From: a virus
Virus record (IMG/VR): IMGVR_UViG_3300045988_075126
Span: 64,001-128,000 of that record
Length of the DNA stretch: 64,000 bases
Strand: one strand, 5' to 3'
Part shown: positions 1 to 64,000 of the stretch, in pieces
How positions within the stretch are numbered: position 1 is the first letter of the stretch
Layout: the number at the start of each line of letters is the position of its first letter
Made by a program: the position numbers and the translations under genes
Notes under the pieces: generated by a model
Databases searched by the model: none
The model's input: the letters and a program-made list of their open reading frames with translations, nothing else
Told to the model about the DNA's origin: nothing

Positions 1-1
1 A

Positions 2-70
2 GAATATTATGACATCTGTAACGAACTAGAAAGCGAGTTGTACGTTGGTCGTTGCGGATGGTGTATTTGA
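2..70 (+). CDS. 3' end of a CDS truncated by window edge
   Basis: Open frame from window start to TGA 68-70 (..ELESELYVGRCGWCI*), read by eye. Confidence 0.3.
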   Translation, partial: EYYDICNELESELYVGRCGWCI

Positions 71-98
71 TAGTATTTAAGAATAAACAATATAAGCA

Positions 99-278
99 AT
101 GACAAAGGAAGAAATATTGGAAAAGGCATCTGATTTTGAGGATGAAGATGAGTTTGTGAAGTGTGATAGATTGCCGTTCACTGAGGAATGGTGGCTTTTG
201 CATCAACTAGTGTATCATCTTGGCTTGACTTGTACCTATACAGGTCGTGGTTATATAATTGAAAAACTTAAAGATTAG
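99..278 (+). CDS. small hypothetical protein (59 aa)
   Basis: ATG..TAG ORF read by eye (MTKEEILEKASDF..), just under track cutoff; ends 5 nt before next ATG. Confidence 0.35.
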   Translation: MTKEEILEKASDFEDEDEFVKCDRLPFTEEWWLLHQLVYHLGLTCTYTGRGYIIEKLKD

Positions 279-282
279 TAAA

Positions 283-1059
283 ATGGAAGCGAATGATTAT
301 TTGAAGGCTATGCAAGCTATGGACGAATTGGATAGACTTGTAACCAGTGTTTATCCGGATAAGTTTAAGTTGGTCTGCAAGAAGCATGGAATAGATGAAT
401 GCGAGGCGATGAACATGTATTCGTACTTGCAAAAGATGCATAAAGGTCAGTCTTGGTTAGTTAGATACAAGCCATTGGAATATCTAGAGCGTGTATTAAC
501 TCTAGCCAGAGAAGCTTATGCGTCTTACATGAACAACGGCTTGATTCTGAGTATGGTCAATTTTGGCGATAAGTATACAAAAATACTTGTAATCTTTGAG
601 AAAGATGGCGTGAGAAGCCAACAGGAATTTGACCTTAGAGAGCAAAGAACATATGTTGATATAGCGGACTTTATTGGAAATGGTTACACCATCGTATCTG
701 TTATCCGTCAGTCTGACAATGTTGACAGCGAACAGTTTGTTGGAGAAAAGGATGAGCGAAGTCATAGTATTCCTATTTACGATGGTGATGTAATGCTTTG
801 TTACGTGAACAAACCGGAATTTTGGAGTTCAGATTGGCGTAATAGCGGACTTTATATTTGTGAGAGTGGCTCATATCATAGATTGCTATACACACCGAAT
901 AAGGGGTACGTAAGACATGGAGAGCCAGATGTAGATGAAGACTTCACCCTTGATATTGGGGAAGAATCCTTCAGTAGTTATGTTATGACTTTAGATCAGT
1001 CTTGGTATAAGTTGGGTAATGTTCATGCAGGTATAGGTTTTTTGAAGGAGAAAGAATAG
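283..1059 (+). CDS. hypothetical protein
   Basis: ORF track 259..1059 (TTG); first ATG at 283 avoids overlap with upstream small ORF. Confidence 0.6.
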   Translation: MEANDYLKAMQAMDELDRLVTSVYPDKFKLVCKKHGIDECEAMNMYSYLQKMHKGQSWLVRYKPLEYLERVLTLAREAYASYMNNGLILSMVNFGDKYTKILVIFEKDGVRSQQEFDLREQRTYVDIADFIGNGYTIVSVIRQSDNVDSEQFVGEKDERSHSIPIYDGDVMLCYVNKPEFWSSDWRNSGLYICESGSYHRLLYTPNKGYVRHGEPDVDEDFTLDIGEESFSSYVMTLDQSWYKLGNVHAGIGFLKEKE

Positions 1060-1072
1060 AAGGAGAGGAATA

Positions 1073-1144
1073 TCATTTCCCCTCCTTTGCCTTAATCTCC
1101 AGCTCGATAGGCTTGCCGCAATGAGGGCAGATGATAGCCGGAGA
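1073..1144 (-). pseudogene. orphan remnant of a Zn-ribbon C-terminus (SPAIICPHCGKPIELEIKAKEGK*)
   Basis: No start, stop codon directly upstream; core 1107-1131 matches 16096-16120 of intact gene 16065..16337 at 23/25 nt. Confidence 0.6.
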
Positions 1145-1179
1145 TTATATAAAGTGAGTCACACAAAAACTGAAAAATT

Positions 1180-1890
1180 ATGGAAATTGATAAAAGTAAA
1201 GTGTATTATTCCGTGGAGGGATTTCCTTTTAAGATTGTAAAAATGACATCAAAGTTGACTTGTATTGTTTTTGCTTTCAAACAAGGATTTATGAAAGGAG
1301 TAAGAATAGACAAGATTAACAATGTTTCTTTTCTTATAAATGGAAAAGGTTACTTTGATGTAACTACCATTGAGGAGTATTGTGATAAGTATAATTCAAA
1401 AGCGTACCAAATTTGGACTGGTATTTTATGCCGCATAGGGGTATCTGGGTATAAAGATGTGAGTGTTTGTAAGGAGTGGTTATTGTTCTCTCGTTTTGAA
1501 GAATTTCATACCAGGTGGTATCAAGAAGGTTATGCAATAGATAAAGATTTGCTTTCGGGTGATACTAAGATATATTCCCCTGATACTTGTACTTATATGC
1601 CAGGTTATTTGAACAATTCAATAACTCCCGAATTTAGTAAACGAGAATATGATTTTAAGAAATCTAATGGTATCTATTATTATGATATAGCTGATATAAA
1701 ACAACGTATTTATAGTTCCACAAAGGATGGAATTATTCACAAATACGCCATTTGTAGATGCATAAGGGTTAAAACGTATTATTCTTCGTGTTGGAAGTTT
1801 TTGCGTCCGGAAGCGAGAGAAAAGATAGAAAATATGTATCAGGTAGAACATTTAGAAAAGTATATAAAGGAACATTTAAAGGAGGATTAA
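1180..1890 (+). CDS. putative DNA-binding / homing-endonuclease-associated protein
   Basis: Segment YQIW..L.R..YKDVSVCKEW..F..F..W..GYAIDKD..YSPDTC resembles a phage family usually annotated HNH-like (from memory); flanked by duplicated gene remnants. Confidence 0.45.
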   Translation: MEIDKSKVYYSVEGFPFKIVKMTSKLTCIVFAFKQGFMKGVRIDKINNVSFLINGKGYFDVTTIEEYCDKYNSKAYQIWTGILCRIGVSGYKDVSVCKEWLLFSRFEEFHTRWYQEGYAIDKDLLSGDTKIYSPDTCTYMPGYLNNSITPEFSKREYDFKKSNGIYYYDIADIKQRIYSSTKDGIIHKYAICRCIRVKTYYSSCWKFLRPEAREKIENMYQVEHLEKYIKEHLKED

Positions 1891-1902
1891 TCCTCCTTTA
1901 AA
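1875..1902. repeat. 28-bp perfect palindrome TTTAAAGGAGGATT/AATCCTCCTTTAAA
   Basis: Read directly; covers stop of 1180..1890 and stop of minus-strand remnant, both strands encode ..LKED*. Confidence 0.9.
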
Positions 1903-1988
1903 TTAATTCCCATATTAATAGGTTTGCCACAAAGAAGCCAATTTAACTTGGTTGGCTCTATTTCGTCTTTGAAGAAATTTCCAGCTTG
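1887..1988 (-). pseudogene. second, degenerate remnant of the Zn-ribbon tail (NFFKDEIEPTKLNWLLCGKPINMGINLKED*)
   Basis: Out of frame with XRE gene 1958..2281; resembles ..SFFENDQQGTSLVCPHCGKPMNVEINLKVH* of 16065..16337. Confidence 0.5.
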
Positions 1989-2281
1989 TCAACAATAGAA
2001 CGAAGTTCTTGCAAGGAAGACGCTACAAATGTATCTCCATTTTCTGAGCGGACAAATGCACAGAAGTTAAACCTAGGCGAACACTCGCAGTAGATGTCTT
2101 CTGGGTCAACAAACAATTGCCAAGTTGGAATACCAAGAAGTTGTGCTATTTCTTCCAACCTCGCTTTTGTAGGGTTGCCATTGATAATGTTAGGGATACT
2201 TTGCTTGGTTATCCCTAACATCTTAGCAAAAGTAGTCTTTGTGATGCCTTTTTGCTTTAATATTTCTTCTAGTCTATACAT
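1958..2281 (-). CDS. XRE-family HTH transcriptional regulator
   Basis: HTH-like ITKTTFAKMLGITKQSIPNIING; divergent from early + operon; own TAccTTTG box. Confidence 0.7.
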   Translation of the reverse strand: MYRLEEILKQKGITKTTFAKMLGITKQSIPNIINGNPTKARLEEIAQLLGIPTWQLFVDPEDIYCECSPRFNFCAFVRSENGDTFVASSLQELRSIVDKLEISSKTK

Positions 2282-2322
2282 ATTATATATATATTAAATG
2301 ATTGTACGAACTTATTCGTTTG

Positions 2323-2330
2323 CAAAGGTA
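2323..2330 (-). promoter_or_regulatory. -7 box TAccTTTG for 1958..2281
   Basis: Reverse complement of caaaggta, about 40 nt upstream of ATG 2281. Confidence 0.5.
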
Positions 2331-2444
2331 CGATTAAATTACGAAAGTAAGAAGAGAATATTACTAATAAATGTGAATAAATATGGTGGTTTGAATATAT
2401 TCGTACTAACAAAGGTTAAATATAAGAAGATTTTCATACTTTCT

Positions 2445-2476
2445 CTTGGTAATATGAGAAGATATTCGTACCTTTG
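2445..2476 (+). promoter_or_regulatory. Bacteroidetes-type promoter (CTTG-20 nt-TAccTTTG)
   Basis: -33 at 2445-2448, -7 at 2469-2476, 20-nt spacer. Confidence 0.6.
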
Positions 2477-2533
2477 CAATGTCTTTAAGAGATAAAGGCT
2501 TTAAAGTTTAACTATTAATTGCTGTTATGCAGC

Positions 2534-2556
2534 CGAGTCGGCACTCGTAAAACGGT
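2534..2556 (+). promoter_or_regulatory. 5'-UTR hairpin CGAGT-cggc-ACTCG + TAAAACGGT (leader element L1)
   Basis: 18 nt upstream of ATG 2565; identical 23-mer at 16603-16625. Confidence 0.5.
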
Positions 2557-2564
2557 TTGAGGAT

Positions 2565-2903
2565 ATGACTACTTCAATTAAGAACAAGATGAGAAAGGTA
2601 ATGCAGTTGGCACATAGAGCCTATCAGTTGAAATCAAGTTCAATGTCTTGGGTTGAGTGCTTGAAACAGGCTTGGCAGGTCGTAAAGCTTGAGGCAGCGA
2701 TGAAGACCAAGGTGGTAGAGTTCTTCTTTATGAAGATGAATGGTGAGGTAAGACAAGCCTTTGGTACGCTCATCCAGAGTCACATTGACTACACTCCAAA
2801 TGGTACTGGTCATGCAGCATCAAGAGATTGCATCCGCTATTGGGATGAAGAAAAGGGCGCATGGAGACAATTCAAGGCTTACAACTTTTTGCGAGTTGCA
2901 TAA
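2565..2903 (+). CDS. conserved phage protein, paralog of 16851..17186
   Basis: Clear aa similarity over full length (..MSW.ECLKQAWQV.KL..VVEF.F.KMNGE.RQAFGTL..SHIDYTPNG..). Confidence 0.7.
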   Translation: MTTSIKNKMRKVMQLAHRAYQLKSSSMSWVECLKQAWQVVKLEAAMKTKVVEFFFMKMNGEVRQAFGTLIQSHIDYTPNGTGHAASRDCIRYWDEEKGAWRQFKAYNFLRVA

Positions 2904-2998
2904 AGATATATACACGTTCTAAGGTGTTTGGCGAGGCTTTAATAGGGGTGAGCCTTTAATCACCCCTTTAGTTTAGGACTTTTAAATTAAAATCGAAT

Positions 2999-3211
2999 AT
3001 GTTACATTCTGAGATTGTTAGTGAGTTGAAGAACATTGGTGTACAAGTAAAACCATATAATGTTCAAGATGGCTTTATGGATATGTTCGTAAATGGTGAG
3101 GTTTACGATATGTTTGTGAAGTTTGTAAAAGAGAACAACTTAGAAGTGATATATGATAACATTCATCATTGGGATATTTTCACATGGTGTGATGCTACAA
3201 TTTGGTTTTAA
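2999..3211 (+). CDS. hypothetical protein
   Basis: ORF track; co-oriented, tightly packed. Confidence 0.55.
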   Translation: MLHSEIVSELKNIGVQVKPYNVQDGFMDMFVNGEVYDMFVKFVKENNLEVIYDNIHHWDIFTWCDATIWF

Positions 3212-3231
3212 TCACAAATAGAGTATAAGAT

Positions 3232-3480
3232 ATGGAGACAATTGCTAAGTGTTTGAAAGAAGTGTTCTACAAAGGGCATCATATTACCAAGGTGGAGGAC
3301 GTATTCGGTCAGGTATTCGTTCGCATTGATAATGTAGTTGAACCGGACTATGCTAGCATAGCAGAGGCGAAACGTGTAATCAATGGTAAAGCCCCAAAGT
3401 GGTTTAATGATGGTTATATGTGGGACGAAGCCAGCAAGAAAGTTGTAAAAGACCCTAACGCTTTCCGATGGGAGGAGTAA
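3232..3480 (+). CDS. hypothetical protein
   Basis: ORF track; co-oriented, tightly packed. Confidence 0.55.
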   Translation: METIAKCLKEVFYKGHHITKVEDVFGQVFVRIDNVVEPDYASIAEAKRVINGKAPKWFNDGYMWDEASKKVVKDPNAFRWEE

Positions 3481-3779
3481 GAAAACATAAGGTAAAGAAC
3501 TTAAAACAATTGGTTATGGAAAAGTTTATTGATGGCAGTTATGTATTCGAGAAAACAAATGAGTTTCCGGATGGCTACGAAATTTGGGCGATTGGCCGAA
3601 GAAATTTCGAGCACAAAGGCTACGTACCATTGTGTGAGGTCGATGAGAACTATAACGTAAAAAGAGATACCTTGAAGGCTTTGAAAGTAAAGGATGAAGC
3701 ATTTGCTTTGGCTTTACTCTATGAAGCCGTTAAACGAGGAGTTAACAAGAAGAAGTATAACAGAATGATTAATGCATAA
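3468..3779 (+). CDS. hypothetical protein
   Basis: ORF track; alternative ATG at 3516. Confidence 0.55.
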   Translation: MGGVRKHKVKNLKQLVMEKFIDGSYVFEKTNEFPDGYEIWAIGRRNFEHKGYVPLCEVDENYNVKRDTLKALKVKDEAFALALLYEAVKRGVNKKKYNRMINA

Positions 3780-3783
3780 GAAA

Positions 3784-4080
3784 ATGGATGAGAATTTTCT
3801 GAATGTGCTCTATATCGAGCACACGGATAAAATAGGCGTTTTAAAGGACGATAAGGACGAAAGGGTATCGATTATCCTTGGGACGGACAAAACGCTTGTA
3901 GAACGCAAGAGAGACGGCAAAACGTACCTTCTTGTACCATTGACAAAGAACCACACCTTTGTCTGCAAGGGTAATTGCATTGATGTGGATGGTAAGCGTA
4001 TCAAGAGTGAAATCTTCTTTCGTAAGGATGGTACGCAGTGGATTGAGATCGATAAAGAAACGTTATCTAAGGTAGCGTAA
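3784..4080 (+). CDS. conserved phage protein, paralog of 17581..17880
   Basis: MDENFLNVLYIEH.. aligns with MDKNLKDALYVEH..; start moved to 3784 by paralog alignment. Confidence 0.65.
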   Translation: MDENFLNVLYIEHTDKIGVLKDDKDERVSIILGTDKTLVERKRDGKTYLLVPLTKNHTFVCKGNCIDVDGKRIKSEIFFRKDGTQWIEIDKETLSKVA

Positions 4081-4098
4081 TAAAAGGAGGTTTAAGCT

Positions 4099-4356
4099 AT
4101 GAAAGTATATGTAGTAATTTCTTCGTACCAACACGGATTGGGTGAAGCTGTTGAGGTTGATGCAGAAGTCTTCGATACCAGAGATAAGGCTAGAAAGGCT
4201 ATAAGACACAAAGGAATGAACACTTTGGAGAATTACAAGCGAGTTTTGAATTGCGATGATTATCTATACAATATCTCAGATTCTTTCTTCCATATCTCAG
4301 ACAGCGAAGGAGAAACGTGGGACAATTTCGACATCGTAGAACAAGAATTAAAATAA
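4099..4356 (+). CDS. hypothetical protein
   Basis: ORF track; AGGAGG 8 nt upstream of ATG. Confidence 0.55.
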   Translation: MKVYVVISSYQHGLGEAVEVDAEVFDTRDKARKAIRHKGMNTLENYKRVLNCDDYLYNISDSFFHISDSEGETWDNFDIVEQELK

Positions 4357-4363
4357 TAAAGCT

Positions 4364-4612
4364 ATGAAGATTGATGTTATCAAAAATATTATAGAAGATG
4401 CGAAGGAGTCTGGTTGCCTTGTGACAATTACACTTGTAAATGGGCAGGTATCGCATGTAAACTTCAGTAAGCAAATAAAGACGTTTACTGCTACAGATGA
4501 TGTAATCTTGGACGAAGAGGGACATCTTGTGATAATACTTGGTACGGATGGAAGTAGAGATTACATTGATAGCGATTCCGTCATTCGCATATTTAGTAAA
4601 GAAGGTGTTTAA
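4364..4612 (+). CDS. hypothetical protein (82 aa)
   Basis: ORF track; same length and weak similarity to next ORF (..YID.DS..). Confidence 0.55.
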   Translation: MKIDVIKNIIEDAKESGCLVTITLVNGQVSHVNFSKQIKTFTATDDVILDEEGHLVIILGTDGSRDYIDSDSVIRIFSKEGV

Positions 4613-4631
4613 CAATTGATTAGATAAGAAT

Positions 4632-4880
4632 ATGGATGCAGGTCATGTGAATGTGATATTAGGCGAAGCCGAGGACAAAGGTCTTAGAGGAAATATCAAC
4701 TTGGTAGGTGGAGCAAAAATAAGTTTCGACTTCAATGGTATTGGTATTGAAACATCTTTCAATTGCAATACAAAGAACAGAACACTTATGATTGGGAGTG
4801 GAAGTGCAGTAGTGTTTACACGTAAATATATTGATTGTAGCTCTATCCAGTATATTGAAGTGTTTGAACGTACAAAATAA
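4632..4880 (+). CDS. hypothetical protein (82 aa)
   Basis: ORF track; possible tandem paralog of 4364..4612. Confidence 0.5.
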   Translation: MDAGHVNVILGEAEDKGLRGNINLVGGAKISFDFNGIGIETSFNCNTKNRTLMIGSGSAVVFTRKYIDCSSIQYIEVFERTK

Positions 4881-4897
4881 TTATAGGAGACAAGAAT

Positions 4898-5182
4898 ATG
4901 AATATACTAGACTATTATGAGGTTGTCACCTCAAAGATTTTCAAGTTGGAAAGCATGAACGAGGGGCTTGTATTGATAGCACCGGAGCAGGAGGTAGATG
5001 GAGTCCGTTCCTTGATGGTGGGACTATATGTGCCAGAGCATGAACGATACAAGATGTATACTTTCCGTTCCTCTATGAACGAGGGTGAACTTGGCGACAA
5101 GTACAAGGCGATGGTCGGCACGATGGATGTGCTTAAACCGGATTGGGACAGAATTAGAAAGAAAAGACGGAAGAGGATTTAA
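4898..5182 (+). CDS. hypothetical protein
   Basis: ORF track; GGAG upstream. Confidence 0.55.
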   Translation: MNILDYYEVVTSKIFKLESMNEGLVLIAPEQEVDGVRSLMVGLYVPEHERYKMYTFRSSMNEGELGDKYKAMVGTMDVLKPDWDRIRKKRRKRI

Positions 5183-5367
5183 CCTCTTACCGCCTTAAGG
5201 ATGCATTCGTTGATGAAGTCACTCTTGTTTCCATCTAAAGAATTGAGGATGTCGAGTGTTTCTTCTGTGGCAGAAAAGAACATACGTTTAGCGCATTTCT
5301 TCTTGCGTCCACAGCCTTCTCTTGCACCTCCCCATGACTTGGCTGTCTTTTCTTCGTTTGTGTCCAT
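5179..5367 (-). CDS. small basic DNA-binding-like protein
   Basis: WGGAREGCGRKKK basic motif common in small phage regulators (memory); lone minus-strand gene between + genes. Confidence 0.55.
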   Translation of the reverse strand: MDTNEEKTAKSWGGAREGCGRKKKCAKRMFFSATEETLDILNSLDGNKSDFINECILKAVRG

Positions 5368-5377
5368 ACGTTAAAAA

Positions 5378-5409
5378 TTTGGTGGTTTGAAATAAATTTC
5401 GTACCTTTG
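5378..5409 (+). promoter_or_regulatory. Bacteroidetes-type promoter (TTTG-20-TAccTTTG)
   Basis: -33 5378-5381, -7 5402-5409; fires toward minus-strand promoter 5608-5639. Confidence 0.55.
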
Positions 5410-5419
5410 CAACGAAATC

Positions 5420-5457
5420 CCAAGGTGGGAGGCGGTGGGCAGCACCACCTCCCTTGG
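5420..5457. other. GC-rich interrupted hairpin (14 bp in three helices)
   Basis: CCAAGG..GAGG.GGTG / CACC.CCTC.CCTTGG paired by eye. Confidence 0.6.
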
Positions 5458-5607
5458 AGTTAGAATAATCTAATCGTGAATGATAAGATTTCTATTTTCC
5501 AAATCTTCAATGAAACTTTGAGAACGTTCATAAGACTTTGGGATTTCATTTTACCTACTCTTTCAGGTTTTCGGCATCCCCTTTGTAATCTCTCTTTGAT
5601 TACACTG

Positions 5608-5639
5608 CAAAGATACGAAAAATATTTGAAATATGCAAA
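5608..5639 (-). promoter_or_regulatory. Bacteroidetes-type promoter (TTTG-20-TAtcTTTG) on minus strand
   Basis: caaagata 5608-5615 and caaa 5636-5639 on + strand; about 235 nt upstream of ATG 5367. Confidence 0.55.
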
Positions 5640-5686
5640 CTATTTCAAGATTATTTTAAGAAAACATGAAAATAAATTAGAGTTTT

Positions 5687-5718
5687 CTTGCATTTTTCAA
5701 AGGTTTTTGCTACCTTTG
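5687..5718 (+). promoter_or_regulatory. Bacteroidetes-type promoter (CTTG-20-TAccTTTG)
   Basis: Upstream of ASCH gene 5747. Confidence 0.6.
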
Positions 5719-5746
5719 CAGATGTAAACAATAAAACAATGAGCTT

Positions 5747-6151
5747 ATGAAAGTATTATCAATTCGCCAGCCGTATGCTTGGTTAATCGCTATCGGCTGC
5801 AAGACCATTGAAAACAGAACCTGGAATAGAAAGTTCCGTGGTCGTTTCCTTATTCATGCTAGCCAAGCCAAACCCGAAAAACTTGACGGATGGCAGGAGA
5901 GCGCAATGAAGAAATATTGCCAAGAGCATGGTATTGTTATTCCGGACTTCAAAGACTTGCCAACGTCAGCCATTATCGGCAGCGTAGAGTTGGATGATAT
6001 TCAATTCCATGAGGCTTATCCGGATGCGTTTGCTGAAGATTTTCAGTATCACTGGTTCTTGAAGAATGCTAAATTGTTCGATGAGCCGATTAGAAACGTC
6101 AAAGGCAAGTTGTTCCTCTGGGATTATGAGTACAATGAAGCTGAAAAGTAA
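5747..6151 (+). CDS. ASCH domain protein
   Basis: N-terminus LSIRQPYAWLIAIGCKTIENRTW..GRFLIHAS typical of ASCH fold. Confidence 0.75.
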   Translation: MKVLSIRQPYAWLIAIGCKTIENRTWNRKFRGRFLIHASQAKPEKLDGWQESAMKKYCQEHGIVIPDFKDLPTSAIIGSVELDDIQFHEAYPDAFAEDFQYHWFLKNAKLFDEPIRNVKGKLFLWDYEYNEAEK

Positions 6152-6266
6152 AATAACAATACTTCTGTAATAAAAATACAAGTCGTTGAAAATTAGAGCA
6201 AAAGTATTTGTTATTCTCTAGAGTAGATAAGAATCAAATGTAAATATATTATTAAACGTTTAGATC

Positions 6267-6740
6267 ATGAAGAAGGTCTTATATTTTATTTCTTTTGTTG
6301 TGCTTTTGTTGACTAGTTGTACATCAAAGGAAAACAAAGCAGATGCCCTTATTAAGGCAAGAGGGTTTGAATGCGCCAATGTAGAGAAGTTAGAGGAATT
6401 TCAATGCAATCCTGCTTCTACCGAAATGATTATGGTTGCTTATAATAGTTTGTGGCGCAACGACTCGTTGTCTAGGAATATGCATTTGTCTAGTAGTAAT
6501 ATCAATTATGTTTGTAATGAGATACAAAGACAAGAGCAAAATGCAAAAAATCTGTTGGAAAAAGCTGATGAGATTGGCATGATTAATAATCATACAGAAT
6601 TATGTGGTTATTATGTTGTTATCTCTCCCGATAAGATTAATGGTGCGTATATAGACAAAAATAGAAAATGTACAAGGTATGAGGTCTTCTTTGATAAAGA
6701 TGTCGAACGCATCATAGGAATACATCCAATTCGTAAATAA
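6267..6740 (+). CDS. lipoprotein, function unknown
   Basis: Signal peptide + lipobox LLLTSC. Confidence 0.65.
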   Translation: MKKVLYFISFVVLLLTSCTSKENKADALIKARGFECANVEKLEEFQCNPASTEMIMVAYNSLWRNDSLSRNMHLSSSNINYVCNEIQRQEQNAKNLLEKADEIGMINNHTELCGYYVVISPDKINGAYIDKNRKCTRYEVFFDKDVERIIGIHPIRK

Positions 6741-6800
6741 ACGAATTAACAGGTTTAGTGTTGTAAAGTTAGTATATTGACAATTTAAATAAATGTGATT

Positions 6801-7520
6801 ATGAAGAAGAAATTAATAATTGCCATCATCGCAGCTATCGTTGTGATAGGTGGCGGCATTGGTGGTTATGTGTACCATTCTAACCAAGTGAAGGCAGAGA
6901 AGCTAGCTGATTACAAAAAGGCATTGCAGGGTTTTTATGAAGGTGAAAGAGACATGACCTATGGAATTGACTTTATCCTTACTGATTATTTAGCTAATTG
7001 GAGTGGAGCGATACATAATCAAAAAGCATTGGACAAGACAAACAAAGTGGTTGATTGTGAATCTTTTAATGATGCACTTTCAATGAGATATACATTTTAT
7101 ACAAGATTTGGTGCTTTCAACACTATTGATAGTGCCTATATAGCTTTAGGTAAATATTTAGAAACTATAAAAAACAATGCGAAAGAAGAAAATTCTGATG
7201 TAGTAAAACTTTGCGAAAAGCAGTATGAGGAGTTGAGTAATGCAATTACTATGGCAAAAGACCCAAATGGTTCTTATATGGAATTTTCTATGCAGAAAGG
7301 AAATTGTTTTCAAAAATTATATAGTACAGACCGAATATTGGCATCAAAAGGGAATGTTATAAAAAAAGATTTAGGAAGTCTGAATATGGCAGTTCATGGA
7401 GAGCTTTTTCTAGTAGATAGAAATTTAAAGACCAAGGAAGGTTATAAGGAGTATAGTAAAAGAGAGGGGATGCTTATGGATATTTCCTGGAGATTACAAA
7501 ATGTTGATTACGATGATTAG
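6801..7520 (+). CDS. N-terminally membrane-anchored protein
   Basis: MKKKLIIAIIAAIVVIGGGIGGYVY TM helix; ATG 6801 inside track ORF 6795. Confidence 0.6.
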   Translation: MKKKLIIAIIAAIVVIGGGIGGYVYHSNQVKAEKLADYKKALQGFYEGERDMTYGIDFILTDYLANWSGAIHNQKALDKTNKVVDCESFNDALSMRYTFYTRFGAFNTIDSAYIALGKYLETIKNNAKEENSDVVKLCEKQYEELSNAITMAKDPNGSYMEFSMQKGNCFQKLYSTDRILASKGNVIKKDLGSLNMAVHGELFLVDRNLKTKEGYKEYSKREGMLMDISWRLQNVDYDD

Positions 7521-7559
7521 ATAGTTTTTATATAGAAGAAAAATAAGTAAACAAGACCT

Positions 7560-7594
7560 AGCCTTCTGCATGTGAATGTGGAAGGCTTTTTTTG
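7560..7594 (+). terminator. rho-independent terminator
   Basis: AGCCTTC-14 nt-GAAGGCT followed by T7. Confidence 0.7.
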
Positions 7595-7700
7595 TGTCTA
7601 GACCTTATTCTTTGCACTTAAAGCTTTTGTGAAATCACACCTTTTAATTCATTCGTTATTCCTTTGATTATTAGCTAATTTTGCCAATAAAAAGTAAAAT

Positions 7701-10700
7701 ATGGCAGAACTAGAATTTAACCTCCGAGCGAATTTCTCCCAAATCAAGGAAGCCAAGGAAGAGCTTGAAAGATTGCGTGGTGAATTGTTGAAGACTTCGA
7801 GAGCGACAGATAAATCTGTGGTTCAAGACCTCACGGATAAATATGCTGAACAAAAGCGTAAAGTAACCGAATTAAGCGAAGCAATGGGTCGTTATGCTAT
7901 GGTAACGAGCAGCGATTATGCAAAGAAAATGCAATCTTTGACACGGGAAGTATATGCTTTTGAATTGCAAGCCGACTCGTCCAGGCGAAAGATAGAGAAG
8001 CTTTCCAATGAGATAGCGAAGATGGAAAGCAAAATGCGCAGAGGTGGTCTTGATGTAGGAACAAGCGCAATTCTTTCTGATAACATATCATCCGGCTATG
8101 CCTCGTTGAAAGACGAAAAGGCTAGACTGGAGAATCTTACTGGATTAGGCAAGCAAGCGAGACAAGAGTTACAGAATATGCAAACGGAATATGCTAAGTA
8201 TTCGGGTTCTGTGTCTCCTGCTAAGGATATGACCAATCAAATGACAAATGCATTTGCCCAAATGATTGCTGAAATGAAGCAAGCTCCTACAGTCGGTGAA
8301 GGTATTTCCTCATTGTTTGGTCGTTTGAATGGTGACGCAAGACAACTAGCTATGAGTTTAGTTGGTGGTCTGGGCTTTGAACAATTGGCTGAGCACATCT
8401 TTAACGTTCGCTCTCAATTCCAACAATTGGAGATTTCTTTTACAACAATGTTGGGTAGTGAGCAAAAGGCTGGTGCGCTTATGGATGAACTTATCCAAAC
8501 TGCTGCTCGCACACCTTTCAACATGACAGACGTTACTGAAGGCGCAAAACAACTCTTAGCATATGGAATACAAGCCAATGAAGTAAATGACACCTTGGTA
8601 CATTTGGGTGATATAGCTTCTGGCCTTAATATTCCTTTGTCGCAGCTTGTTTATTTGTACGGCACGACCATTTCGCAAGGAAGAATGTTTACAATTGATT
8701 TGCGTCAATTCATGGGTCGAGGCATTCCGATGGCCGAGACCTTGGGGCAAATTATGGGTAAGACCGTATCCCAAGTGCAAGAGGCTGTAACGAAAGGTGA
8801 AGTCGGTGCAGATCTTGTGAAAGAAGCGATTGTGAAGATGTCAAGCGAGGGCAGCAAATTCGGAGGCTTGATGAACAAGCAAGCCGAAACCCTTCAAGGT
8901 CGTTGGTCGAACATAGAAGATACGATAGACCAAGCAATCAACTCTATAGGACAAAAGACACAAGGAATCTTTGGAACAGGTCTTGACTTAATATCTTCTC
9001 TGATAGAGAATTGGGAAACTTTGGTTAAAGTTATTGGTTCAGCGGCTGTTATGGTCGGAACTTACAAAGCTGGCTTGATGGCAGCGGCAAGCATTCAGAA
9101 GGTTCAGAATGCTATGACAATGGCATCAATCACAGAGGAACTTGATTCTAAGTTAGGAGAGGCAAGAGACCAAGAAAACAACTTCCGTTCCTTAAATGGT
9201 AAAGACACCAAGCAGTATCGGGCAAATAGATACAAGGCTTTAGGTGATGCTATTGCCGATACGTCAAACATTGGTGATGATAAGACAGAGGAAATCGTTT
9301 CAAAGCAAATTGAGATGGCGAGGAACGAGGGTCTTATCACCGAGCAGATGGCTCAACAACTCCAAACAAAGCGAGATTTATTGGTTGCCCAGCAAAAGGC
9401 TGCTGATAATGAGCGCATGGAGTATGAGAACGCAAAGCGGACAAAAGAAATAGAAGAGGAAGCCGCACGACAAAAGAGAGCCGATGCGGAAATGGCTGCT
9501 GAAATTAACGCAAAGGCTGCAAAGAAAGCCACTATAGACGAGGCTAATAATACTCCTTTGGGTAAGGCTATTCTTAACACAAATGCTATAGAGGAAAAGA
9601 AAAAACTGGCAGAAGCAAGCATCGAATTTGCCAAAGAAGAGGCAAGGGAACAACATGGAATTGTAGAGGAAATCGGTGCTCAAATCAAGAAGCAAGAAGA
9701 ACTTGTAGCCGCAAAAAAGGAGCAGGTAAAGTCTTCATACCAAGATGTGATTGATTTGGGCGGTTATGATGATGGCTTTGGTGATGATTTGAAATTACGA
9801 GACCAAGCAGTAAATCAATATGTGGCTGAGCAGCAAAAGTTGAACGACCTCAAACAGAAGAGTTACGAGGCTTCTCAAAAGGCATATCTCGCAGACCAAA
9901 AAGTATTGGGTATGCAAGAAGACCTTAAAGGTGTAACCCAAGAGCTTAATCAAGCTATAGAGGAGGAAAACCGAATCTATGGAGAAACTGGCTCTAATGC
10001 GGACGAGATAAACAAGCTGGTGAATGAGGGGGTTGCGGCAAAAGAGGGCGATACGGCTGCGGTTAATGCAAATACTACTGCCAAACAAGGGAATACGACA
10101 TCTGAGAATGCGAACTCTGCGGCACGAAACGCTAATGCCGGAGCTACTACAAGACAAACTGCATCAAATGCAGCAAACACAACCACAGAGAATGTTAATT
10201 CAGCGGCTACCGGAGCGAATACGACTTCTCAAAACGTGAATACAAGTGCGAAGCAACGCAATTCCTTTGTTACAAGCATGATGTCAGTTGGTACAAAGGC
10301 TGCGACCTTGGCTCAATCGGCTTTTTCGTGGGCAACCAATGCGTTGACAACGAGCTTGCGTAGTCTTTGGGCTACTATGGTTTCTAATCCATTGACTTCT
10401 GTCATTACTTTAGTGAGCACAGCTATTTCTGTATTCTCTTTGTTTGGTGACGAAACGGAAGATGTTGCGACCAAGACTGCAAACATGGGGAATAAAGCAT
10501 CTGAGGCAAGTGCTAAGGTTCGTTCCTTGTTTGCTATCTTGGGGGCCGGCAAGGATGCGGAAAACCACAAAGAGACAATAGATGCATTGAAAAGCGCATA
10601 CGAAGAGTATGGCGTAAAGCTCGATGAAACAATTATGAAGTCCGAAAACGAAGCTTCAAAGGTACAAGAGCTGATGAAGCATAAGGAAGATTTGATAGGC

Positions 10701-13700
10701 GTTATCGAAGAGCAAACTATTGCCATGGAACATCAAAATGCCGTACAGCAAGCGTATGACGATTATAATACCAGTAAGAATTCCGCAAAGATGGATTTTC
10801 AGGAGGCAACTAAAGGCGTGCTTACAAGTGATCAAGCTGCGTTTGCCACCATTGCGGTAAAGGATGAAGATTTAGATAAACTTATCGAATTAAGCAAGAA
10901 ATATAAGGAAGTTAGAGACAATTCGGAAGAAATGTACAAACTCAACCAGCAGTATGCTTCTGTCATGGATAAGGTTTCCGAAGGTGTAATGAGATATTAT
11001 AAAAACCTTCATCTTTCTGATGAACAAATAAGAAGTATAACGGGAGCAACAAATGAATACATTTCTACTATTACCCATTCAAAGGAAGCGTTAAATGAGA
11101 GGGTTAAATCTGAGAACAAAGCTAAAGTTGCAGCGGAGAATGCTAGTAAAGAGGTAAGAAAGCTTTCAGATAGTACAAAGGAGAATGCCGAACGTAACAG
11201 GTTGGCGAAAAAGTCATTTAAGGAAATGGCTGTTGAAATGGATGAAATCCGAAAGATTTGTGAAAGAACTTATCATATGAAAATCAAGGTGGACTATGAC
11301 GATAAGTCATTGCCCGCTTGGATTAAGAATATGTCTCAGAGCCAAAGGGCAGGAAGTGCAAGAGCAAGATTGGCATGGTTGAAAACCCATAAGCCGGGAG
11401 ATACAACAAAGAAGTTTGGTGGAACTAATAAGAATTATTGGACTATTTATAATGAAAGCCGAGGGCTTCAATACAAGGGGGAAAAGGTAGAGAGTACACC
11501 AACCGAGACTGAGGCTCAGAGAAAGAAACGTCTCGCTGCTGAAGCTAAGAAAAAACGTGAAGCGGAACGTGCGGCAACTAAGGCAGAGCGTGAAGCAAAT
11601 CAAAAGGAAACGATGGCTGGTAATAAGCGCAAGGCAGAGGAGGACTATGCTAAGTCTATTTCTTCCTATTCGGAGAAAGCCAGTGATGAGTTGTCAAAGC
11701 GAAGAACGGAATTGATTAAGAATGAGACCGAAAAGGAGATTGCTCAAATTAATATGTCTTCAGACAAGGAGAAAAAGGCTATAGAGGATTCGATTGACAA
11801 ACTCGTTGAGGCTAAGAAGAAGAAAGACCAGATTGTTTGGGTAAATTCGGGAAAAGGTCGTAAAGCCAGCATGTGGAAACAGGGTAAGTCCGATGCGGAA
11901 TACCGCAAAGAGGTATTGGGCACACAAATGGTTGACGACAAGGGTAATCATCTTGGGAAGACCATTGGACAGAACTCTGAAGACCAAATTGCCTTGATTG
12001 AGAAACAGAGGCAATTAAAGCTGAAGGAAATCCAGCAAGCGGAGATAAAGGACATGTTGGATTTCATGAAGCAATACGGCAGCTTAGAACAACAACGTTA
12101 TGCTATTGTAAAAGAATACACGGACAAGATAGACCTTGCAAGAGAAAAGGGAGATACTTTTGGTGCAGCGAACGCTGAAATGGAGATGAACGACCAGTTG
12201 AAGAAGTTGAATTTTTCGGATTTCAAGGATTCTATCAATTGGGATGTTGTCTTTCAGGATATGAACCGATTGAGTATTCCTTATCTTGAAGACCTTCGCA
12301 AGAAGATGAAGGAGTTGCTTGGTTCGGGTACGTTGGAAATTGATGACATGAAAACCGTATCTGACCAAATCTACAAGATTGATGATGCGATTTCCGAGCA
12401 GAAGGATAGATGGGGATTGGTTAATGATGCAGTCCGTGAACACCGTAGGCTTATTGATGAGGCGAAGGATGCGCAAGACCGATTGGCACAAGCTAGAAAG
12501 GTGGAGTTTGATGCCAAGGCTGACAACATGAGCCAAAGGAGAAAAATCCAAGGTGTGTTTGCGGAAAGTGGGATTAATATAGATACCAGTAATATTACTT
12601 CTGCCAATAAGGACAGACTAATGGGTTCTACCAAAAATCTCAGTGTAAGCCAAACGGAGAAGTTACGTAAGCTTTTTGATGATTTGGCGGTTTCAGAGGT
12701 TAAGGTTGGAAAGGCAACAAAGGAAGTCGGAAAGGCGCAGGAAGAAGCCAAGGTAAAGCAGGATGCCGCAAAGAAGAGCTTGCACGATACTATCGAGGAA
12801 TGGGCTGAGGGTTTGAGTAAAATCCAAGAGAAACTAAAAGACCTTCCTGGGTTAGTCGATGCTTTGGGTCTCGGAAACACAGGCTTTGGTAAAGCTGTGA
12901 ATAACGGAATGGATGCATTGAACAGTGGAACACAAGCCTTTTCTGATTTTGCAAGCGGAAACTACATAGGCGCAGCTATGAATGGAATAAAAACCATTGG
13001 TTCGTTGGGCAAGATGTTCGGTATTGGTGGAGGTAATGGTGCAGAAGTTGCGAAGAAAACTGAAGAGCTGACCGAGAGCAATGACAGATTGATGTATTCC
13101 ATTGATAAGTTAAAAGAGTCTATTGACAAATCTTCCGGTTATACAGCCGTCAGCAACTATAATGCTGCTTACGATGCTCAAAAGCAGGTTAACACCCAAA
13201 CGATGGATATTCTCAAAACACAAATGGGGTATCATGGTGCACACCATTCAAATGCTTATTATTGGAATCTTTCTGCACAAGATTATGCGGCAATCAATAA
13301 GACTTTGGCACAGCAATCGGCAGTCAGAGGCGGTTATACCAATTCTTCGATAAACAAGGTTAATTCCTTGGAGGATATATACAAGCTCACTCCAGAGCAG
13401 ATGGCTGACATTCGTACACATAATGCGGATGTATGGAAGAACATGACCGACCAAGGCAAGTATGATAAGACGGAATATTGGGAGCAATATACAGAACTGG
13501 CGGGAAAACTAGAGGAGTTGACGGAGCAAATCAATGAGAATTTGACTCAAACAACCTTTGATTCGATGAAGAGTGACTTCATAAACAATCTTATGGATAT
13601 GAGCAAGTCTGCAAAGGATTTTTCTAATGACTTCACTACAATGCTCAGCCAGTCGATGCTCAACTTCGCTTTGGGAGACCTTATGAATAAAAAGCTTAAG

Positions 13701-14234
13701 CCTCTTTATGAGAGCTGGGCAAACAAGATGAAGGAGAATGGAGGAAGGCAGCTCACGCCAACCGAATTGAATAATCTTAAAGAAGAGTATGATAAGATAG
13801 TTCAAGAGGGTTTGGCTATTCGTGATAATATTGCTGATATTACGGGTTACAAGCAATCTTACGAGCAGTCCGCTTCTTCCGGTTCTTTTGAATCAATGAG
13901 CCAAGATACAGGAGAAGAGTTGAATGGTCGTTTCACAGCGGTACAAATTGCTACAGAGGGAACGTATGAGGAAACAAAGCTCATAAATACCAAGTTGGAT
14001 GCTATTGCGGCTCGTGATGGTGGCACAGAGGGTAGCTTATTAACGGCTAGCGTGAATACCATTATGGGTAATGTAGGTAATATATGGGTTGCCGTTGATG
14101 AGGGAAGAACCATTCTTGCACAAAGCTTGATGTACTTGCAGTCGATAGATGAGCGACAAGAAAGCTGGAATAAGCATATTTTACTGATGAGCCGTAATCT
14201 TGACACTATCAAAAACAAGGTGGATAGGTTGTAA
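7701..14234 (+). CDS. tail tape measure protein (2177 aa)
   Basis: Size, coiled-coil composition, TMP core-like FNMTDVTEGAKQLLAYGI..LGDIASGLNIPL..LVYLYGT. Confidence 0.85.
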   Translation: MAELEFNLRANFSQIKEAKEELERLRGELLKTSRATDKSVVQDLTDKYAEQKRKVTELSEAMGRYAMVTSSDYAKKMQSLTREVYAFELQADSSRRKIEKLSNEIAKMESKMRRGGLDVGTSAILSDNISSGYASLKDEKARLENLTGLGKQARQELQNMQTEYAKYSGSVSPAKDMTNQMTNAFAQMIAEMKQAPTVGEGISSLFGRLNGDARQLAMSLVGGLGFEQLAEHIFNVRSQFQQLEISFTTMLGSEQKAGALMDELIQTAARTPFNMTDVTEGAKQLLAYGIQANEVNDTLVHLGDIASGLNIPLSQLVYLYGTTISQGRMFTIDLRQFMGRGIPMAETLGQIMGKTVSQVQEAVTKGEVGADLVKEAIVKMSSEGSKFGGLMNKQAETLQGRWSNIEDTIDQAINSIGQKTQGIFGTGLDLISSLIENWETLVKVIGSAAVMVGTYKAGLMAAASIQKVQNAMTMASITEELDSKLGEARDQENNFRSLNGKDTKQYRANRYKALGDAIADTSNIGDDKTEEIVSKQIEMARNEGLITEQMAQQLQTKRDLLVAQQKAADNERMEYENAKRTKEIEEEAARQKRADAEMAAEINAKAAKKATIDEANNTPLGKAILNTNAIEEKKKLAEASIEFAKEEAREQHGIVEEIGAQIKKQEELVAAKKEQVKSSYQDVIDLGGYDDGFGDDLKLRDQAVNQYVAEQQKLNDLKQKSYEASQKAYLADQKVLGMQEDLKGVTQELNQAIEEENRIYGETGSNADEINKLVNEGVAAKEGDTAAVNANTTAKQGNTTSENANSAARNANAGATTRQTASNAANTTTENVNSAATGANTTSQNVNTSAKQRNSFVTSMMSVGTKAATLAQSAFSWATNALTTSLRSLWATMVSNPLTSVITLVSTAISVFSLFGDETEDVATKTANMGNKASEASAKVRSLFAILGAGKDAENHKETIDALKSAYEEYGVKLDETIMKSENEASKVQELMKHKEDLIGVIEEQTIAMEHQNAVQQAYDDYNTSKNSAKMDFQEATKGVLTSDQAAFATIAVKDEDLDKLIELSKKYKEVRDNSEEMYKLNQQYASVMDKVSEGVMRYYKNLHLSDEQIRSITGATNEYISTITHSKEALNERVKSENKAKVAAENASKEVRKLSDSTKENAERNRLAKKSFKEMAVEMDEIRKICERTYHMKIKVDYDDKSLPAWIKNMSQSQRAGSARARLAWLKTHKPGDTTKKFGGTNKNYWTIYNESRGLQYKGEKVESTPTETEAQRKKRLAAEAKKKREAERAATKAEREANQKETMAGNKRKAEEDYAKSISSYSEKASDELSKRRTELIKNETEKEIAQINMSSDKEKKAIEDSIDKLVEAKKKKDQIVWVNSGKGRKASMWKQGKSDAEYRKEVLGTQMVDDKGNHLGKTIGQNSEDQIALIEKQRQLKLKEIQQAEIKDMLDFMKQYGSLEQQRYAIVKEYTDKIDLAREKGDTFGAANAEMEMNDQLKKLNFSDFKDSINWDVVFQDMNRLSIPYLEDLRKKMKELLGSGTLEIDDMKTVSDQIYKIDDAISEQKDRWGLVNDAVREHRRLIDEAKDAQDRLAQARKVEFDAKADNMSQRRKIQGVFAESGINIDTSNITSANKDRLMGSTKNLSVSQTEKLRKLFDDLAVSEVKVGKATKEVGKAQEEAKVKQDAAKKSLHDTIEEWAEGLSKIQEKLKDLPGLVDALGLGNTGFGKAVNNGMDALNSGTQAFSDFASGNYIGAAMNGIKTIGSLGKMFGIGGGNGAEVAKKTEELTESNDRLMYSIDKLKESIDKSSGYTAVSNYNAAYDAQKQVNTQTMDILKTQMGYHGAHHSNAYYWNLSAQDYAAINKTLAQQSAVRGGYTNSSINKVNSLEDIYKLTPEQMADIRTHNADVWKNMTDQGKYDKTEYWEQYTELAGKLEELTEQINENLTQTTFDSMKSDFINNLMDMSKSAKDFSNDFTTMLSQSMLNFALGDLMNKKLKPLYESWANKMKENGGRQLTPTELNNLKEEYDKIVQEGLAIRDNIADITGYKQSYEQSASSGSFESMSQDTGEELNGRFTAVQIATEGTYEETKLINTKLDAIAARDGGTEGSLLTASVNTIMGNVGNIWVAVDEGRTILAQSLMYLQSIDERQESWNKHILLMSRNLDTIKNKVDRL

Positions 14235-14239
14235 TACAA

Positions 14240-14299
14240 AAGGTGTGGAGAAATGCAACTAAGCGCAGGTATGCGTCCAGATGCAAGTCTTCACACCTT
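14240..14299. other. long hairpin AAGGTGTG..CACACCTT
   Basis: 8-bp outer stem with inner CGCA/TGCG helix; T-run only on minus-strand side. Confidence 0.5.
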
Positions 14300-14536
14300 G
14301 AAAGTAGCCGAGGGAAAAATTTCCCCGAGGGTTCATTTCCTAAATTTGTGAAATGAAGAAGTAAGAAGATGCTCGCTTGATAAAATTATCAAATGAGGGG
14401 TTAAGCATCATTTACCCCCATTGAAAGCAAATGGTAAGGTTTTTCACAAAGTTGTGAAAAATGGATGCAGGGCAAATCTCTATAAAATGTATTCATAGTA
14501 AGGGTATCAAATTTACCAAAAAGTGGTAAAAATAGG
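14240..14536 (-). ncRNA. candidate ~290-nt structured non-coding transcript
   Basis: -7-like box at 14537-14544(-), no credible ORF, multiple perfect hairpins, hairpin+TTTG at 3' end. Confidence 0.3.
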
Positions 14537-14867
14537 CAAAGATACAAAAATCCTATTAGTCTATATTATTTATCAGTAAGTATGGGTGTCGCAAATCACG
14601 ACACCTCATTTGGCTATATGAATGTAGGTTTTAGACAAAATTGGCAAAAACCTAAGAGTCCAGTAAAAACAGGAGTGACCTAATAGGAACTTTTCCCCCA
14701 TTTGGGTGAAAACCATCGGGCTTGTTTTCTAGCTTGTTGAATGATTGGTGTTGTCTTCAAAGGTTCAATAGGACAGAATATCCGTCCTATTTATCCTTTG
14801 AAATGCAACCACAAATCACATTTGGATTGTGGAACGAACGCAAATCTGCTTTGGTTGCATCCTACAT

Positions 14868-15449
14868 TTATGGATTCTCTATTAAACTTTTTCTATCTAT
14901 TGGTGGAACAAAAACTTTCTTTTCTTCCTTTTCTTCACCAATTGCAAGAATATAATGCTTAGGATATGTTAGGCAATGAAACGTTACACGTTTTCTTCCA
15001 TAATCCCATTCTGCCTTAACCACAAACTTATCATTCCTAAAGAAAAAGCTATTATTCTGGGTGAGTATGAAATCCTCCTTTAACTTCTTCTTAATAACAT
15101 TGGTATTGATTTCTGTCAGCTCATATTTACTAGGTGATATAGGAACATAAAGCATCTTCTTGGAATCTACATTCTTGTCATCTTCATATATAGCATCCTG
15201 CATCATTAAAAAGAAACTTCTATCAATACGCCCTACATACCTATCCATCACGGCATAACCTATAGTTCCATAGACATTTGCCAACGTTACGGTATCACCA
15301 TCCATTTCAGATACATCATGTGTCTCTATATACTGCCCAAATGTCTGAAATCCTTTCTTGGGAACTACAGGCATCGCCTTGATATATTCTTGTGCCTTAG
15401 ATGGCAATGCAAGCATTATTATTACGGCAACTAACAAATCTTTCTTCAT
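14868..15449 (-). CDS. secreted protein, function unknown
   Basis: Signal peptide MKKDLLVAVIIMLALPSKAQE. Confidence 0.6.
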   Translation of the reverse strand: MKKDLLVAVIIMLALPSKAQEYIKAMPVVPKKGFQTFGQYIETHDVSEMDGDTVTLANVYGTIGYAVMDRYVGRIDRSFFLMMQDAIYEDDKNVDSKKMLYVPISPSKYELTEINTNVIKKKLKEDFILTQNNSFFFRNDKFVVKAEWDYGRKRVTFHCLTYPKHYILAIGEEKEEKKVFVPPIDRKSLIENP

Positions 15450-15492
15450 AATCTAATTGTTTTAATTATCAATACTTGAGAGGAACGCTCAC

Positions 15493-16059
15493 CTAATTAC
15501 TTTCCAGCTTGTCAAGCAAAGCCCTAGCCTCAGCGATGGACGATGCGGAATACAACTCACCACCTTGTTTTATTAGGGCGATGAAATTATTGGCATGCCT
15601 ATCCTCTACAAAACGAACAGTTCTGTTTTCCTCTAACAAAGAAGACAAACTGACTCCTAACTTCTCGCTTGCAGCTTTTAGCTCATTGTACTTTAATTTT
15701 TTGTCACTAACATAATCCGTATTAAGAGGTGGTCGCAAGATTCTTATAAAGTCATCTTCATAAGCAGCATCGTTGCTCTCATTTAATGCGTATATACCAA
15801 ACGAATTATATTTGTTAAATGCCTTTTGAACAAGAGGCAAACAATGATATTTACCTTTCATTCCCCAATAATGTTGTTGTACACGTTTTCTTAGATTAGA
15901 TGACACACCAACATAAAAGGAATACCCAGAACCAAAAACTATTAAATATACACCATAATGCTTTGTACGATTTGGCTCATAAGGCATTAGTAACGTAAAT
16001 TTACCATTTTGGTAATCAGCTAACTTACGGAAGCCCGATAACATTATATTTATTTCCAT
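15493..16059 (-). CDS. GIY-YIG nuclease (homing-endonuclease-like)
   Basis: GVYLIVF..YVGVSSNLRKRVQQH motif; first ATG 16059 in track ORF. Confidence 0.7.
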   Translation of the reverse strand: MEINIMLSGFRKLADYQNGKFTLLMPYEPNRTKHYGVYLIVFGSGYSFYVGVSSNLRKRVQQHYWGMKGKYHCLPLVQKAFNKYNSFGIYALNESNDAAYEDDFIRILRPPLNTDYVSDKKLKYNELKAASEKLGVSLSSLLEENRTVRFVEDRHANNFIALIKQGGELYSASSIAEARALLDKLESN

Positions 16060-16064
16060 AAGAG

Positions 16065-16337
16065 TCAATGCACTTTTAAATTGATTTCTACATTCATAGG
16101 CTTACCACAATGAGGGCAGACTAAAGAAGTGCCCTGCTGGTCGTTTTCGAAGAACGAACAAATACTTATCTGCATAGCATCTGCAAGCCTTTGAAGTGTT
16201 TCAACTGTAGGGTTGGCACTATTCACTATTCGAGACATAGAAGACTGTTTTACCTCACGCCCCTCTATCTCCTGCATTTTGGCTCTTAATGATTCCAGAG
16301 TCCATCCATTATCTTTTATCGTTTTCTTTATATTCAT
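16065..16337 (-). CDS. XRE-type HTH regulator with C-terminal Zn-ribbon
   Basis: HTH region + CPHCGKP; start moved to ATG 16337 because -7 box lies at 16372-16379. Confidence 0.7.
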   Translation of the reverse strand: MNIKKTIKDNGWTLESLRAKMQEIEGREVKQSSMSRIVNSANPTVETLQRLADAMQISICSFFENDQQGTSLVCPHCGKPMNVEINLKVH

Positions 16338-16371
16338 ATATACATTACTTATATGTGTTATTAATTTGGTG

Positions 16372-16402
16372 CAAAGATACAAAAAGTTATTGAAACAACA
16401 AA
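16372..16402 (-). promoter_or_regulatory. Bacteroidetes-type promoter (TTTG-19-TAtcTTTG) minus strand
   Basis: caaagata 16372-16379, caaa 16399-16402. Confidence 0.55.
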
Positions 16403-16486
16403 GAAAATAAGCAAAAATATGATTTTAAAGTGTTTTTTTTGTGAATATATATGAATTTCAAGCGTTATTTGTTAAGAAACATCAAA

Positions 16487-16533
16487 ATATCGCATAAAAG
16501 TGATATTTTATTTTGTTATATCACATAAAAGCG
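16487..16533. promoter_or_regulatory. two 16-nt direct repeats ATATC(G/A)CATAAAAG(T/C)G, candidate operators
   Basis: 16487-16502 and 16518-16533, 31 nt phase, overlapping promoter 16512-16542. Confidence 0.4.
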
Positions 16534-16542
16534 TTATCTTTG
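16512..16542 (+). promoter_or_regulatory. Bacteroidetes-type promoter (TTTG-19-TAtcTTTG)
   Basis: Upstream of early cassette B. Confidence 0.6.
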
Positions 16543-16602
16543 CATCGTGATTAAGAAACAAAGGTCACAATAACATTATTAATTTAGTTGAGGTTGCACC
16601 TC

Positions 16603-16625
16603 CGAGTCGGCACTCGTAAAACGGT
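16603..16625 (+). promoter_or_regulatory. leader element L2 (CGAGT-cggc-ACTCG + TAAAACGGT)
   Basis: Identical to 2534-2556; 18 nt before ATG 16634. Confidence 0.5.
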
Positions 16626-16633
16626 ATAGCAAT

Positions 16634-16816
16634 ATGACTACTTCAATGATAAGAAGAAACTTGATTCAGAAGTTCGTTATGATAGAGTTCGTAAGCAACA
16701 GGATAAACACCCAAAAGGACGTTGATAGAATGTTGAATATGATAACAATAAAGCTCAATATGAACAACGATGAGGCTAAGAGCTTCTTGCGTGAGAGCAT
16801 CGGACTTGCAAAGTAA
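16634..16816 (+). CDS. hypothetical protein (60 aa)
   Basis: First 14 nt ATGACTACTTCAAT identical to start of 2565..2903 but rest unrelated. Confidence 0.45.
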   Translation: MTTSMIRRNLIQKFVMIEFVSNRINTQKDVDRMLNMITIKLNMNNDEAKSFLRESIGLAK

Positions 16817-16850
16817 GTAATTTAAGTTTAACGTTTAAAATTGAAAGATT

Positions 16851-17186
16851 ATGGCTACTACATTTAAGAATATGATGAGAGAAGTGATGAATATGGCACA
16901 CAGAGCCTTTCAGCTTAAAGGTGCTTATATGAGTTGGGCAGAATGCTTGAAGCAAGCTTGGCAGGTTATCAAGCTGAAGGCTCGCATGAAGAAGCAGGTC
17001 GTTGAGTTCTATTTTCAGAAAATGAATGGTGAGATTCGTCAGGCTTTCGGCACTTTGATGGAGAGTCATATTGACTACACTCCAAACGGCAAGGGTTACG
17101 CTTGCAAGGACTGCACAAAGTATTGGGATGAAGTTAAGGGCGAGTGGAGACAATTCAAGAACTACAACTTGATTAGAGTTGCTTAA
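16851..17186 (+). CDS. conserved phage protein, paralog of 2565..2903
   Basis: Full-length aa similarity. Confidence 0.7.
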   Translation: MATTFKNMMREVMNMAHRAFQLKGAYMSWAECLKQAWQVIKLKARMKKQVVEFYFQKMNGEIRQAFGTLMESHIDYTPNGKGYACKDCTKYWDEVKGEWRQFKNYNLIRVA

Positions 17187-17219
17187 CAAGGTTATTAAGG
17201 ATTTAAAAAGAAACTAGAT

Positions 17220-17519
17220 ATGAGTGCAAAGATTATCGTGATGCAAGGCAACATGGTTGCAACCATCGAAGAGACGAACAAGGACGCATTTATCAAGCGT
17301 GGAGAGTATAAAGAGACCGAGCTGGACAAACGCAAGCGTGAGGTCGATTTCCTGATTACAAGCATCGCAAACCGCTACGAAGTGACATTCAATCACAAGG
17401 TAGAGCTGAAGGAAAGCCGAAGCATCAAGAAAAGCGAGTATTTCGATAACATCTACTACGTTACCGAGAATGCATTGAATAAGCTGAAAAAGCAATACTC
17501 ATACGAGTGTGATTTGTAA
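17220..17519 (+). CDS. hypothetical protein
   Basis: ORF track. Confidence 0.55.
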   Translation: MSAKIIVMQGNMVATIEETNKDAFIKRGEYKETELDKRKREVDFLITSIANRYEVTFNHKVELKESRSIKKSEYFDNIYYVTENALNKLKKQYSYECDL

Positions 17520-17526
17520 TAGATTT

Positions 17527-17550
17527 CGTGAGGCACACGCTAAACTGCAC
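17527..17550 (+). promoter_or_regulatory. leader element L3 (CGTG-aggca-CACG + CTAAACTGCAC)
   Basis: Intergenic, 42 nt before ATG 17581; closing pair C-G instead of G-C. Confidence 0.45.
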
Positions 17551-17580
17551 CGGACTTTGAACATTAAATATTTAAGAGAT

Positions 17581-17880
17581 ATGGATAAGAATTTGAAGGA
17601 TGCTCTTTACGTTGAGCATGATGGCAAGATTGGCGTTTTAAGCTCAGATGAGCGCAAGGTGGTATCACAGGTTATCGGTACGGATTTGACGCTTGTGTAC
17701 GACAAGAAAGAGGGTGATACATACCTTTTGATACCATTGACCCGAAACCACAAGTTCGAGTGCAAAGGTAGCCACATTATCGTGGATGGAAAGCGGTTCG
17801 ATTCTGACATCTTTTTCCGCAAGGATGCTTGCCAATGGATTCAGATGCAATCTAAAGAAATGCTATCAATGGTAGCGTAA
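17581..17880 (+). CDS. conserved phage protein, paralog of 3784..4080
   Basis: Full-length aa similarity; ATG 17581 chosen by alignment. Confidence 0.65.
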   Translation: MDKNLKDALYVEHDGKIGVLSSDERKVVSQVIGTDLTLVYDKKEGDTYLLIPLTRNHKFECKGSHIIVDGKRFDSDIFFRKDACQWIQMQSKEMLSMVA

Positions 17881-17890
17881 CAATATATAA

Positions 17891-17916
17891 GGTGAGGCAC
17901 ACCGAAACAACTGCAC
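17891..17916 (+). promoter_or_regulatory. leader element L4 (GGTG-aggca-CACC + GAAACAACTGCAC)
   Basis: Directly after stop 17880; followed by TAtcTTTG-like box 17919-17926. Confidence 0.45.
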
Positions 17917-17953
17917 ATTATCTTTGATGTTTAACAATTAAATTCCGTGAGCA

Positions 17954-18031
17954 ATGGAAAGAAGAAGTAATGTGCAGCATCGTGCCACAATGGTTGGTCG
18001 TGCTGGCGAGGACAGAAGTCCTCCAAAGTAA
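17954..18031 (+). CDS. possible 25-aa Arg-rich peptide
   Basis: ATG..TAA read by eye (MERRSNVQHRATMVGRAGEDRSPPK*); may be non-coding. Confidence 0.2.
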   Translation: MERRSNVQHRATMVGRAGEDRSPPK

Positions 18032-18067
18032 AACAAACGTTAATGTTTTAAACAAAACACTAAAGCG

Positions 18068-18099
18068 TTTGCAAGTTAAAGAAAATAGCATTAACTTTG
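18068..18099 (+). promoter_or_regulatory. Bacteroidetes-type promoter (TTTG-20-TAacTTTG)
   Basis: Shares upstream ACACTAAA motif with other promoters. Confidence 0.6.
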
Positions 18100-18104
18100 C
18101 AGCC

Positions 18105-18290
18105 GAAATAACAAGGTTGTGAAGTAAGGCGCACGACTGACTGACATTTGAACAATTTTACAAAATAAATATTTTCATTAGCTCCAAGCGTGGAGCTTCG
18201 TCATTCCGTTCATCGCCTTACATAAGTGGACGGTTGACACAAGCCCTGTCCGCTCTTACCACATTAGCGGATGGGGCTTTTCGTTTCCAC
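18105..18290 (+). ncRNA. long structured leader or small RNA ending in intrinsic terminator
   Basis: No ORF; hairpin AGCTCCA-agcg-TGGAGCT 18180-18197; terminator-like stem 18241-18279 + TTTTCGTTT. Confidence 0.35.
18241..18286 (+). terminator. terminator/attenuator hairpin upstream of antirepressor gene
   Basis: AAGCCC.TGTCCGC..GCGGA..GGGCTT then TTTTCGTTT. Confidence 0.5.
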
Positions 18291-18331
18291 CACAGCCAAA
18301 TATAATTATTAACAATTTAAATTTTAGGTAA

Positions 18332-19210
18332 ATGACATTAGAATTTAACAAAACTGATGTAAATGTAGAGGCTTTACCAGTAGTCTCAGAGTTCCTTAAC
18401 AATGAAAAGAGAGGTATTGAAGTTGTAGAGATTATCGAGCATGACGGCAAACAAGCCGTGAACGCAAGGGAGCTGCACCAAAAGTTGGGCAGTAAGCAAG
18501 ACTTTTCAACATGGATTAAAAATCGCATAGAAAAGTATGGATTCGTTGAAAATCAAGATTTTGAAGTTTTCCACAAAATTATGGAAAACTCAAATGGTGG
18601 TCGAAGTCGTATTGAGTATGCCTTATCTTTGGATATGGCAAAGGAGTTGTGTATGATTGAGAACAATGAGCAAGGTAGATTGTTCCGTAAGTACTTCATC
18701 GAAGTCGAGAAAGCTGCCAGAGTCAAGTACGAGCAGGAGAAGCTGGACAAGAAGGCTTCCGATTCCTTTGACATCAAGCTGAAGTGGTTGAACTTTCTTC
18801 CTGGTTATCTGAACCTCAGCGATGTTTCCAAATTGGCGATGGCTAAGAAAATTGCTGAACCATTAGGGTTGCCGACACCTGATTATGTGAGCGCACCGAA
18901 TGGTGCAAAGCATTCCGCTACGGAGTTATTGAAATCTCATGGTGTAGGCTTGTCTGCTCGAAAGTTCAATGAGTTGGCGGTAAAGGCAGGATTATTGAAA
19001 CTAAAAGAGCGCAAGGGTACGAACAAGGTACACAAGTATTGTGAGATTACCAAGAAAGGATTGGCTTATGGTGAGAACGACATCAACGAGAAGAATATGA
19101 ATCAAACACAACCACATTGGTATGATTCTAAATTTGGGGAGGTATTGGAAATCATCGGCTACAAGTCTTCCAGGCAAGTAGATATGTTTGCAAGCGGTGA
19201 GACACACTAA
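18332..19210 (+). CDS. phage antirepressor (AntA-like N-term, KilAC/ANT-like C-term)
   Basis: NARELHQKLGSKQDFSTWIKNRIEKYGFVENQDF signature. Confidence 0.7.
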   Translation: MTLEFNKTDVNVEALPVVSEFLNNEKRGIEVVEIIEHDGKQAVNARELHQKLGSKQDFSTWIKNRIEKYGFVENQDFEVFHKIMENSNGGRSRIEYALSLDMAKELCMIENNEQGRLFRKYFIEVEKAARVKYEQEKLDKKASDSFDIKLKWLNFLPGYLNLSDVSKLAMAKKIAEPLGLPTPDYVSAPNGAKHSATELLKSHGVGLSARKFNELAVKAGLLKLKERKGTNKVHKYCEITKKGLAYGENDINEKNMNQTQPHWYDSKFGEVLEIIGYKSSRQVDMFASGETH

Positions 19211-19242
19211 GACAACTGTAGTAATATTGATATATAATCGAG

Positions 19243-19280
19243 AAGGAGGGGAATGCGTGATGCACTCTCCTCTTTTTTTT
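19243..19280 (+). terminator. rho-independent terminator
   Basis: Imperfect GC hairpin followed by T8. Confidence 0.6.
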
Positions 19281-19339
19281 ATGGTGATAGTTTTTGTTTT
19301 TCACAATATAGATAAGTGTTGTTAAACTGAGTGCTAATT

Positions 19340-19371
19340 TTTGGTAGAGTGGAATATAATAGCTATCTTTG
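19340..19371 (+). promoter_or_regulatory. Bacteroidetes-type promoter (TTTG-20-TAtcTTTG)
   Basis: Upstream of thyX. Confidence 0.55.
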
Positions 19372-19398
19372 TGGTCGAATATTAAAACTTATAAGGAT

Positions 19399-20295
19399 AT
19401 GAAGATATTAGAACCGAAATACGAAATCCTATCCCAAGGTGAGGGTATGGATGGAGTTTACAAGCAGATAGAGCTATGTGGTCGCACTTGCTATGCGTCA
19501 ACTATGAAGATAGACAAAGACAGCGCAAAGCCTTTCGTTGAGCGTATGATGAACTCAACGCACTATGCTGTGTTGGAGCATGGAACAATCTATCTCCATG
19601 TTGCTTACGATAACGAGTTCTTTGTACCGGAGTCTTTATTGGTCAAGCACTATCGTGAGAACAAGTATTCCAAGGTGATGCAGATAGGTAACGATTACTA
19701 TATTACGACCAACTACAGAGTGATAGTAGAGAATGAATGGTTTGATGATTTGGACTATATCTGCGAGCCTACGGAATGGCATGAGAAGCGAATAACCGTC
19801 CGCTTTACTACTCAGATTGCGGTAAGTAGAGAGGCTAACAGACATCGTGTAGATTCCGTAGCGGAACAAAGCACCCGATATTGCAACTATAGTAAAGATA
19901 AGTTCGGAGGAGAGATTGCTATCAACAAGCCAAAGTGGGTTAGCGAAGATTATGCGGTTAATCCATCGTCTTTTGATGGTGGAACATTTGTTGACCTATC
20001 AAAGAACATCGGTAGTTATGAGCATTGGAGTCCGGTAGAAAAATGGTGGTTTGCCAATAGAGTATGTGAAATGATGTATTTGTCTTTGGTTAAGGATGAT
20101 GGTTTAAAGCCACAAGATGCGAGAACTATTCTTCCTCTTGATACCAACACGGAGTTGATTCATACCGCATTCGTGAGTGATTGGCTTCATTTCTTCGATT
20201 TGCGATCAAAAGGAACTACTGGAAAGCCTCATCCAGATATTGAGGTCTTGGCAACCCCATTGATGAATGAGTTCAAGGAACGAGGTTTGATTTAA
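19399..20295 (+). CDS. thyX: flavin-dependent thymidylate synthase ThyX
   Basis: ThyX signature RHRVDSVAEQSTRY (RHRxxSxxxxSxR); ATG 19399 in track ORF. Confidence 0.85.
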   Translation: MKILEPKYEILSQGEGMDGVYKQIELCGRTCYASTMKIDKDSAKPFVERMMNSTHYAVLEHGTIYLHVAYDNEFFVPESLLVKHYRENKYSKVMQIGNDYYITTNYRVIVENEWFDDLDYICEPTEWHEKRITVRFTTQIAVSREANRHRVDSVAEQSTRYCNYSKDKFGGEIAINKPKWVSEDYAVNPSSFDGGTFVDLSKNIGSYEHWSPVEKWWFANRVCEMMYLSLVKDDGLKPQDARTILPLDTNTELIHTAFVSDWLHFFDLRSKGTTGKPHPDIEVLATPLMNEFKERGLI

Positions 20296-20301
20296 TCGCT
20301 T

Positions 20302-20772
20302 ATGAAGAAGAAAGCCAAGCAAATAGCCAATGTGATGAGCAATGACTCTTTGGAGGTTGTTGCTCAGATGATTGTTGATGAGGCTAAAGGTGTGCGCTAT
20401 GAAGTGTATGCTGATGGCTCTAGTAAGAACAACAAGTGTGGTTGCGGTTGGCTTGTGCTTCATAAGGGAGCGATTATCAATAGTGGGAAATATACATTTA
20501 TCACAGCCAAAGTGAACGATTCGGTGAGAGCCGAAATAAGGGCGGTCATTCAAGCATTGGGTGATTGCCCTCCTTTGTGTTCTGTTGATGTATATGTGGA
20601 TTGCCAAGTGGCTATAGAGAGAATACAGGCTTGCAAGTTAGGAGACTTACAGCCTATATATAATAAGGTAGCGAAAGGCAAGGTGATAAGATACCATTGG
20701 GTTAAGGCTCATAGAGGTAATATGTATAACGAAATGGTGGATTCTTTGGCTTTTTCTGCTACAGAAAGTTAA
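20302..20772 (+). CDS. rnhA: ribonuclease HI
   Basis: DEDD residues in context: ADGSS, AEIRAV, VDCQ, WVKAHRGN..NEMVDSLA. Confidence 0.8.
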   Translation: MKKKAKQIANVMSNDSLEVVAQMIVDEAKGVRYEVYADGSSKNNKCGCGWLVLHKGAIINSGKYTFITAKVNDSVRAEIRAVIQALGDCPPLCSVDVYVDCQVAIERIQACKLGDLQPIYNKVAKGKVIRYHWVKAHRGNMYNEMVDSLAFSATES

Positions 20773-20827
20773 TTTTGTGCCTACATATATAATAAGCGTT
20801 AAAATATAAAAGAAATACATTAAATAA

Positions 20828-20869
20828 TTTGCATATTTCAATAATTCTTTGTATCTTTGCATCGTAATT
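20828..20869 (+). promoter_or_regulatory. Bacteroidetes-type promoter (TTTG-30-TAtcTTTG)
   Basis: Consensus boxes, but the 30-nt gap is longer than the usual 19-21 nt; upstream ACATTAAATAA motif. Confidence 0.65.
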
Positions 20870-20895
20870 AAGAAACAAGGTTACTAATTTTAAAA

Positions 20896-20919
20896 GGTGA
20901 GACACACCGTAAAAACTGT
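20896..20919 (+). promoter_or_regulatory. leader element L5 GGTGAGACACACCGTAAAAACTGT
   Basis: Stem GGTG/CACC, loop AGACA; 20 nt before ATG 20928. Confidence 0.55.
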
Positions 20920-20927
20920 GATTCGTT

Positions 20928-21149
20928 ATGAATACTAGATTGAGTAAGAAAGAGACAATGGTTTATGGCAACATCGGAGTGATGGCTGACGTAATCGGAG
21001 GTAATAAGTACTTCACTTTTGCAGATTTGTATGATTTCGATTTGGATAATACCAAGGATGAGTTGAAAGAAATATTAAATTCTTTGACCGAAAAGGGTTA
21101 TCTGAAGAGTTTTAATGATTTCGATAAAACTTATCGAGTTTTGAAGTAA
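20928..21149 (+). CDS. hypothetical protein
   Basis: ORF track. Confidence 0.55.
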   Translation: MNTRLSKKETMVYGNIGVMADVIGGNKYFTFADLYDFDLDNTKDELKEILNSLTEKGYLKSFNDFDKTYRVLK

Positions 21150-21195
21150 GAACAATAAAGGGGATATAAAATCCCCTTACATTATAAATTTAGAA

Positions 21196-21217
21196 CGTGA
21201 GACACACGTAAAACTGT
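21196..21217 (+). promoter_or_regulatory. leader element L6 CGTGAGACACACGTAAAACTGT
   Basis: Compensatory C-G closing pair; 19 nt before ATG 21227. Confidence 0.5.
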
Positions 21218-21226
21218 ATTGAAAAA

Positions 21227-21310
21227 ATGAAAAAGGTATTCACGATTGAGAATGCATTAACGCTTTTGTTTGCTCTTGAAATAGTATCATTAATATTTTT
21301 TCTAGGATAG
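21227..21310 (+). CDS. possible 27-aa hydrophobic peptide
   Basis: MKKVFTIENALTLLFALEIVSLIFFLG*, read by eye. Confidence 0.25.
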   Translation: MKKVFTIENALTLLFALEIVSLIFFLG

Positions 21311-21315
21311 GGCTT

Positions 21316-21534
21316 ATGCAGATTAAGTTTGGTAAGATAAAGTTTACTGCGGCTAAGTCTGAAAAAGGATGCCGTTTTGATGCTTGCTACAAAGGTGAGC
21401 ATGTGGCTTTTGAGAGTGAAGATATGTCTTTGTATGATGATGTCTTTTCTGCTAATAATAGAAGAGCAAAGGCTGCAAAGAGGGTGATTTACGAGAATAT
21501 AAAGCACAAGTATTATGAATGTCATAGAGATTAG
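21316..21534 (+). CDS. hypothetical protein
   Basis: ORF track; antisense ORFs rejected on composition. Confidence 0.5.
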   Translation: MQIKFGKIKFTAAKSEKGCRFDACYKGEHVAFESEDMSLYDDVFSANNRRAKAAKRVIYENIKHKYYECHRD

Positions 21535-21949
21535 CGACTTTAACGCTGCTGATGAATTTGTTGTTGAGGCAATGATGCATGATGGCAAATTCAAGGTAAT
21601 AGGCAAGGTTATCACGGATAATAATCTTCTGAATGATGATGATTTGGAAACCATCTGGGATTATGCCAACTGGGAGACGAACGGCTATGAAAAGATGGTT
21701 GTCTCTAATGGAGTGTACAAAGGCTTGAAAGCATTCAGCGATGGGCGTTTGTTCTATGTTATCACAGATGATGAGACTGGAGTGGTAAACGACAATATCA
21801 TGGTACGTAAGCATTACGATGTCAACAATGGCTATTATATTAAGTCTTCAAGGTTACACAAGGAGCTATCCAAGGATTTGTGGTGCTTCGGTAGCCGTGA
21901 GACTATTGAGAACGAATATAAGTCTAACCCATTTATTTGTGGTAAGTGA
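21515..21949 (+). CDS. hypothetical protein
   Basis: ORF track. Confidence 0.6.
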   Translation: MNVIEISDFNAADEFVVEAMMHDGKFKVIGKVITDNNLLNDDDLETIWDYANWETNGYEKMVVSNGVYKGLKAFSDGRLFYVITDDETGVVNDNIMVRKHYDVNNGYYIKSSRLHKELSKDLWCFGSRETIENEYKSNPFICGK

Positions 21950-22203
21950 TGGCAAAAAAGATTAATCATGTTAAGCCTTCATTTATTGAAGGCGGTGAAG
22001 TCTGGCATGATATTGATAAGTTCCCGATGCTAGACCATACAATTCTAGTAGAGTTGCAGGTAAAAGGCTCAGACGGATTGATTTACCGGACGCAAGATGT
22101 ATGTGTTGAGCGTGCGGATAGGTTCGTACCTACGATGTCTTTTGTTCCTAAGCGTTGGGCGTACGCAATAGACTTAGCTCAATGTAAGCAACTTGAAGGA
22201 TAA
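21949..22203 (+). CDS. hypothetical protein
   Basis: ATG overlaps upstream TGA (GTGATGG). Confidence 0.55.
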   Translation: MAKKINHVKPSFIEGGEVWHDIDKFPMLDHTILVELQVKGSDGLIYRTQDVCVERADRFVPTMSFVPKRWAYAIDLAQCKQLEG

Positions 22204-22232
22204 AAACAAAATACAAAATTAAGAATTAGCAT

Positions 22233-22583
22233 ATGGAAGAATCAAGAGGTGTTTACACATTACCTGTCTTGTATAATGAACAAAGTGGTAGAAATGAAGG
22301 TGTATGTGTTAGAAGTGAACTTGGAGTAGTTGTTGCAATTGACAATGAAGATGAGTTTAAAGGTGTTTTTTCAAAGGATGGTGAGATTGATGTATTCAAG
22401 CAGTTACTATCACAAGAAGTGTATCGTTTCAACACAGAACACCATGCATTCCCAACTGAACCTTTGATTTCTTACAAGATGGATGGCGACATTATCTTTG
22501 ATTTCGTTGAAGTAACAATCGGAAAGATGTATGGCGGTTATGTTTATATCGTGCATTACAACTTTGCAAGCACGGCATCATAA
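22233..22583 (+). CDS. hypothetical protein
   Basis: ORF track. Confidence 0.55.
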   Translation: MEESRGVYTLPVLYNEQSGRNEGVCVRSELGVVVAIDNEDEFKGVFSKDGEIDVFKQLLSQEVYRFNTEHHAFPTEPLISYKMDGDIIFDFVEVTIGKMYGGYVYIVHYNFASTAS

Positions 22584-22598
22584 TAAACAAGTTTGATT

Positions 22599-22733
22599 AT
22601 GACAATAGTAAGAGAAAGATTAAAAATTGTGGCTCAGATTGAGGTGCTGGAAGATATTGCTATTGATTATAGGGGAAAGACTATAGATAACATCATCCAA
22701 CAGCTAGAAGCGAGGTTGACTGCGTTGAAGTAA
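22599..22733 (+). CDS. small hypothetical protein (44 aa)
   Basis: Fills gap; read by eye (MTIVRERLKIVAQIEVLED..). Confidence 0.35.
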   Translation: MTIVRERLKIVAQIEVLEDIAIDYRGKTIDNIIQQLEARLTALK

Positions 22734-22757
22734 GTTCAAGTTTGAAATTAAAAGTCT

Positions 22758-23114
22758 ATGAGTGGAGGACGTTTTGATTATGCTCAGTATAGGATTGCTG
22801 ACATATATACAAAGATAGAAGATTATGTTGATGGTCATCCGTTGGATGAGGAAGACGAAAGATGCTTTCTCGAAGACCGATGGTTAGAAGAGGATGAAGA
22901 CAAGTATGTTAGAAAACATCATCATACGATGCCTAATAGATATGGCTTATCTAAAAAGACTATCAAGGAATTCAAAAAGGGTATTGAACTTCTGAAGAAA
23001 GCTCAGGTTTATGCCCAAAGAATTGATTGGCTTCTTTCCGGTGATGATGGAGAAGATAATTTCCATCTACGTTTGAAAGAGGATTTGGCAAATTTAAAAA
23101 GTAAGAAAGGATAG
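22758..23114 (+). CDS. hypothetical protein
   Basis: ORF track. Confidence 0.55.
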   Translation: MSGGRFDYAQYRIADIYTKIEDYVDGHPLDEEDERCFLEDRWLEEDEDKYVRKHHHTMPNRYGLSKKTIKEFKKGIELLKKAQVYAQRIDWLLSGDDGEDNFHLRLKEDLANLKSKKG

Positions 23115-23117
23115 ATT

Positions 23118-23615
23118 ATGAGTTGGAATTATCGCTTAGATACACCTATGATGCAATTAGCTGAAGAGGTGAACAAGAAATATGATACTGATGCAGGTAA
23201 GATGCTTCTTTGCACTTATCTCTTCATGGTATCAAGTGAAGAGGTCAAGGATAAGAAGGCATTCTTCGATTGGGTAGAAGAATTGAGTAAGTCTAGCAAG
23301 TGTGATGCGGTAAGGGAGTACGTGAAAATCAACGGAAAAGCCGATTGGCTGCATGGTGGATTCAGTAAGCCGATTTACCGACACTATAAGGGCAATTTCT
23401 ATGAGTACCTTGGTGAGGTTACTGATAGCGAGACTTCTGAAGCTAAGGTTGCATATCAAGCAGTGTGCGGACAGCATGAGGTTTGGGTACGACCAAAGGA
23501 AATGTTCTTTGGAAATGTTGAGGTTGATGGTAAGTCAGTTCCTCGATTTGATAAGGTAGATTTAAAAGACTTAGAGAAACAAACCGAGAAGAGCAATGGA
23601 CAGAAAAAAGATTAA
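23118..23615 (+). CDS. DUF1653-like domain protein
   Basis: YRHYKGNFYEYLGEV..SE..VAYQAV..EVWVRPKEMF resembles DUF1653 (memory). Confidence 0.6.
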   Translation: MSWNYRLDTPMMQLAEEVNKKYDTDAGKMLLCTYLFMVSSEEVKDKKAFFDWVEELSKSSKCDAVREYVKINGKADWLHGGFSKPIYRHYKGNFYEYLGEVTDSETSEAKVAYQAVCGQHEVWVRPKEMFFGNVEVDGKSVPRFDKVDLKDLEKQTEKSNGQKKD

Positions 23616-23922
23616 GAGCTTGTTAGGTCTAGCAATCTTGCGAGTGAATGAAGTCGTACCAGATTTCGAAGACTTGGATAAGGTTCTTCCTTTGCTAGAA
23701 CAAGCATATGATGAAGCGGATAAGTCGGATTGGATTTCTGTAAAGGAGCGTTTGCCGGAGTTTGAAGAAGAAGTTCTTGTTACTAATGAAGAGAATAAGG
23801 AAATTTGGTTTTGTCATCGAAGTAATAACCCGTCAGTAATAACCGCAGAGTATAAGTTTTGTAATTACATGTTGATGCCAGTAACGCATTGGCAAGATAT
23901 TAAAAAGTTGGATAATGGCTAA
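23596..23922 (+). CDS. DUF551-like protein
   Basis: WISVKERLPE..EVLV signature. Confidence 0.6.
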   Translation: MDRKKIKSLLGLAILRVNEVVPDFEDLDKVLPLLEQAYDEADKSDWISVKERLPEFEEEVLVTNEENKEIWFCHRSNNPSVITAEYKFCNYMLMPVTHWQDIKKLDNG

Positions 23923-24448
23923 TAAACAGACGATAAAACCAAAGGTAGTTCCCTTTGAGATAGCCAAGTTTCTGAAGGAGGTTGGCTATGATGAGAAGAT
24001 AGCCGAATTTTGGGCTTATGCCAGCCCTTGGACAGCAAAGGGTGGTGTTCGTAAGGGTGGAAAATATAGTGAGCATTATGGCAGTTATATTGCTTACTCA
24101 AATTCCGAGTGGGAGAAATCCAATATTGAGTTTTCTGCTGCCTTAAAGTTGAATAGTAAGCATCCGGCAATATCCGCTCCAAGCTATGATATGGTGTTAG
24201 ATTGGCTTTTAGAGCATTTCGGTTACTATATTTGTGTTGCAAACATTTCGAAAGGTAAGTTTTGTTGGCAAACTACATCATGGTGTGTAGAGGAAGGCTT
24301 GTGTCATACGGATGGTAAGGAATATTCCAGTAGATACGAGGCAATGGATGCCGCTTTCAAGAGTATCTTAAAGGCTCGCATTGAGAATAAAGATAACGAG
24401 GTAATCAAAAGACTTTCGGAGGAAATACAAGATGGAAAGACTTTATGA
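23915..24448 (+). CDS. hypothetical protein
   Basis: ORF track. Confidence 0.55.
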   Translation: MANKQTIKPKVVPFEIAKFLKEVGYDEKIAEFWAYASPWTAKGGVRKGGKYSEHYGSYIAYSNSEWEKSNIEFSAALKLNSKHPAISAPSYDMVLDWLLEHFGYYICVANISKGKFCWQTTSWCVEEGLCHTDGKEYSSRYEAMDAAFKSILKARIENKDNEVIKRLSEEIQDGKTL

Positions 24449-24767
24449 TACTTTTGTACACGCAATAATGATGAAGTTAGAAGCTCGTTTATGTTCTGAA
24501 CTCGAATGTGTTTATAAGAATATAACAAACAAAATTGTTGAGAAGAAAGGTAAACTCACCAACGAAGACGTAATTGAGTTTCAGAAAAAACTACAGGAGG
24601 TGTACGACACGGATGCTGATATTCGTGAACAGATTATTGGTATTAAAGATTCCAAGAAGTGCATCTTAACTAAAGAAGCATGTGAAGAGTTAATAAAGAG
24701 ACTTAGCGTGATTAATATAAAAGAAGATGAACAAGCAAAGAATGATAGAGTGGGTATCCACTTGTGA
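24432..24767 (+). CDS. hypothetical protein
   Basis: ORF track. Confidence 0.5.
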   Translation: MERLYDTFVHAIMMKLEARLCSELECVYKNITNKIVEKKGKLTNEDVIEFQKKLQEVYDTDADIREQIIGIKDSKKCILTKEACEELIKRLSVINIKEDEQAKNDRVGIHL

Positions 24768-25101
24768 TACAGGTATCTCTTCAATGACTATGTGGAGTGC
24801 ATTGATGGGTGTAAAGCGAAAGAAAGATTTGAATATTCCTAAAGACAATAGTGACTTCCGTAGATGCTATGACATGGTAGAATACGGACACGTAACCTTG
24901 GATGAGCTACAGGTTGTAAAGAAGCAATATTCTTGGTTTGCTCCTTTTGTTGATAACTGGAAGGAATTGTCTCTTTTGTTTGAAGAAGAGCTGGCAAACG
25001 CTTGTATATGCGTATTCGTCAGCTATGTGAAGAGTCAGATGCTATCCGGTATGAGAAAAAGGGAGAACTTTATTATGAGAGGAATTTTTGGTATAATATA
25101 A
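24727..25101 (+). CDS. hypothetical protein
   Basis: ORF track. Confidence 0.5.
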   Translation: MNKQRMIEWVSTCDTGISSMTMWSALMGVKRKKDLNIPKDNSDFRRCYDMVEYGHVTLDELQVVKKQYSWFAPFVDNWKELSLLFEEELANACICVFVSYVKSQMLSGMRKRENFIMRGIFGII

Positions 25102-25120
25102 CACAATAATCAAATTAAGA

Positions 25121-25945
25121 ATGAAGAAAATTATCTTAATGTTTTGTTTTGCGATACTCGGCATGAGTGCGCTTACAAGTTGTCATTCGGTTTCTCCCGA
25201 TGCAGACGAAGAAGCCGTAATCGTAAAGAAGCCTTGGTTTATTGGGCATGGAGGTGTTGAACAGCAAGCAGTGCAGACTGGTCTCACTTGGTGTTGGTGG
25301 TCAACGAGTGGTTATTACTTCAAGATTGTTCCAGTCCGTCATGAGATTACCTTAGATGATTTGTTTAGTGACGATAACACGCCACTTGACTTCCATACTG
25401 TAATCATTACTCAGATTGAGCAAGGCAAGTCCCCAATTCTTTTGCAGAATTATGGAGAGAAATGGTTTGATACTAATCTCAACAATTATTTCTGCAATCT
25501 GGTTCGAGACCATATTTCTCAGCATTCCCCATTTGACTTGATGTCGAATCGGCAAGTGCTTAATCAGATTGACACCAAGATACGCAAGCAGATGCAGGAC
25601 TATGTGAATGCTCTATCAAAGAAAAAGCAGATGCCTATCATCATAAAGGAGGTTATCATTGGTAAAGCTACACCAAACAAGGAACAGCTTAATGAAATGA
25701 ACCGCACGGCAAAGGTCGTGCAAGCCAAGCAGACACAAGAACGTGAATATGAAGTGCAGATAGCAAGAGAAAAGGCTGAGCGACAAAAGGCAAAGGCAGA
25801 TAAGGCATATATGGAAGAAATGAACCTTTCCGCTGGTCAGTTTATCAACCTTAAGTGGATTGAAACAGTAGCAAATAAGCAAGGAGCAAATATTGATGTT
25901 ATGGTTGGCCCTGCTGAAAGCATGTGGAATATAAGACGCAATTAA
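25121..25945 (+). CDS. SPFH/band-7-like lipoprotein
   Basis: Lipobox ALTSC; beta-rich core then charged coiled coil QTQEREYEVQIAREKAERQKAKADKA typical of SPFH proteins. Confidence 0.55.
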   Translation: MKKIILMFCFAILGMSALTSCHSVSPDADEEAVIVKKPWFIGHGGVEQQAVQTGLTWCWWSTSGYYFKIVPVRHEITLDDLFSDDNTPLDFHTVIITQIEQGKSPILLQNYGEKWFDTNLNNYFCNLVRDHISQHSPFDLMSNRQVLNQIDTKIRKQMQDYVNALSKKKQMPIIIKEVIIGKATPNKEQLNEMNRTAKVVQAKQTQEREYEVQIAREKAERQKAKADKAYMEEMNLSAGQFINLKWIETVANKQGANIDVMVGPAESMWNIRRN

Positions 25946-25971
25946 TTAATTTATAAATCAAGTAAACAGAA

Positions 25972-33796: not shown

Positions 33797-34354
33797 ATGA
33801 AACCATTTATTGGAATCAAGAGAATTTGGTATGGTGCTCCTCTTACCGAGGCTAATACACCTGCTAAGTTGGCTACATGGTTGAAAACCGCTTCAGAGGT
33901 CTTGAACAGCCATGAGGGAACATGGGGATATTCTCAGGATGACCCTAGTGTTACTGAGTACAAGAACGAGCTGAACGGACAGGTTTACTATCGTGACAAG
34001 ACTGATGAGGGTGCTAAGACAATTACATTCTCTATTGGTGTATTCTCATGGAAGAACAAGGTAGACTTGCAGGGTGGTAAGATGTACAAGGCAACCGGAG
34101 AAGAGACTACAACGGAGGCAGAAGCAGTAGGTTGGTCTTCTAGCCAAGATTTGGCTAATATCAACAAGTGCATCGTTGCTCAGACCAAGACCGGAAACTA
34201 CATTGTCTTCTCAAATGCAGCTATCGTAGCCAAGGGTGACCAGCAGGACAAGAATATCACTTTGGGTATTTCTGCCGTTGCTATGGAAAGCGAGACCGAT
34301 GGTGTTGCTGGCGAGTACCAATGGGAAGGCTCTGCGGTAGTAGAACAGGGATAA
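33797..34354 (+). CDS. putative major tail (tube) protein
   Basis: Position immediately upstream of frameshifted chaperone. Confidence 0.45.
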   Translation: MKPFIGIKRIWYGAPLTEANTPAKLATWLKTASEVLNSHEGTWGYSQDDPSVTEYKNELNGQVYYRDKTDEGAKTITFSIGVFSWKNKVDLQGGKMYKATGEETTTEAEAVGWSSSQDLANINKCIVAQTKTGNYIVFSNAAIVAKGDQQDKNITLGISAVAMESETDGVAGEYQWEGSAVVEQG

Positions 34355-34421
34355 GACATAGGCAATAAATGATCGAGGGGGATGGTGTTAATGCCGTTCC
34401 CCTTTTTTAATATTAAGAACC

Positions 34422-34805
34422 ATGAGTAAGGCAAGTAAATTAGTTGCGGATGCAATTCTTGGAGAGGATACCGTAACGATAATCGTGAATGGAAAGGCTT
34501 ATTATATTTCACCACCTACAATTATAAAATTGGTCAAGGCGGCTAAATACCTTGATAGTTTTGAGGAGGGCAAGACCTTAGCGGAAGTCTTAGGTATGCT
34601 TAAGAATTTGGATGATACTTGCAAGGCGTTGTCTGTATTCATACAAGGCGATGAATCCATTAGTGATGAATTGTCTAAAGGAACGCTTGAAGAGATTGTC
34701 TACGGCTTACAAACGGCTTATTCCTTAATCTCTATAAAGGATTTTCAGACGCTATCAATTTTGGCGAAGAGTGCGGCAAGGATGATAGCAAAACCACGAC
34801 CATAG
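34422..34805 (+). CDS. tail assembly chaperone (gpG-like)
   Basis: Followed by a -1-frame ORF open from 34691 to 34996. Confidence 0.55.
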   Translation: MSKASKLVADAILGEDTVTIIVNGKAYYISPPTIIKLVKAAKYLDSFEEGKTLAEVLGMLKNLDDTCKALSVFIQGDESISDELSKGTLEEIVYGLQTAYSLISIKDFQTLSILAKSAARMIAKPRP

Positions 34806-34996
34806 GTAACGATACACTCTTAGGTCAGATTGCATCTTTTATGGATAGTCTGCATTTATCGTACCAAGAAGTCGTGAAAGAAATACCTTATAGGAACTTA
34901 TTGTTGATGGCAAAAGACAAACAAAGAGTAGCATATGGTGATGTAATGTATGAGGTAACGGAAGAAGAGTTTGGAATGAACTTCAAAAAAGGATAA
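34422..34996 (+). CDS. tail assembly chaperone -1 frameshift product (gpGT-like), inferred
   Basis: -1 frame continues ..TTTIGNDTLLGQIASFMDSLHLSYQEVVKEI..; candidate slip at A_AAA 34790-34793. Confidence 0.45.
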
Positions 34997-35038
34997 GTTT
35001 AAAATAATGCAAATAAAGTATTAAAAGCACTAAAACGT

Positions 35039-35069
35039 TTGCAGGTTAGGGAAATATTATTTATCTTTG
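35039..35069 (+). promoter_or_regulatory. Bacteroidetes-type promoter (TTTG-19-TAtcTTTG)
   Basis: Upstream GCACTAAAAC motif shared with other promoters. Confidence 0.6.
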
Positions 35070-35075
35070 CAAGCG

Positions 35076-35212
35076 CAGAACAAAAAAGGATAAAATGGCG
35101 ATTTAAGAAATTAATAAGATATTAGAGACACGAAACCCGATGGACTATACCGAAAGGCAGTCCGAGTCACAATTCCTTTGACTTTGCAATCGGTAGTTTC
35201 GTGTTTTTGTTT
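35076..35212 (+). ncRNA. candidate small RNA / leader: three-way-junction fold + U-tract
   Basis: Stems 35128-35136/35196-35204, 35137-35141/35189-35193, 35142-35146/35159-35163, 35064-... see finding; followed by TTTTTGTTTTT. Confidence 0.4.
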
Positions 35213-35221
35213 TTAAATAAG

Positions 35222-35524
35222 ATGCAAGACGTAAGGTTAATATTCGAGATATTGGTTTCCATGTTGCTTTGCGTTTGTCTCATATTGCTTGCTGTAAGTA
35301 GATATAGGCAAAAGAAAAAGCGTGAAGAACCGGAGCGAAAGGAAATGGATTTGATAGACTTCTTTTCTTTGGGAGGAGTTGCCTATTATTGGAACAAAGG
35401 TGGTAAGCAGCAGAAATGCTACACATATGAAGAATTTCTGAAAATCAAGGCTGACTACGTGGAGCTTTGGTTGAATCAGAATAGATATATTTTTAACTCT
35501 CAATTAGATTGCGATGATATATAA
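35222..35524 (+). CDS. small membrane protein
   Basis: TM helix ILVSMLLCVCLILLAV then basic stretch; ATG 35222. Confidence 0.5.
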   Translation: MQDVRLIFEILVSMLLCVCLILLAVSRYRQKKKREEPERKEMDLIDFFSLGGVAYYWNKGGKQQKCYTYEEFLKIKADYVELWLNQNRYIFNSQLDCDDI

Positions 35525-35744
35525 AGTATTTGTTTTGTTGCCGACAATAGTTGTATCAGATGGTATTGTAGGTATAGCTTGGCTAGGAAAGGTGTTTAGC
35601 TGGAGATATGGAAAGAACAAGAAAAAGAGCAAGAATGTGTCCTTAATGATAGGTTATAACACAGGAATGTCTCTTAAGTCGAAAATAGACGATAACGCTG
35701 CGGATGATTATTTAAGACGCATTGCCGAAGAAAATAGAATCTAA
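35514..35744 (+). CDS. small membrane protein
   Basis: TM helix VFVLLPTIVVSDGIVGIAWLG. Confidence 0.45.
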   Translation: MIYKVFVLLPTIVVSDGIVGIAWLGKVFSWRYGKNKKKSKNVSLMIGYNTGMSLKSKIDDNAADDYLRRIAEENRI

Positions 35745-35748
35745 ATCC

Positions 35749-35768
35749 AAGGGTTAGAGACCCTTTTT
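35749..35768 (+). terminator. terminator hairpin AAGGGT-tagag-ACCCTT + T5
   Basis: Read directly. Confidence 0.6.
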
Positions 35769-35837
35769 ACAACCATATTACTTGTGGTTATTTTTATACA
35801 TCGGTTTTTATTAACGATTGTTTTTTATGGTAGATAA

Positions 35838-36946
35838 ATGTATAAAAACGAGCACAAGTTCCCTTATAGATGGACTAAAAAAGATGCTAAATTCACAAAG
35901 GACAAAGGTAAGGTAATGTCCTGCTTTTGTTGCGGAGGAGGCAGTTCCTTTGGATATAAGCTAGCTGGCTATGATGTGGTAGCCTCTAACGAGATAGACC
36001 CAAAGGTTATGAAGATGTACTTGAAGAATCACGAAGTCAAGTATTCTTTCAATTGTGATATTCGTGAGTTGATTGCCAATATCAATATGGGGGGGGGCGT
36101 ATTATGAAAGAAGAGCTTCATAATTTGGATATACTGGATGCTAGTTTTCCTTGTTCGGTATTCAGTATTGCAGGTGACCGCCAAAAGGCTTGGGGAAAGG
36201 AAAAAGTATTCCGAGAAGGTCAGAAGGCGCAAAGGCTTGACGATTTGGCTTTCTACTCAATCGGCCTCGCTAAAGAACTAAAGCCAAAGGTAGTGGTTTT
36301 TGAGAATGTTCAAGGTTTATTACAAGGTGAAGCCATCGAGTACGTAAAGGAGATTTATAGACAGATGGATGATGCCGGATATATCTTGCAGCATTGGCTT
36401 CTCAATGCACGTAACATGGGTGTTCCTCAAAACAGACCTAGGGTGTTCTTTATTGGGTTACGTAAAGACCTTTGCGAGCCGTTTATGGTTCAAAAGGATT
36501 TGTTCGAGCGAGTGCCTAAGATTGATATGGACTTCAACGAGAAAGAAATTGTCTTGGATGAGTTCTCTGACTATAATGGAAGACAGATTCCTAAAGGAAT
36601 GTTGAAGTATTGGGAGCATAGAAATGAAAAAGACAATTCAATCGGTGATATTGTCAAGCGGATGGATAATCGTCTTTCTATGTTCAATAACATGTTTCTC
36701 AAAAAGAACAAGGTATGCAATACCATATCAGCAATGGAGGATAGACTTGTCTATTATGATAATCCAAGTTATCTTTCTGCACATGATACGATTTTAGCAT
36801 CAACATTTCCGATGGATTATGACTTTAATGGCATGAAACCTTGGTTTGCTTGCGGAATGTGTGTTCCTCCTGTTATGATGGCTAATGTAGCTACAAGAAT
36901 CTGGGATTGTTGGTTATCAAAGATTAAAAAGGAGGAATGCGCATGA
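35838..36946 (+). CDS. dcm: DNA (cytosine-5)-methyltransferase, split into 35838..36107 and 36104..36946 at a G9 tract
   Basis: Motif I FCCGGGSSFG in ORF A; motif IV FPCSVFSIAG, ENV, QNRPRVFFIG in ORF B; frames differ by -1 at 36089-36097. Confidence 0.75.
36089..36097 (+). repeat. homopolymer G9 (G_GGG_GGG in the zero frame)
   Basis: Counted directly. Confidence 0.95.
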
Positions 36947-37680
36947 TAACAGCAAGTATGACTTCGGGTGAGATGCGTAGAGTACGAAACTTAGATGAAA
37001 CAAGAATCTATGAGTTTCAGATGCGAAAAGCTAATGAGCTTAAACGTGAAATGAAAAGACAGAAAGTTAGGCAAATAACAAAGACCTTTGAGTTTGCTAC
37101 ACCAAATGCCGATTATTTCATAGTGGTAGGTGTAAAACATGGTGATGTCTTTGCTTCCGGCGTATTCATTTATCTGAAGGAGACTAACGAGTATATTCCT
37201 ATGAGCAGAAATGAAGGATATAGCGAGGATTGTTTTGCTATGAGCGTTCATTTTATGAAGAGGTTTGCTGAAAGGTTTTTGAAAAAGGATTTACCGATAG
37301 CAAAGATATTACAAAAGATATATACATCGTTTACAGGTGCGATTCAGCTTTATGGCGATGACAAGACTAAAAGGGTGGTGTTTGCTATTCCTGAAGGTCT
37401 GATACTCACCGAGTATGATCAAGATAAGCATATTATACACTACAAAACCTTTGTAAGCATGGATATGCTAAAGAAGACACAGATGCAAAGTTATGAGAAG
37501 ATTAGTGCATTTCTTATGGAATCATGTGAGCAAATAGCCAAAGCAAGAAAAATAGGAAATGATGAAAAGCTTGGCGTTGTGTACAGAAGGTTTTATGATG
37601 ATATTGATTTATTAGATACATCGGAGGCGCAATCTATATATTCAAGTTTCTTTGAAAAAGGAGGTAACAATGAAAGATAA
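36943..37680 (+). CDS. hypothetical protein
   Basis: ATGA overlap with dcm stop; GGAGGA upstream. Confidence 0.55.
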   Translation: MITASMTSGEMRRVRNLDETRIYEFQMRKANELKREMKRQKVRQITKTFEFATPNADYFIVVGVKHGDVFASGVFIYLKETNEYIPMSRNEGYSEDCFAMSVHFMKRFAERFLKKDLPIAKILQKIYTSFTGAIQLYGDDKTKRVVFAIPEGLILTEYDQDKHIIHYKTFVSMDMLKKTQMQSYEKISAFLMESCEQIAKARKIGNDEKLGVVYRRFYDDIDLLDTSEAQSIYSSFFEKGGNNER

Positions 37681-38173
37681 ATGTGTTGCTAGATTCCTAG
37701 GTGATATAAGACCTGTAAAGGGTTACGAAAGATATTGTGTTAGCAAGCAGGGGCATGTTTTTACTATTGGGAGAACGTCTCAATTAAAGGAAATCGCCCC
37801 ATGTAAGACACCAAAAGGTTATCTGAAGGTATGGCTTTACAAGAACGGAAAACGCAAAATGTTCTATATCCATCGTTTGGTAGCTCAGGCTTTCTTGGAG
37901 AATCCAGATGCGTTGCCGATGGTGAATCATAAGGATTTCGACAAGACGAATAACGATGTAGACAACTTGGAGTATTGCACTGCAAGATACAATATGGTTT
38001 ATTCGGCTATAGCAAAGAAGACTTCATCTGTATACTTGGGCGTGACGTGGAATAAGAACAACAGAAAATGGCAAGCTCAGTACCAGATAGGTAAGAAGAA
38101 AATTTATATCGGATGCTTTGGGACGCAAGAAGAAGCTCACGAAGCTTATGTTAACGCTATTAAAGAGATTTGA
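37670..38173 (+). CDS. HNH endonuclease with C-terminal AP2 domain
   Basis: IHRLVAQAF..VNHKD.DKTNN..NLEY plus YLGVTWNKNNRKWQAQ..IGCFGTQEEA. Confidence 0.75.
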   Translation: MKDKCVARFLGDIRPVKGYERYCVSKQGHVFTIGRTSQLKEIAPCKTPKGYLKVWLYKNGKRKMFYIHRLVAQAFLENPDALPMVNHKDFDKTNNDVDNLEYCTARYNMVYSAIAKKTSSVYLGVTWNKNNRKWQAQYQIGKKKIYIGCFGTQEEAHEAYVNAIKEI

Positions 38174-38174
38174 T

Positions 38175-38888
38175 ATGCTAGAATTAAACAGAATATACAA
38201 TTCCGACTGTATAGAAGGAATGAAACAAATAGAGAGTGGGGAGGTGGATTTGATTGTTACTGACCCTCCGTATTGCATTGCCTACAAGACTGGGTGGAGA
38301 GCTGACGACCATCGTTTCTCTAAGGAAATACTCAATGATGATAATGAGCAATTGATTATTGATTATATGAGCGAATGCTACCGGATTTTAAAGGATGATA
38401 GTGCTGCTTATATTTTCTGTAGTGCCAAGACCTTAGACTTTTTTATGCAACAAGCGAGGAATGCAGGGTTTACCATTAAGAATGTGCTCATTTGGCGAAA
38501 GAACAACCATACGGCTGGAGATTTAGAGGCGCAATATGGTCAATGTTACGAGCCAATCCTGTACTTGAATAAAGGCAGACGAACCATAAATGGGAAGCGT
38601 TTGGAGGATGTATGGGACTTTGATAGAGTTCCATCAGATAAATTGGTACATCAGAACGAGAAACCAATCCCTTTGCTAATGCAATGCATCTTGAAATCAT
38701 CAAATGAAGGCGACTTGGTGTTTGATGGCTTTATGGGCAGCGCAAGTACGGCTCTTGCTTGTTTGCGTACCAACAGAAAGTTCCTTGGCTTTGAATTGGA
38801 TAAGGATTATTTCAATGTGGCACAAAGAAGAATTAAGGAAGAAATGTTAAATCAAAAAGATATGTTTGGATATGCTGGAGTTAAATAG
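38175..38888 (+). CDS. DNA methyltransferase, N6A/N4C beta class
   Basis: Motif IV IVTDPPY then motif I VFDGFMGSAST. Confidence 0.8.
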   Translation: MLELNRIYNSDCIEGMKQIESGEVDLIVTDPPYCIAYKTGWRADDHRFSKEILNDDNEQLIIDYMSECYRILKDDSAAYIFCSAKTLDFFMQQARNAGFTIKNVLIWRKNNHTAGDLEAQYGQCYEPILYLNKGRRTINGKRLEDVWDFDRVPSDKLVHQNEKPIPLLMQCILKSSNEGDLVFDGFMGSASTALACLRTNRKFLGFELDKDYFNVAQRRIKEEMLNQKDMFGYAGVK

Positions 38889-39588
38889 AATTTATCAAGG
38901 TGATTGTCGAAAGCTTCTAAAGCTATTAGACGATGAATGTATAGACCTAGTATGCTCAGATGTAGCTTATCCGGTACAAGCTAGAGGTGGGCGTAGTAAC
39001 ATGAGCGGATATTGGACAGATTTACAAACAAGAAAAGGTAAGATATTCAAGAGTAACGACATAGATATTTCTGAATATATAAACGAATTATATCGTGTTC
39101 TAAAAGATAAGTCACACTGTTATCTTATGTGTAATGATTATAATCTGATGCGCTTTCTTGATGTGATTGGAAAAAGTGATTTTCATTTCACAAAGTGTTT
39201 GATATGGGATAAATGCTCTAAGGTGTGTGGAACTTATTATATGAATCAAAAGGAGTATATCATTATGCTTCGTAAAGGAGGTGGTAAACCTATCAATGAG
39301 TTTGGTACATCTGATATTCTGAGCGTTCCTATTCCTACAAACAAACGTAAGGATAAGGATGGGTTGATTAATCAGACTGAAAAACCAGTAAAGTTGATGG
39401 AGATACTAATCAGAAACTCGACAAATGTTGATGATGTTGTTCTAGACCCATTCATGGGGAGCGGTACAACGGCAAGGGCTTGTGTTAATCTTGATAGAAA
39501 GTATATAGGTTTTGAGATAGACCAGCGACAAGTCGATTTTGCCAATAACGAATTAAAGAACATGAGTAGGCAGTTAAGTCTGTTTTGA
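38872..39588 (+). CDS. DNA-methyltransferase paralog with degenerate motif IV (SDVAY)
   Basis: N-term LELNRIYQGDC parallels upstream MTase; motif I VLDPFMGSGTT intact. Confidence 0.65.
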   Translation: MLELNRIYQGDCRKLLKLLDDECIDLVCSDVAYPVQARGGRSNMSGYWTDLQTRKGKIFKSNDIDISEYINELYRVLKDKSHCYLMCNDYNLMRFLDVIGKSDFHFTKCLIWDKCSKVCGTYYMNQKEYIIMLRKGGGKPINEFGTSDILSVPIPTNKRKDKDGLINQTEKPVKLMEILIRNSTNVDDVVLDPFMGSGTTARACVNLDRKYIGFEIDQRQVDFANNELKNMSRQLSLF

Positions 39589-39592
39589 AACT

Positions 39593-39817
39593 ATGGATAT
39601 GTGCAAGGTGTTTTGTTGCAATCCTGTTGTAAGAAATGGGAATAAAGAAACAACGGATGCTCTTATAAGAGCCATGAGAGACGAAGCCTTAAAACGTGGG
39701 TTGGTACGTGATGAATTGATAGGTTTTTGCAACCGATTCTTGAGAGAAGGCGAAATCAAAGCTTGTATAGAGCATTTGCTAGACAATTTTAAACGTTATT
39801 TTTGGAGGTATTATTGA
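39593..39817 (+). CDS. hypothetical protein
   Basis: ORF track. Confidence 0.45.
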   Translation: MDMCKVFCCNPVVRNGNKETTDALIRAMRDEALKRGLVRDELIGFCNRFLREGEIKACIEHLLDNFKRYFWRYY

Positions 39818-39818
39818 T

Positions 39819-40448
39819 ATGAGAAGAAGAAAGTTGAACAAGTCTCCAGTGCTAGGCTTCTGCGGATTTGTTATCGGTTACGAGTGCAAGGAAAAGGGAA
39901 TAAAGCTGATGGAGTGCGATAAGGCGCAAGCAGATGCGATCATAGTTCCTCATCACTTTTCACACAAGGTAACGAAGAATAGTTGCTTGAATCTTTTGGT
40001 ATTGTACAAAGGCAAGATTAGGGGTGCTATGCAAATAGGGTATGGAATCCGACCGCACATCAAGACTGAAAAGGGCGAAGTGTTAGATTACCATCAAGTG
40101 AGGGAATTTGACAGAATGTGGTTGTCTGATGATATGCCAAAGTTTAGCGAGACGATTTGTCTTTCTCTCTTGCACAAGTATATTAGGGCAACACATAAGG
40201 AAATCAAGTACCTTATATCTTATGCCGATACGTCCATAGGTAACAAGGGAACTATATATAAAGCTGCAAACTATGAGCATATTGATACCATTAAGGCAGA
40301 TTTCTATGTATTACCAAGTGGTGAGCGTGTGCATCCGGTAACTATGTGGCATCGGCACAAGACAAGAGTATGGGAGGTTCTAACGGAACTATACCCAGGA
40401 ATAAAAAAGGCAGAAGGGTTTCAACTTAAATTTCTGAAGAAGTTATGA
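39819..40448 (+). CDS. Mom-family-like (GNAT-fold) DNA modification protein
   Basis: PHHFSH.., ..ISYADTSIGNKGTIYKAANY.. resemble the HY..SYAD..G..G.IY.A.N pattern (memory). Confidence 0.5.
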   Translation: MRRRKLNKSPVLGFCGFVIGYECKEKGIKLMECDKAQADAIIVPHHFSHKVTKNSCLNLLVLYKGKIRGAMQIGYGIRPHIKTEKGEVLDYHQVREFDRMWLSDDMPKFSETICLSLLHKYIRATHKEIKYLISYADTSIGNKGTIYKAANYEHIDTIKADFYVLPSGERVHPVTMWHRHKTRVWEVLTELYPGIKKAEGFQLKFLKKL

Positions 40449-40651
40449 AGAAAAGAAATAAAAATATTCCTTGTCCTTTGCATCCAGATCCTGAGCATTG
40501 GGTTAGAAAAGGAGATACTTGGAAAGCAAAGGTAACTTATGAAAGTGAAGAAGATGCTTGGGAGTTTCTGAATCAGAATTCGAAGTTAAAGGAATCCGGC
40601 TGTCATCCTTACTTATGCAAAGTCTGCTCTAAGTGGCATATTGGTAGGTAA
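40445..40651 (+). CDS. small Cys/His-rich protein
   Basis: CPLHPDPEHW .. CHPYLCKVCSKWH; ATGA overlap with upstream gene. Confidence 0.5.
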   Translation: MKKRNKNIPCPLHPDPEHWVRKGDTWKAKVTYESEEDAWEFLNQNSKLKESGCHPYLCKVCSKWHIGR

Positions 40652-40665
40652 TATAATTAACGATT

Positions 40666-41052
40666 ATGAAAAAAGAAGATAGGCTTAAAATATATCGCAA
40701 ATACGATGGGCATTGTGCTTATTGCGGTAAGAGTATAGAGTATAAGGATATGCAGGTTGACCATCTTGTTCCGAAGAATCGAGGTTGTTACTCTCGGTGG
40801 AGTGACAAGGAGGGAAGGTTTGTCGTTTTTCATGGCGATGACTGCATGGAGAACTATATGCCATCTTGCAGGTCTTGTAATCTTCGTAAGCGCGATATGA
40901 GTTTGGAACAATTTCGCTCAGAGATTACAAGACAGGCTAAAGGATTGCTTAATGGTAAGGCTTCTTTCCAAGTAAAGATGTCGCTCGCTTATGGTTTAAT
41001 AGAAGAGCACTTTGATAAACAAATAGAGTTCCACTTTGAGAAATTTAAATAG
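40666..41052 (+). CDS. HNH endonuclease
   Basis: CAYCG..VDHLVPK..NYMPSCRSCNLRK. Confidence 0.8.
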   Translation: MKKEDRLKIYRKYDGHCAYCGKSIEYKDMQVDHLVPKNRGCYSRWSDKEGRFVVFHGDDCMENYMPSCRSCNLRKRDMSLEQFRSEITRQAKGLLNGKASFQVKMSLAYGLIEEHFDKQIEFHFEKFK

Positions 41053-41060
41053 TAAGGAAT

Positions 41061-41345
41061 ATGAAGAAGTTTAAGAAGTCGATAGAGATTAGCACAGAGA
41101 ATATTTCAGACGTTCTTCAAGTGCCTATTGTTACGAGTGTATATAAGACTAAGCTTTTTAAAAACGCATGCATTGATGGTCGTAGCGAGCCTTATGATAC
41201 TATAGCAGTGATGCATGTTAAAGTTGAAGGTTTTGAGAACGATTTTATTATAGACCAAGGCGATATTCTCGCTCTTGATATTTGTGATACTTGGTATGCT
41301 TTTTCAAAAGCAGGTTGGAAGAAACATAAAAACGATGAGGTATGA
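41061..41345 (+). CDS. hypothetical protein
   Basis: ORF track. Confidence 0.5.
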   Translation: MKKFKKSIEISTENISDVLQVPIVTSVYKTKLFKNACIDGRSEPYDTIAVMHVKVEGFENDFIIDQGDILALDICDTWYAFSKAGWKKHKNDEV

Positions 41346-41746
41346 AGAAAGGATATTACGAATACGACCCTGTTATCTATCCAAGGAGGTTGTGTGTCGC
41401 TATTGGTATGAACCAAGAGGACGCTAACAAGTGTTTTGAAGGTAGAAATGGCGGGTTTTTGAGGGTTGATTTCTCTAATACTGACGCAATGACCTTCGAT
41501 AACGTTAGGGAAAAAGCGAATAAGAAGTTTTGTATATTAATTAATTTTGCAAGCAAGAATACTATGAGGATGGGAGTTTGTTGCCATGAAGCTTCTCACG
41601 CCTGCGATGCCATCGAGGGTGCTATTGATATGGAGCACGGAGGCGAGCCTTCTGCCTATCTGATAGGTTGGATTGCGTCTTGCATCAACAAGGCTCGTTT
41701 GGGAATTGGCAATTTCGTTGAAATTAAAGATAAGGAAGAAAAGTAG
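41342..41746 (+). CDS. small HExxH protein (putative minimal metallopeptidase), paralog of 46402..46767
   Basis: CCHEASHACDAIEG..E.SAYLIGWI. Confidence 0.5.
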   Translation: MKKGYYEYDPVIYPRRLCVAIGMNQEDANKCFEGRNGGFLRVDFSNTDAMTFDNVREKANKKFCILINFASKNTMRMGVCCHEASHACDAIEGAIDMEHGGEPSAYLIGWIASCINKARLGIGNFVEIKDKEEK

Positions 41747-41775
41747 CCCAAAGACAAAATACCCTTGGGTGTTTG

Positions 41776-41815
41776 CCCCATCACTATATATAATAATGTA
41801 GTGGTGGGGGTTTTT
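41776..41815 (+). terminator. rho-independent terminator
   Basis: 11-bp stem CCCCATCACTA/TAGTGGTGGGG + T5. Confidence 0.7.
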
Positions 41816-41887
41816 ATGTTAACGTCAGCAAATTATTTGTTAGCAGTATTATAGTGTGTTAAAAGATAAAAGAAATACATTAAATAA

Positions 41888-41929
41888 TTTGCATGTTTCA
41901 AATATTCTTTGTATCTTTGCAATGTAATT
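41888..41929 (+). promoter_or_regulatory. Bacteroidetes-type promoter (TTTG-30-TAtcTTTG)
   Basis: Part of duplicated cassette; 30-nt gap between boxes, longer than the usual 19-21 nt. Confidence 0.65.
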
Positions 41930-41955
41930 AAGAAACAAGGTTACTAATTTGAAAA

Positions 41956-41979
41956 GGTGAGACACACCACAAAAACTGT
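41956..41979 (+). promoter_or_regulatory. leader element L8 GGTGAGACACACCACAAAAACTGT
   Basis: 21 nt before ATG 41989. Confidence 0.55.
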
Positions 41980-41988
41980 AATAAGAAA

Positions 41989-42363
41989 ATGAAAAAGTTT
42001 TTTGAAAACTTATCTGAAAAGATTAATGATGCGGCTTTTGAGGCGCAGCTTGATGATTTTACTTGCGAGTTTGATGCTATTAACAAACCTGCTGAAATCG
42101 TGGTGTCCGTTAAGAGTAGAAAGGTTATCCATTCAGATGGAAATATTTCTTCTTATCCAAATTACAATGTAGATAAGATTAATATCTATGATGATGACGG
42201 AGAAGACGTTTCTTCAAAATATCCTTTGTTCTGCCAAAGAGTTAAGGATTGCGTGCCTTCTTATAAAGATGTAGAGAAAGACTTGATGGAGGCAAATATG
42301 AGCGACACTGAGCTTTATTTTGGCTCAGAAGCTAATTATTTGCGTTATAAATATGGCAACTAA
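41989..42363 (+). CDS. hypothetical protein
   Basis: ORF track. Confidence 0.55.
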   Translation: MKKFFENLSEKINDAAFEAQLDDFTCEFDAINKPAEIVVSVKSRKVIHSDGNISSYPNYNVDKINIYDDDGEDVSSKYPLFCQRVKDCVPSYKDVEKDLMEANMSDTELYFGSEANYLRYKYGN

Positions 42364-42374
42364 ACAATTAGGTT

Positions 42375-42500
42375 ATGGAGTACGAAAATAAATTTGTTGG
42401 ACTTTCATCTGTAACTAGCAACGACCTTAAACTATTAAGGTATGAACTAGAGTATGGATGGAAATTGGCTCTTATGCCAAATGATGTGTGGTACAACTAA
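42375..42500 (+). CDS. small hypothetical protein (41 aa)
   Basis: Gap-filling ORF read by eye. Confidence 0.3.
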   Translation: MEYENKFVGLSSVTSNDLKLLRYELEYGWKLALMPNDVWYN

Positions 42501-42521
42501 TTACTTTTAAAATTTCAAATT

Positions 42522-42761
42522 ATGGCATATTATAAAGTTAGTGTAGATGTATCGGATTTATTCGATGATATGCTCGTCCATGCACAGAAGAGCTTTCTTA
42601 TTGACAAGTTTTGCTCTTTAGCAACAGACCAGCAGATAGAGGTTGTAAGCGAAATGCTGGAGAACCTTAATGGCGACCAAGTAGCTAAAGTTATAGAAGA
42701 CGCTTTCGATAACTTGCATGAGCAAGGTCAAGAGCAAGTAATCAACTATGTGAACGAATAA
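42522..42761 (+). CDS. hypothetical acidic protein
   Basis: ORF track. Confidence 0.5.
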   Translation: MAYYKVSVDVSDLFDDMLVHAQKSFLIDKFCSLATDQQIEVVSEMLENLNGDQVAKVIEDAFDNLHEQGQEQVINYVNE

Positions 42762-42765
42762 GGCT

Positions 42766-42966
42766 ATGATGTCCGATAAACAATATAGAGTTGCTCGCAA
42801 GGGTGTTGTTGAGCAACTTAAATTAGCTCAGAGACTTCATTGCAAGCACATGGAGCAGAAGTATAAAGTGGCTTTGGAGAAGTTAGAGAAACGCTTCTTA
42901 AAGCCGGATGCCGTGGGCTGCTTCGATTTGGGCGCAAGGGTATCAAATAGTTATTATCATCTTTAA
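42766..42966 (+). CDS. hypothetical protein
   Basis: ORF track. Confidence 0.45.
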   Translation: MMSDKQYRVARKGVVEQLKLAQRLHCKHMEQKYKVALEKLEKRFLKPDAVGCFDLGARVSNSYYHL

Positions 42967-43260
42967 ATGGTTAAGGTTATGGGAGCAAAAGTAGAAGTAA
43001 AGACAATTCCTTTGCATGGATTGTTCATCTATCGCAAGCAGGTTTGGCGTTCACTTGGTAAGTTGAGAGCAGAAAGCCATTCTACATCGGCACAGAAAGT
43101 ATATATGAATGAGCATAATACCGAAGTGTATACCGAGAATGCCGATTTTATTGATGGATTGAAAGTCACTCCTTATAATGGGGAGTTACCAAAAATATCA
43201 AAATACGCTAATTGTAGTATGAGTCACTACCAATATTGTTTAAACCAAAAGTCGATTTAA
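42967..43260 (+). CDS. hypothetical protein
   Basis: ORF track. Confidence 0.5.
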   Translation: MVKVMGAKVEVKTIPLHGLFIYRKQVWRSLGKLRAESHSTSAQKVYMNEHNTEVYTENADFIDGLKVTPYNGELPKISKYANCSMSHYQYCLNQKSI

Positions 43261-43262
43261 TT

Positions 43263-44267
43263 ATGGATGCAAAGATTAATATAGCAAAAATTTTGAAGGA
43301 TAAGCCACAAGGAACCAAGTTGTACTCTTCTGCTTGTGGTAAATGTGAGTTGAAAGAGGCAGACGATAAAAGTTTCAAAGTATCTTTCTATAGTTCGAAG
43401 TTTGGCTTTATGAATGGTGGAGAAGGTACTTTTGATAAAAATGGCAACTTGTATGATGATGGAGAGTGTATTATTTTCCCATCAAAGGAAATGCGTAACT
43501 GGTATAAATTTGATTGGAAAAAAGGTGATGTTCTTGTAGGGGTAGGACAAAGAGTCATCTTTGAAAAATTCATAGATGAAAATTATACTAAATTTCAAGG
43601 TAAATATAGCCTAAGTACTTATGAGGATAGAACATTAGTAATTGATAGAAGTTATTATACTAGTAACTTTAGTAAAATAAATGCCAGTGGCAATGTTGAA
43701 AATTATTTTGAAGATCTCGAAGAGAAGTTGGGTGGTAAACTCAATCGTCAGACCCTTGAAGTAGAGAAGGCTCTACCAGAGTTCAAGGATGGGGATATAG
43801 TTTTTGCTGAGTCTCATATGCTTGGCATAAATACAAGCTCAATGATTGCTATCTTTAGAAAAGAGAAAGAAATTGATAAGTATAAATTTAGTCCAGCTTT
43901 ATGTGAGTCTAACGAACATGACACATACCTTAGAGAAGGCCCTGTAGTATTATCTCCATCCGATATTAAGATATTTCGCTATGCCACTGACTCAGAAAAG
44001 CAGCAGTTATTTGACGCACTCGCAAAGGAAAATAAAGATTGGGATAGCGAGCATAAAATGATTGTGGACTTGAAGCCAAAGGTTGAGCTGAAACCATTCG
44101 ACAAAGTGTTGGTTAGAGATAATAAAGACCAAAAATGGAAAGCGAGTTTCTTCGGCTATAAAGACGAAAACCACTTTATGTGTGAGAATGGTTGTGCTTG
44201 GTTTCACTGCATTCCTTACGAAGGAAACGAGCACTTGTTAGGTACGACTAAAGATGTGGAGGGTTAG
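43263..44267 (+). CDS. hypothetical protein with repeated small beta-rich modules
   Basis: ATG 43263 in track ORF; C-term ..KPFDKVLVRDNKDQKW..CIPYEGNEHLLGT. Confidence 0.6.
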   Translation: MDAKINIAKILKDKPQGTKLYSSACGKCELKEADDKSFKVSFYSSKFGFMNGGEGTFDKNGNLYDDGECIIFPSKEMRNWYKFDWKKGDVLVGVGQRVIFEKFIDENYTKFQGKYSLSTYEDRTLVIDRSYYTSNFSKINASGNVENYFEDLEEKLGGKLNRQTLEVEKALPEFKDGDIVFAESHMLGINTSSMIAIFRKEKEIDKYKFSPALCESNEHDTYLREGPVVLSPSDIKIFRYATDSEKQQLFDALAKENKDWDSEHKMIVDLKPKVELKPFDKVLVRDNKDQKWKASFFGYKDENHFMCENGCAWFHCIPYEGNEHLLGTTKDVEG

Positions 44268-44269
44268 GT

Positions 44270-44461
44270 ATGATGGATGATAATATCGCAAATAATATAA
44301 TATTATCTTCAGGCATATCTCTTAAAGAAGCATTTGATAATGAAGCTCGTGCCTATAAAAGTAATGACCAAGAAATAGAGCGTCTTTGCTATCATAGTGG
44401 CAAGGAAAGCCGTAGAACAAGGAGAATGTTAGAACTAAGGAAAAGAAAGGGTAGATTATGA
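44270..44461 (+). CDS. hypothetical protein
   Basis: ORF track. Confidence 0.45.
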   Translation: MMDDNIANNIILSSGISLKEAFDNEARAYKSNDQEIERLCYHSGKESRRTRRMLELRKRKGRL

Positions 44462-44832
44462 TAGACGATAAAGAAATTGATATTGCAGCAAGGGCACAAG
44501 TACTTAGCAAGCATTTCAACGAAACTGCATATTTTCAGCTTAGAAGTATTGAAGATTTTACGGATGGTGCTCACTGGGTTATCAATGAGGAGTTTTTGAA
44601 GGACTCGGTTCATCCTGCCAGCGAAGTTCCACGTAATGACAACGGAAAGGTTCTTGCGTTCTCAAAAGTGAATAGTAATATTAAGCTCTACGATATGAAC
44701 GCCATGTTAAATGAAACTGGTTGTGACACATATCAAGAAATGTGGGAAATTATAGTTAGAGCATATACTTTTACTGATTGGGTATTCGTGGAAGACTTAC
44801 TTGATTTAATCAAGAAAGGAGGCAAACAATGA
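44458..44832 (+). CDS. hypothetical protein
   Basis: ATGA overlap. Confidence 0.55.
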   Translation: MIDDKEIDIAARAQVLSKHFNETAYFQLRSIEDFTDGAHWVINEEFLKDSVHPASEVPRNDNGKVLAFSKVNSNIKLYDMNAMLNETGCDTYQEMWEIIVRAYTFTDWVFVEDLLDLIKKGGKQ

Positions 44833-44966
44833 TATATCGTGATATTGATGGTTACTACCTTTATCAAATGTCGCCAAAGTTTCCTGATAATTTTGTAGTC
44901 AATACAACAACTTCTCCAAAGGAATATGGTCAGAAACTTTTAAATAGAAAGCGAGGTAGAAAATGA
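44829..44966 (+). CDS. small hypothetical protein (45 aa)
   Basis: ATGA overlaps at both ends; read by eye. Confidence 0.35.
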   Translation: MIYRDIDGYYLYQMSPKFPDNFVVNTTTSPKEYGQKLLNRKRGRK

Positions 44967-45298
44967 AAGAGTTTAAAGATTTGGTTGTTGGTGATGATGT
45001 ACTAATTACAAGTAGGTATTACAGACGTATCGCCAAGGTTGATAAAGTGACAAAGACTCAAATTATTGCTAATAACGCTAGATTTAGAAGAGATTCGGGC
45101 TGGCAATGTGGTAGCGATAGCTGGGATAGGAAAAGTATATCTGTTCCTACAGAAAAGGAAATATCAGATGTTAAAGAAGAGAATCTTCGTAAGGCTCTCA
45201 TCTACGCTATCAGTTCTTTTGATTTCAAACGCTTATCAACAGATGAGTTAAAACAAGTGTACAATATTGTAAAAGGCAAAGAAAGTGAAAGAGCTTAA
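44963..45298 (+). CDS. hypothetical protein
   Basis: ORF track. Confidence 0.55.
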   Translation: MKEFKDLVVGDDVLITSRYYRRIAKVDKVTKTQIIANNARFRRDSGWQCGSDSWDRKSISVPTEKEISDVKEENLRKALIYAISSFDFKRLSTDELKQVYNIVKGKESERA

Positions 45299-45473
45299 AG
45301 TTGGAGAAAAGACCAAATGTGTCGTCACTATTGAAGCTGTTAGATGTGGTACATGCGAGGAATGTTTCTTTTATGATGAATATTATCACTGTGCTAATGA
45401 AAAAAAATTCGAATGTTTGGGTAAGTATCGCTCAGATGGAGAGAATGTAATCTTTAAATTGGTAAAGAAGTAA
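45285..45473 (+). CDS. small Cys-rich protein
   Basis: GTG start; CGTCEEC..C..C pattern. Confidence 0.45.
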   Translation: MKELKVGEKTKCVVTIEAVRCGTCEECFFYDEYYHCANEKKFECLGKYRSDGENVIFKLVKK

Positions 45474-45477
45474 GCGT

Positions 45478-45600
45478 ATGAGTTACGAATCAAGAAGTAG
45501 ATGTAAGGAAAGACAGATAACACCTTGTGGAATTTGTCCTTTAATGTTTAAGTGTCCTTATGATGAAGATAAGGACAAATATAATAATCTTAAAAAGTAA
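45478..45600 (+). CDS. small Cys-rich protein (40 aa)
   Basis: Preceded by TAAGCGTATG junction; read by eye. Confidence 0.35.
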   Translation: MSYESRSRCKERQITPCGICPLMFKCPYDEDKDKYNNLKK

Positions 45601-45605
45601 AGCGT

Positions 45606-45812
45606 ATGGCAGCAAGATATAATTTTAGAAAAACCATTTTACGCAGATTGGAAATCTGTTGGAATGTGCTCACGCATAAGACTTTTATAGCTTATACAAC
45701 TGATGATATAGGTGATAAATGGAGTCTTATAAATAATATAGAAAGTCTTGAACAATTTGGTCAATGGCTTGTAAGTGGTGGGTATAAGAAGAGCAGTAAC
45801 TATAAAAAGTAA
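45606..45812 (+). CDS. hypothetical protein
   Basis: AGCGTATG junction. Confidence 0.5.
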   Translation: MAARYNFRKTILRRLEICWNVLTHKTFIAYTTDDIGDKWSLINNIESLEQFGQWLVSGGYKKSSNYKK

Positions 45813-45817
45813 AGCGT

Positions 45818-46045
45818 ATGAAAACAATAAGATTAGTAGTAGAACTTATTAACGTTCCTGACGAATGTACAGCCGAGAAATTTAGAACAATACTAGAGGA
45901 TGGTGAATTTCCTTCTTGTATTGCTGATAACTTTGGTATCGTAGCTGCTAATATGGCAGATAAGAATATTGAAGATTTAGACAATTTTCAGTTCACCATT
46001 TATCCATTTCCTGAAGATGAAGAGGATGAGTTTTATGAACTTTAG
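45818..46045 (+). CDS. small strongly acidic protein
   Basis: AGCGTATG junction; D/E-rich, ends PEDEEDEFYEL. Confidence 0.5.
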   Translation: MKTIRLVVELINVPDECTAEKFRTILEDGEFPSCIADNFGIVAANMADKNIEDLDNFQFTIYPFPEDEEDEFYEL

Positions 46046-46083
46046 TAATTAACCATCCCTTATGGGATATAAATATAAGTAAT

Positions 46084-46227
46084 ATGAAACATATTAAGTT
46101 TACAATAGATATAACATTGCCACCAGATGAAAAGTTTCTTACTAAGGAAGATTTCATGGCGGCAGTATATACTTGTTATGGAAACATTAAAGATGTTCTT
46201 CCTTTAGCAATAGTAAAGATTGATTAA
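46084..46227 (+). CDS. small hypothetical protein (47 aa)
   Basis: Read by eye. Confidence 0.35.
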   Translation: MKHIKFTIDITLPPDEKFLTKEDFMAAVYTCYGNIKDVLPLAIVKID

Positions 46228-46273
46228 CTAACCACCCTCTCCTGTAAAAGGGAGAGGGTAAAAAGAAGAGAAT

Positions 46274-46405
46274 ATGGATGCAAGTAAAATAACATTAAGT
46301 AGCTATATTGCATATCTCAAAGGTATGTATAAACGATATGGCAATATAAGTATTACACAACTAAAGCATATAGAAAGAAACAGAAAAAAGGAGGATAAGC
46401 GATGA
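46274..46405 (+). CDS. small hypothetical protein (43 aa)
   Basis: ATGA overlap with next gene. Confidence 0.35.
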   Translation: MDASKITLSSYIAYLKGMYKRYGNISITQLKHIERNRKKEDKR

Positions 46406-46767
46406 ACAAAGTAATACCGATAGACATCTATAACATTGATATGCTTTTCGTGGTAGGTGAAAAAGAAGAATTGAAGTCATCGCTGGAAGAGCATCTGAGC
46501 AATGATGATGCGAATAAAGCATATAACGAAATGTGGAAGGATATTGACGAAGGAAGTATTGGACGGTCAGCCTTACTTAGTAGTGGTCAGGTTGCTTTAT
46601 GGGTTTCTGATGCAAATGACAAAGGGACATTGGCACATGAGATATTCCATTGTGTGTGCTTCATAATGGAAAAGGTAGGCATCTGCCTATGCCACGAAAG
46701 TGATGAAGCCTATGCCTACCTAATTGGATTCATCACCAATAAGGTGAATGATGCACTTAAAGAGTAG
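46402..46767 (+). CDS. small HExxH protein, paralog of 41342..41746
   Basis: LAHEIFHCVCFIMEKVG..ESDEAYAYLIGFI. Confidence 0.5.
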   Translation: MNKVIPIDIYNIDMLFVVGEKEELKSSLEEHLSNDDANKAYNEMWKDIDEGSIGRSALLSSGQVALWVSDANDKGTLAHEIFHCVCFIMEKVGICLCHESDEAYAYLIGFITNKVNDALKE

Positions 46768-46779
46768 GAGGATTAGAAT

Positions 46780-46893
46780 ATGAAGAAAAGAAAGATAAGC
46801 AAGTGGCGCATTAAGCGTGGAGTAAACTTCCATGATGAAATGCGCAAAGGTAAGTATGGGTGGAATGAAGCCGCCCATCTAGGTTGGTTTTAA
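46780..46893 (+). CDS. small basic protein (37 aa)
   Basis: GGAGGATTAGAATATG context; read by eye. Confidence 0.3.
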   Translation: MKKRKISKWRIKRGVNFHDEMRKGKYGWNEAAHLGWF

Positions 46894-46904
46894 TTAATGA
46901 GAAT

Positions 46905-47231
46905 ATGGCAAAGATTATTTATTTAGGTACAAATGGTTGTTCCGGACACTACCCTATTGGTATTGATGAGTCTCTGAATGAGGACGAATACAAAAAATGG
47001 TGTGAATGTGACAATGAAGCTTGGATAGACAATATCCGAAGTAATCCTGGTCGCCACTTGGTTAAACATCATGGAGAAGTTTACACCAACTATGGCGTTC
47101 CATTCTCGGTAGATGAAGACAGAGTTGGCGACCATACCGAATTATTTTGGAAAGGCATTCATACGGAAGAAGAAATCATAAACTTCATAAAGAGTAATCC
47201 GTTTTTATCAAAGCAATTTAATTTAAAGTAA
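46905..47231 (+). CDS. hypothetical protein
   Basis: ATG 46905 in track ORF 46884. Confidence 0.5.
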   Translation: MAKIIYLGTNGCSGHYPIGIDESLNEDEYKKWCECDNEAWIDNIRSNPGRHLVKHHGEVYTNYGVPFSVDEDRVGDHTELFWKGIHTEEEIINFIKSNPFLSKQFNLK

Positions 47232-47232
47232 G

Positions 47233-47385
47233 ATGAGCAAAGAAAAAGCAATTGAAAACATAAAAGAAGCACTTAAATATACTGCAAAAACATCACTAAT
47301 TGGAACTTCGCCAGCAGAAGTAGCATCTGCTGTTTCTTGGGCAGAAATTTTATTATTAAGAGCACTTAAAGAGTTGGAGGACTAG
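47233..47385 (+). CDS. small protein (50 aa) ending ..LKELED*
   Basis: Read by eye. Confidence 0.4.
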   Translation: MSKEKAIENIKEALKYTAKTSLIGTSPAEVASAVSWAEILLLRALKELED

Positions 47386-47388
47386 AAT

Positions 47389-47544
47389 ATGACAAAATTT
47401 AAGGTAGTTAGATATTGGGACACATATCCCGATAGAGTTGTGGCAACTTGTGATACACAGGAAGAGGCAGAAAAGATATGTAAAGAATATCTTAAAAAAC
47501 GCAAGCCTATGTACGACTATTTAGTAAGAAAGGAGAATGAGTAA
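47389..47544 (+). CDS. small protein (51 aa)
   Basis: GGAGGACTAGAATATG context. Confidence 0.4.
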   Translation: MTKFKVVRYWDTYPDRVVATCDTQEEAEKICKEYLKKRKPMYDYLVRKENE

Positions 47545-47711
47545 TGACTAGAGAAGAGTTAAAAGATAATTACGGAAATGACATCTGTGAATTATGCTGC
47601 AAAGAGTATTTTACAAACCGTGCATATCCTGAATCACTTTGTGAGGGTAAGTATTGCGAGGAGGCAGAAGATAGTTTCGCAGATGAACATAATATAGAGT
47701 TGGAGGATTGA
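47544..47711 (+). CDS. small Cys-rich protein (55 aa) ending ..NIELED*
   Basis: CELCC..C..YCEEAED..IELED parallels N-term of next ORF. Confidence 0.45.
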   Translation: MTREELKDNYGNDICELCCKEYFTNRAYPESLCEGKYCEEAEDSFADEHNIELED

Positions 47712-47713
47712 GC

Positions 47714-48073
47714 ATGAACAGGAAAGAATTACAAAACAAATTCGGTATTTCTATCTGTGAGTATTGTCGTAAGCACATCATTTCTGAATATAATTTTTGC
47801 AAAGGATGGGTTTGCGAGAAGAGTTATTGTAAGGAGGCACAAGATGGCTACGCAGCAGTAAACAAAATAGAGTTGGAGGATTTGAATATAAAGAAAGTGG
47901 AACCTATTAAGGGACTATCAGAAAGTACTTATAATTACCTCGTATCTCATTGTAAACGTAAGATAGAACAATGTAAATATAGCCCATCTTTGCTTCTTAT
48001 CTATAATGAGCACAGAATCTTTTTGGAGTTGTTAGAACATGTTGGACGTGATTTTATAGAGAAGGAGAAATAG
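47714..48073 (+). CDS. Cys-rich protein, N-terminal domain paralogous to 47544..47711
   Basis: CEYC..C..C..YCKEAQD..IELED. Confidence 0.55.
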   Translation: MNRKELQNKFGISICEYCRKHIISEYNFCKGWVCEKSYCKEAQDGYAAVNKIELEDLNIKKVEPIKGLSESTYNYLVSHCKRKIEQCKYSPSLLLIYNEHRIFLELLEHVGRDFIEKEK

Positions 48074-48075
48074 TT

Positions 48076-48279
48076 ATGGCATGGGTAGTAAAGAATAAAG
48101 ATGGCTCTGAAACAATTTATGAAGTAAAGCCATATAAATACAACGATGAGTGGGTATCACGGAAAGATAGTTGGGAAAGACCCTATCAACACTTTGGTAT
48201 TCCGCAAGGTAGCATCAAGAAACTCATCGGAAGAGAGTTATCTTGGGATGATGAACCTGTCGAACTTAAAGAAGAATAG
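48076..48279 (+). CDS. hypothetical protein, tandem paralog A
   Basis: ..KDGSE.IYEVKP.. ..G.IKKLIGRELSWDDEPVE. Confidence 0.55.
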   Translation: MAWVVKNKDGSETIYEVKPYKYNDEWVSRKDSWERPYQHFGIPQGSIKKLIGRELSWDDEPVELKEE

Positions 48280-48281
48280 TT

Positions 48282-48569
48282 ATGGCAAGAACATGGTTAG
48301 CAGTGGATAAAGACGGTTCGGAGAAGATCTTCAATGTAAAACCGTTCAGAGGCAATACACAAAAAGATAGAAATCATATATGGGGTACAACATACGTTGG
48401 TGAAAACTACGAAAAGTGGTATCCTAAACATGATGGTCGCAATGAAGATACAGGTGATGCTTATTATAAAGGGCGTTCAATAGAATTGCCTAAAGGTACA
48501 ATCGTAAAGCTTATTGGGCGGAATTTAACATGGAAGGATGAATGTGTTGAATTTAAAAAGAATAAGTAA
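48282..48569 (+). CDS. hypothetical protein, tandem paralog B
   Basis: ..KDGSEKIFNVKP.. ..GTIVKLIGRNLTWKDECVE. Confidence 0.55.
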   Translation: MARTWLAVDKDGSEKIFNVKPFRGNTQKDRNHIWGTTYVGENYEKWYPKHDGRNEDTGDAYYKGRSIELPKGTIVKLIGRNLTWKDECVEFKKNK

Positions 48570-48606
48570 GGTTTGAAATTTATGTTAAAAAGAAGAATTA
48601 TAGCTT

Positions 48607-48990
48607 ATGAAAAGAGAAATCAAGTTCAAGGCAAAACGTCTTGACGGAAAAGGATGGGTTGAAGGTAGCCTAATCAAAAGTACTACTGGGATAAAGGAAA
48701 GAGCCTACATAGTAGATAACTTTAGCAGTATGAGTGATTATAGTGTTATTGGTATTGACCCTTCTACAGTCTGCCAGTACACAGGACTGAAAGACTGCAA
48801 GGGTAGAGAAGTTTGGGAAGGAGATATAGCGGAGTGTGAGATATATGACTTATATAAGGGGTTCATCAAGGTAAAAGCAGTAATCGAATATATGTACGGT
48901 GCATTTGTTGCTATTATTGATGGAATACCTTATTCTTTATACTTTAAGTATATTAAGGTTATTGGCAACAAATTCGATAAGGATAAGTAG
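48607..48990 (+). CDS. YopX-like protein
   Basis: REIKFKAK..CQYTGLKDCKGREVWEGDI. Confidence 0.7.
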   Translation: MKREIKFKAKRLDGKGWVEGSLIKSTTGIKERAYIVDNFSSMSDYSVIGIDPSTVCQYTGLKDCKGREVWEGDIAECEIYDLYKGFIKVKAVIEYMYGAFVAIIDGIPYSLYFKYIKVIGNKFDKDK

Positions 48991-48999
48991 GATAAAACT

Positions 49000-49131
49000 A
49001 TGGTAGATGTAAGTAATCAGCATTGGAACGAAGATGGGAGCATTACTATTATATTGAATAGTATTGAAGAAGTCGAAGAGTTCGTTGAGTGTGTTAATAT
49101 ATGGAATAAAATGTGTGAAGATGAAGAATAA
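49000..49131 (+). CDS. small acidic protein (43 aa)
   Basis: Read by eye. Confidence 0.35.
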   Translation: MVDVSNQHWNEDGSITIILNSIEEVEEFVECVNIWNKMCEDEE

Positions 49132-49354
49132 GATTTTAAGCTTAGTCAAGTCAGCCGTTTGGTTCGTCTTGTGTTTGCTTGTAGGTGCATTGATTTTTGA
49201 GGGCGTTCGCTCGTTGGCTAACAGCAATGAACCTGCAAAGAAAATTGGTATGTCAGTATTCACTGAGGAAGGACACGATTATCTGGTTGTGGACACGAAA
49301 CATGGAGTTTGCGTTATTCACGCTGAGAGCTGTCCTTGTCATAAAAAGAAGTAG
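49121..49354 (+). CDS. small membrane protein
   Basis: ATG 49121; TM AVWFVLCLLVGALIF. Confidence 0.45.
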   Translation: MKNKILSLVKSAVWFVLCLLVGALIFEGVRSLANSNEPAKKIGMSVFTEEGHDYLVVDTKHGVCVIHAESCPCHKKK

Positions 49355-49357
49355 CGT

Positions 49358-49594
49358 ATGAAGAAGGAGATATTTGACTTCTCGGAGGCTCTGAGAAGAA
49401 TGAAGGAAGGGAAGAAAGTGAGAAGAATCGGCTGGGGTATAGTTGACAAACTATGGATAGATAAAGATAAAAATATCAACATTTTCTATAAAGCAACAAC
49501 ACATTCTTCGGAAGGTTTCATTCATATTTTTCCAAGTTGTTGGAGTTATTTCACTTGCGAAGATATTCTCGCAACATACTGGGAGGAGGTGTAA
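49358..49594 (+). CDS. DUF2829-like protein (Tad2-type fold candidate)
   Basis: FDFSEALRRMKEGKKVRRIGW .. EDILATYWEEV. Confidence 0.6.
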   Translation: MKKEIFDFSEALRRMKEGKKVRRIGWGIVDKLWIDKDKNINIFYKATTHSSEGFIHIFPSCWSYFTCEDILATYWEEV

Positions 49595-49596
49595 GG

Positions 49597-49851
49597 ATGA
49601 AGAAGAAAGAAAAGCTAACGGCATATTGGGATAAGAAAGAGAACTGTATTGGTGCTTATCACCCTTTAGGGTTTATGACCCAAACAGATGCTTATTATCT
49701 CTTCGATAAGGTCTTTACTAAAGATTTTGTCAAAGAAATAACTGATAGAGGGTATGATGTAAGAACGATGAAGTTTGAAATCTCTCCCAAGCTGCCAAAT
49801 TATGAGCGATTCAATGACTTATCAAAAAAGTATTACGGAAAAGAGAAATAG
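49597..49851 (+). CDS. hypothetical protein
   Basis: ATG 49597 in track ORF. Confidence 0.5.
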   Translation: MKKKEKLTAYWDKKENCIGAYHPLGFMTQTDAYYLFDKVFTKDFVKEITDRGYDVRTMKFEISPKLPNYERFNDLSKKYYGKEK

Positions 49852-49854
49852 CGT

Positions 49855-50022
49855 ATGAAAAAACAAATAGTCTTAGACGAACAGGATATTAAAGAGTTCC
49901 ACGAGGATGCGGAGCATCTACGTTGGCTACATGAAAGAATGGTGCGCAAGTATGATGAAAATCCAAACTTTGATTACATGCACCGCTTTGCCAAAATAAT
50001 TAATAAGTTGGAGCAACTATAG
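49855..50022 (+). CDS. small hypothetical protein (55 aa)
   Basis: TAGCGTATG junctions at both ends. Confidence 0.4.
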   Translation: MKKQIVLDEQDIKEFHEDAEHLRWLHERMVRKYDENPNFDYMHRFAKIINKLEQL

Positions 50023-50025
50023 CGT

Positions 50026-50232
50026 ATGAAGATTAGATTAGCAAAGAAGATAATGAATGCAGACACTTATGCTGATTATCCAAGCAAACACCCTTCTCCC
50101 TATTGGAAAACGAAGTTTAAAGAAGCTTATAACGAATATGGTTGCTTTATGTTCTGTGAAGATTCGAGCAAGTGTAAATACCGCAATAAGTTCAACCACC
50201 GAATTAGAAAGGCGATAAGTTTAACAAAATAA
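50026..50232 (+). CDS. hypothetical protein
   Basis: TAGCGTATG junction. Confidence 0.5.
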   Translation: MKIRLAKKIMNADTYADYPSKHPSPYWKTKFKEAYNEYGCFMFCEDSSKCKYRNKFNHRIRKAISLTK

Positions 50233-50239
50233 GTAGCTT

Positions 50240-50407
50240 ATGGGAATAACGAAAAAATTAAGAGATGAAATTTGGAGTAACGTTCCTAGATTTCTTACCA
50301 AAGAAGAAGCTATGGAGTTATGCAAGATAATAAATAAGTTATATAATAAAGTTTATGGATATGAAAATAAAGAATTTACCAAAGAAGATTTATCTCAACA
50401 TCAGTAG
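50240..50407 (+). CDS. small hypothetical protein (55 aa)
   Basis: Read by eye; overlaps next ORF by 47 nt. Confidence 0.35.
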   Translation: MGITKKLRDEIWSNVPRFLTKEEAMELCKIINKLYNKVYGYENKEFTKEDLSQHQ

Positions 50408-50732
50408 CAACAAGGATGAGGTAGATTACAATGAATTAGATGGTGTAACGTTCAGTACAGAGAAGATTAACGCTACCGATTGCGATACAGAAAACGTTCC
50501 TTACGTGAACGCAGCATCGTTATGGCACGACCTAAAGGAAGAGAAGCCACCATTAAAAAAGTGGGTAATGTTCCGATATAGTGGTGGCGGTGTAAACCCT
50601 ACTGCTCTTCACTACGGAGCAATGAGTGATGATGTATGGATTGTCACTAGAGGTGACGGCACACAACGTATAGAAACTATGTACGAATGCTACGATAAGA
50701 TAGAGTGGTTTGACTTTGATGAACTAAAATAG
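50361..50732 (+). CDS. DUF551-like protein
   Basis: LWHDLKEEKPP..WVMF. Confidence 0.5.
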   Translation: MKIKNLPKKIYLNISSNKDEVDYNELDGVTFSTEKINATDCDTENVPYVNAASLWHDLKEEKPPLKKWVMFRYSGGGVNPTALHYGAMSDDVWIVTRGDGTQRIETMYECYDKIEWFDFDELK

Positions 50733-50740
50733 TATAGCGT

Positions 50741-50974
50741 ATGGCAAATAAAGAATTTTTTAATGCGTATTGTGGAAAACCAGTTCTTTATAAAGGTAAG
50801 GACATTGGCGCATACGTGGCAGGTTATCTTGAAGATAAGTATATCATCTTAGGTTTTGATGATTATACAGGCTGCGTTCAGTGCTTCACATCTAAAGTGT
50901 ATAAAACGCTTGGTGGAATATACAATTCATACCGATTCGCAAAGTTGAAGTATTTAAAAATAAAAAAGAGTTAA
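50741..50974 (+). CDS. hypothetical protein
   Basis: AGCGTATG junction. Confidence 0.5.
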   Translation: MANKEFFNAYCGKPVLYKGKDIGAYVAGYLEDKYIILGFDDYTGCVQCFTSKVYKTLGGIYNSYRFAKLKYLKIKKS

Positions 50975-50978
50975 GTGT

Positions 50979-51320
50979 ATGGAAAAAGATAACTATTTTT
51001 TTAAGCTTTTATTTGTTCTTTTTATAATAGGAGTTGTTGTTTATGCGGCTATTGATGATAGTTCTCATAAAGGCAAAACTTTTTGGTATGAAGTAATAGA
51101 TAAGCGAGAGTCTGTAGGAAGTCACTTCTCAATTATTAATAAAGGAGTGAGGACAGATTATAATATAGTATTTAAACGAATTGATAACGGAAAGCTCTTT
51201 CCATGTAAAGATGTAGAGTATGGAGATTATATTCAATATCAGTTAAATCGAAAATACTATATAACAGAGGAAGATATGCAAAAGCTCTCAGGTGTTTATA
51301 ATAGGGATTTCTATAAGTAA
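50979..51320 (+). CDS. N-terminally anchored membrane protein
   Basis: TM FFKLLFVLFIIGVVVYAAI. Confidence 0.5.
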   Translation: MEKDNYFFKLLFVLFIIGVVVYAAIDDSSHKGKTFWYEVIDKRESVGSHFSIINKGVRTDYNIVFKRIDNGKLFPCKDVEYGDYIQYQLNRKYYITEEDMQKLSGVYNRDFYK

Positions 51321-51334
51321 TAAAAAGCGAGAAT

Positions 51335-51706
51335 ATGGAAAAATATAAGTATACGAACAAAGAGGAAAGACCCATCCCCAAATATAGGAATGGTGATATT
51401 GCTTGGTATATAGATGGTTGGTTTGAACATCCGCAACGCTGTATTATAAAGGGATGCTGCAACGTTTCTTGGTTCGAGGGGAACGAATTTAATCCTTCAG
51501 GTTGGTGGATAGATTATAAATACAAACCCGACTATTGTGAACGAACTAAACAGCATACAATTAGAGAGGAATCACTTTTTGATACCGAGCAAGAGGCTTT
51601 AATTGCATTATTCGAGGAGTTTAAAGATGAAGTAAAACGTAAATTAGACCTTTTTGGCAAAGAAGCAAATAGACTAGGCATAAAACAGCAATTGATGTTG
51701 CAATAA
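51335..51706 (+). CDS. hypothetical protein
   Basis: Last gene of + block. Confidence 0.55.
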   Translation: MEKYKYTNKEERPIPKYRNGDIAWYIDGWFEHPQRCIIKGCCNVSWFEGNEFNPSGWWIDYKYKPDYCERTKQHTIREESLFDTEQEALIALFEEFKDEVKRKLDLFGKEANRLGIKQQLMLQ

Positions 51707-51716
51707 TAAGAAAGGG

Positions 51717-51739
51717 TAGGGGAATCTATTCTTCCCCTA
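51717..51739. terminator. hairpin between convergent gene blocks (bidirectional terminator candidate)
   Basis: TAGGGGAA-7 nt-TTCCCCTA. Confidence 0.5.
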
Positions 51740-52163
51740 TCTCTTTTAAACCCAAATCTATTAATAGCTTATCCAATATCTCATTCACGTCATTACGGAA
51801 ACTTCGGTAAGTAACATAATAGAAACTGATATTCTTGTAATCATGGCTCACATTAGAACATGTACACCCCAAAACCTTAGCGATTTTCTCTCTTAGCCCT
51901 CTTCTCATCTTAGAACCGCCAAGGGCACTAGGAGAATAAAGATAAAGAATAACAAAGATAAATTGCTTGCGTACCATTGTGGAATTTCGTCCGGCATGAT
52001 AGCTCATAAACTTATCGTAAATATTGCCTACTTGCGATAAATCTTGCATCAATGGAATGGAAAGACTTATTTCTTCCTTGGATAAGATGGCCTTAGTTTC
52101 TCTAATCCATTTTATGCGTTCCATGATTTTCTTTAGATTCATTTCAATGTCTGGTTCTTTCAT
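51726..52163 (-). CDS. putative HTH protein (DnaA C-terminal-domain-like)
   Basis: ..RKQFIFVILYLYS....LREKIAKVLGCTCSNVSHDYKNI.. weakly resembles DnaA domain IV. Confidence 0.4.
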   Translation of the reverse strand: MKEPDIEMNLKKIMERIKWIRETKAILSKEEISLSIPLMQDLSQVGNIYDKFMSYHAGRNSTMVRKQFIFVILYLYSPSALGGSKMRRGLREKIAKVLGCTCSNVSHDYKNISFYYVTYRSFRNDVNEILDKLLIDLGLKEIGEE

Positions 52164-52175
52164 TCTTTTCCGTTT

Positions 52176-52322
52176 TTAGTTCAACATTTCATAGACGAAG
52201 TTAACCTCGTCTGCATCTATTTGTTTTCTAAACATTTCTATGTCGAAAACTACCAACGAGCAGTGCTCAAACGAACTCTGCCCATTGATAACTTTTTCAA
52301 TTCTTTTAATCTTGTATTTCAT
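52176..52322 (-). CDS. small hypothetical protein (48 aa)
   Basis: ATGA overlap with upstream gene; read by eye. Confidence 0.35.
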   Translation of the reverse strand: MKYKIKRIEKVINGQSSFEHCSLVVFDIEMFRKQIDADEVNFVYEMLN

Positions 52323-52861
52323 TTTATTTCTATTAGAGTTAAAATGCAATATCCCAACAAGTCTTTATAGCTGTCAAGAATAGGCTCTTCTTTAGCATCC
52401 TCGTTCAAAGTAAGCAAAGAGCAAATACGATTAATTTTCTCTTGCAAATGACCGAATGCATACGGATAACCATCCTTAGAGAAACATTCCGAGAAAGCGT
52501 TTCCATACCGCTTATTCTTGGTTTTGAAAAGCTCGATTTGCGACCCGATGATGTCGTTATAATCAGAGACAATATACCAAGAGAGCGTAAGCAAGGCTTC
52601 CATCGCCATTACGCTGATATGATTTCGTAAGGTTTCTTTATCTTCAGAAGATGCACGAATCTCATACATAAGACGAAGGAAATTGGCTGCGCTTGAAAAT
52701 AATCCGAGCTTTCCGAAGTCCTCCCTTAGAGATGAAACGAAAGTGGCATTATCCTTGCATTCAATCATGTCTGCCAAATGTCTAATCTCAAAGATATACT
52801 TGTTAGCATATTCGCAACACCCATTGTTATTTTGCTCCACCATGTCCGTATCCTCCTCCAC
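52319..52861 (-). CDS. all-alpha MazG/DUF1599-like nucleotide-metabolism protein
   Basis: KNKRYGNAF..LQEKINRI..DSYKDLLGYCILTL pattern (memory). Confidence 0.4.
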   Translation of the reverse strand: MEEDTDMVEQNNNGCCEYANKYIFEIRHLADMIECKDNATFVSSLREDFGKLGLFSSAANFLRLMYEIRASSEDKETLRNHISVMAMEALLTLSWYIVSDYNDIIGSQIELFKTKNKRYGNAFSECFSKDGYPYAFGHLQEKINRICSLLTLNEDAKEEPILDSYKDLLGYCILTLIEIK

Positions 52862-53414
52862 GATTATTTTCCATATTCAACTCTCCAAGTATGCATTCTG
52901 GATTTTCTACCTTGCGGAATGCACCCTGACAAATACGAGTACCTTTCTTGACTACGAATACATAATAGTCGTAATCTGAATCAAGTTTAAATTTGCTATC
53001 TTCTGTCGGCATATAACGGTCGGAATTAACTCTATAAAGCGCACCAATATCGTCCCTGTAGTCTTCATCAACCAAACCTAGACAAATATCAATATCCGCT
53101 CTAACATTAGTCATGTAGCCAATTTGTGTTTCATCCTTGCCGATGAAAGCCACATCTACAAGCATACCTTTATCCGTAAAACCGGAACGTGAACGAATAT
53201 CCAAACCAACATCTTTAGGAAGTTCTACACCTAAATGCAGGTTTATGTGACCTCTACCCATTTTCACCCAAGGCATGTTCAAAACTACATCTTGTGGGCA
53301 GTAAAAATCAACTGCCGCAGCATTACCTTCCTTGTAAGGAACATTACCACCTCGCAAGTCAAGTACATAAGCCTTGCCTTGTGCAACTAACTTTTTTGTT
53401 AATTCCTTATCCAT
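52827..53414 (-). CDS. dut: dUTPase-like protein with insertions
   Basis: Motifs NAAAVDF, IRSRSG, GLVDEDYRDDIG, C-terminal NRGGGYGHGG. Confidence 0.6.
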   Translation of the reverse strand: MDKELTKKLVAQGKAYVLDLRGGNVPYKEGNAAAVDFYCPQDVVLNMPWVKMGRGHINLHLGVELPKDVGLDIRSRSGFTDKGMLVDVAFIGKDETQIGYMTNVRADIDICLGLVDEDYRDDIGALYRVNSDRYMPTEDSKFKLDSDYDYYVFVVKKGTRICQGAFRKVENPECILGELNMENNRGGGYGHGGAK

Positions 53415-53607
53415 TATATATAAAGCCTAAATCGTTTAAAGTTCTACAATTCTTAACCAGTCCTTTCGCCCATAAATTGCGTAACTCAGGTAATGGGTCT
53501 TTCCCATACCTATTCTTTATGGTTGCCAAAGTCAAGATTTCCGGTTTAATATGTTTATCTCTTTTCTGTTGCCTTAGTTCCTTCAGAATAGTCTCCAAGT
53601 TCTCCAT
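53407..53607 (-). CDS. hypothetical protein
   Basis: ORF track. Confidence 0.45.
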   Translation of the reverse strand: MENLETILKELRQQKRDKHIKPEILTLATIKNRYGKDPLPELRNLWAKGLVKNCRTLNDLGFIYNG

Positions 53608-54037
53608 TGACGAAATTCTCCATTGTTATATTGTCAATCCCAAATTTATCAGCCAGATCATCGTTCCCAATAATCAGCCAATTAGATTTGTCTTTGAGAA
53701 ACTCTATACTCTCGGTGCCTTTTGCAGCATCAACAAAAGTATCATCAATATTATCAGTAGAGCGATATGGAACTACCGCCTTATCAGCATACATAGCAAT
53801 TTCGTAAGTAATAACCGATAGCATTTTTGCGAATGTTATATCGCTTGAATACATTACTTGGTTCTTGTCATATCCTAAGATGTTGACACGGACTATATTA
53901 TCATCTGCTTGCAACGCTCTAAAGAAATCGTGCTTAAGCTGAAAATCCGTAATATCTACAGGATGCTCATTACCCGATGGAATACTTATAATATCCAACA
54001 GGCTTACAAAAATAACTTTTTTATTCTCCGTCTTCAT
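53555..54037 (-). CDS. hypothetical protein
   Basis: ORF track. Confidence 0.55.
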   Translation of the reverse strand: MKTENKKVIFVSLLDIISIPSGNEHPVDITDFQLKHDFFRALQADDNIVRVNILGYDKNQVMYSSDITFAKMLSVITYEIAMYADKAVVPYRSTDNIDDTFVDAAKGTESIEFLKDKSNWLIIGNDDLADKFGIDNITMENFVNGELGDYSEGTKATEKR

Positions 54038-54281
54038 CTGTTAATAATTTATCTATTGTTTTTTCTAATTCGTCTAATCTTAGAGTATAATCCTCTTTGT
54101 AAACACATGTCAATGTAGAAATAAAGAACTTGTCATTATCTGTTCTCAATTCAATCTCCATATATTCCTCATAATAGCTATCGTATTTAATCGCTAACGA
54201 AAAGGAGTTCATGTAATCAGGATTGAATCTTCTCTGCAAGGATTGTGCTCTTGTAAAAGCATCTTTAAATTCATCCGTCAT
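54021..54281 (-). CDS. hypothetical protein
   Basis: ORF track. Confidence 0.5.
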   Translation of the reverse strand: MTDEFKDAFTRAQSLQRRFNPDYMNSFSLAIKYDSYYEEYMEIELRTDNDKFFISTLTCVYKEDYTLRLDELEKTIDKLLTDEDGE

Positions 54282-54664
54282 GGCTTAATATTTTGTGTAA
54301 ACATTTCTCTGTTCTTTGCCATCGCATCGTGGAAGCCAATATCGTATCTGTCGGTTTGCTCCAGCTCATAGTTCCGCTTTATGAGTTCACTTGTCTGATA
54401 CGAACTCTTTGCTAGCTGAAGTTTAAAATAGATAAACTCAACGAACATTAACATAAAGCAAAGGATAAAACCGATAATCACCGCTACCTTTGTGTTCTCT
54501 TTACAGAACTTAACAATACACTTGGCAAGCCAGCATGTTGTACTAACTATGCCAACAAGTACAAGGTATGGAATTCGTATCAGAACCTTGCATAACATAC
54601 CCATAGTACTCTTCATATAAGATACGAAATCCGTACTTGTAAAAATTAACTTTAACTTATTCAT
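54278..54664 (-). CDS. membrane protein (2 TM)
   Basis: Hydrophobic stretches IRIPYLVLVGIVSTTCWL and VAVIIGFILCFMLMFVEFIYF. Confidence 0.55.
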   Translation of the reverse strand: MNKLKLIFTSTDFVSYMKSTMGMLCKVLIRIPYLVLVGIVSTTCWLAKCIVKFCKENTKVAVIIGFILCFMLMFVEFIYFKLQLAKSSYQTSELIKRNYELEQTDRYDIGFHDAMAKNREMFTQNIKP

Positions 54665-54672
54665 ATTTTAGC

Positions 54673-55152
54673 CTATTTAATGTTTACCAAAAGTCTCTTA
54701 TTAACGAACCACAACAAATCAATACCATTCATCATGCAATATCCGCAAAGCATGCCAATCAAGATTATAATCTTCTTGAACACTCGGTAATGTGTCATTT
54801 CAATCTTCAGCATAGACATCATTAAGTCTTCAAAGGAACGGTCTCTCATTGAATCTGGGTCTAGCCTCAACGATTTGACATTCATCTTGTACTTATTGGC
54901 CATTGAGAATAATGTAATAGCAAACTCTGCTAATTTGTCCTCTAGAGTTCCGGCAACGAGTTTAGAATATATTTCTATCGTGCCACGTCCGTTATCATTT
55001 TCATATTCCCAACGTTTGGCATTGAAACGACCTTCGTATTTGCGCATTTCTACAATAGCGTCAATTACGTTGAATGTTTCTGCTCTTTGGGTCTGGCTAG
55101 CAACATCAAAGTTGCAAGCCTCTATAATCTGTTCTATTTCTGCTATCTCCAT
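54673..55152 (-). CDS. hypothetical protein
   Basis: ORF track. Confidence 0.55.
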   Translation of the reverse strand: MEIAEIEQIIEACNFDVASQTQRAETFNVIDAIVEMRKYEGRFNAKRWEYENDNGRGTIEIYSKLVAGTLEDKLAEFAITLFSMANKYKMNVKSLRLDPDSMRDRSFEDLMMSMLKIEMTHYRVFKKIIILIGMLCGYCMMNGIDLLWFVNKRLLVNIK

Positions 55153-55153
55153 T

Positions 55154-55447
55154 TTACACTATTGAATCTAAGTCAAAATCATTAGACGGAATGAAAGCTA
55201 CATGGTCTTTCTCCCTTGTCATCGTTTTCTCTCCTGTTCGCACGCAATTAATTTGCTTGGGATTTTTATGTCGTACCACAAATGTTCCAAAGCTACGTAT
55301 CATAACACGGTCTCTGTTGCGCAACGACTGCTTGGTGAGGTCTATGAAATAATTCACAATGGCTTGAACATCATCCTTGCGGAACTTTTTGCCATTTACA
55401 TCTCTAAGGTTCTTAATGATTGCCTTGACAATTTCTTCTTTCTTCAT
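55154..55447 (-). CDS. HU/IHF-family DNA-binding protein
   Basis: ..VMIRSFGTFVVRHKNPKQ..RTGEK.. Confidence 0.75.
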   Translation of the reverse strand: MKKEEIVKAIIKNLRDVNGKKFRKDDVQAIVNYFIDLTKQSLRNRDRVMIRSFGTFVVRHKNPKQINCVRTGEKTMTREKDHVAFIPSNDFDLDSIV

Positions 55448-56153
55448 ATTCTCTAAGTTTTTTGTTCCCTAAACTTCTAATCAAGTCGTATGGGTCTATA
55501 CCATATTTCTTAACGAAACATTCTCTTAGCTTGCATATAGCCTTGAAATCGGCATTTGTTGTATTCTTGACTATCATATAAGCCGAGTCTAACCTTGCGT
55601 CTTCTTTTGGGGCTTTAACTCGAAAAAGCTTGTTGCCTTTATCGTCTTCGATAAGTTCTATGTAGACTTCTTGGCCTTTAGCTTTCTTTGTTGCAGCCCA
55701 TTCTTCATATGTGATAGCATTTTGTTTGATAGCCTCATCTTCTTTAGCCTCCTTTTCTTTCTGCATATTTGCTTCCATTGCATTAACGGCATCCATCCGT
55801 TGAAAGCAGAAAGTGTACAAGCTCTTGGTAATTACTTGCGGATTTGGCTTTTTGTAGAATTTTTCGAACTTTCCGGCAATAAACATCTTGAAGAAAGTAA
55901 TCAGTTCGTTCAGATTAAGGAAATAATACTCATCCTTTATGGCATTTGCAGTCATTATCTTGATATTGTCAGTAACCTCATTATTTACAAAGCCACAGAT
56001 TCCATATACATCTGAAACCCATGCTACAAGCCATGTTATTGCACTTCCTTCTCCATAACACAGATCAAGATAGGTTAGTGTCGGTGCGTTGCTCTTAAAA
56101 GCTTTTCCGATAGACATCTTACTACCTACTTGGCTTGATGGAGAGAAAGACAT
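55413..56153 (-). CDS. hypothetical replication-module protein
   Basis: Track ORF to 56315 overlaps upstream gene by 137 nt; internal ATG 56153 removes overlap. Confidence 0.5.
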   Translation of the reverse strand: MSFSPSSQVGSKMSIGKAFKSNAPTLTYLDLCYGEGSAITWLVAWVSDVYGICGFVNNEVTDNIKIMTANAIKDEYYFLNLNELITFFKMFIAGKFEKFYKKPNPQVITKSLYTFCFQRMDAVNAMEANMQKEKEAKEDEAIKQNAITYEEWAATKKAKGQEVYIELIEDDKGNKLFRVKAPKEDARLDSAYMIVKNTTNADFKAICKLRECFVKKYGIDPYDLIRSLGNKKLREYEERRNCQGNH

Positions 56154-56178
56154 TAGAACATCATCGAATGTTCCATAC

Positions 56179-56874
56179 TCATTGAATATTCGTTGCTTTT
56201 CTCTGTTGATTGAGACGCTGCACGAGGTCGGCTGACTCTTGATAATAGCCTTGCTCTGCGTCTTTATTAGTTCCTTGCTTTCTGTCATCATAATTTCCTT
56301 CCAATACTTTAACAAAATTATTTGGTTTCATAATCCAATCAAAACTTGCCATCCATCCATGACTTCCATTAAGAAATCCAGAAGAGGCTGCTTTATCTAT
56401 TACAAGTTTCATCTGCTCACTCCCGTATTCTTTAAGCCGTGAATTAATCATTGACTTTCTCTTCGATGTCAGGGCATGAACTAGAGGCATTCCTCTTCCA
56501 GCGATAACCTTATTGAAATATTCGCAAACCTTCTTTGCTTTATCATCCACTTGTGTTACACTAGGGACGTTATTTAGTGTTATACGTTCAGACTCTTTCT
56601 TATGCGGCTTAGGTTCTTCGCCTTCAGCAAATTCTATATTGTCTTCATGCTTCCAAATGAAGACTTTTCCGTTTCCAACTGAAAGCATCTGTTTCTCAAA
56701 TAACCCCTCAATAGCTTTCTTGGTTTTTGCTACCGACATACCTATCTTATCCGATAGTTCCTTGTTGCTCCCATACACATATCCGTCTTTATCAGCATTA
56801 AATGACAGACGGACGAAAGCGACCAATTCATCTGTATCCAAGCTACATGCTTTTTCGTCTAATTTTACTACCAT
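56179..56874 (-). CDS. DnaD/phage replication-initiation-like protein
   Basis: C-terminal ..FN.VI..R....LT..R...I..RLKEYG.E......W.ASFDWIMKPNNFVKVLEGNY. Confidence 0.6.
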   Translation of the reverse strand: MVVKLDEKACSLDTDELVAFVRLSFNADKDGYVYGSNKELSDKIGMSVAKTKKAIEGLFEKQMLSVGNGKVFIWKHEDNIEFAEGEEPKPHKKESERITLNNVPSVTQVDDKAKKVCEYFNKVIAGRGMPLVHALTSKRKSMINSRLKEYGSEQMKLVIDKAASSGFLNGSHGWMASFDWIMKPNNFVKVLEGNYDDRKQGTNKDAEQGYYQESADLVQRLNQQRKATNIQ

Positions 56875-56877
56875 ATC

Positions 56878-58050
56878 TTAAAAAAATGCATTTGTTAATT
56901 GTTTATTTCCACTCATTATTACCCACTTCCCTCTGCCGTTTTGGTCTAGCAATTTCAAGTCTTCAACTTTTCCGAATCTATCATAAGTACCGCAAAGGTC
57001 AACAAACCAAGGCTGTTTTCCTTTTGATAGTCTAAGAAGTCTTCCTACAACTTGATAGTATTGCGCTAAAGAGCGTGTTGGCTTTGCATACACTACAGTA
57101 TCTAACTCCGGATAGTCAAAGCCTACGACCAAGATTTGGCTATTTACCAGTACCTTAGTCTGCCCATTGCGGAAACGCTCGATGATAGCCTCACGTTCTT
57201 TAGGTGGTGTCTCTCCGCAGACCATTTCGCAGTTAGGTATGGAATAGGTCAACATCTGAGCCTCTTTAACGAACTTGGTAAAAACCAAGATGCCTTTACG
57301 TTGTCCACCTCGTTTCGGATTAAGTAATCTATTGACAACACTAACTAGCCATCCGTACAAATCTACACGTTCATATTCTTGCTTGACACTTTGGTCAGTG
57401 TAATCACGGCAAGTTGAATTGAGCTGCAAGTTTCCTTCGTTCCATTGTGGCGGTGGGCAAGAGTAATAGTTTGGCAGACAGATATATCCGTTCTTTGCCA
57501 TATCCTCAACTTGAACATAGTAAATAAGCTCCTTGAAAATCTTGTCTCGACTTCTTGTCAGAAACTTCAGTATGCTACCATAGTTCTGATAGGAATACAA
57601 GCGGAAAGGTGTTGCGGTTAAGCCTATGACCTTACTCTTTAATTTATCAAGAAACTCCTTATACATACCGGATTCAGGTTTCACTAAATGAACCTCATCA
57701 ATCAATATGTACTTGAAGTCAGTAAACAATTCGGGATGTCCTTTTACACTACCAATTGTAGCAAAAGTAACATCGCTGATTTCCTTTGATTTAAAACTAG
57801 CGGAATAGATGCTGGCATTATCAAATCCATAAGAACAATACTTCTTGTAGTTTTGTTCCAAAATTTCCTTAGTAGGAGAGAAAACAAGCACTTTATCCTT
57901 GAGTCTAGCAGCTATATCTGCCAAAATCAATGATTTGCCCGATGCTGTAGGGAGCACTTCCAGAGCGTTCCAGTTTTTCTTCTTATCCAAGAAAAACTCA
58001 ACAGCCTTCTTGCTTGCCTCTTCTTGATATGGTCTTAATTTAAACTTCAT
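56878..58050 (-). CDS. superfamily II DNA helicase (DEAD/DEAH, ResIII-like)
   Basis: PTASGKS, IDEVH, GLTATP, QVVGRLLR motifs. Confidence 0.85.
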   Translation of the reverse strand: MKFKLRPYQEEASKKAVEFFLDKKKNWNALEVLPTASGKSLILADIAARLKDKVLVFSPTKEILEQNYKKYCSYGFDNASIYSASFKSKEISDVTFATIGSVKGHPELFTDFKYILIDEVHLVKPESGMYKEFLDKLKSKVIGLTATPFRLYSYQNYGSILKFLTRSRDKIFKELIYYVQVEDMAKNGYICLPNYYSCPPPQWNEGNLQLNSTCRDYTDQSVKQEYERVDLYGWLVSVVNRLLNPKRGGQRKGILVFTKFVKEAQMLTYSIPNCEMVCGETPPKEREAIIERFRNGQTKVLVNSQILVVGFDYPELDTVVYAKPTRSLAQYYQVVGRLLRLSKGKQPWFVDLCGTYDRFGKVEDLKLLDQNGRGKWVIMSGNKQLTNAFF

Positions 58051-58135
58051 TTCACAAATAATATGAAATCACTTTTGTTACTATATAGGAATGCACAAGT
58101 CTTATGCATAACAAAAGCCTTTAGAGAAGACCTTA

Positions 58136-58158
58136 CAGTTTTTATGGTGTGTCTCACC
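58136..58158 (-). promoter_or_regulatory. leader element L9 GGTGAGACACACCATAAAAACTGT
   Basis: 24/24 identical to L10. Confidence 0.55.
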
Positions 58159-58168
58159 AAGACGATTG

Positions 58169-58200
58169 CAAAGGTACGAAGAATAATTTGATAATGCAAA
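58169..58200 (-). promoter_or_regulatory. Bacteroidetes-type promoter (TTTG-20-TAccTTTG) minus strand
   Basis: caaaggta 58169-58176, caaa 58197-58200. Confidence 0.6.
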
Positions 58201-58242
58201 TAATTTAGTGTTTATTATTAATGCGGTAACATTATTTAAACC

Positions 58243-58770
58243 TTATTGATTATCTTTTTCTTCATTCATTTTCAGAATTAGAGCCGCATAGTATTTATAG
58301 AGTTCCTGTAATTCAAACACAGACCAATTCTTTGCTTGATGTTTCATTACCTCCAATAAATCAACTTGTTGCTCTCCGAGCCGCTTTACTTCTTCCATAT
58401 CTAAAGGAACATGAGGATGCTTTTGCAAATAAGCCAATCTTCCAAGCTTCATTACTAAATTCTTTCTATAACCGATAAGATGGTCAGAAGAGAATCTGTT
58501 ACATCGTTTGCATTCCGCATTCTGATTACGTGTATCAAAGCGCAAGCTCATATGAGTTCGTCCGCAATAATGCCCATTGTCTGCTTGGTCGATTGGTAAT
58601 ATTCGTCCACAACTGATGCATCTGAAGTACTTATAGTGAAACTCCCTAGAGTCTCTCATGCGGATATAAACCGACATAAGTCTATCTAGCTTATCAACCC
58701 ACTTTTGCTTCTCGCTCCTTTGGCGTTTAGGCTTCTTTCCTCCTTTGTTGAATCTATCATAATATCCCAT
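58243..58770 (-). CDS. ninG: NinG/Rap-like recombination protein
   Basis: CISCG..DNGHY....LRFDTRNQNAECKRCN pattern as in lambda NinG. Confidence 0.7.
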   Translation of the reverse strand: MGYYDRFNKGGKKPKRQRSEKQKWVDKLDRLMSVYIRMRDSREFHYKYFRCISCGRILPIDQADNGHYCGRTHMSLRFDTRNQNAECKRCNRFSSDHLIGYRKNLVMKLGRLAYLQKHPHVPLDMEEVKRLGEQQVDLLEVMKHQAKNWSVFELQELYKYYAALILKMNEEKDNQ

Positions 58771-58803
58771 AATCTTTATCCTTTATCAAACCAAAAGTCA
58801 TAG

Positions 58804-58876
58804 TTGCTGCTGTGGGGGTCGAACCCACAACCTTTTTCCGATTTTGGCGGACGTTCTACCATTGAACTAAGCAGCA
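58804..58876 (-). tRNA. tRNA-like gene with aberrant anticodon arm (loop CCAAAAU, 4-bp stem)
   Basis: Perfect 7-bp acceptor, D arm with GG, T arm GTGGG-TTCGACC-CCCAC; C at position 33; long variable region. Confidence 0.5.
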
Positions 58877-58929
58877 CCACCCCATAGGGGGATTTCAAAC
58901 TAATTAAATAATAAGAAAAATGAAAAGCC

Positions 58930-59388
58930 TTACTCCTTTGGTTTACCCATATGCAAGAATACATCCATGATTGATGTTTCCTTAAGACTTGTAATATTGT
59001 AATCAATCATAGTCTTACCCATAATCTCATCTACATTCTTACGAGCCTTTTCAATGGTATCACCCTGCACAAGATAACGAACCTTGGTCTTCTTCTCCTT
59101 GCCAAATTTTTCGTCAAAAGTAATCATGTTAATACTGCAATCGTAGTATTTATCCTCACTATCTACTTCTGAAAGGAACAACTCGGAGAAACCAGCTTTC
59201 TTTATAGTGACAATCTCCATATCACCATTTGTGTACACCGCCATTTCTTCTGTAGTCTTAGCCTCGCATTCTGACCATGACAAGGCATCTACAACATATT
59301 GTTCAGTAGTCTTGGCGTTCGTTCCATCTTCTAGAGTCTTCTCATAACGAACACCTACAATAAAATACTTTCCTGTTAATGATTTCAT
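58930..59388 (-). CDS. DUF4494-like protein
   Basis: ..VRYEKTLEDG..EQYVVDALSWSECEAK..EEM.. resembles Bacteroidetes DUF4494 (memory). Confidence 0.55.
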   Translation of the reverse strand: MKSLTGKYFIVGVRYEKTLEDGTNAKTTEQYVVDALSWSECEAKTTEEMAVYTNGDMEIVTIKKAGFSELFLSEVDSEDKYYDCSINMITFDEKFGKEKKTKVRYLVQGDTIEKARKNVDEIMGKTMIDYNITSLKETSIMDVFLHMGKPKE

Positions 59389-59437
59389 ATTCTTATATCT
59401 TAAATTACTGAATGTGGTATTTTTGTCACCTACATCC

Positions 59438-59914
59438 TTACAAAAACTCTTTATTTAATTCTGCTTGCCTCTCCACCTGCGTCTGCCATACCATATAAGC
59501 ATGGTCTTGCGGAGTCGGTATGTATAATCCTCTTTCCATAGAGCAATGATGAAGCCATCGGTCTATACATAAAGACATTTCTTCTTTGTCAAGGTCTGGT
59601 ATGTGCCTCCAATATTGAAAGGTCTTTCCTTGCTTATTCTCACGCTCCCTAAGAAAAACATCCTTATTTACACGTTTGAACTCTTGTTCGATATAGTCCT
59701 TGGTATATCCCTCTTCTATAGCTACATAAGTGATTGTTACCCACAGATAAGCATTCTGTTGTATTGTCCTAGATTGTTGTCTTTCTTTAAGGTCAACAAC
59801 AAAGAACTTCTCATTATAATAATCACCTTGTAGTTTCTTGGCTTTGGCTATCATTGCCTTAGTCCGTTCCTCGAACTTTTCAAGCTCGACAGGATTCAAC
59901 ATATTATATACCAT
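59438..59914 (-). CDS. ninB: NinB/Orf-like recombination mediator
   Basis: RTIQQNAYLWVTITYVA parallels lambda RSLDQNRKLWACLGDVS. Confidence 0.5.
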   Translation of the reverse strand: MVYNMLNPVELEKFEERTKAMIAKAKKLQGDYYNEKFFVVDLKERQQSRTIQQNAYLWVTITYVAIEEGYTKDYIEQEFKRVNKDVFLRERENKQGKTFQYWRHIPDLDKEEMSLCIDRWLHHCSMERGLYIPTPQDHAYMVWQTQVERQAELNKEFL

Positions 59915-59962
59915 CTTTCTTTAATGAAAGGTGGAGAAAATTAATTCTCCACCATAATAAGT

Positions 59963-64000: not shown

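Follow-up and report, generated by a model that had tools for sequence, protein, structure and literature searches.

A repeated hairpin-and-tail element ahead of phage genes appears to be an RNA pseudoknot of roughly 24 bases

The window analysed here, a stretch of 64,000 nucleotides of gut-phage DNA, carries a repeated hairpin with the tail AAAACTGT, which is a real element and appears to form an RNA pseudoknot of roughly 24 bases. Nine class-1 copies, two class-2 copies and one divergent copy were counted (Table 1), and every copy lies on the strand of its gene. The leftward operon with the copy at 62578 is divergent from an S24-peptidase repressor-like gene and has a promoter box at 62700(-), about 90 nt before the knot. 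The copy at 58135 starts only 10 nt past a promoter box at 58176(-) and is therefore essentially 5'-terminal in its transcript, with the ATG of a helicase gene (58050) 85 nt downstream. P2 of the copy at 17527 carries a compensatory G:C pair (loop AGGCA, tail UGC). The orphan copy at 19196 overlaps the final codons (..GETH-stop) of an AntA-like gene and is followed by a strong terminator hairpin at approximately 19240-19281, with no start codon behind it. A promoter-plus-leader cassette of about 125 nt is duplicated and carries the copies at 20896 and 41956, so these two are not mutually independent. The element is absent from the leader of the head operon (29489-29527), as the preliminary description of this DNA had noted.

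Table 1. Copies of the element and associated features in the window; bit scores are those of the covariance model, and gaps run from the end of the copy to the ATG.
Feature	Position	Strand	Bits	P1	Loop	Linker and tail	Context
Class-1 pseudoknot	1153..1173	+	21.4 (E = 0.008)	GUG/CAC only	AGUCA	tail UGA (U:A in P2)	6 nt to ATG 1180 of HNH endonuclease gene; missed by the preliminary description
Class-2 relative	2534..2556	+		CGAG(U)/(A)CUCG	(U)CGGC(A)	linker UAAAAC, tail GGU	immediately after second hairpin (GCUG..CAGC); 8 nt to ATG of WYL_2/DUF2693 gene (2565-2903)
Class-2 relative	16603..16625	+		23-mer identical to 2534 copy			preceded by different, compensated hairpin (GAGGU..ACCUC); 8 nt to ATG 16634 (60-aa ORF, then WYL_2 gene 16851-17186)
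Class-1 pseudoknot	17527..17548	+	23.1	CGUG/CACG	AGGCA	tail UGC	starts 7 nt past upstream stop codon; 32 nt to ATG 17581
Class-1 pseudoknot	17891..17914	+	33.9	GGUG/CACC	AGGCA	tail UGC	12 nt to ATG of a mere 4-codon ORF; next real ORF from 17970
Orphan class-1 copy	19196..19219	+	28.3	GGUG/CACU	AGACA	tail UGU
Promoter-plus-leader cassette	20798..20922	+					box TTTG...TATCTTTG 20852-20859, 5' hairpin 20864-20884, pseudoknot
Class-1 pseudoknot	20896..20919	+	37.3	GGUG/CACC	AGACA	linker GUAAAAAC, tail UGU	8 nt to ATG 20928 (73-aa ORF)
Class-1 pseudoknot	21196..21217	+	35	CGUG/CACG (outer pair swapped)	AGACA	tail UGU	inside operon, after terminator-like hairpin; 9 nt to ATG 21227 (27-codon ORF)
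Possible divergent copy	27677..27719	+		GGUG/CACC	7 nt	linker with inserted hairpin GGGGUAAGACCC, tail AACUAGCAC	8 nt to ATG of amidoligase gene
Cassette, second copy	41858..41982	+					box 41912-41919, 5' hairpin 41924-41944, pseudoknot
Class-1 pseudoknot	41956..41979	+	39.7	GGUG/CACC	AGACA	tail UGU	9 nt to ATG 41989 (124-aa ORF)
Class-1 pseudoknot	58135..58158	-	41.1
Class-1 pseudoknot	62578..62601	-	41.3				9 nt to ATG; first gene of leftward operon (62568..62287, 93 aa)

The pattern GTGAG-N-CACAC-N(2-8)-AACTG matches the window nine times against 0.01 expected from 100 shuffles, the class-2 23-mer occurs exactly twice against 0 expected, and the copies at 58135-58158(-) and 62578-62601(-) share one and the same 24-mer. 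By itself the tail 8-mer AAAACTGT is not enriched (five window matches against 4.25 expected), and the signal is therefore that of core and tail combined. A covariance model run on the window recovered the eight class-1 copies already listed and added a ninth at 1153-1173(+), with class-1 E-values from 3e-7 to 8e-3; for the possible copy at 27677 it gave no match, and a single homologue of that copy was found. The recurrence noted in the preliminary description is thus confirmed and extended by one copy, and the sequences that it gave are all present at their ten coordinates, save that the copy placed at 58136 starts one base earlier, at 58135. Folding restricted to nested structures, which models no pseudoknots, yielded P1 in the minimum-free-energy folds and no significant stability (z = -0.6 to -1.3). 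Rfam cmscan of the whole window, two short slices and eight Firmicutes loci returned no match overlapping the element, the matches elsewhere being tRNAs, one DUF805b and weak chance matches; in the full-text literature a description of the motif was not found, and the RbpB CLIP motifs are unrelated. The preliminary description, too, knew of no described element like this one.

On its pattern of base changes, the element fits an H-type pseudoknot better than a simple hairpin. P1 (stem 1) would comprise 4 bp, usually (G/C)GUG with CAC(C/G), around the hairpin loop A-G-N-C-A, of which the first two bases, A and G, would form loop L1 and the last three, N-C-A, would pair with U-G-N' right after the linker to give P2 (stem 2). 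The A-rich linker L3, R-Y-A-A-A-A-A-C, could sit in the groove of stem 1, as it does in other minimal pseudoknots. What had been proposed was a hairpin followed by a plain sequence box; that model missed the probable second helix, in which the tail would pair with the loop. For the class-2 tail two pairing registers can be drawn, each fitting different variants.

The evidence for both helices comes from comparative sets that were seeded by patterns fixing core and tail, so that all counts below are among the matches listed, from a sampling that is biased and redundant despite de-duplication by context and gene family. The outer pair of P1 was left unconstrained in the database scans, and it is paired in 175 of the 188 unique contexts listed that lack a Shine-Dalgarno (SD) site (G:C 96, C:G 65, A:U 14) and, when distinct downstream gene families are counted among the matches listed, in 91 of 98 (G:C 42, C:G 30, A:U 16, U:A 2). 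The innermost P1 pair covaries as well in the alignment (G:C 92, C:G 7). In the tandem arrays of Firmicutes prophages the three inner pairs are also compensated (GGG/CCC, GAG/CUC, CGG/CCG, UGC/GCA), and at least three P1 pairs are present in 21 of 58 flanks among the matches listed, against 4.7 after shuffling. Stem 1 is thus kept as a hairpin by compensatory changes, as in an H-type pseudoknot. For P2, the third loop position (N) covaries with the base after CUG (N') as A:U, G:C or G·U, and U:A: among the contexts listed, loop A is accompanied by N' = U in 101 of 119, loop U by A in 11 of 14; for the 52 with loop G, N' is C in 19 cases and U in 22. At the level of gene families 73 of 92 N:N' combinations among the matches listed are paired where 55.9 are expected, a value that none of 20,000 permutations reached, and in alignment A1 the types are AU 35, GC 10, UA 7, GU 6, CG 2 and UG 2. 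All nine class-1 copies in the window obey the rule (six ACA/UGU, two GCA/UGC, one UCA/UGA). This covariation concerns one of the three proposed P2 pairs, loop C4 and A5 and the U and G of the tail being effectively invariant; scans for loop variants (C4 to G, A5 to G) gave background only, apart from a single Firmicutes unit carrying a G·U pair. N and N' are mismatched in about 20% of the SD-less contexts listed, and also in most of the listed Firmicutes units that abut an SD site. The preliminary description had proposed a structural, strand-specific element with compensatory stem changes and had staked it on covariation in other phages; the at least hundreds of outside copies bear this out, with covariation present at the outer P1 pair and at N:N'.

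The position of the element is constrained with respect to start codons. Among 226 unique viral contexts listed, the spacing between the G of CUG and the start codon has a sharp maximum at 9 nt (47 contexts) and 10 nt (34) and lies at 7-11 nt in 107. Where the gene lacks an SD site, 9-10 nt separate the end of the knot from the ATG. The proposed tie to start codons in a host lacking SD sites is supported. Most window copies have their ATG 8-10 nt past the tail, and not about 20 nt as first given, and the copy at 19196 departs from the supposed rule that an ATG follows. TAnnTTTG, the Bacteroidetes-type promoter box, is found at most 120 nt upstream in 134 of the 251 contexts listed, against 7.8% of random windows, and is located 5-19 nt or 35-44 nt ahead of P1. 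The register is constant with respect to the ATG and varies with respect to the promoter, and the knot often constitutes nearly the entire 5' UTR. This constrained distance to the start codon, together with the A/U-rich spacers, is what an S1/30S standby element would display.

Outside the window, at least hundreds of copies in entirely different flanks were found; they come from two bacterial phyla, Bacteroidota and Firmicutes, and belong to phages as well as to certain cellular genes. The cellular genes behind the motif include cysS, ssb and a yicC-like gene in Bacteroidota, and also genes for SIS-domain, HigA-like and ParB-like proteins. In Firmicutes prophages the motif forms tandem arrays of 2-4 units of 22-27 nt, located just past a terminator and just upstream of an SD site, which they abut directly and which is followed by a gene of about 210 aa ('PMNLQLFAE') whose product looks highly expressed and scaffold-like. 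Loop and tail are shared by the Bacteroidota and the Firmicutes copies, and since they are common to two phyla and to cellular genes a near-universal partner is implied. The suggestion that the element is the site of a phage regulator fares poorly here: it is neither phage- nor group-specific, and its presence in cellular Bacteroidota genes and in Firmicutes prophage arrays disfavours a regulator private to this phage.

Our best reading, to which we give about an even chance, is that the knot is a cis-acting leader element that helps initiation, most likely by aiding the ribosome to start on messages that have no SD site. In Bacteroidota and their phages, which initiate without SD pairing, a knot ending 9-10 nt upstream of the AUG occupies the place that an SD-antiSD helix would take elsewhere, where the mRNA leaves the channel of the 30S subunit. 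If it folds in vivo, it could serve as a docking or standby point for the 30S subunit via protein S1 and/or the platform, next to a start region that would be unstructured and A/U-rich, and expression would be affected in that initiation is both raised and positioned, with the 5' end of the message also being capped. H-type pseudoknots are strong ligands of protein S1, and in tisB a 5' pseudoknot together with a single-stranded stretch makes up a standby site that depends on S1 (PMC7708055). Three window copies do not fit a role at the start codon, namely 58135 (85 nt from its ATG), 19196 (followed by a terminator) and 17527 (some 30 nt from its ATG). In Firmicutes S1 is not generally regarded as the driver of initiation, yet the motif is present there beside a normal SD site, which counts against an S1-driven role. 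A bolder form of the initiation reading, offered tentatively and with well under even confidence, takes the knot for a structural surrogate of the SD helix, a portable "mini-IRES" of 24 nt that would be seated in the cleft of the 30S platform and exit channel or on S1, 9-10 nt ahead of the AUG. SD-blind Bacteroidota would gain from it efficient initiation in the right register; its amplification in gut phages would have served to outcompete the messages of the host, and in Firmicutes phages the units stacked ahead of the SD site would act as an enhancer.

Two further functions have to be weighed against an aid to initiation. The knot may be the operator of a trans-acting RNA-binding protein of the host, the phage or a mobile element, which would repress or activate a regulon of leaders in the manner of T4 RegA, gp32, the MS2 coat protein, ribosomal-protein operators or multi-site CsrA. 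This is unlikely in our estimate, even though the sequence of loop and tail (A, G, C, A; AAC, U, G) is held constant beyond the needs of pairing, many copies per genome stand ahead of unrelated genes, Firmicutes prophages carry arrays of 2-4 units, the orphan at 19196 with its terminator could be a decoy, and the phage has genes for two Sm-like WYL_2/DUF2693 proteins with the class-2 variant in their own leaders. Conservation across two phyla and in front of housekeeping genes would demand a near-universal protein, and no candidate came to light. A Pfam scan covering 120 ORFs of the window gave no classical RNA-binding regulator such as S1, KH, CSD, CsrA or Hfq among the best-matched 25 of 41 families. 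WYL_2/DUF2693 was dropped as a general dedicated binder, and kept as a remark on class 2 only, once the leader of a 57%-identical WYL_2 gene proved to be unrelated; the search for related WYL_2 loci gave only relatives at 97-99% identity. WYL_2 is, as far as we know from its Pfam description, confined to Bacteroidetes, and the motif is not. In the other function, given a similarly low probability, the knot would be a 5' stabiliser or processing barrier against 5'-end-dependent RNases or 5'-to-3' exonucleases, lying at the 5' end natively or left there after upstream cleavage, like a miniature viral exoribonuclease-resistant RNA or the ompA and aprE 5' stem-loops; with the start codon so near, no stretch of RNA would lie bare between knot and bound ribosome. 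In 58 of the 251 contexts listed P1 begins 5-19 nt after a promoter box, and these are therefore practically 5'-terminal; the copy at 58135 is 5'-terminal yet far from its ATG, the Firmicutes arrays lie between a terminator and a seemingly highly expressed gene, and the orphan at 19196 with its terminator could give a stable fragment. The sharp 9-10 nt register to the AUG is not needed for a pure stabiliser, however, and its retention by the operon-internal copies at 21196 and 1153 is left unexplained. Known exonuclease-resistant RNAs are larger, and a knot of 4+3 bp is small beside them. Translation initiation is thus favoured among the three functions first offered, stabiliser and protein operator each keeping the low probability given above.

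Two other readings seem highly improbable to us. A miniature riboswitch related to preQ1-I, in which a ligand would stabilise the loop-tail helix and alter access to the start region, would explain the parallel architecture (a P1 hairpin and a tail AAAAAC with 3 nt pairing back to the loop), and tandem aptamers are known for some riboswitches. The PreQ1 model (RF00522) found no match in the whole window with E up to 1, nor in the 91 nt of 20850-20940 with E up to 10; there is no L2 loop, since the innermost P1 pair covaries and abuts P2, and no unpaired C for reading a ligand; and the genes that follow have no function in common (HNH endonuclease, helicase operon, cysS, ssb, antitoxin, scaffold-like protein). 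On model score, missing L2 loop and gene content we reject it. The inverted repeat could instead be a DNA site (a repressor operator, recombination site or hairpin promoter), or the copies functionless duplicates of promoter cassettes, given that GGTG-N5-CACC is a perfect inverted repeat, that two copies lie within the duplicated cassette and that one is intergenic beside the S24 repressor-like gene. Against this, orientation always follows the gene strand, the loop is asymmetric and the tail one-sided, the element keeps its place relative to the ATG but not relative to promoters, and copies occur in entirely different flanks and phyla. Mixed half-sites (GGTG..CACG) are almost absent among the contexts listed, which argues for base pairing within a strand and not for two protein half-sites, and the loop-tail covariation has no rationale in a DNA duplex. 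The strand and covariation data largely refute a palindromic DNA operator, and of the initial alternative of an RNA or a DNA element the latter is unlikely.

The motif bears on how Bacteroidota ribosomes choose start sites without SD pairing, and on the related problem of how very abundant gut phages secure translation, because it sits exactly where the SD helix would and is used about a dozen times in one phage genome. Were it an enhancer, it would be an immediately useful part for engineering expression in Bacteroides; were it a protein operator or an RNase barrier, it would disclose a previously unseen post-transcriptional regulon in gut phages. Either way it is a candidate new RNA family that the annotation of Rfam 15 does not capture.

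Several known systems share features with the element. Like a lambda-type nut site (boxB plus boxA), it has a hairpin with a 5-nt loop and a conserved box, located after promoters in early-operon leaders; nut sites have no start-codon register and number only two per lambda-type phage, and unlike theirs the box of our element would pair with the loop. A nut site was rejected given the set distance to the ATG, the varying distance to the promoter and the probable pairing of tail with loop; no N-like gene was recognised among the window ORFs in the Pfam scan, which had limited sensitivity and covers the best 25 of 41 families. WYL_2 genes do lie behind the class-2 copies. The Rfam models DUF2693 and DUF2693-FD, known from the vicinity of such genes, gave no match with E up to 1 in the whole window, both class-2 copies included, nor with E up to 10 in 16500-16660. 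ToxI/CptI arrays of Type III toxin-antitoxin systems, and pseudo-ToxI of phages, occur in phages and Lachnospiraceae (PMC3475682). They resemble the Firmicutes arrays in being tandem short repeats, each a pseudoknot with A-rich linkers. Their units measure 36-45 nt (34-49 nt as the range taken for comparison) and are followed by a terminator and an endoribonuclease toxin gene, with no tie to a start codon. The units of our element, in contrast, are 22-27 nt long, mostly single (all single in the window) and placed before the SD site or ATG of ordinary genes, and on unit length, single copies and the lack of a toxin-gene layout an antitoxin RNA (ToxI/CptI/TenpI) was discarded. The pseudoknot in the leader of T4 gene 32 and the RegA regulon are alike in exerting translational control through phage leaders, by a pseudoknot or a short RNA operator close to start codons, over many early genes, but the gene 32 knot serves a single gene from 40-70 nt upstream, RegA sites are unstructured, and both depend on a phage protein, whereas our element is also found in cellular genes.

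With regard to architecture, preQ1-I (RF00522) is likewise a very small H-type pseudoknot of similar layout, in which a P1 hairpin is followed by an A-rich 3' tail (..AAAAAAC..) with 3-4 nt pairing with the loop upstream of the ribosome-binding site; it differs from the element, which has a 5-nt loop, lacks both an L2 and a ligand-reading cytidine, and stands in many copies per genome before non-queuosine genes. In size and geometry the element is akin to the luteovirus frameshift stimulators of BWYV and ScYLV (S1 of 4-5 bp, L1 of 2 nt, S2 of 3 bp, A-rich L3 of 6-9 nt), and since these are of like size a knot this small can be stable; they lie in coding sequence past a slippery site and stimulate -1 frameshifting, whereas the element occupies untranslated leaders. 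With regard to the proposed function, it resembles the 5' pseudoknot of the tisB +42 mRNA, the rpsO/S15 pseudoknot (both H-type) and the SD-less rpsA leader, folded 5'-leader elements with an adjoining single-stranded stretch that promote or steer binding of the 30S subunit without a strong SD site. Those structures are single-gene and lineage-specific and have no sequence in common; the element described here, by contrast, is a short motif of fixed sequence, with as many as a dozen or so copies in one phage genome, that occurs in two phyla at a fixed 9-10 nt from the AUG and with putative binding to S1 or the 30S subunit.

The class-1 element, a motif of about 24 nt, is predicted, from comparison of its sequences, to be a classical minimal H-type pseudoknot with a 4-bp stem S1 (P1), a 2-nt loop L1 (AG), a 3-bp stem S2 (P2) and an A-rich loop L3 of 6–9 nt. 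In P1, the preliminary description had seen pairing preserved by compensatory changes, and this holds beyond the window: with the base just outside GTG...CAC unconstrained in every scan, the outer pair among the matches listed is G:C in 96, C:G in 65 and A:U in 14 of 188 unique contexts without a Shine-Dalgarno (SD) site (about 10 non-pairs), and is paired in 91 of 98 distinct downstream gene families. The next pair outwards is not kept, so P1 comprises 4 bp, and the innermost pair covaries (G:C 92, C:G 7) and abuts P2, thus leaving no L2 loop. Around an unchanged AGACA loop, neighboring units in Firmicutes arrays, which lie outside the pattern selection, carry GGG/CCC, GAG/CUC, CGG/CCG, AGG/CCU and UGC/GCA, with at least three consecutive flanking pairs in 21 of 58 against 4.7 after shuffling.

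P2 is predicted between the loop N-C-A and the tail U-G-N′, its covariation support coming from one pair. The third loop base (A > G > U in frequency, C rare) covaries with the base after the tail CUG: among the matches listed, the latter is U for 101 of 119 AGACA loops, C for 19 and U for 22 of 52 AGGCA loops, and A for 11 of 14 AGUCA loops, and the rare AGCCA is followed by G in 3/3 tandem units of the external locus L350. At gene-family level N:N′ is Watson-Crick or G·U in 73 of 92 states (55.9 expected; among the matches listed), a value reached in 0 of 20,000 permutations, and six pair types occur at this position. A lack of covariation in homologues had been named as evidence against the element; both P1 and N:N′ were found to covary. 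The remaining pairs, A5:U and C4:G, are implied by the register, all four bases being effectively invariant in comparative sets seeded with patterns fixing core and tail, and pattern scans for the loop variants C4 to G and A5 to G gave background only. The whole structure has a covariation score of 0.39 versus 0.10 shuffled, with slid registers scoring much lower. Nested-structure folding returned P1 without significant stability, which is unsurprising for a motif of this size when pseudoknots are left out of the folding.

All sequences cited in the preliminary description were found in the window, and a covariance model trained on 100 diverse copies recovered its eight class-1 copies and added a ninth (see table). 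All nine comply with the P2 rule (six ACA/UGU, two GCA/UGC, one UCA/UGA). The pattern GTGAG-N-CACAC-N(2-8)-AACTG matches nine times against 0.01 expected, the tail 8-mer on its own shows no enrichment (5 matches, 4.25 expected), and the class-2 23-mer occurs exactly twice; 12 of 12 elements are co-directional with the surrounding genes. Promoter, 5′ hairpin and pseudoknot together make up a cassette of about 125 nt, which is present in two near-identical copies 21 kb apart, each before unrelated small genes, and is similar to mobile promoter cassettes that have been described for T4-type phages. The orphan pseudoknot and its terminator are kept in related phages, some with a different upstream gene, and could give rise to a stable 3′ fragment or decoy RNA.

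The window is from a human gut phage, siphovirus-like as judged from its tape-measure protein and E-type major capsid protein, and also encodes an S24-peptidase repressor-like protein, Rad52, a helicase, ThyX, an amidoligase and methylases; MT835576.1, an unannotated record from human faeces, is 94% identical to it. Bacteroidetes-type promoters are abundant (TAnnTTTGCA 22 against 5.3 expected), most with TTTG about 20 nt upstream.

Features of the window (positions in nt)
Feature	Position	Strand	Observation
Ninth class-1 copy	1153–1173		precedes HNH endonuclease gene
Pseudoknot, exception	17527		about 30 nt from its ATG
Pseudoknot, exception	17891		precedes 4-codon ORF only
Orphan pseudoknot locus, exception	19196–19281	+	overlaps last codons of AntA-like gene; strong terminator hairpin 20 nt on
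Pseudoknot, exception	58135		5′-terminal; 85 nt from helicase start
Helicase leader	58050–58135	−	85 nt, 3′ of the 5′-terminal pseudoknot; conserved near-perfect palindrome ATGCATAAGACTTGTGCAT, which may be a hairpin or protein-binding site
Duplicated cassettes	20798–20922, 41858–41982		pseudoknots at 20896, 41956
GUAA..UUAC hairpins	20864–20884, 41924–41944, 16547–16568		GUGA..UCAC at 16547, a compensatory change
GUAA..UUAC hairpin	about 5580–5605	−	
Class-2 elements	2534, 16603		
Paralogous WYL_2/DUF2693 genes	2565–2903, 16851–17186	+	each heads an operon, class-2 element upstream
HTH genes	1958–2281, 16065–16382	−	divergent from WYL_2 genes
Tape-measure gene	7701–14234		2177 aa
tRNA cluster	26543–26978	+	five genes: Glu, Gln, Tyr, Lys and one called by ARAGORN with four-base anticodon 'tggt', possibly a frameshift-suppressor-like tRNA, possibly miscalled
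tRNA-Phe	58803–58876	−	apart from the cluster; unusual anticodon AAA
Rfam DUF805b RNA match	5552–5584	−	42.7 bits (gathering score 35.6); in leader 3′ of promoter box 5615(−), immediately 5′ of small ORF

Beyond the window, pattern searches in IMG/VR, a sample dominated by one human-gut dataset in which redundancy was cut by unique context and downstream gene family, placed the motif in at least 118 stretches, on contigs of 20–220 kb with copies before many unrelated genes. A scan with one genome per species gave matches from two phyla, namely Bacteroidota (Alistipes, Bacteroides, Parabacteroides, Prevotella/Segatella, Chitinophagaceae) and Firmicutes (Lachnospiraceae, Eubacterium, Blautia). 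In Bacteroidota assemblies it precedes cellular genes (Cys-tRNA synthetase, YicC-like endoribonuclease, SSB, a SIS-domain protein) and mobile-element genes (HigA-like, ParB-like). Firmicutes prophages carry 2–4 tandem units between a terminator and the SD of a gene of about 210 aa, whose product starts "..PMNLQLFAE", resembling the Prp-cleaved N-terminus of staphylococcal phage scaffold/capsid proteins. The last unit adjoins the SD (AACUG-AAAGGAG or AACUGGAGG), and in such units N:N′ is often mismatched. These arrays (loci L402–L518, e.g., L414 7720–7860) come after a conserved GCCCGAAGGC hairpin and AAACUAC, and the gene 5′ of them ends with a conserved ..GGCGGTGATCC..ATCTCCC...

Between the G of CUG and the first start codon that opens an ORF with 40 or more codons, the gap peaks at 9 nt (47) and 10 nt (34) and is 7–11 nt in 107 of the 226 unique viral contexts among the matches listed. 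Likewise among the matches listed, a TAnnTTTG box lies at most 120 nt upstream in 134 of 251 contexts; for random windows the share is 7.8%. The start of P1 is 5–19 nt after this box, which would put it essentially at the transcript 5′ end, or at 35–44 nt behind one conserved 5′ hairpin. From these spacings the typical leader would run from transcription start through 0–12 nt or one hairpin, the knot and 8–9 A/U-rich nt to AUG. A second conserved leader element, the hairpin GUAA-uuaagaaacaagg-UUAC with purine-rich loop, is 5′-terminal in several transcripts and is widespread in related IMG/VR contigs.

One reading of class 2 gives P1 CGAG/CUCG and the loop U(C)GGCA, with UAAAAC as linker and NGU as tail. 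The external locus L283 has a relative with loop UGGCA and tail UGU, which follows the class-1 rule, and the variants GGC/CGU, GGGC/CGA and CGGC/GGU better fit another register; because of this split between two tail-pairing registers we consider class 2 a probable relative. A second, compensated hairpin always lies 5′ of it, and the genes 3′ of it, which encode WYL_2/DUF2693 (Sm-like SH3) proteins, are oriented divergently from HTH genes and so take a cro-like position. The same layout recurs in relatives at 57–70% identity; Rfam DUF2693 models gave no match to the class-2 copies. In the related loci L602 and L604, insertions of IS605 OrfB/TnpB (Cas12f-like) genes lie a few genes 3′ of the WYL_2 gene.

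Strand specificity, two covarying helices, a register that is sharp to the AUG and not to the promoter, the unrelated functions of the downstream genes, and loop and tail bases shared by two phyla and by cellular genes together suggest an RNA signal read by a near-universal partner as translation starts. A DNA-level site or inert duplication appears scarcely plausible. We consider an operator for a trans-acting protein unlikely: the invariant bases, tandem arrays and orphan copy at 19196 would suit such a site, whereas the distribution across phyla and cellular genes speaks against it and no candidate protein was found. A 5′ stabilizer or exonuclease barrier would agree with the 5′-terminal copies and the arrays behind terminators but not with the strict register to AUG, and seems improbable to us. 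A preQ1-like riboswitch is very improbable, as the model does not match, an L2 loop is missing and the downstream genes are unrelated.

In Bacteroidota, according to PMC7797042 and PMC6847099, the anti-SD is sequestered and mRNAs are without SD sites; the knot's 3′ end coincides with the point at which an SD helix would stop. H-type pseudoknots are bound with high affinity by protein S1, the tisB standby site combines a 5′ pseudoknot with a single-stranded stretch, and the pseudoknot of rpsO docks onto the ribosomal platform (PMC7708055). Because of the AUG register, the suggested near-universal partner, the knot's place at the SD position and these precedents, we favor, with about even confidence, a cis-acting element that would recruit and position the ribosome at an SD-less start and additionally cap the 5′ end of the message.

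The preliminary description knew of no matching element, and none emerged: no Rfam 15 family matches it, and no description of the motif combination was found in the searchable literature, absence there being no proof of its being undescribed. The kind of element is already known, namely a leader pseudoknot near the ribosome-binding site; what lacks a match in these sources is the combination of a fixed-sequence motif of about 24 nt, about 12 copies per phage genome, a −9/−10 register in SD-less hosts and tandem arrays in Firmicutes. In its dimensions the knot equals the luteovirus frameshift knots, which are minimal H-type pseudoknots of this same size.
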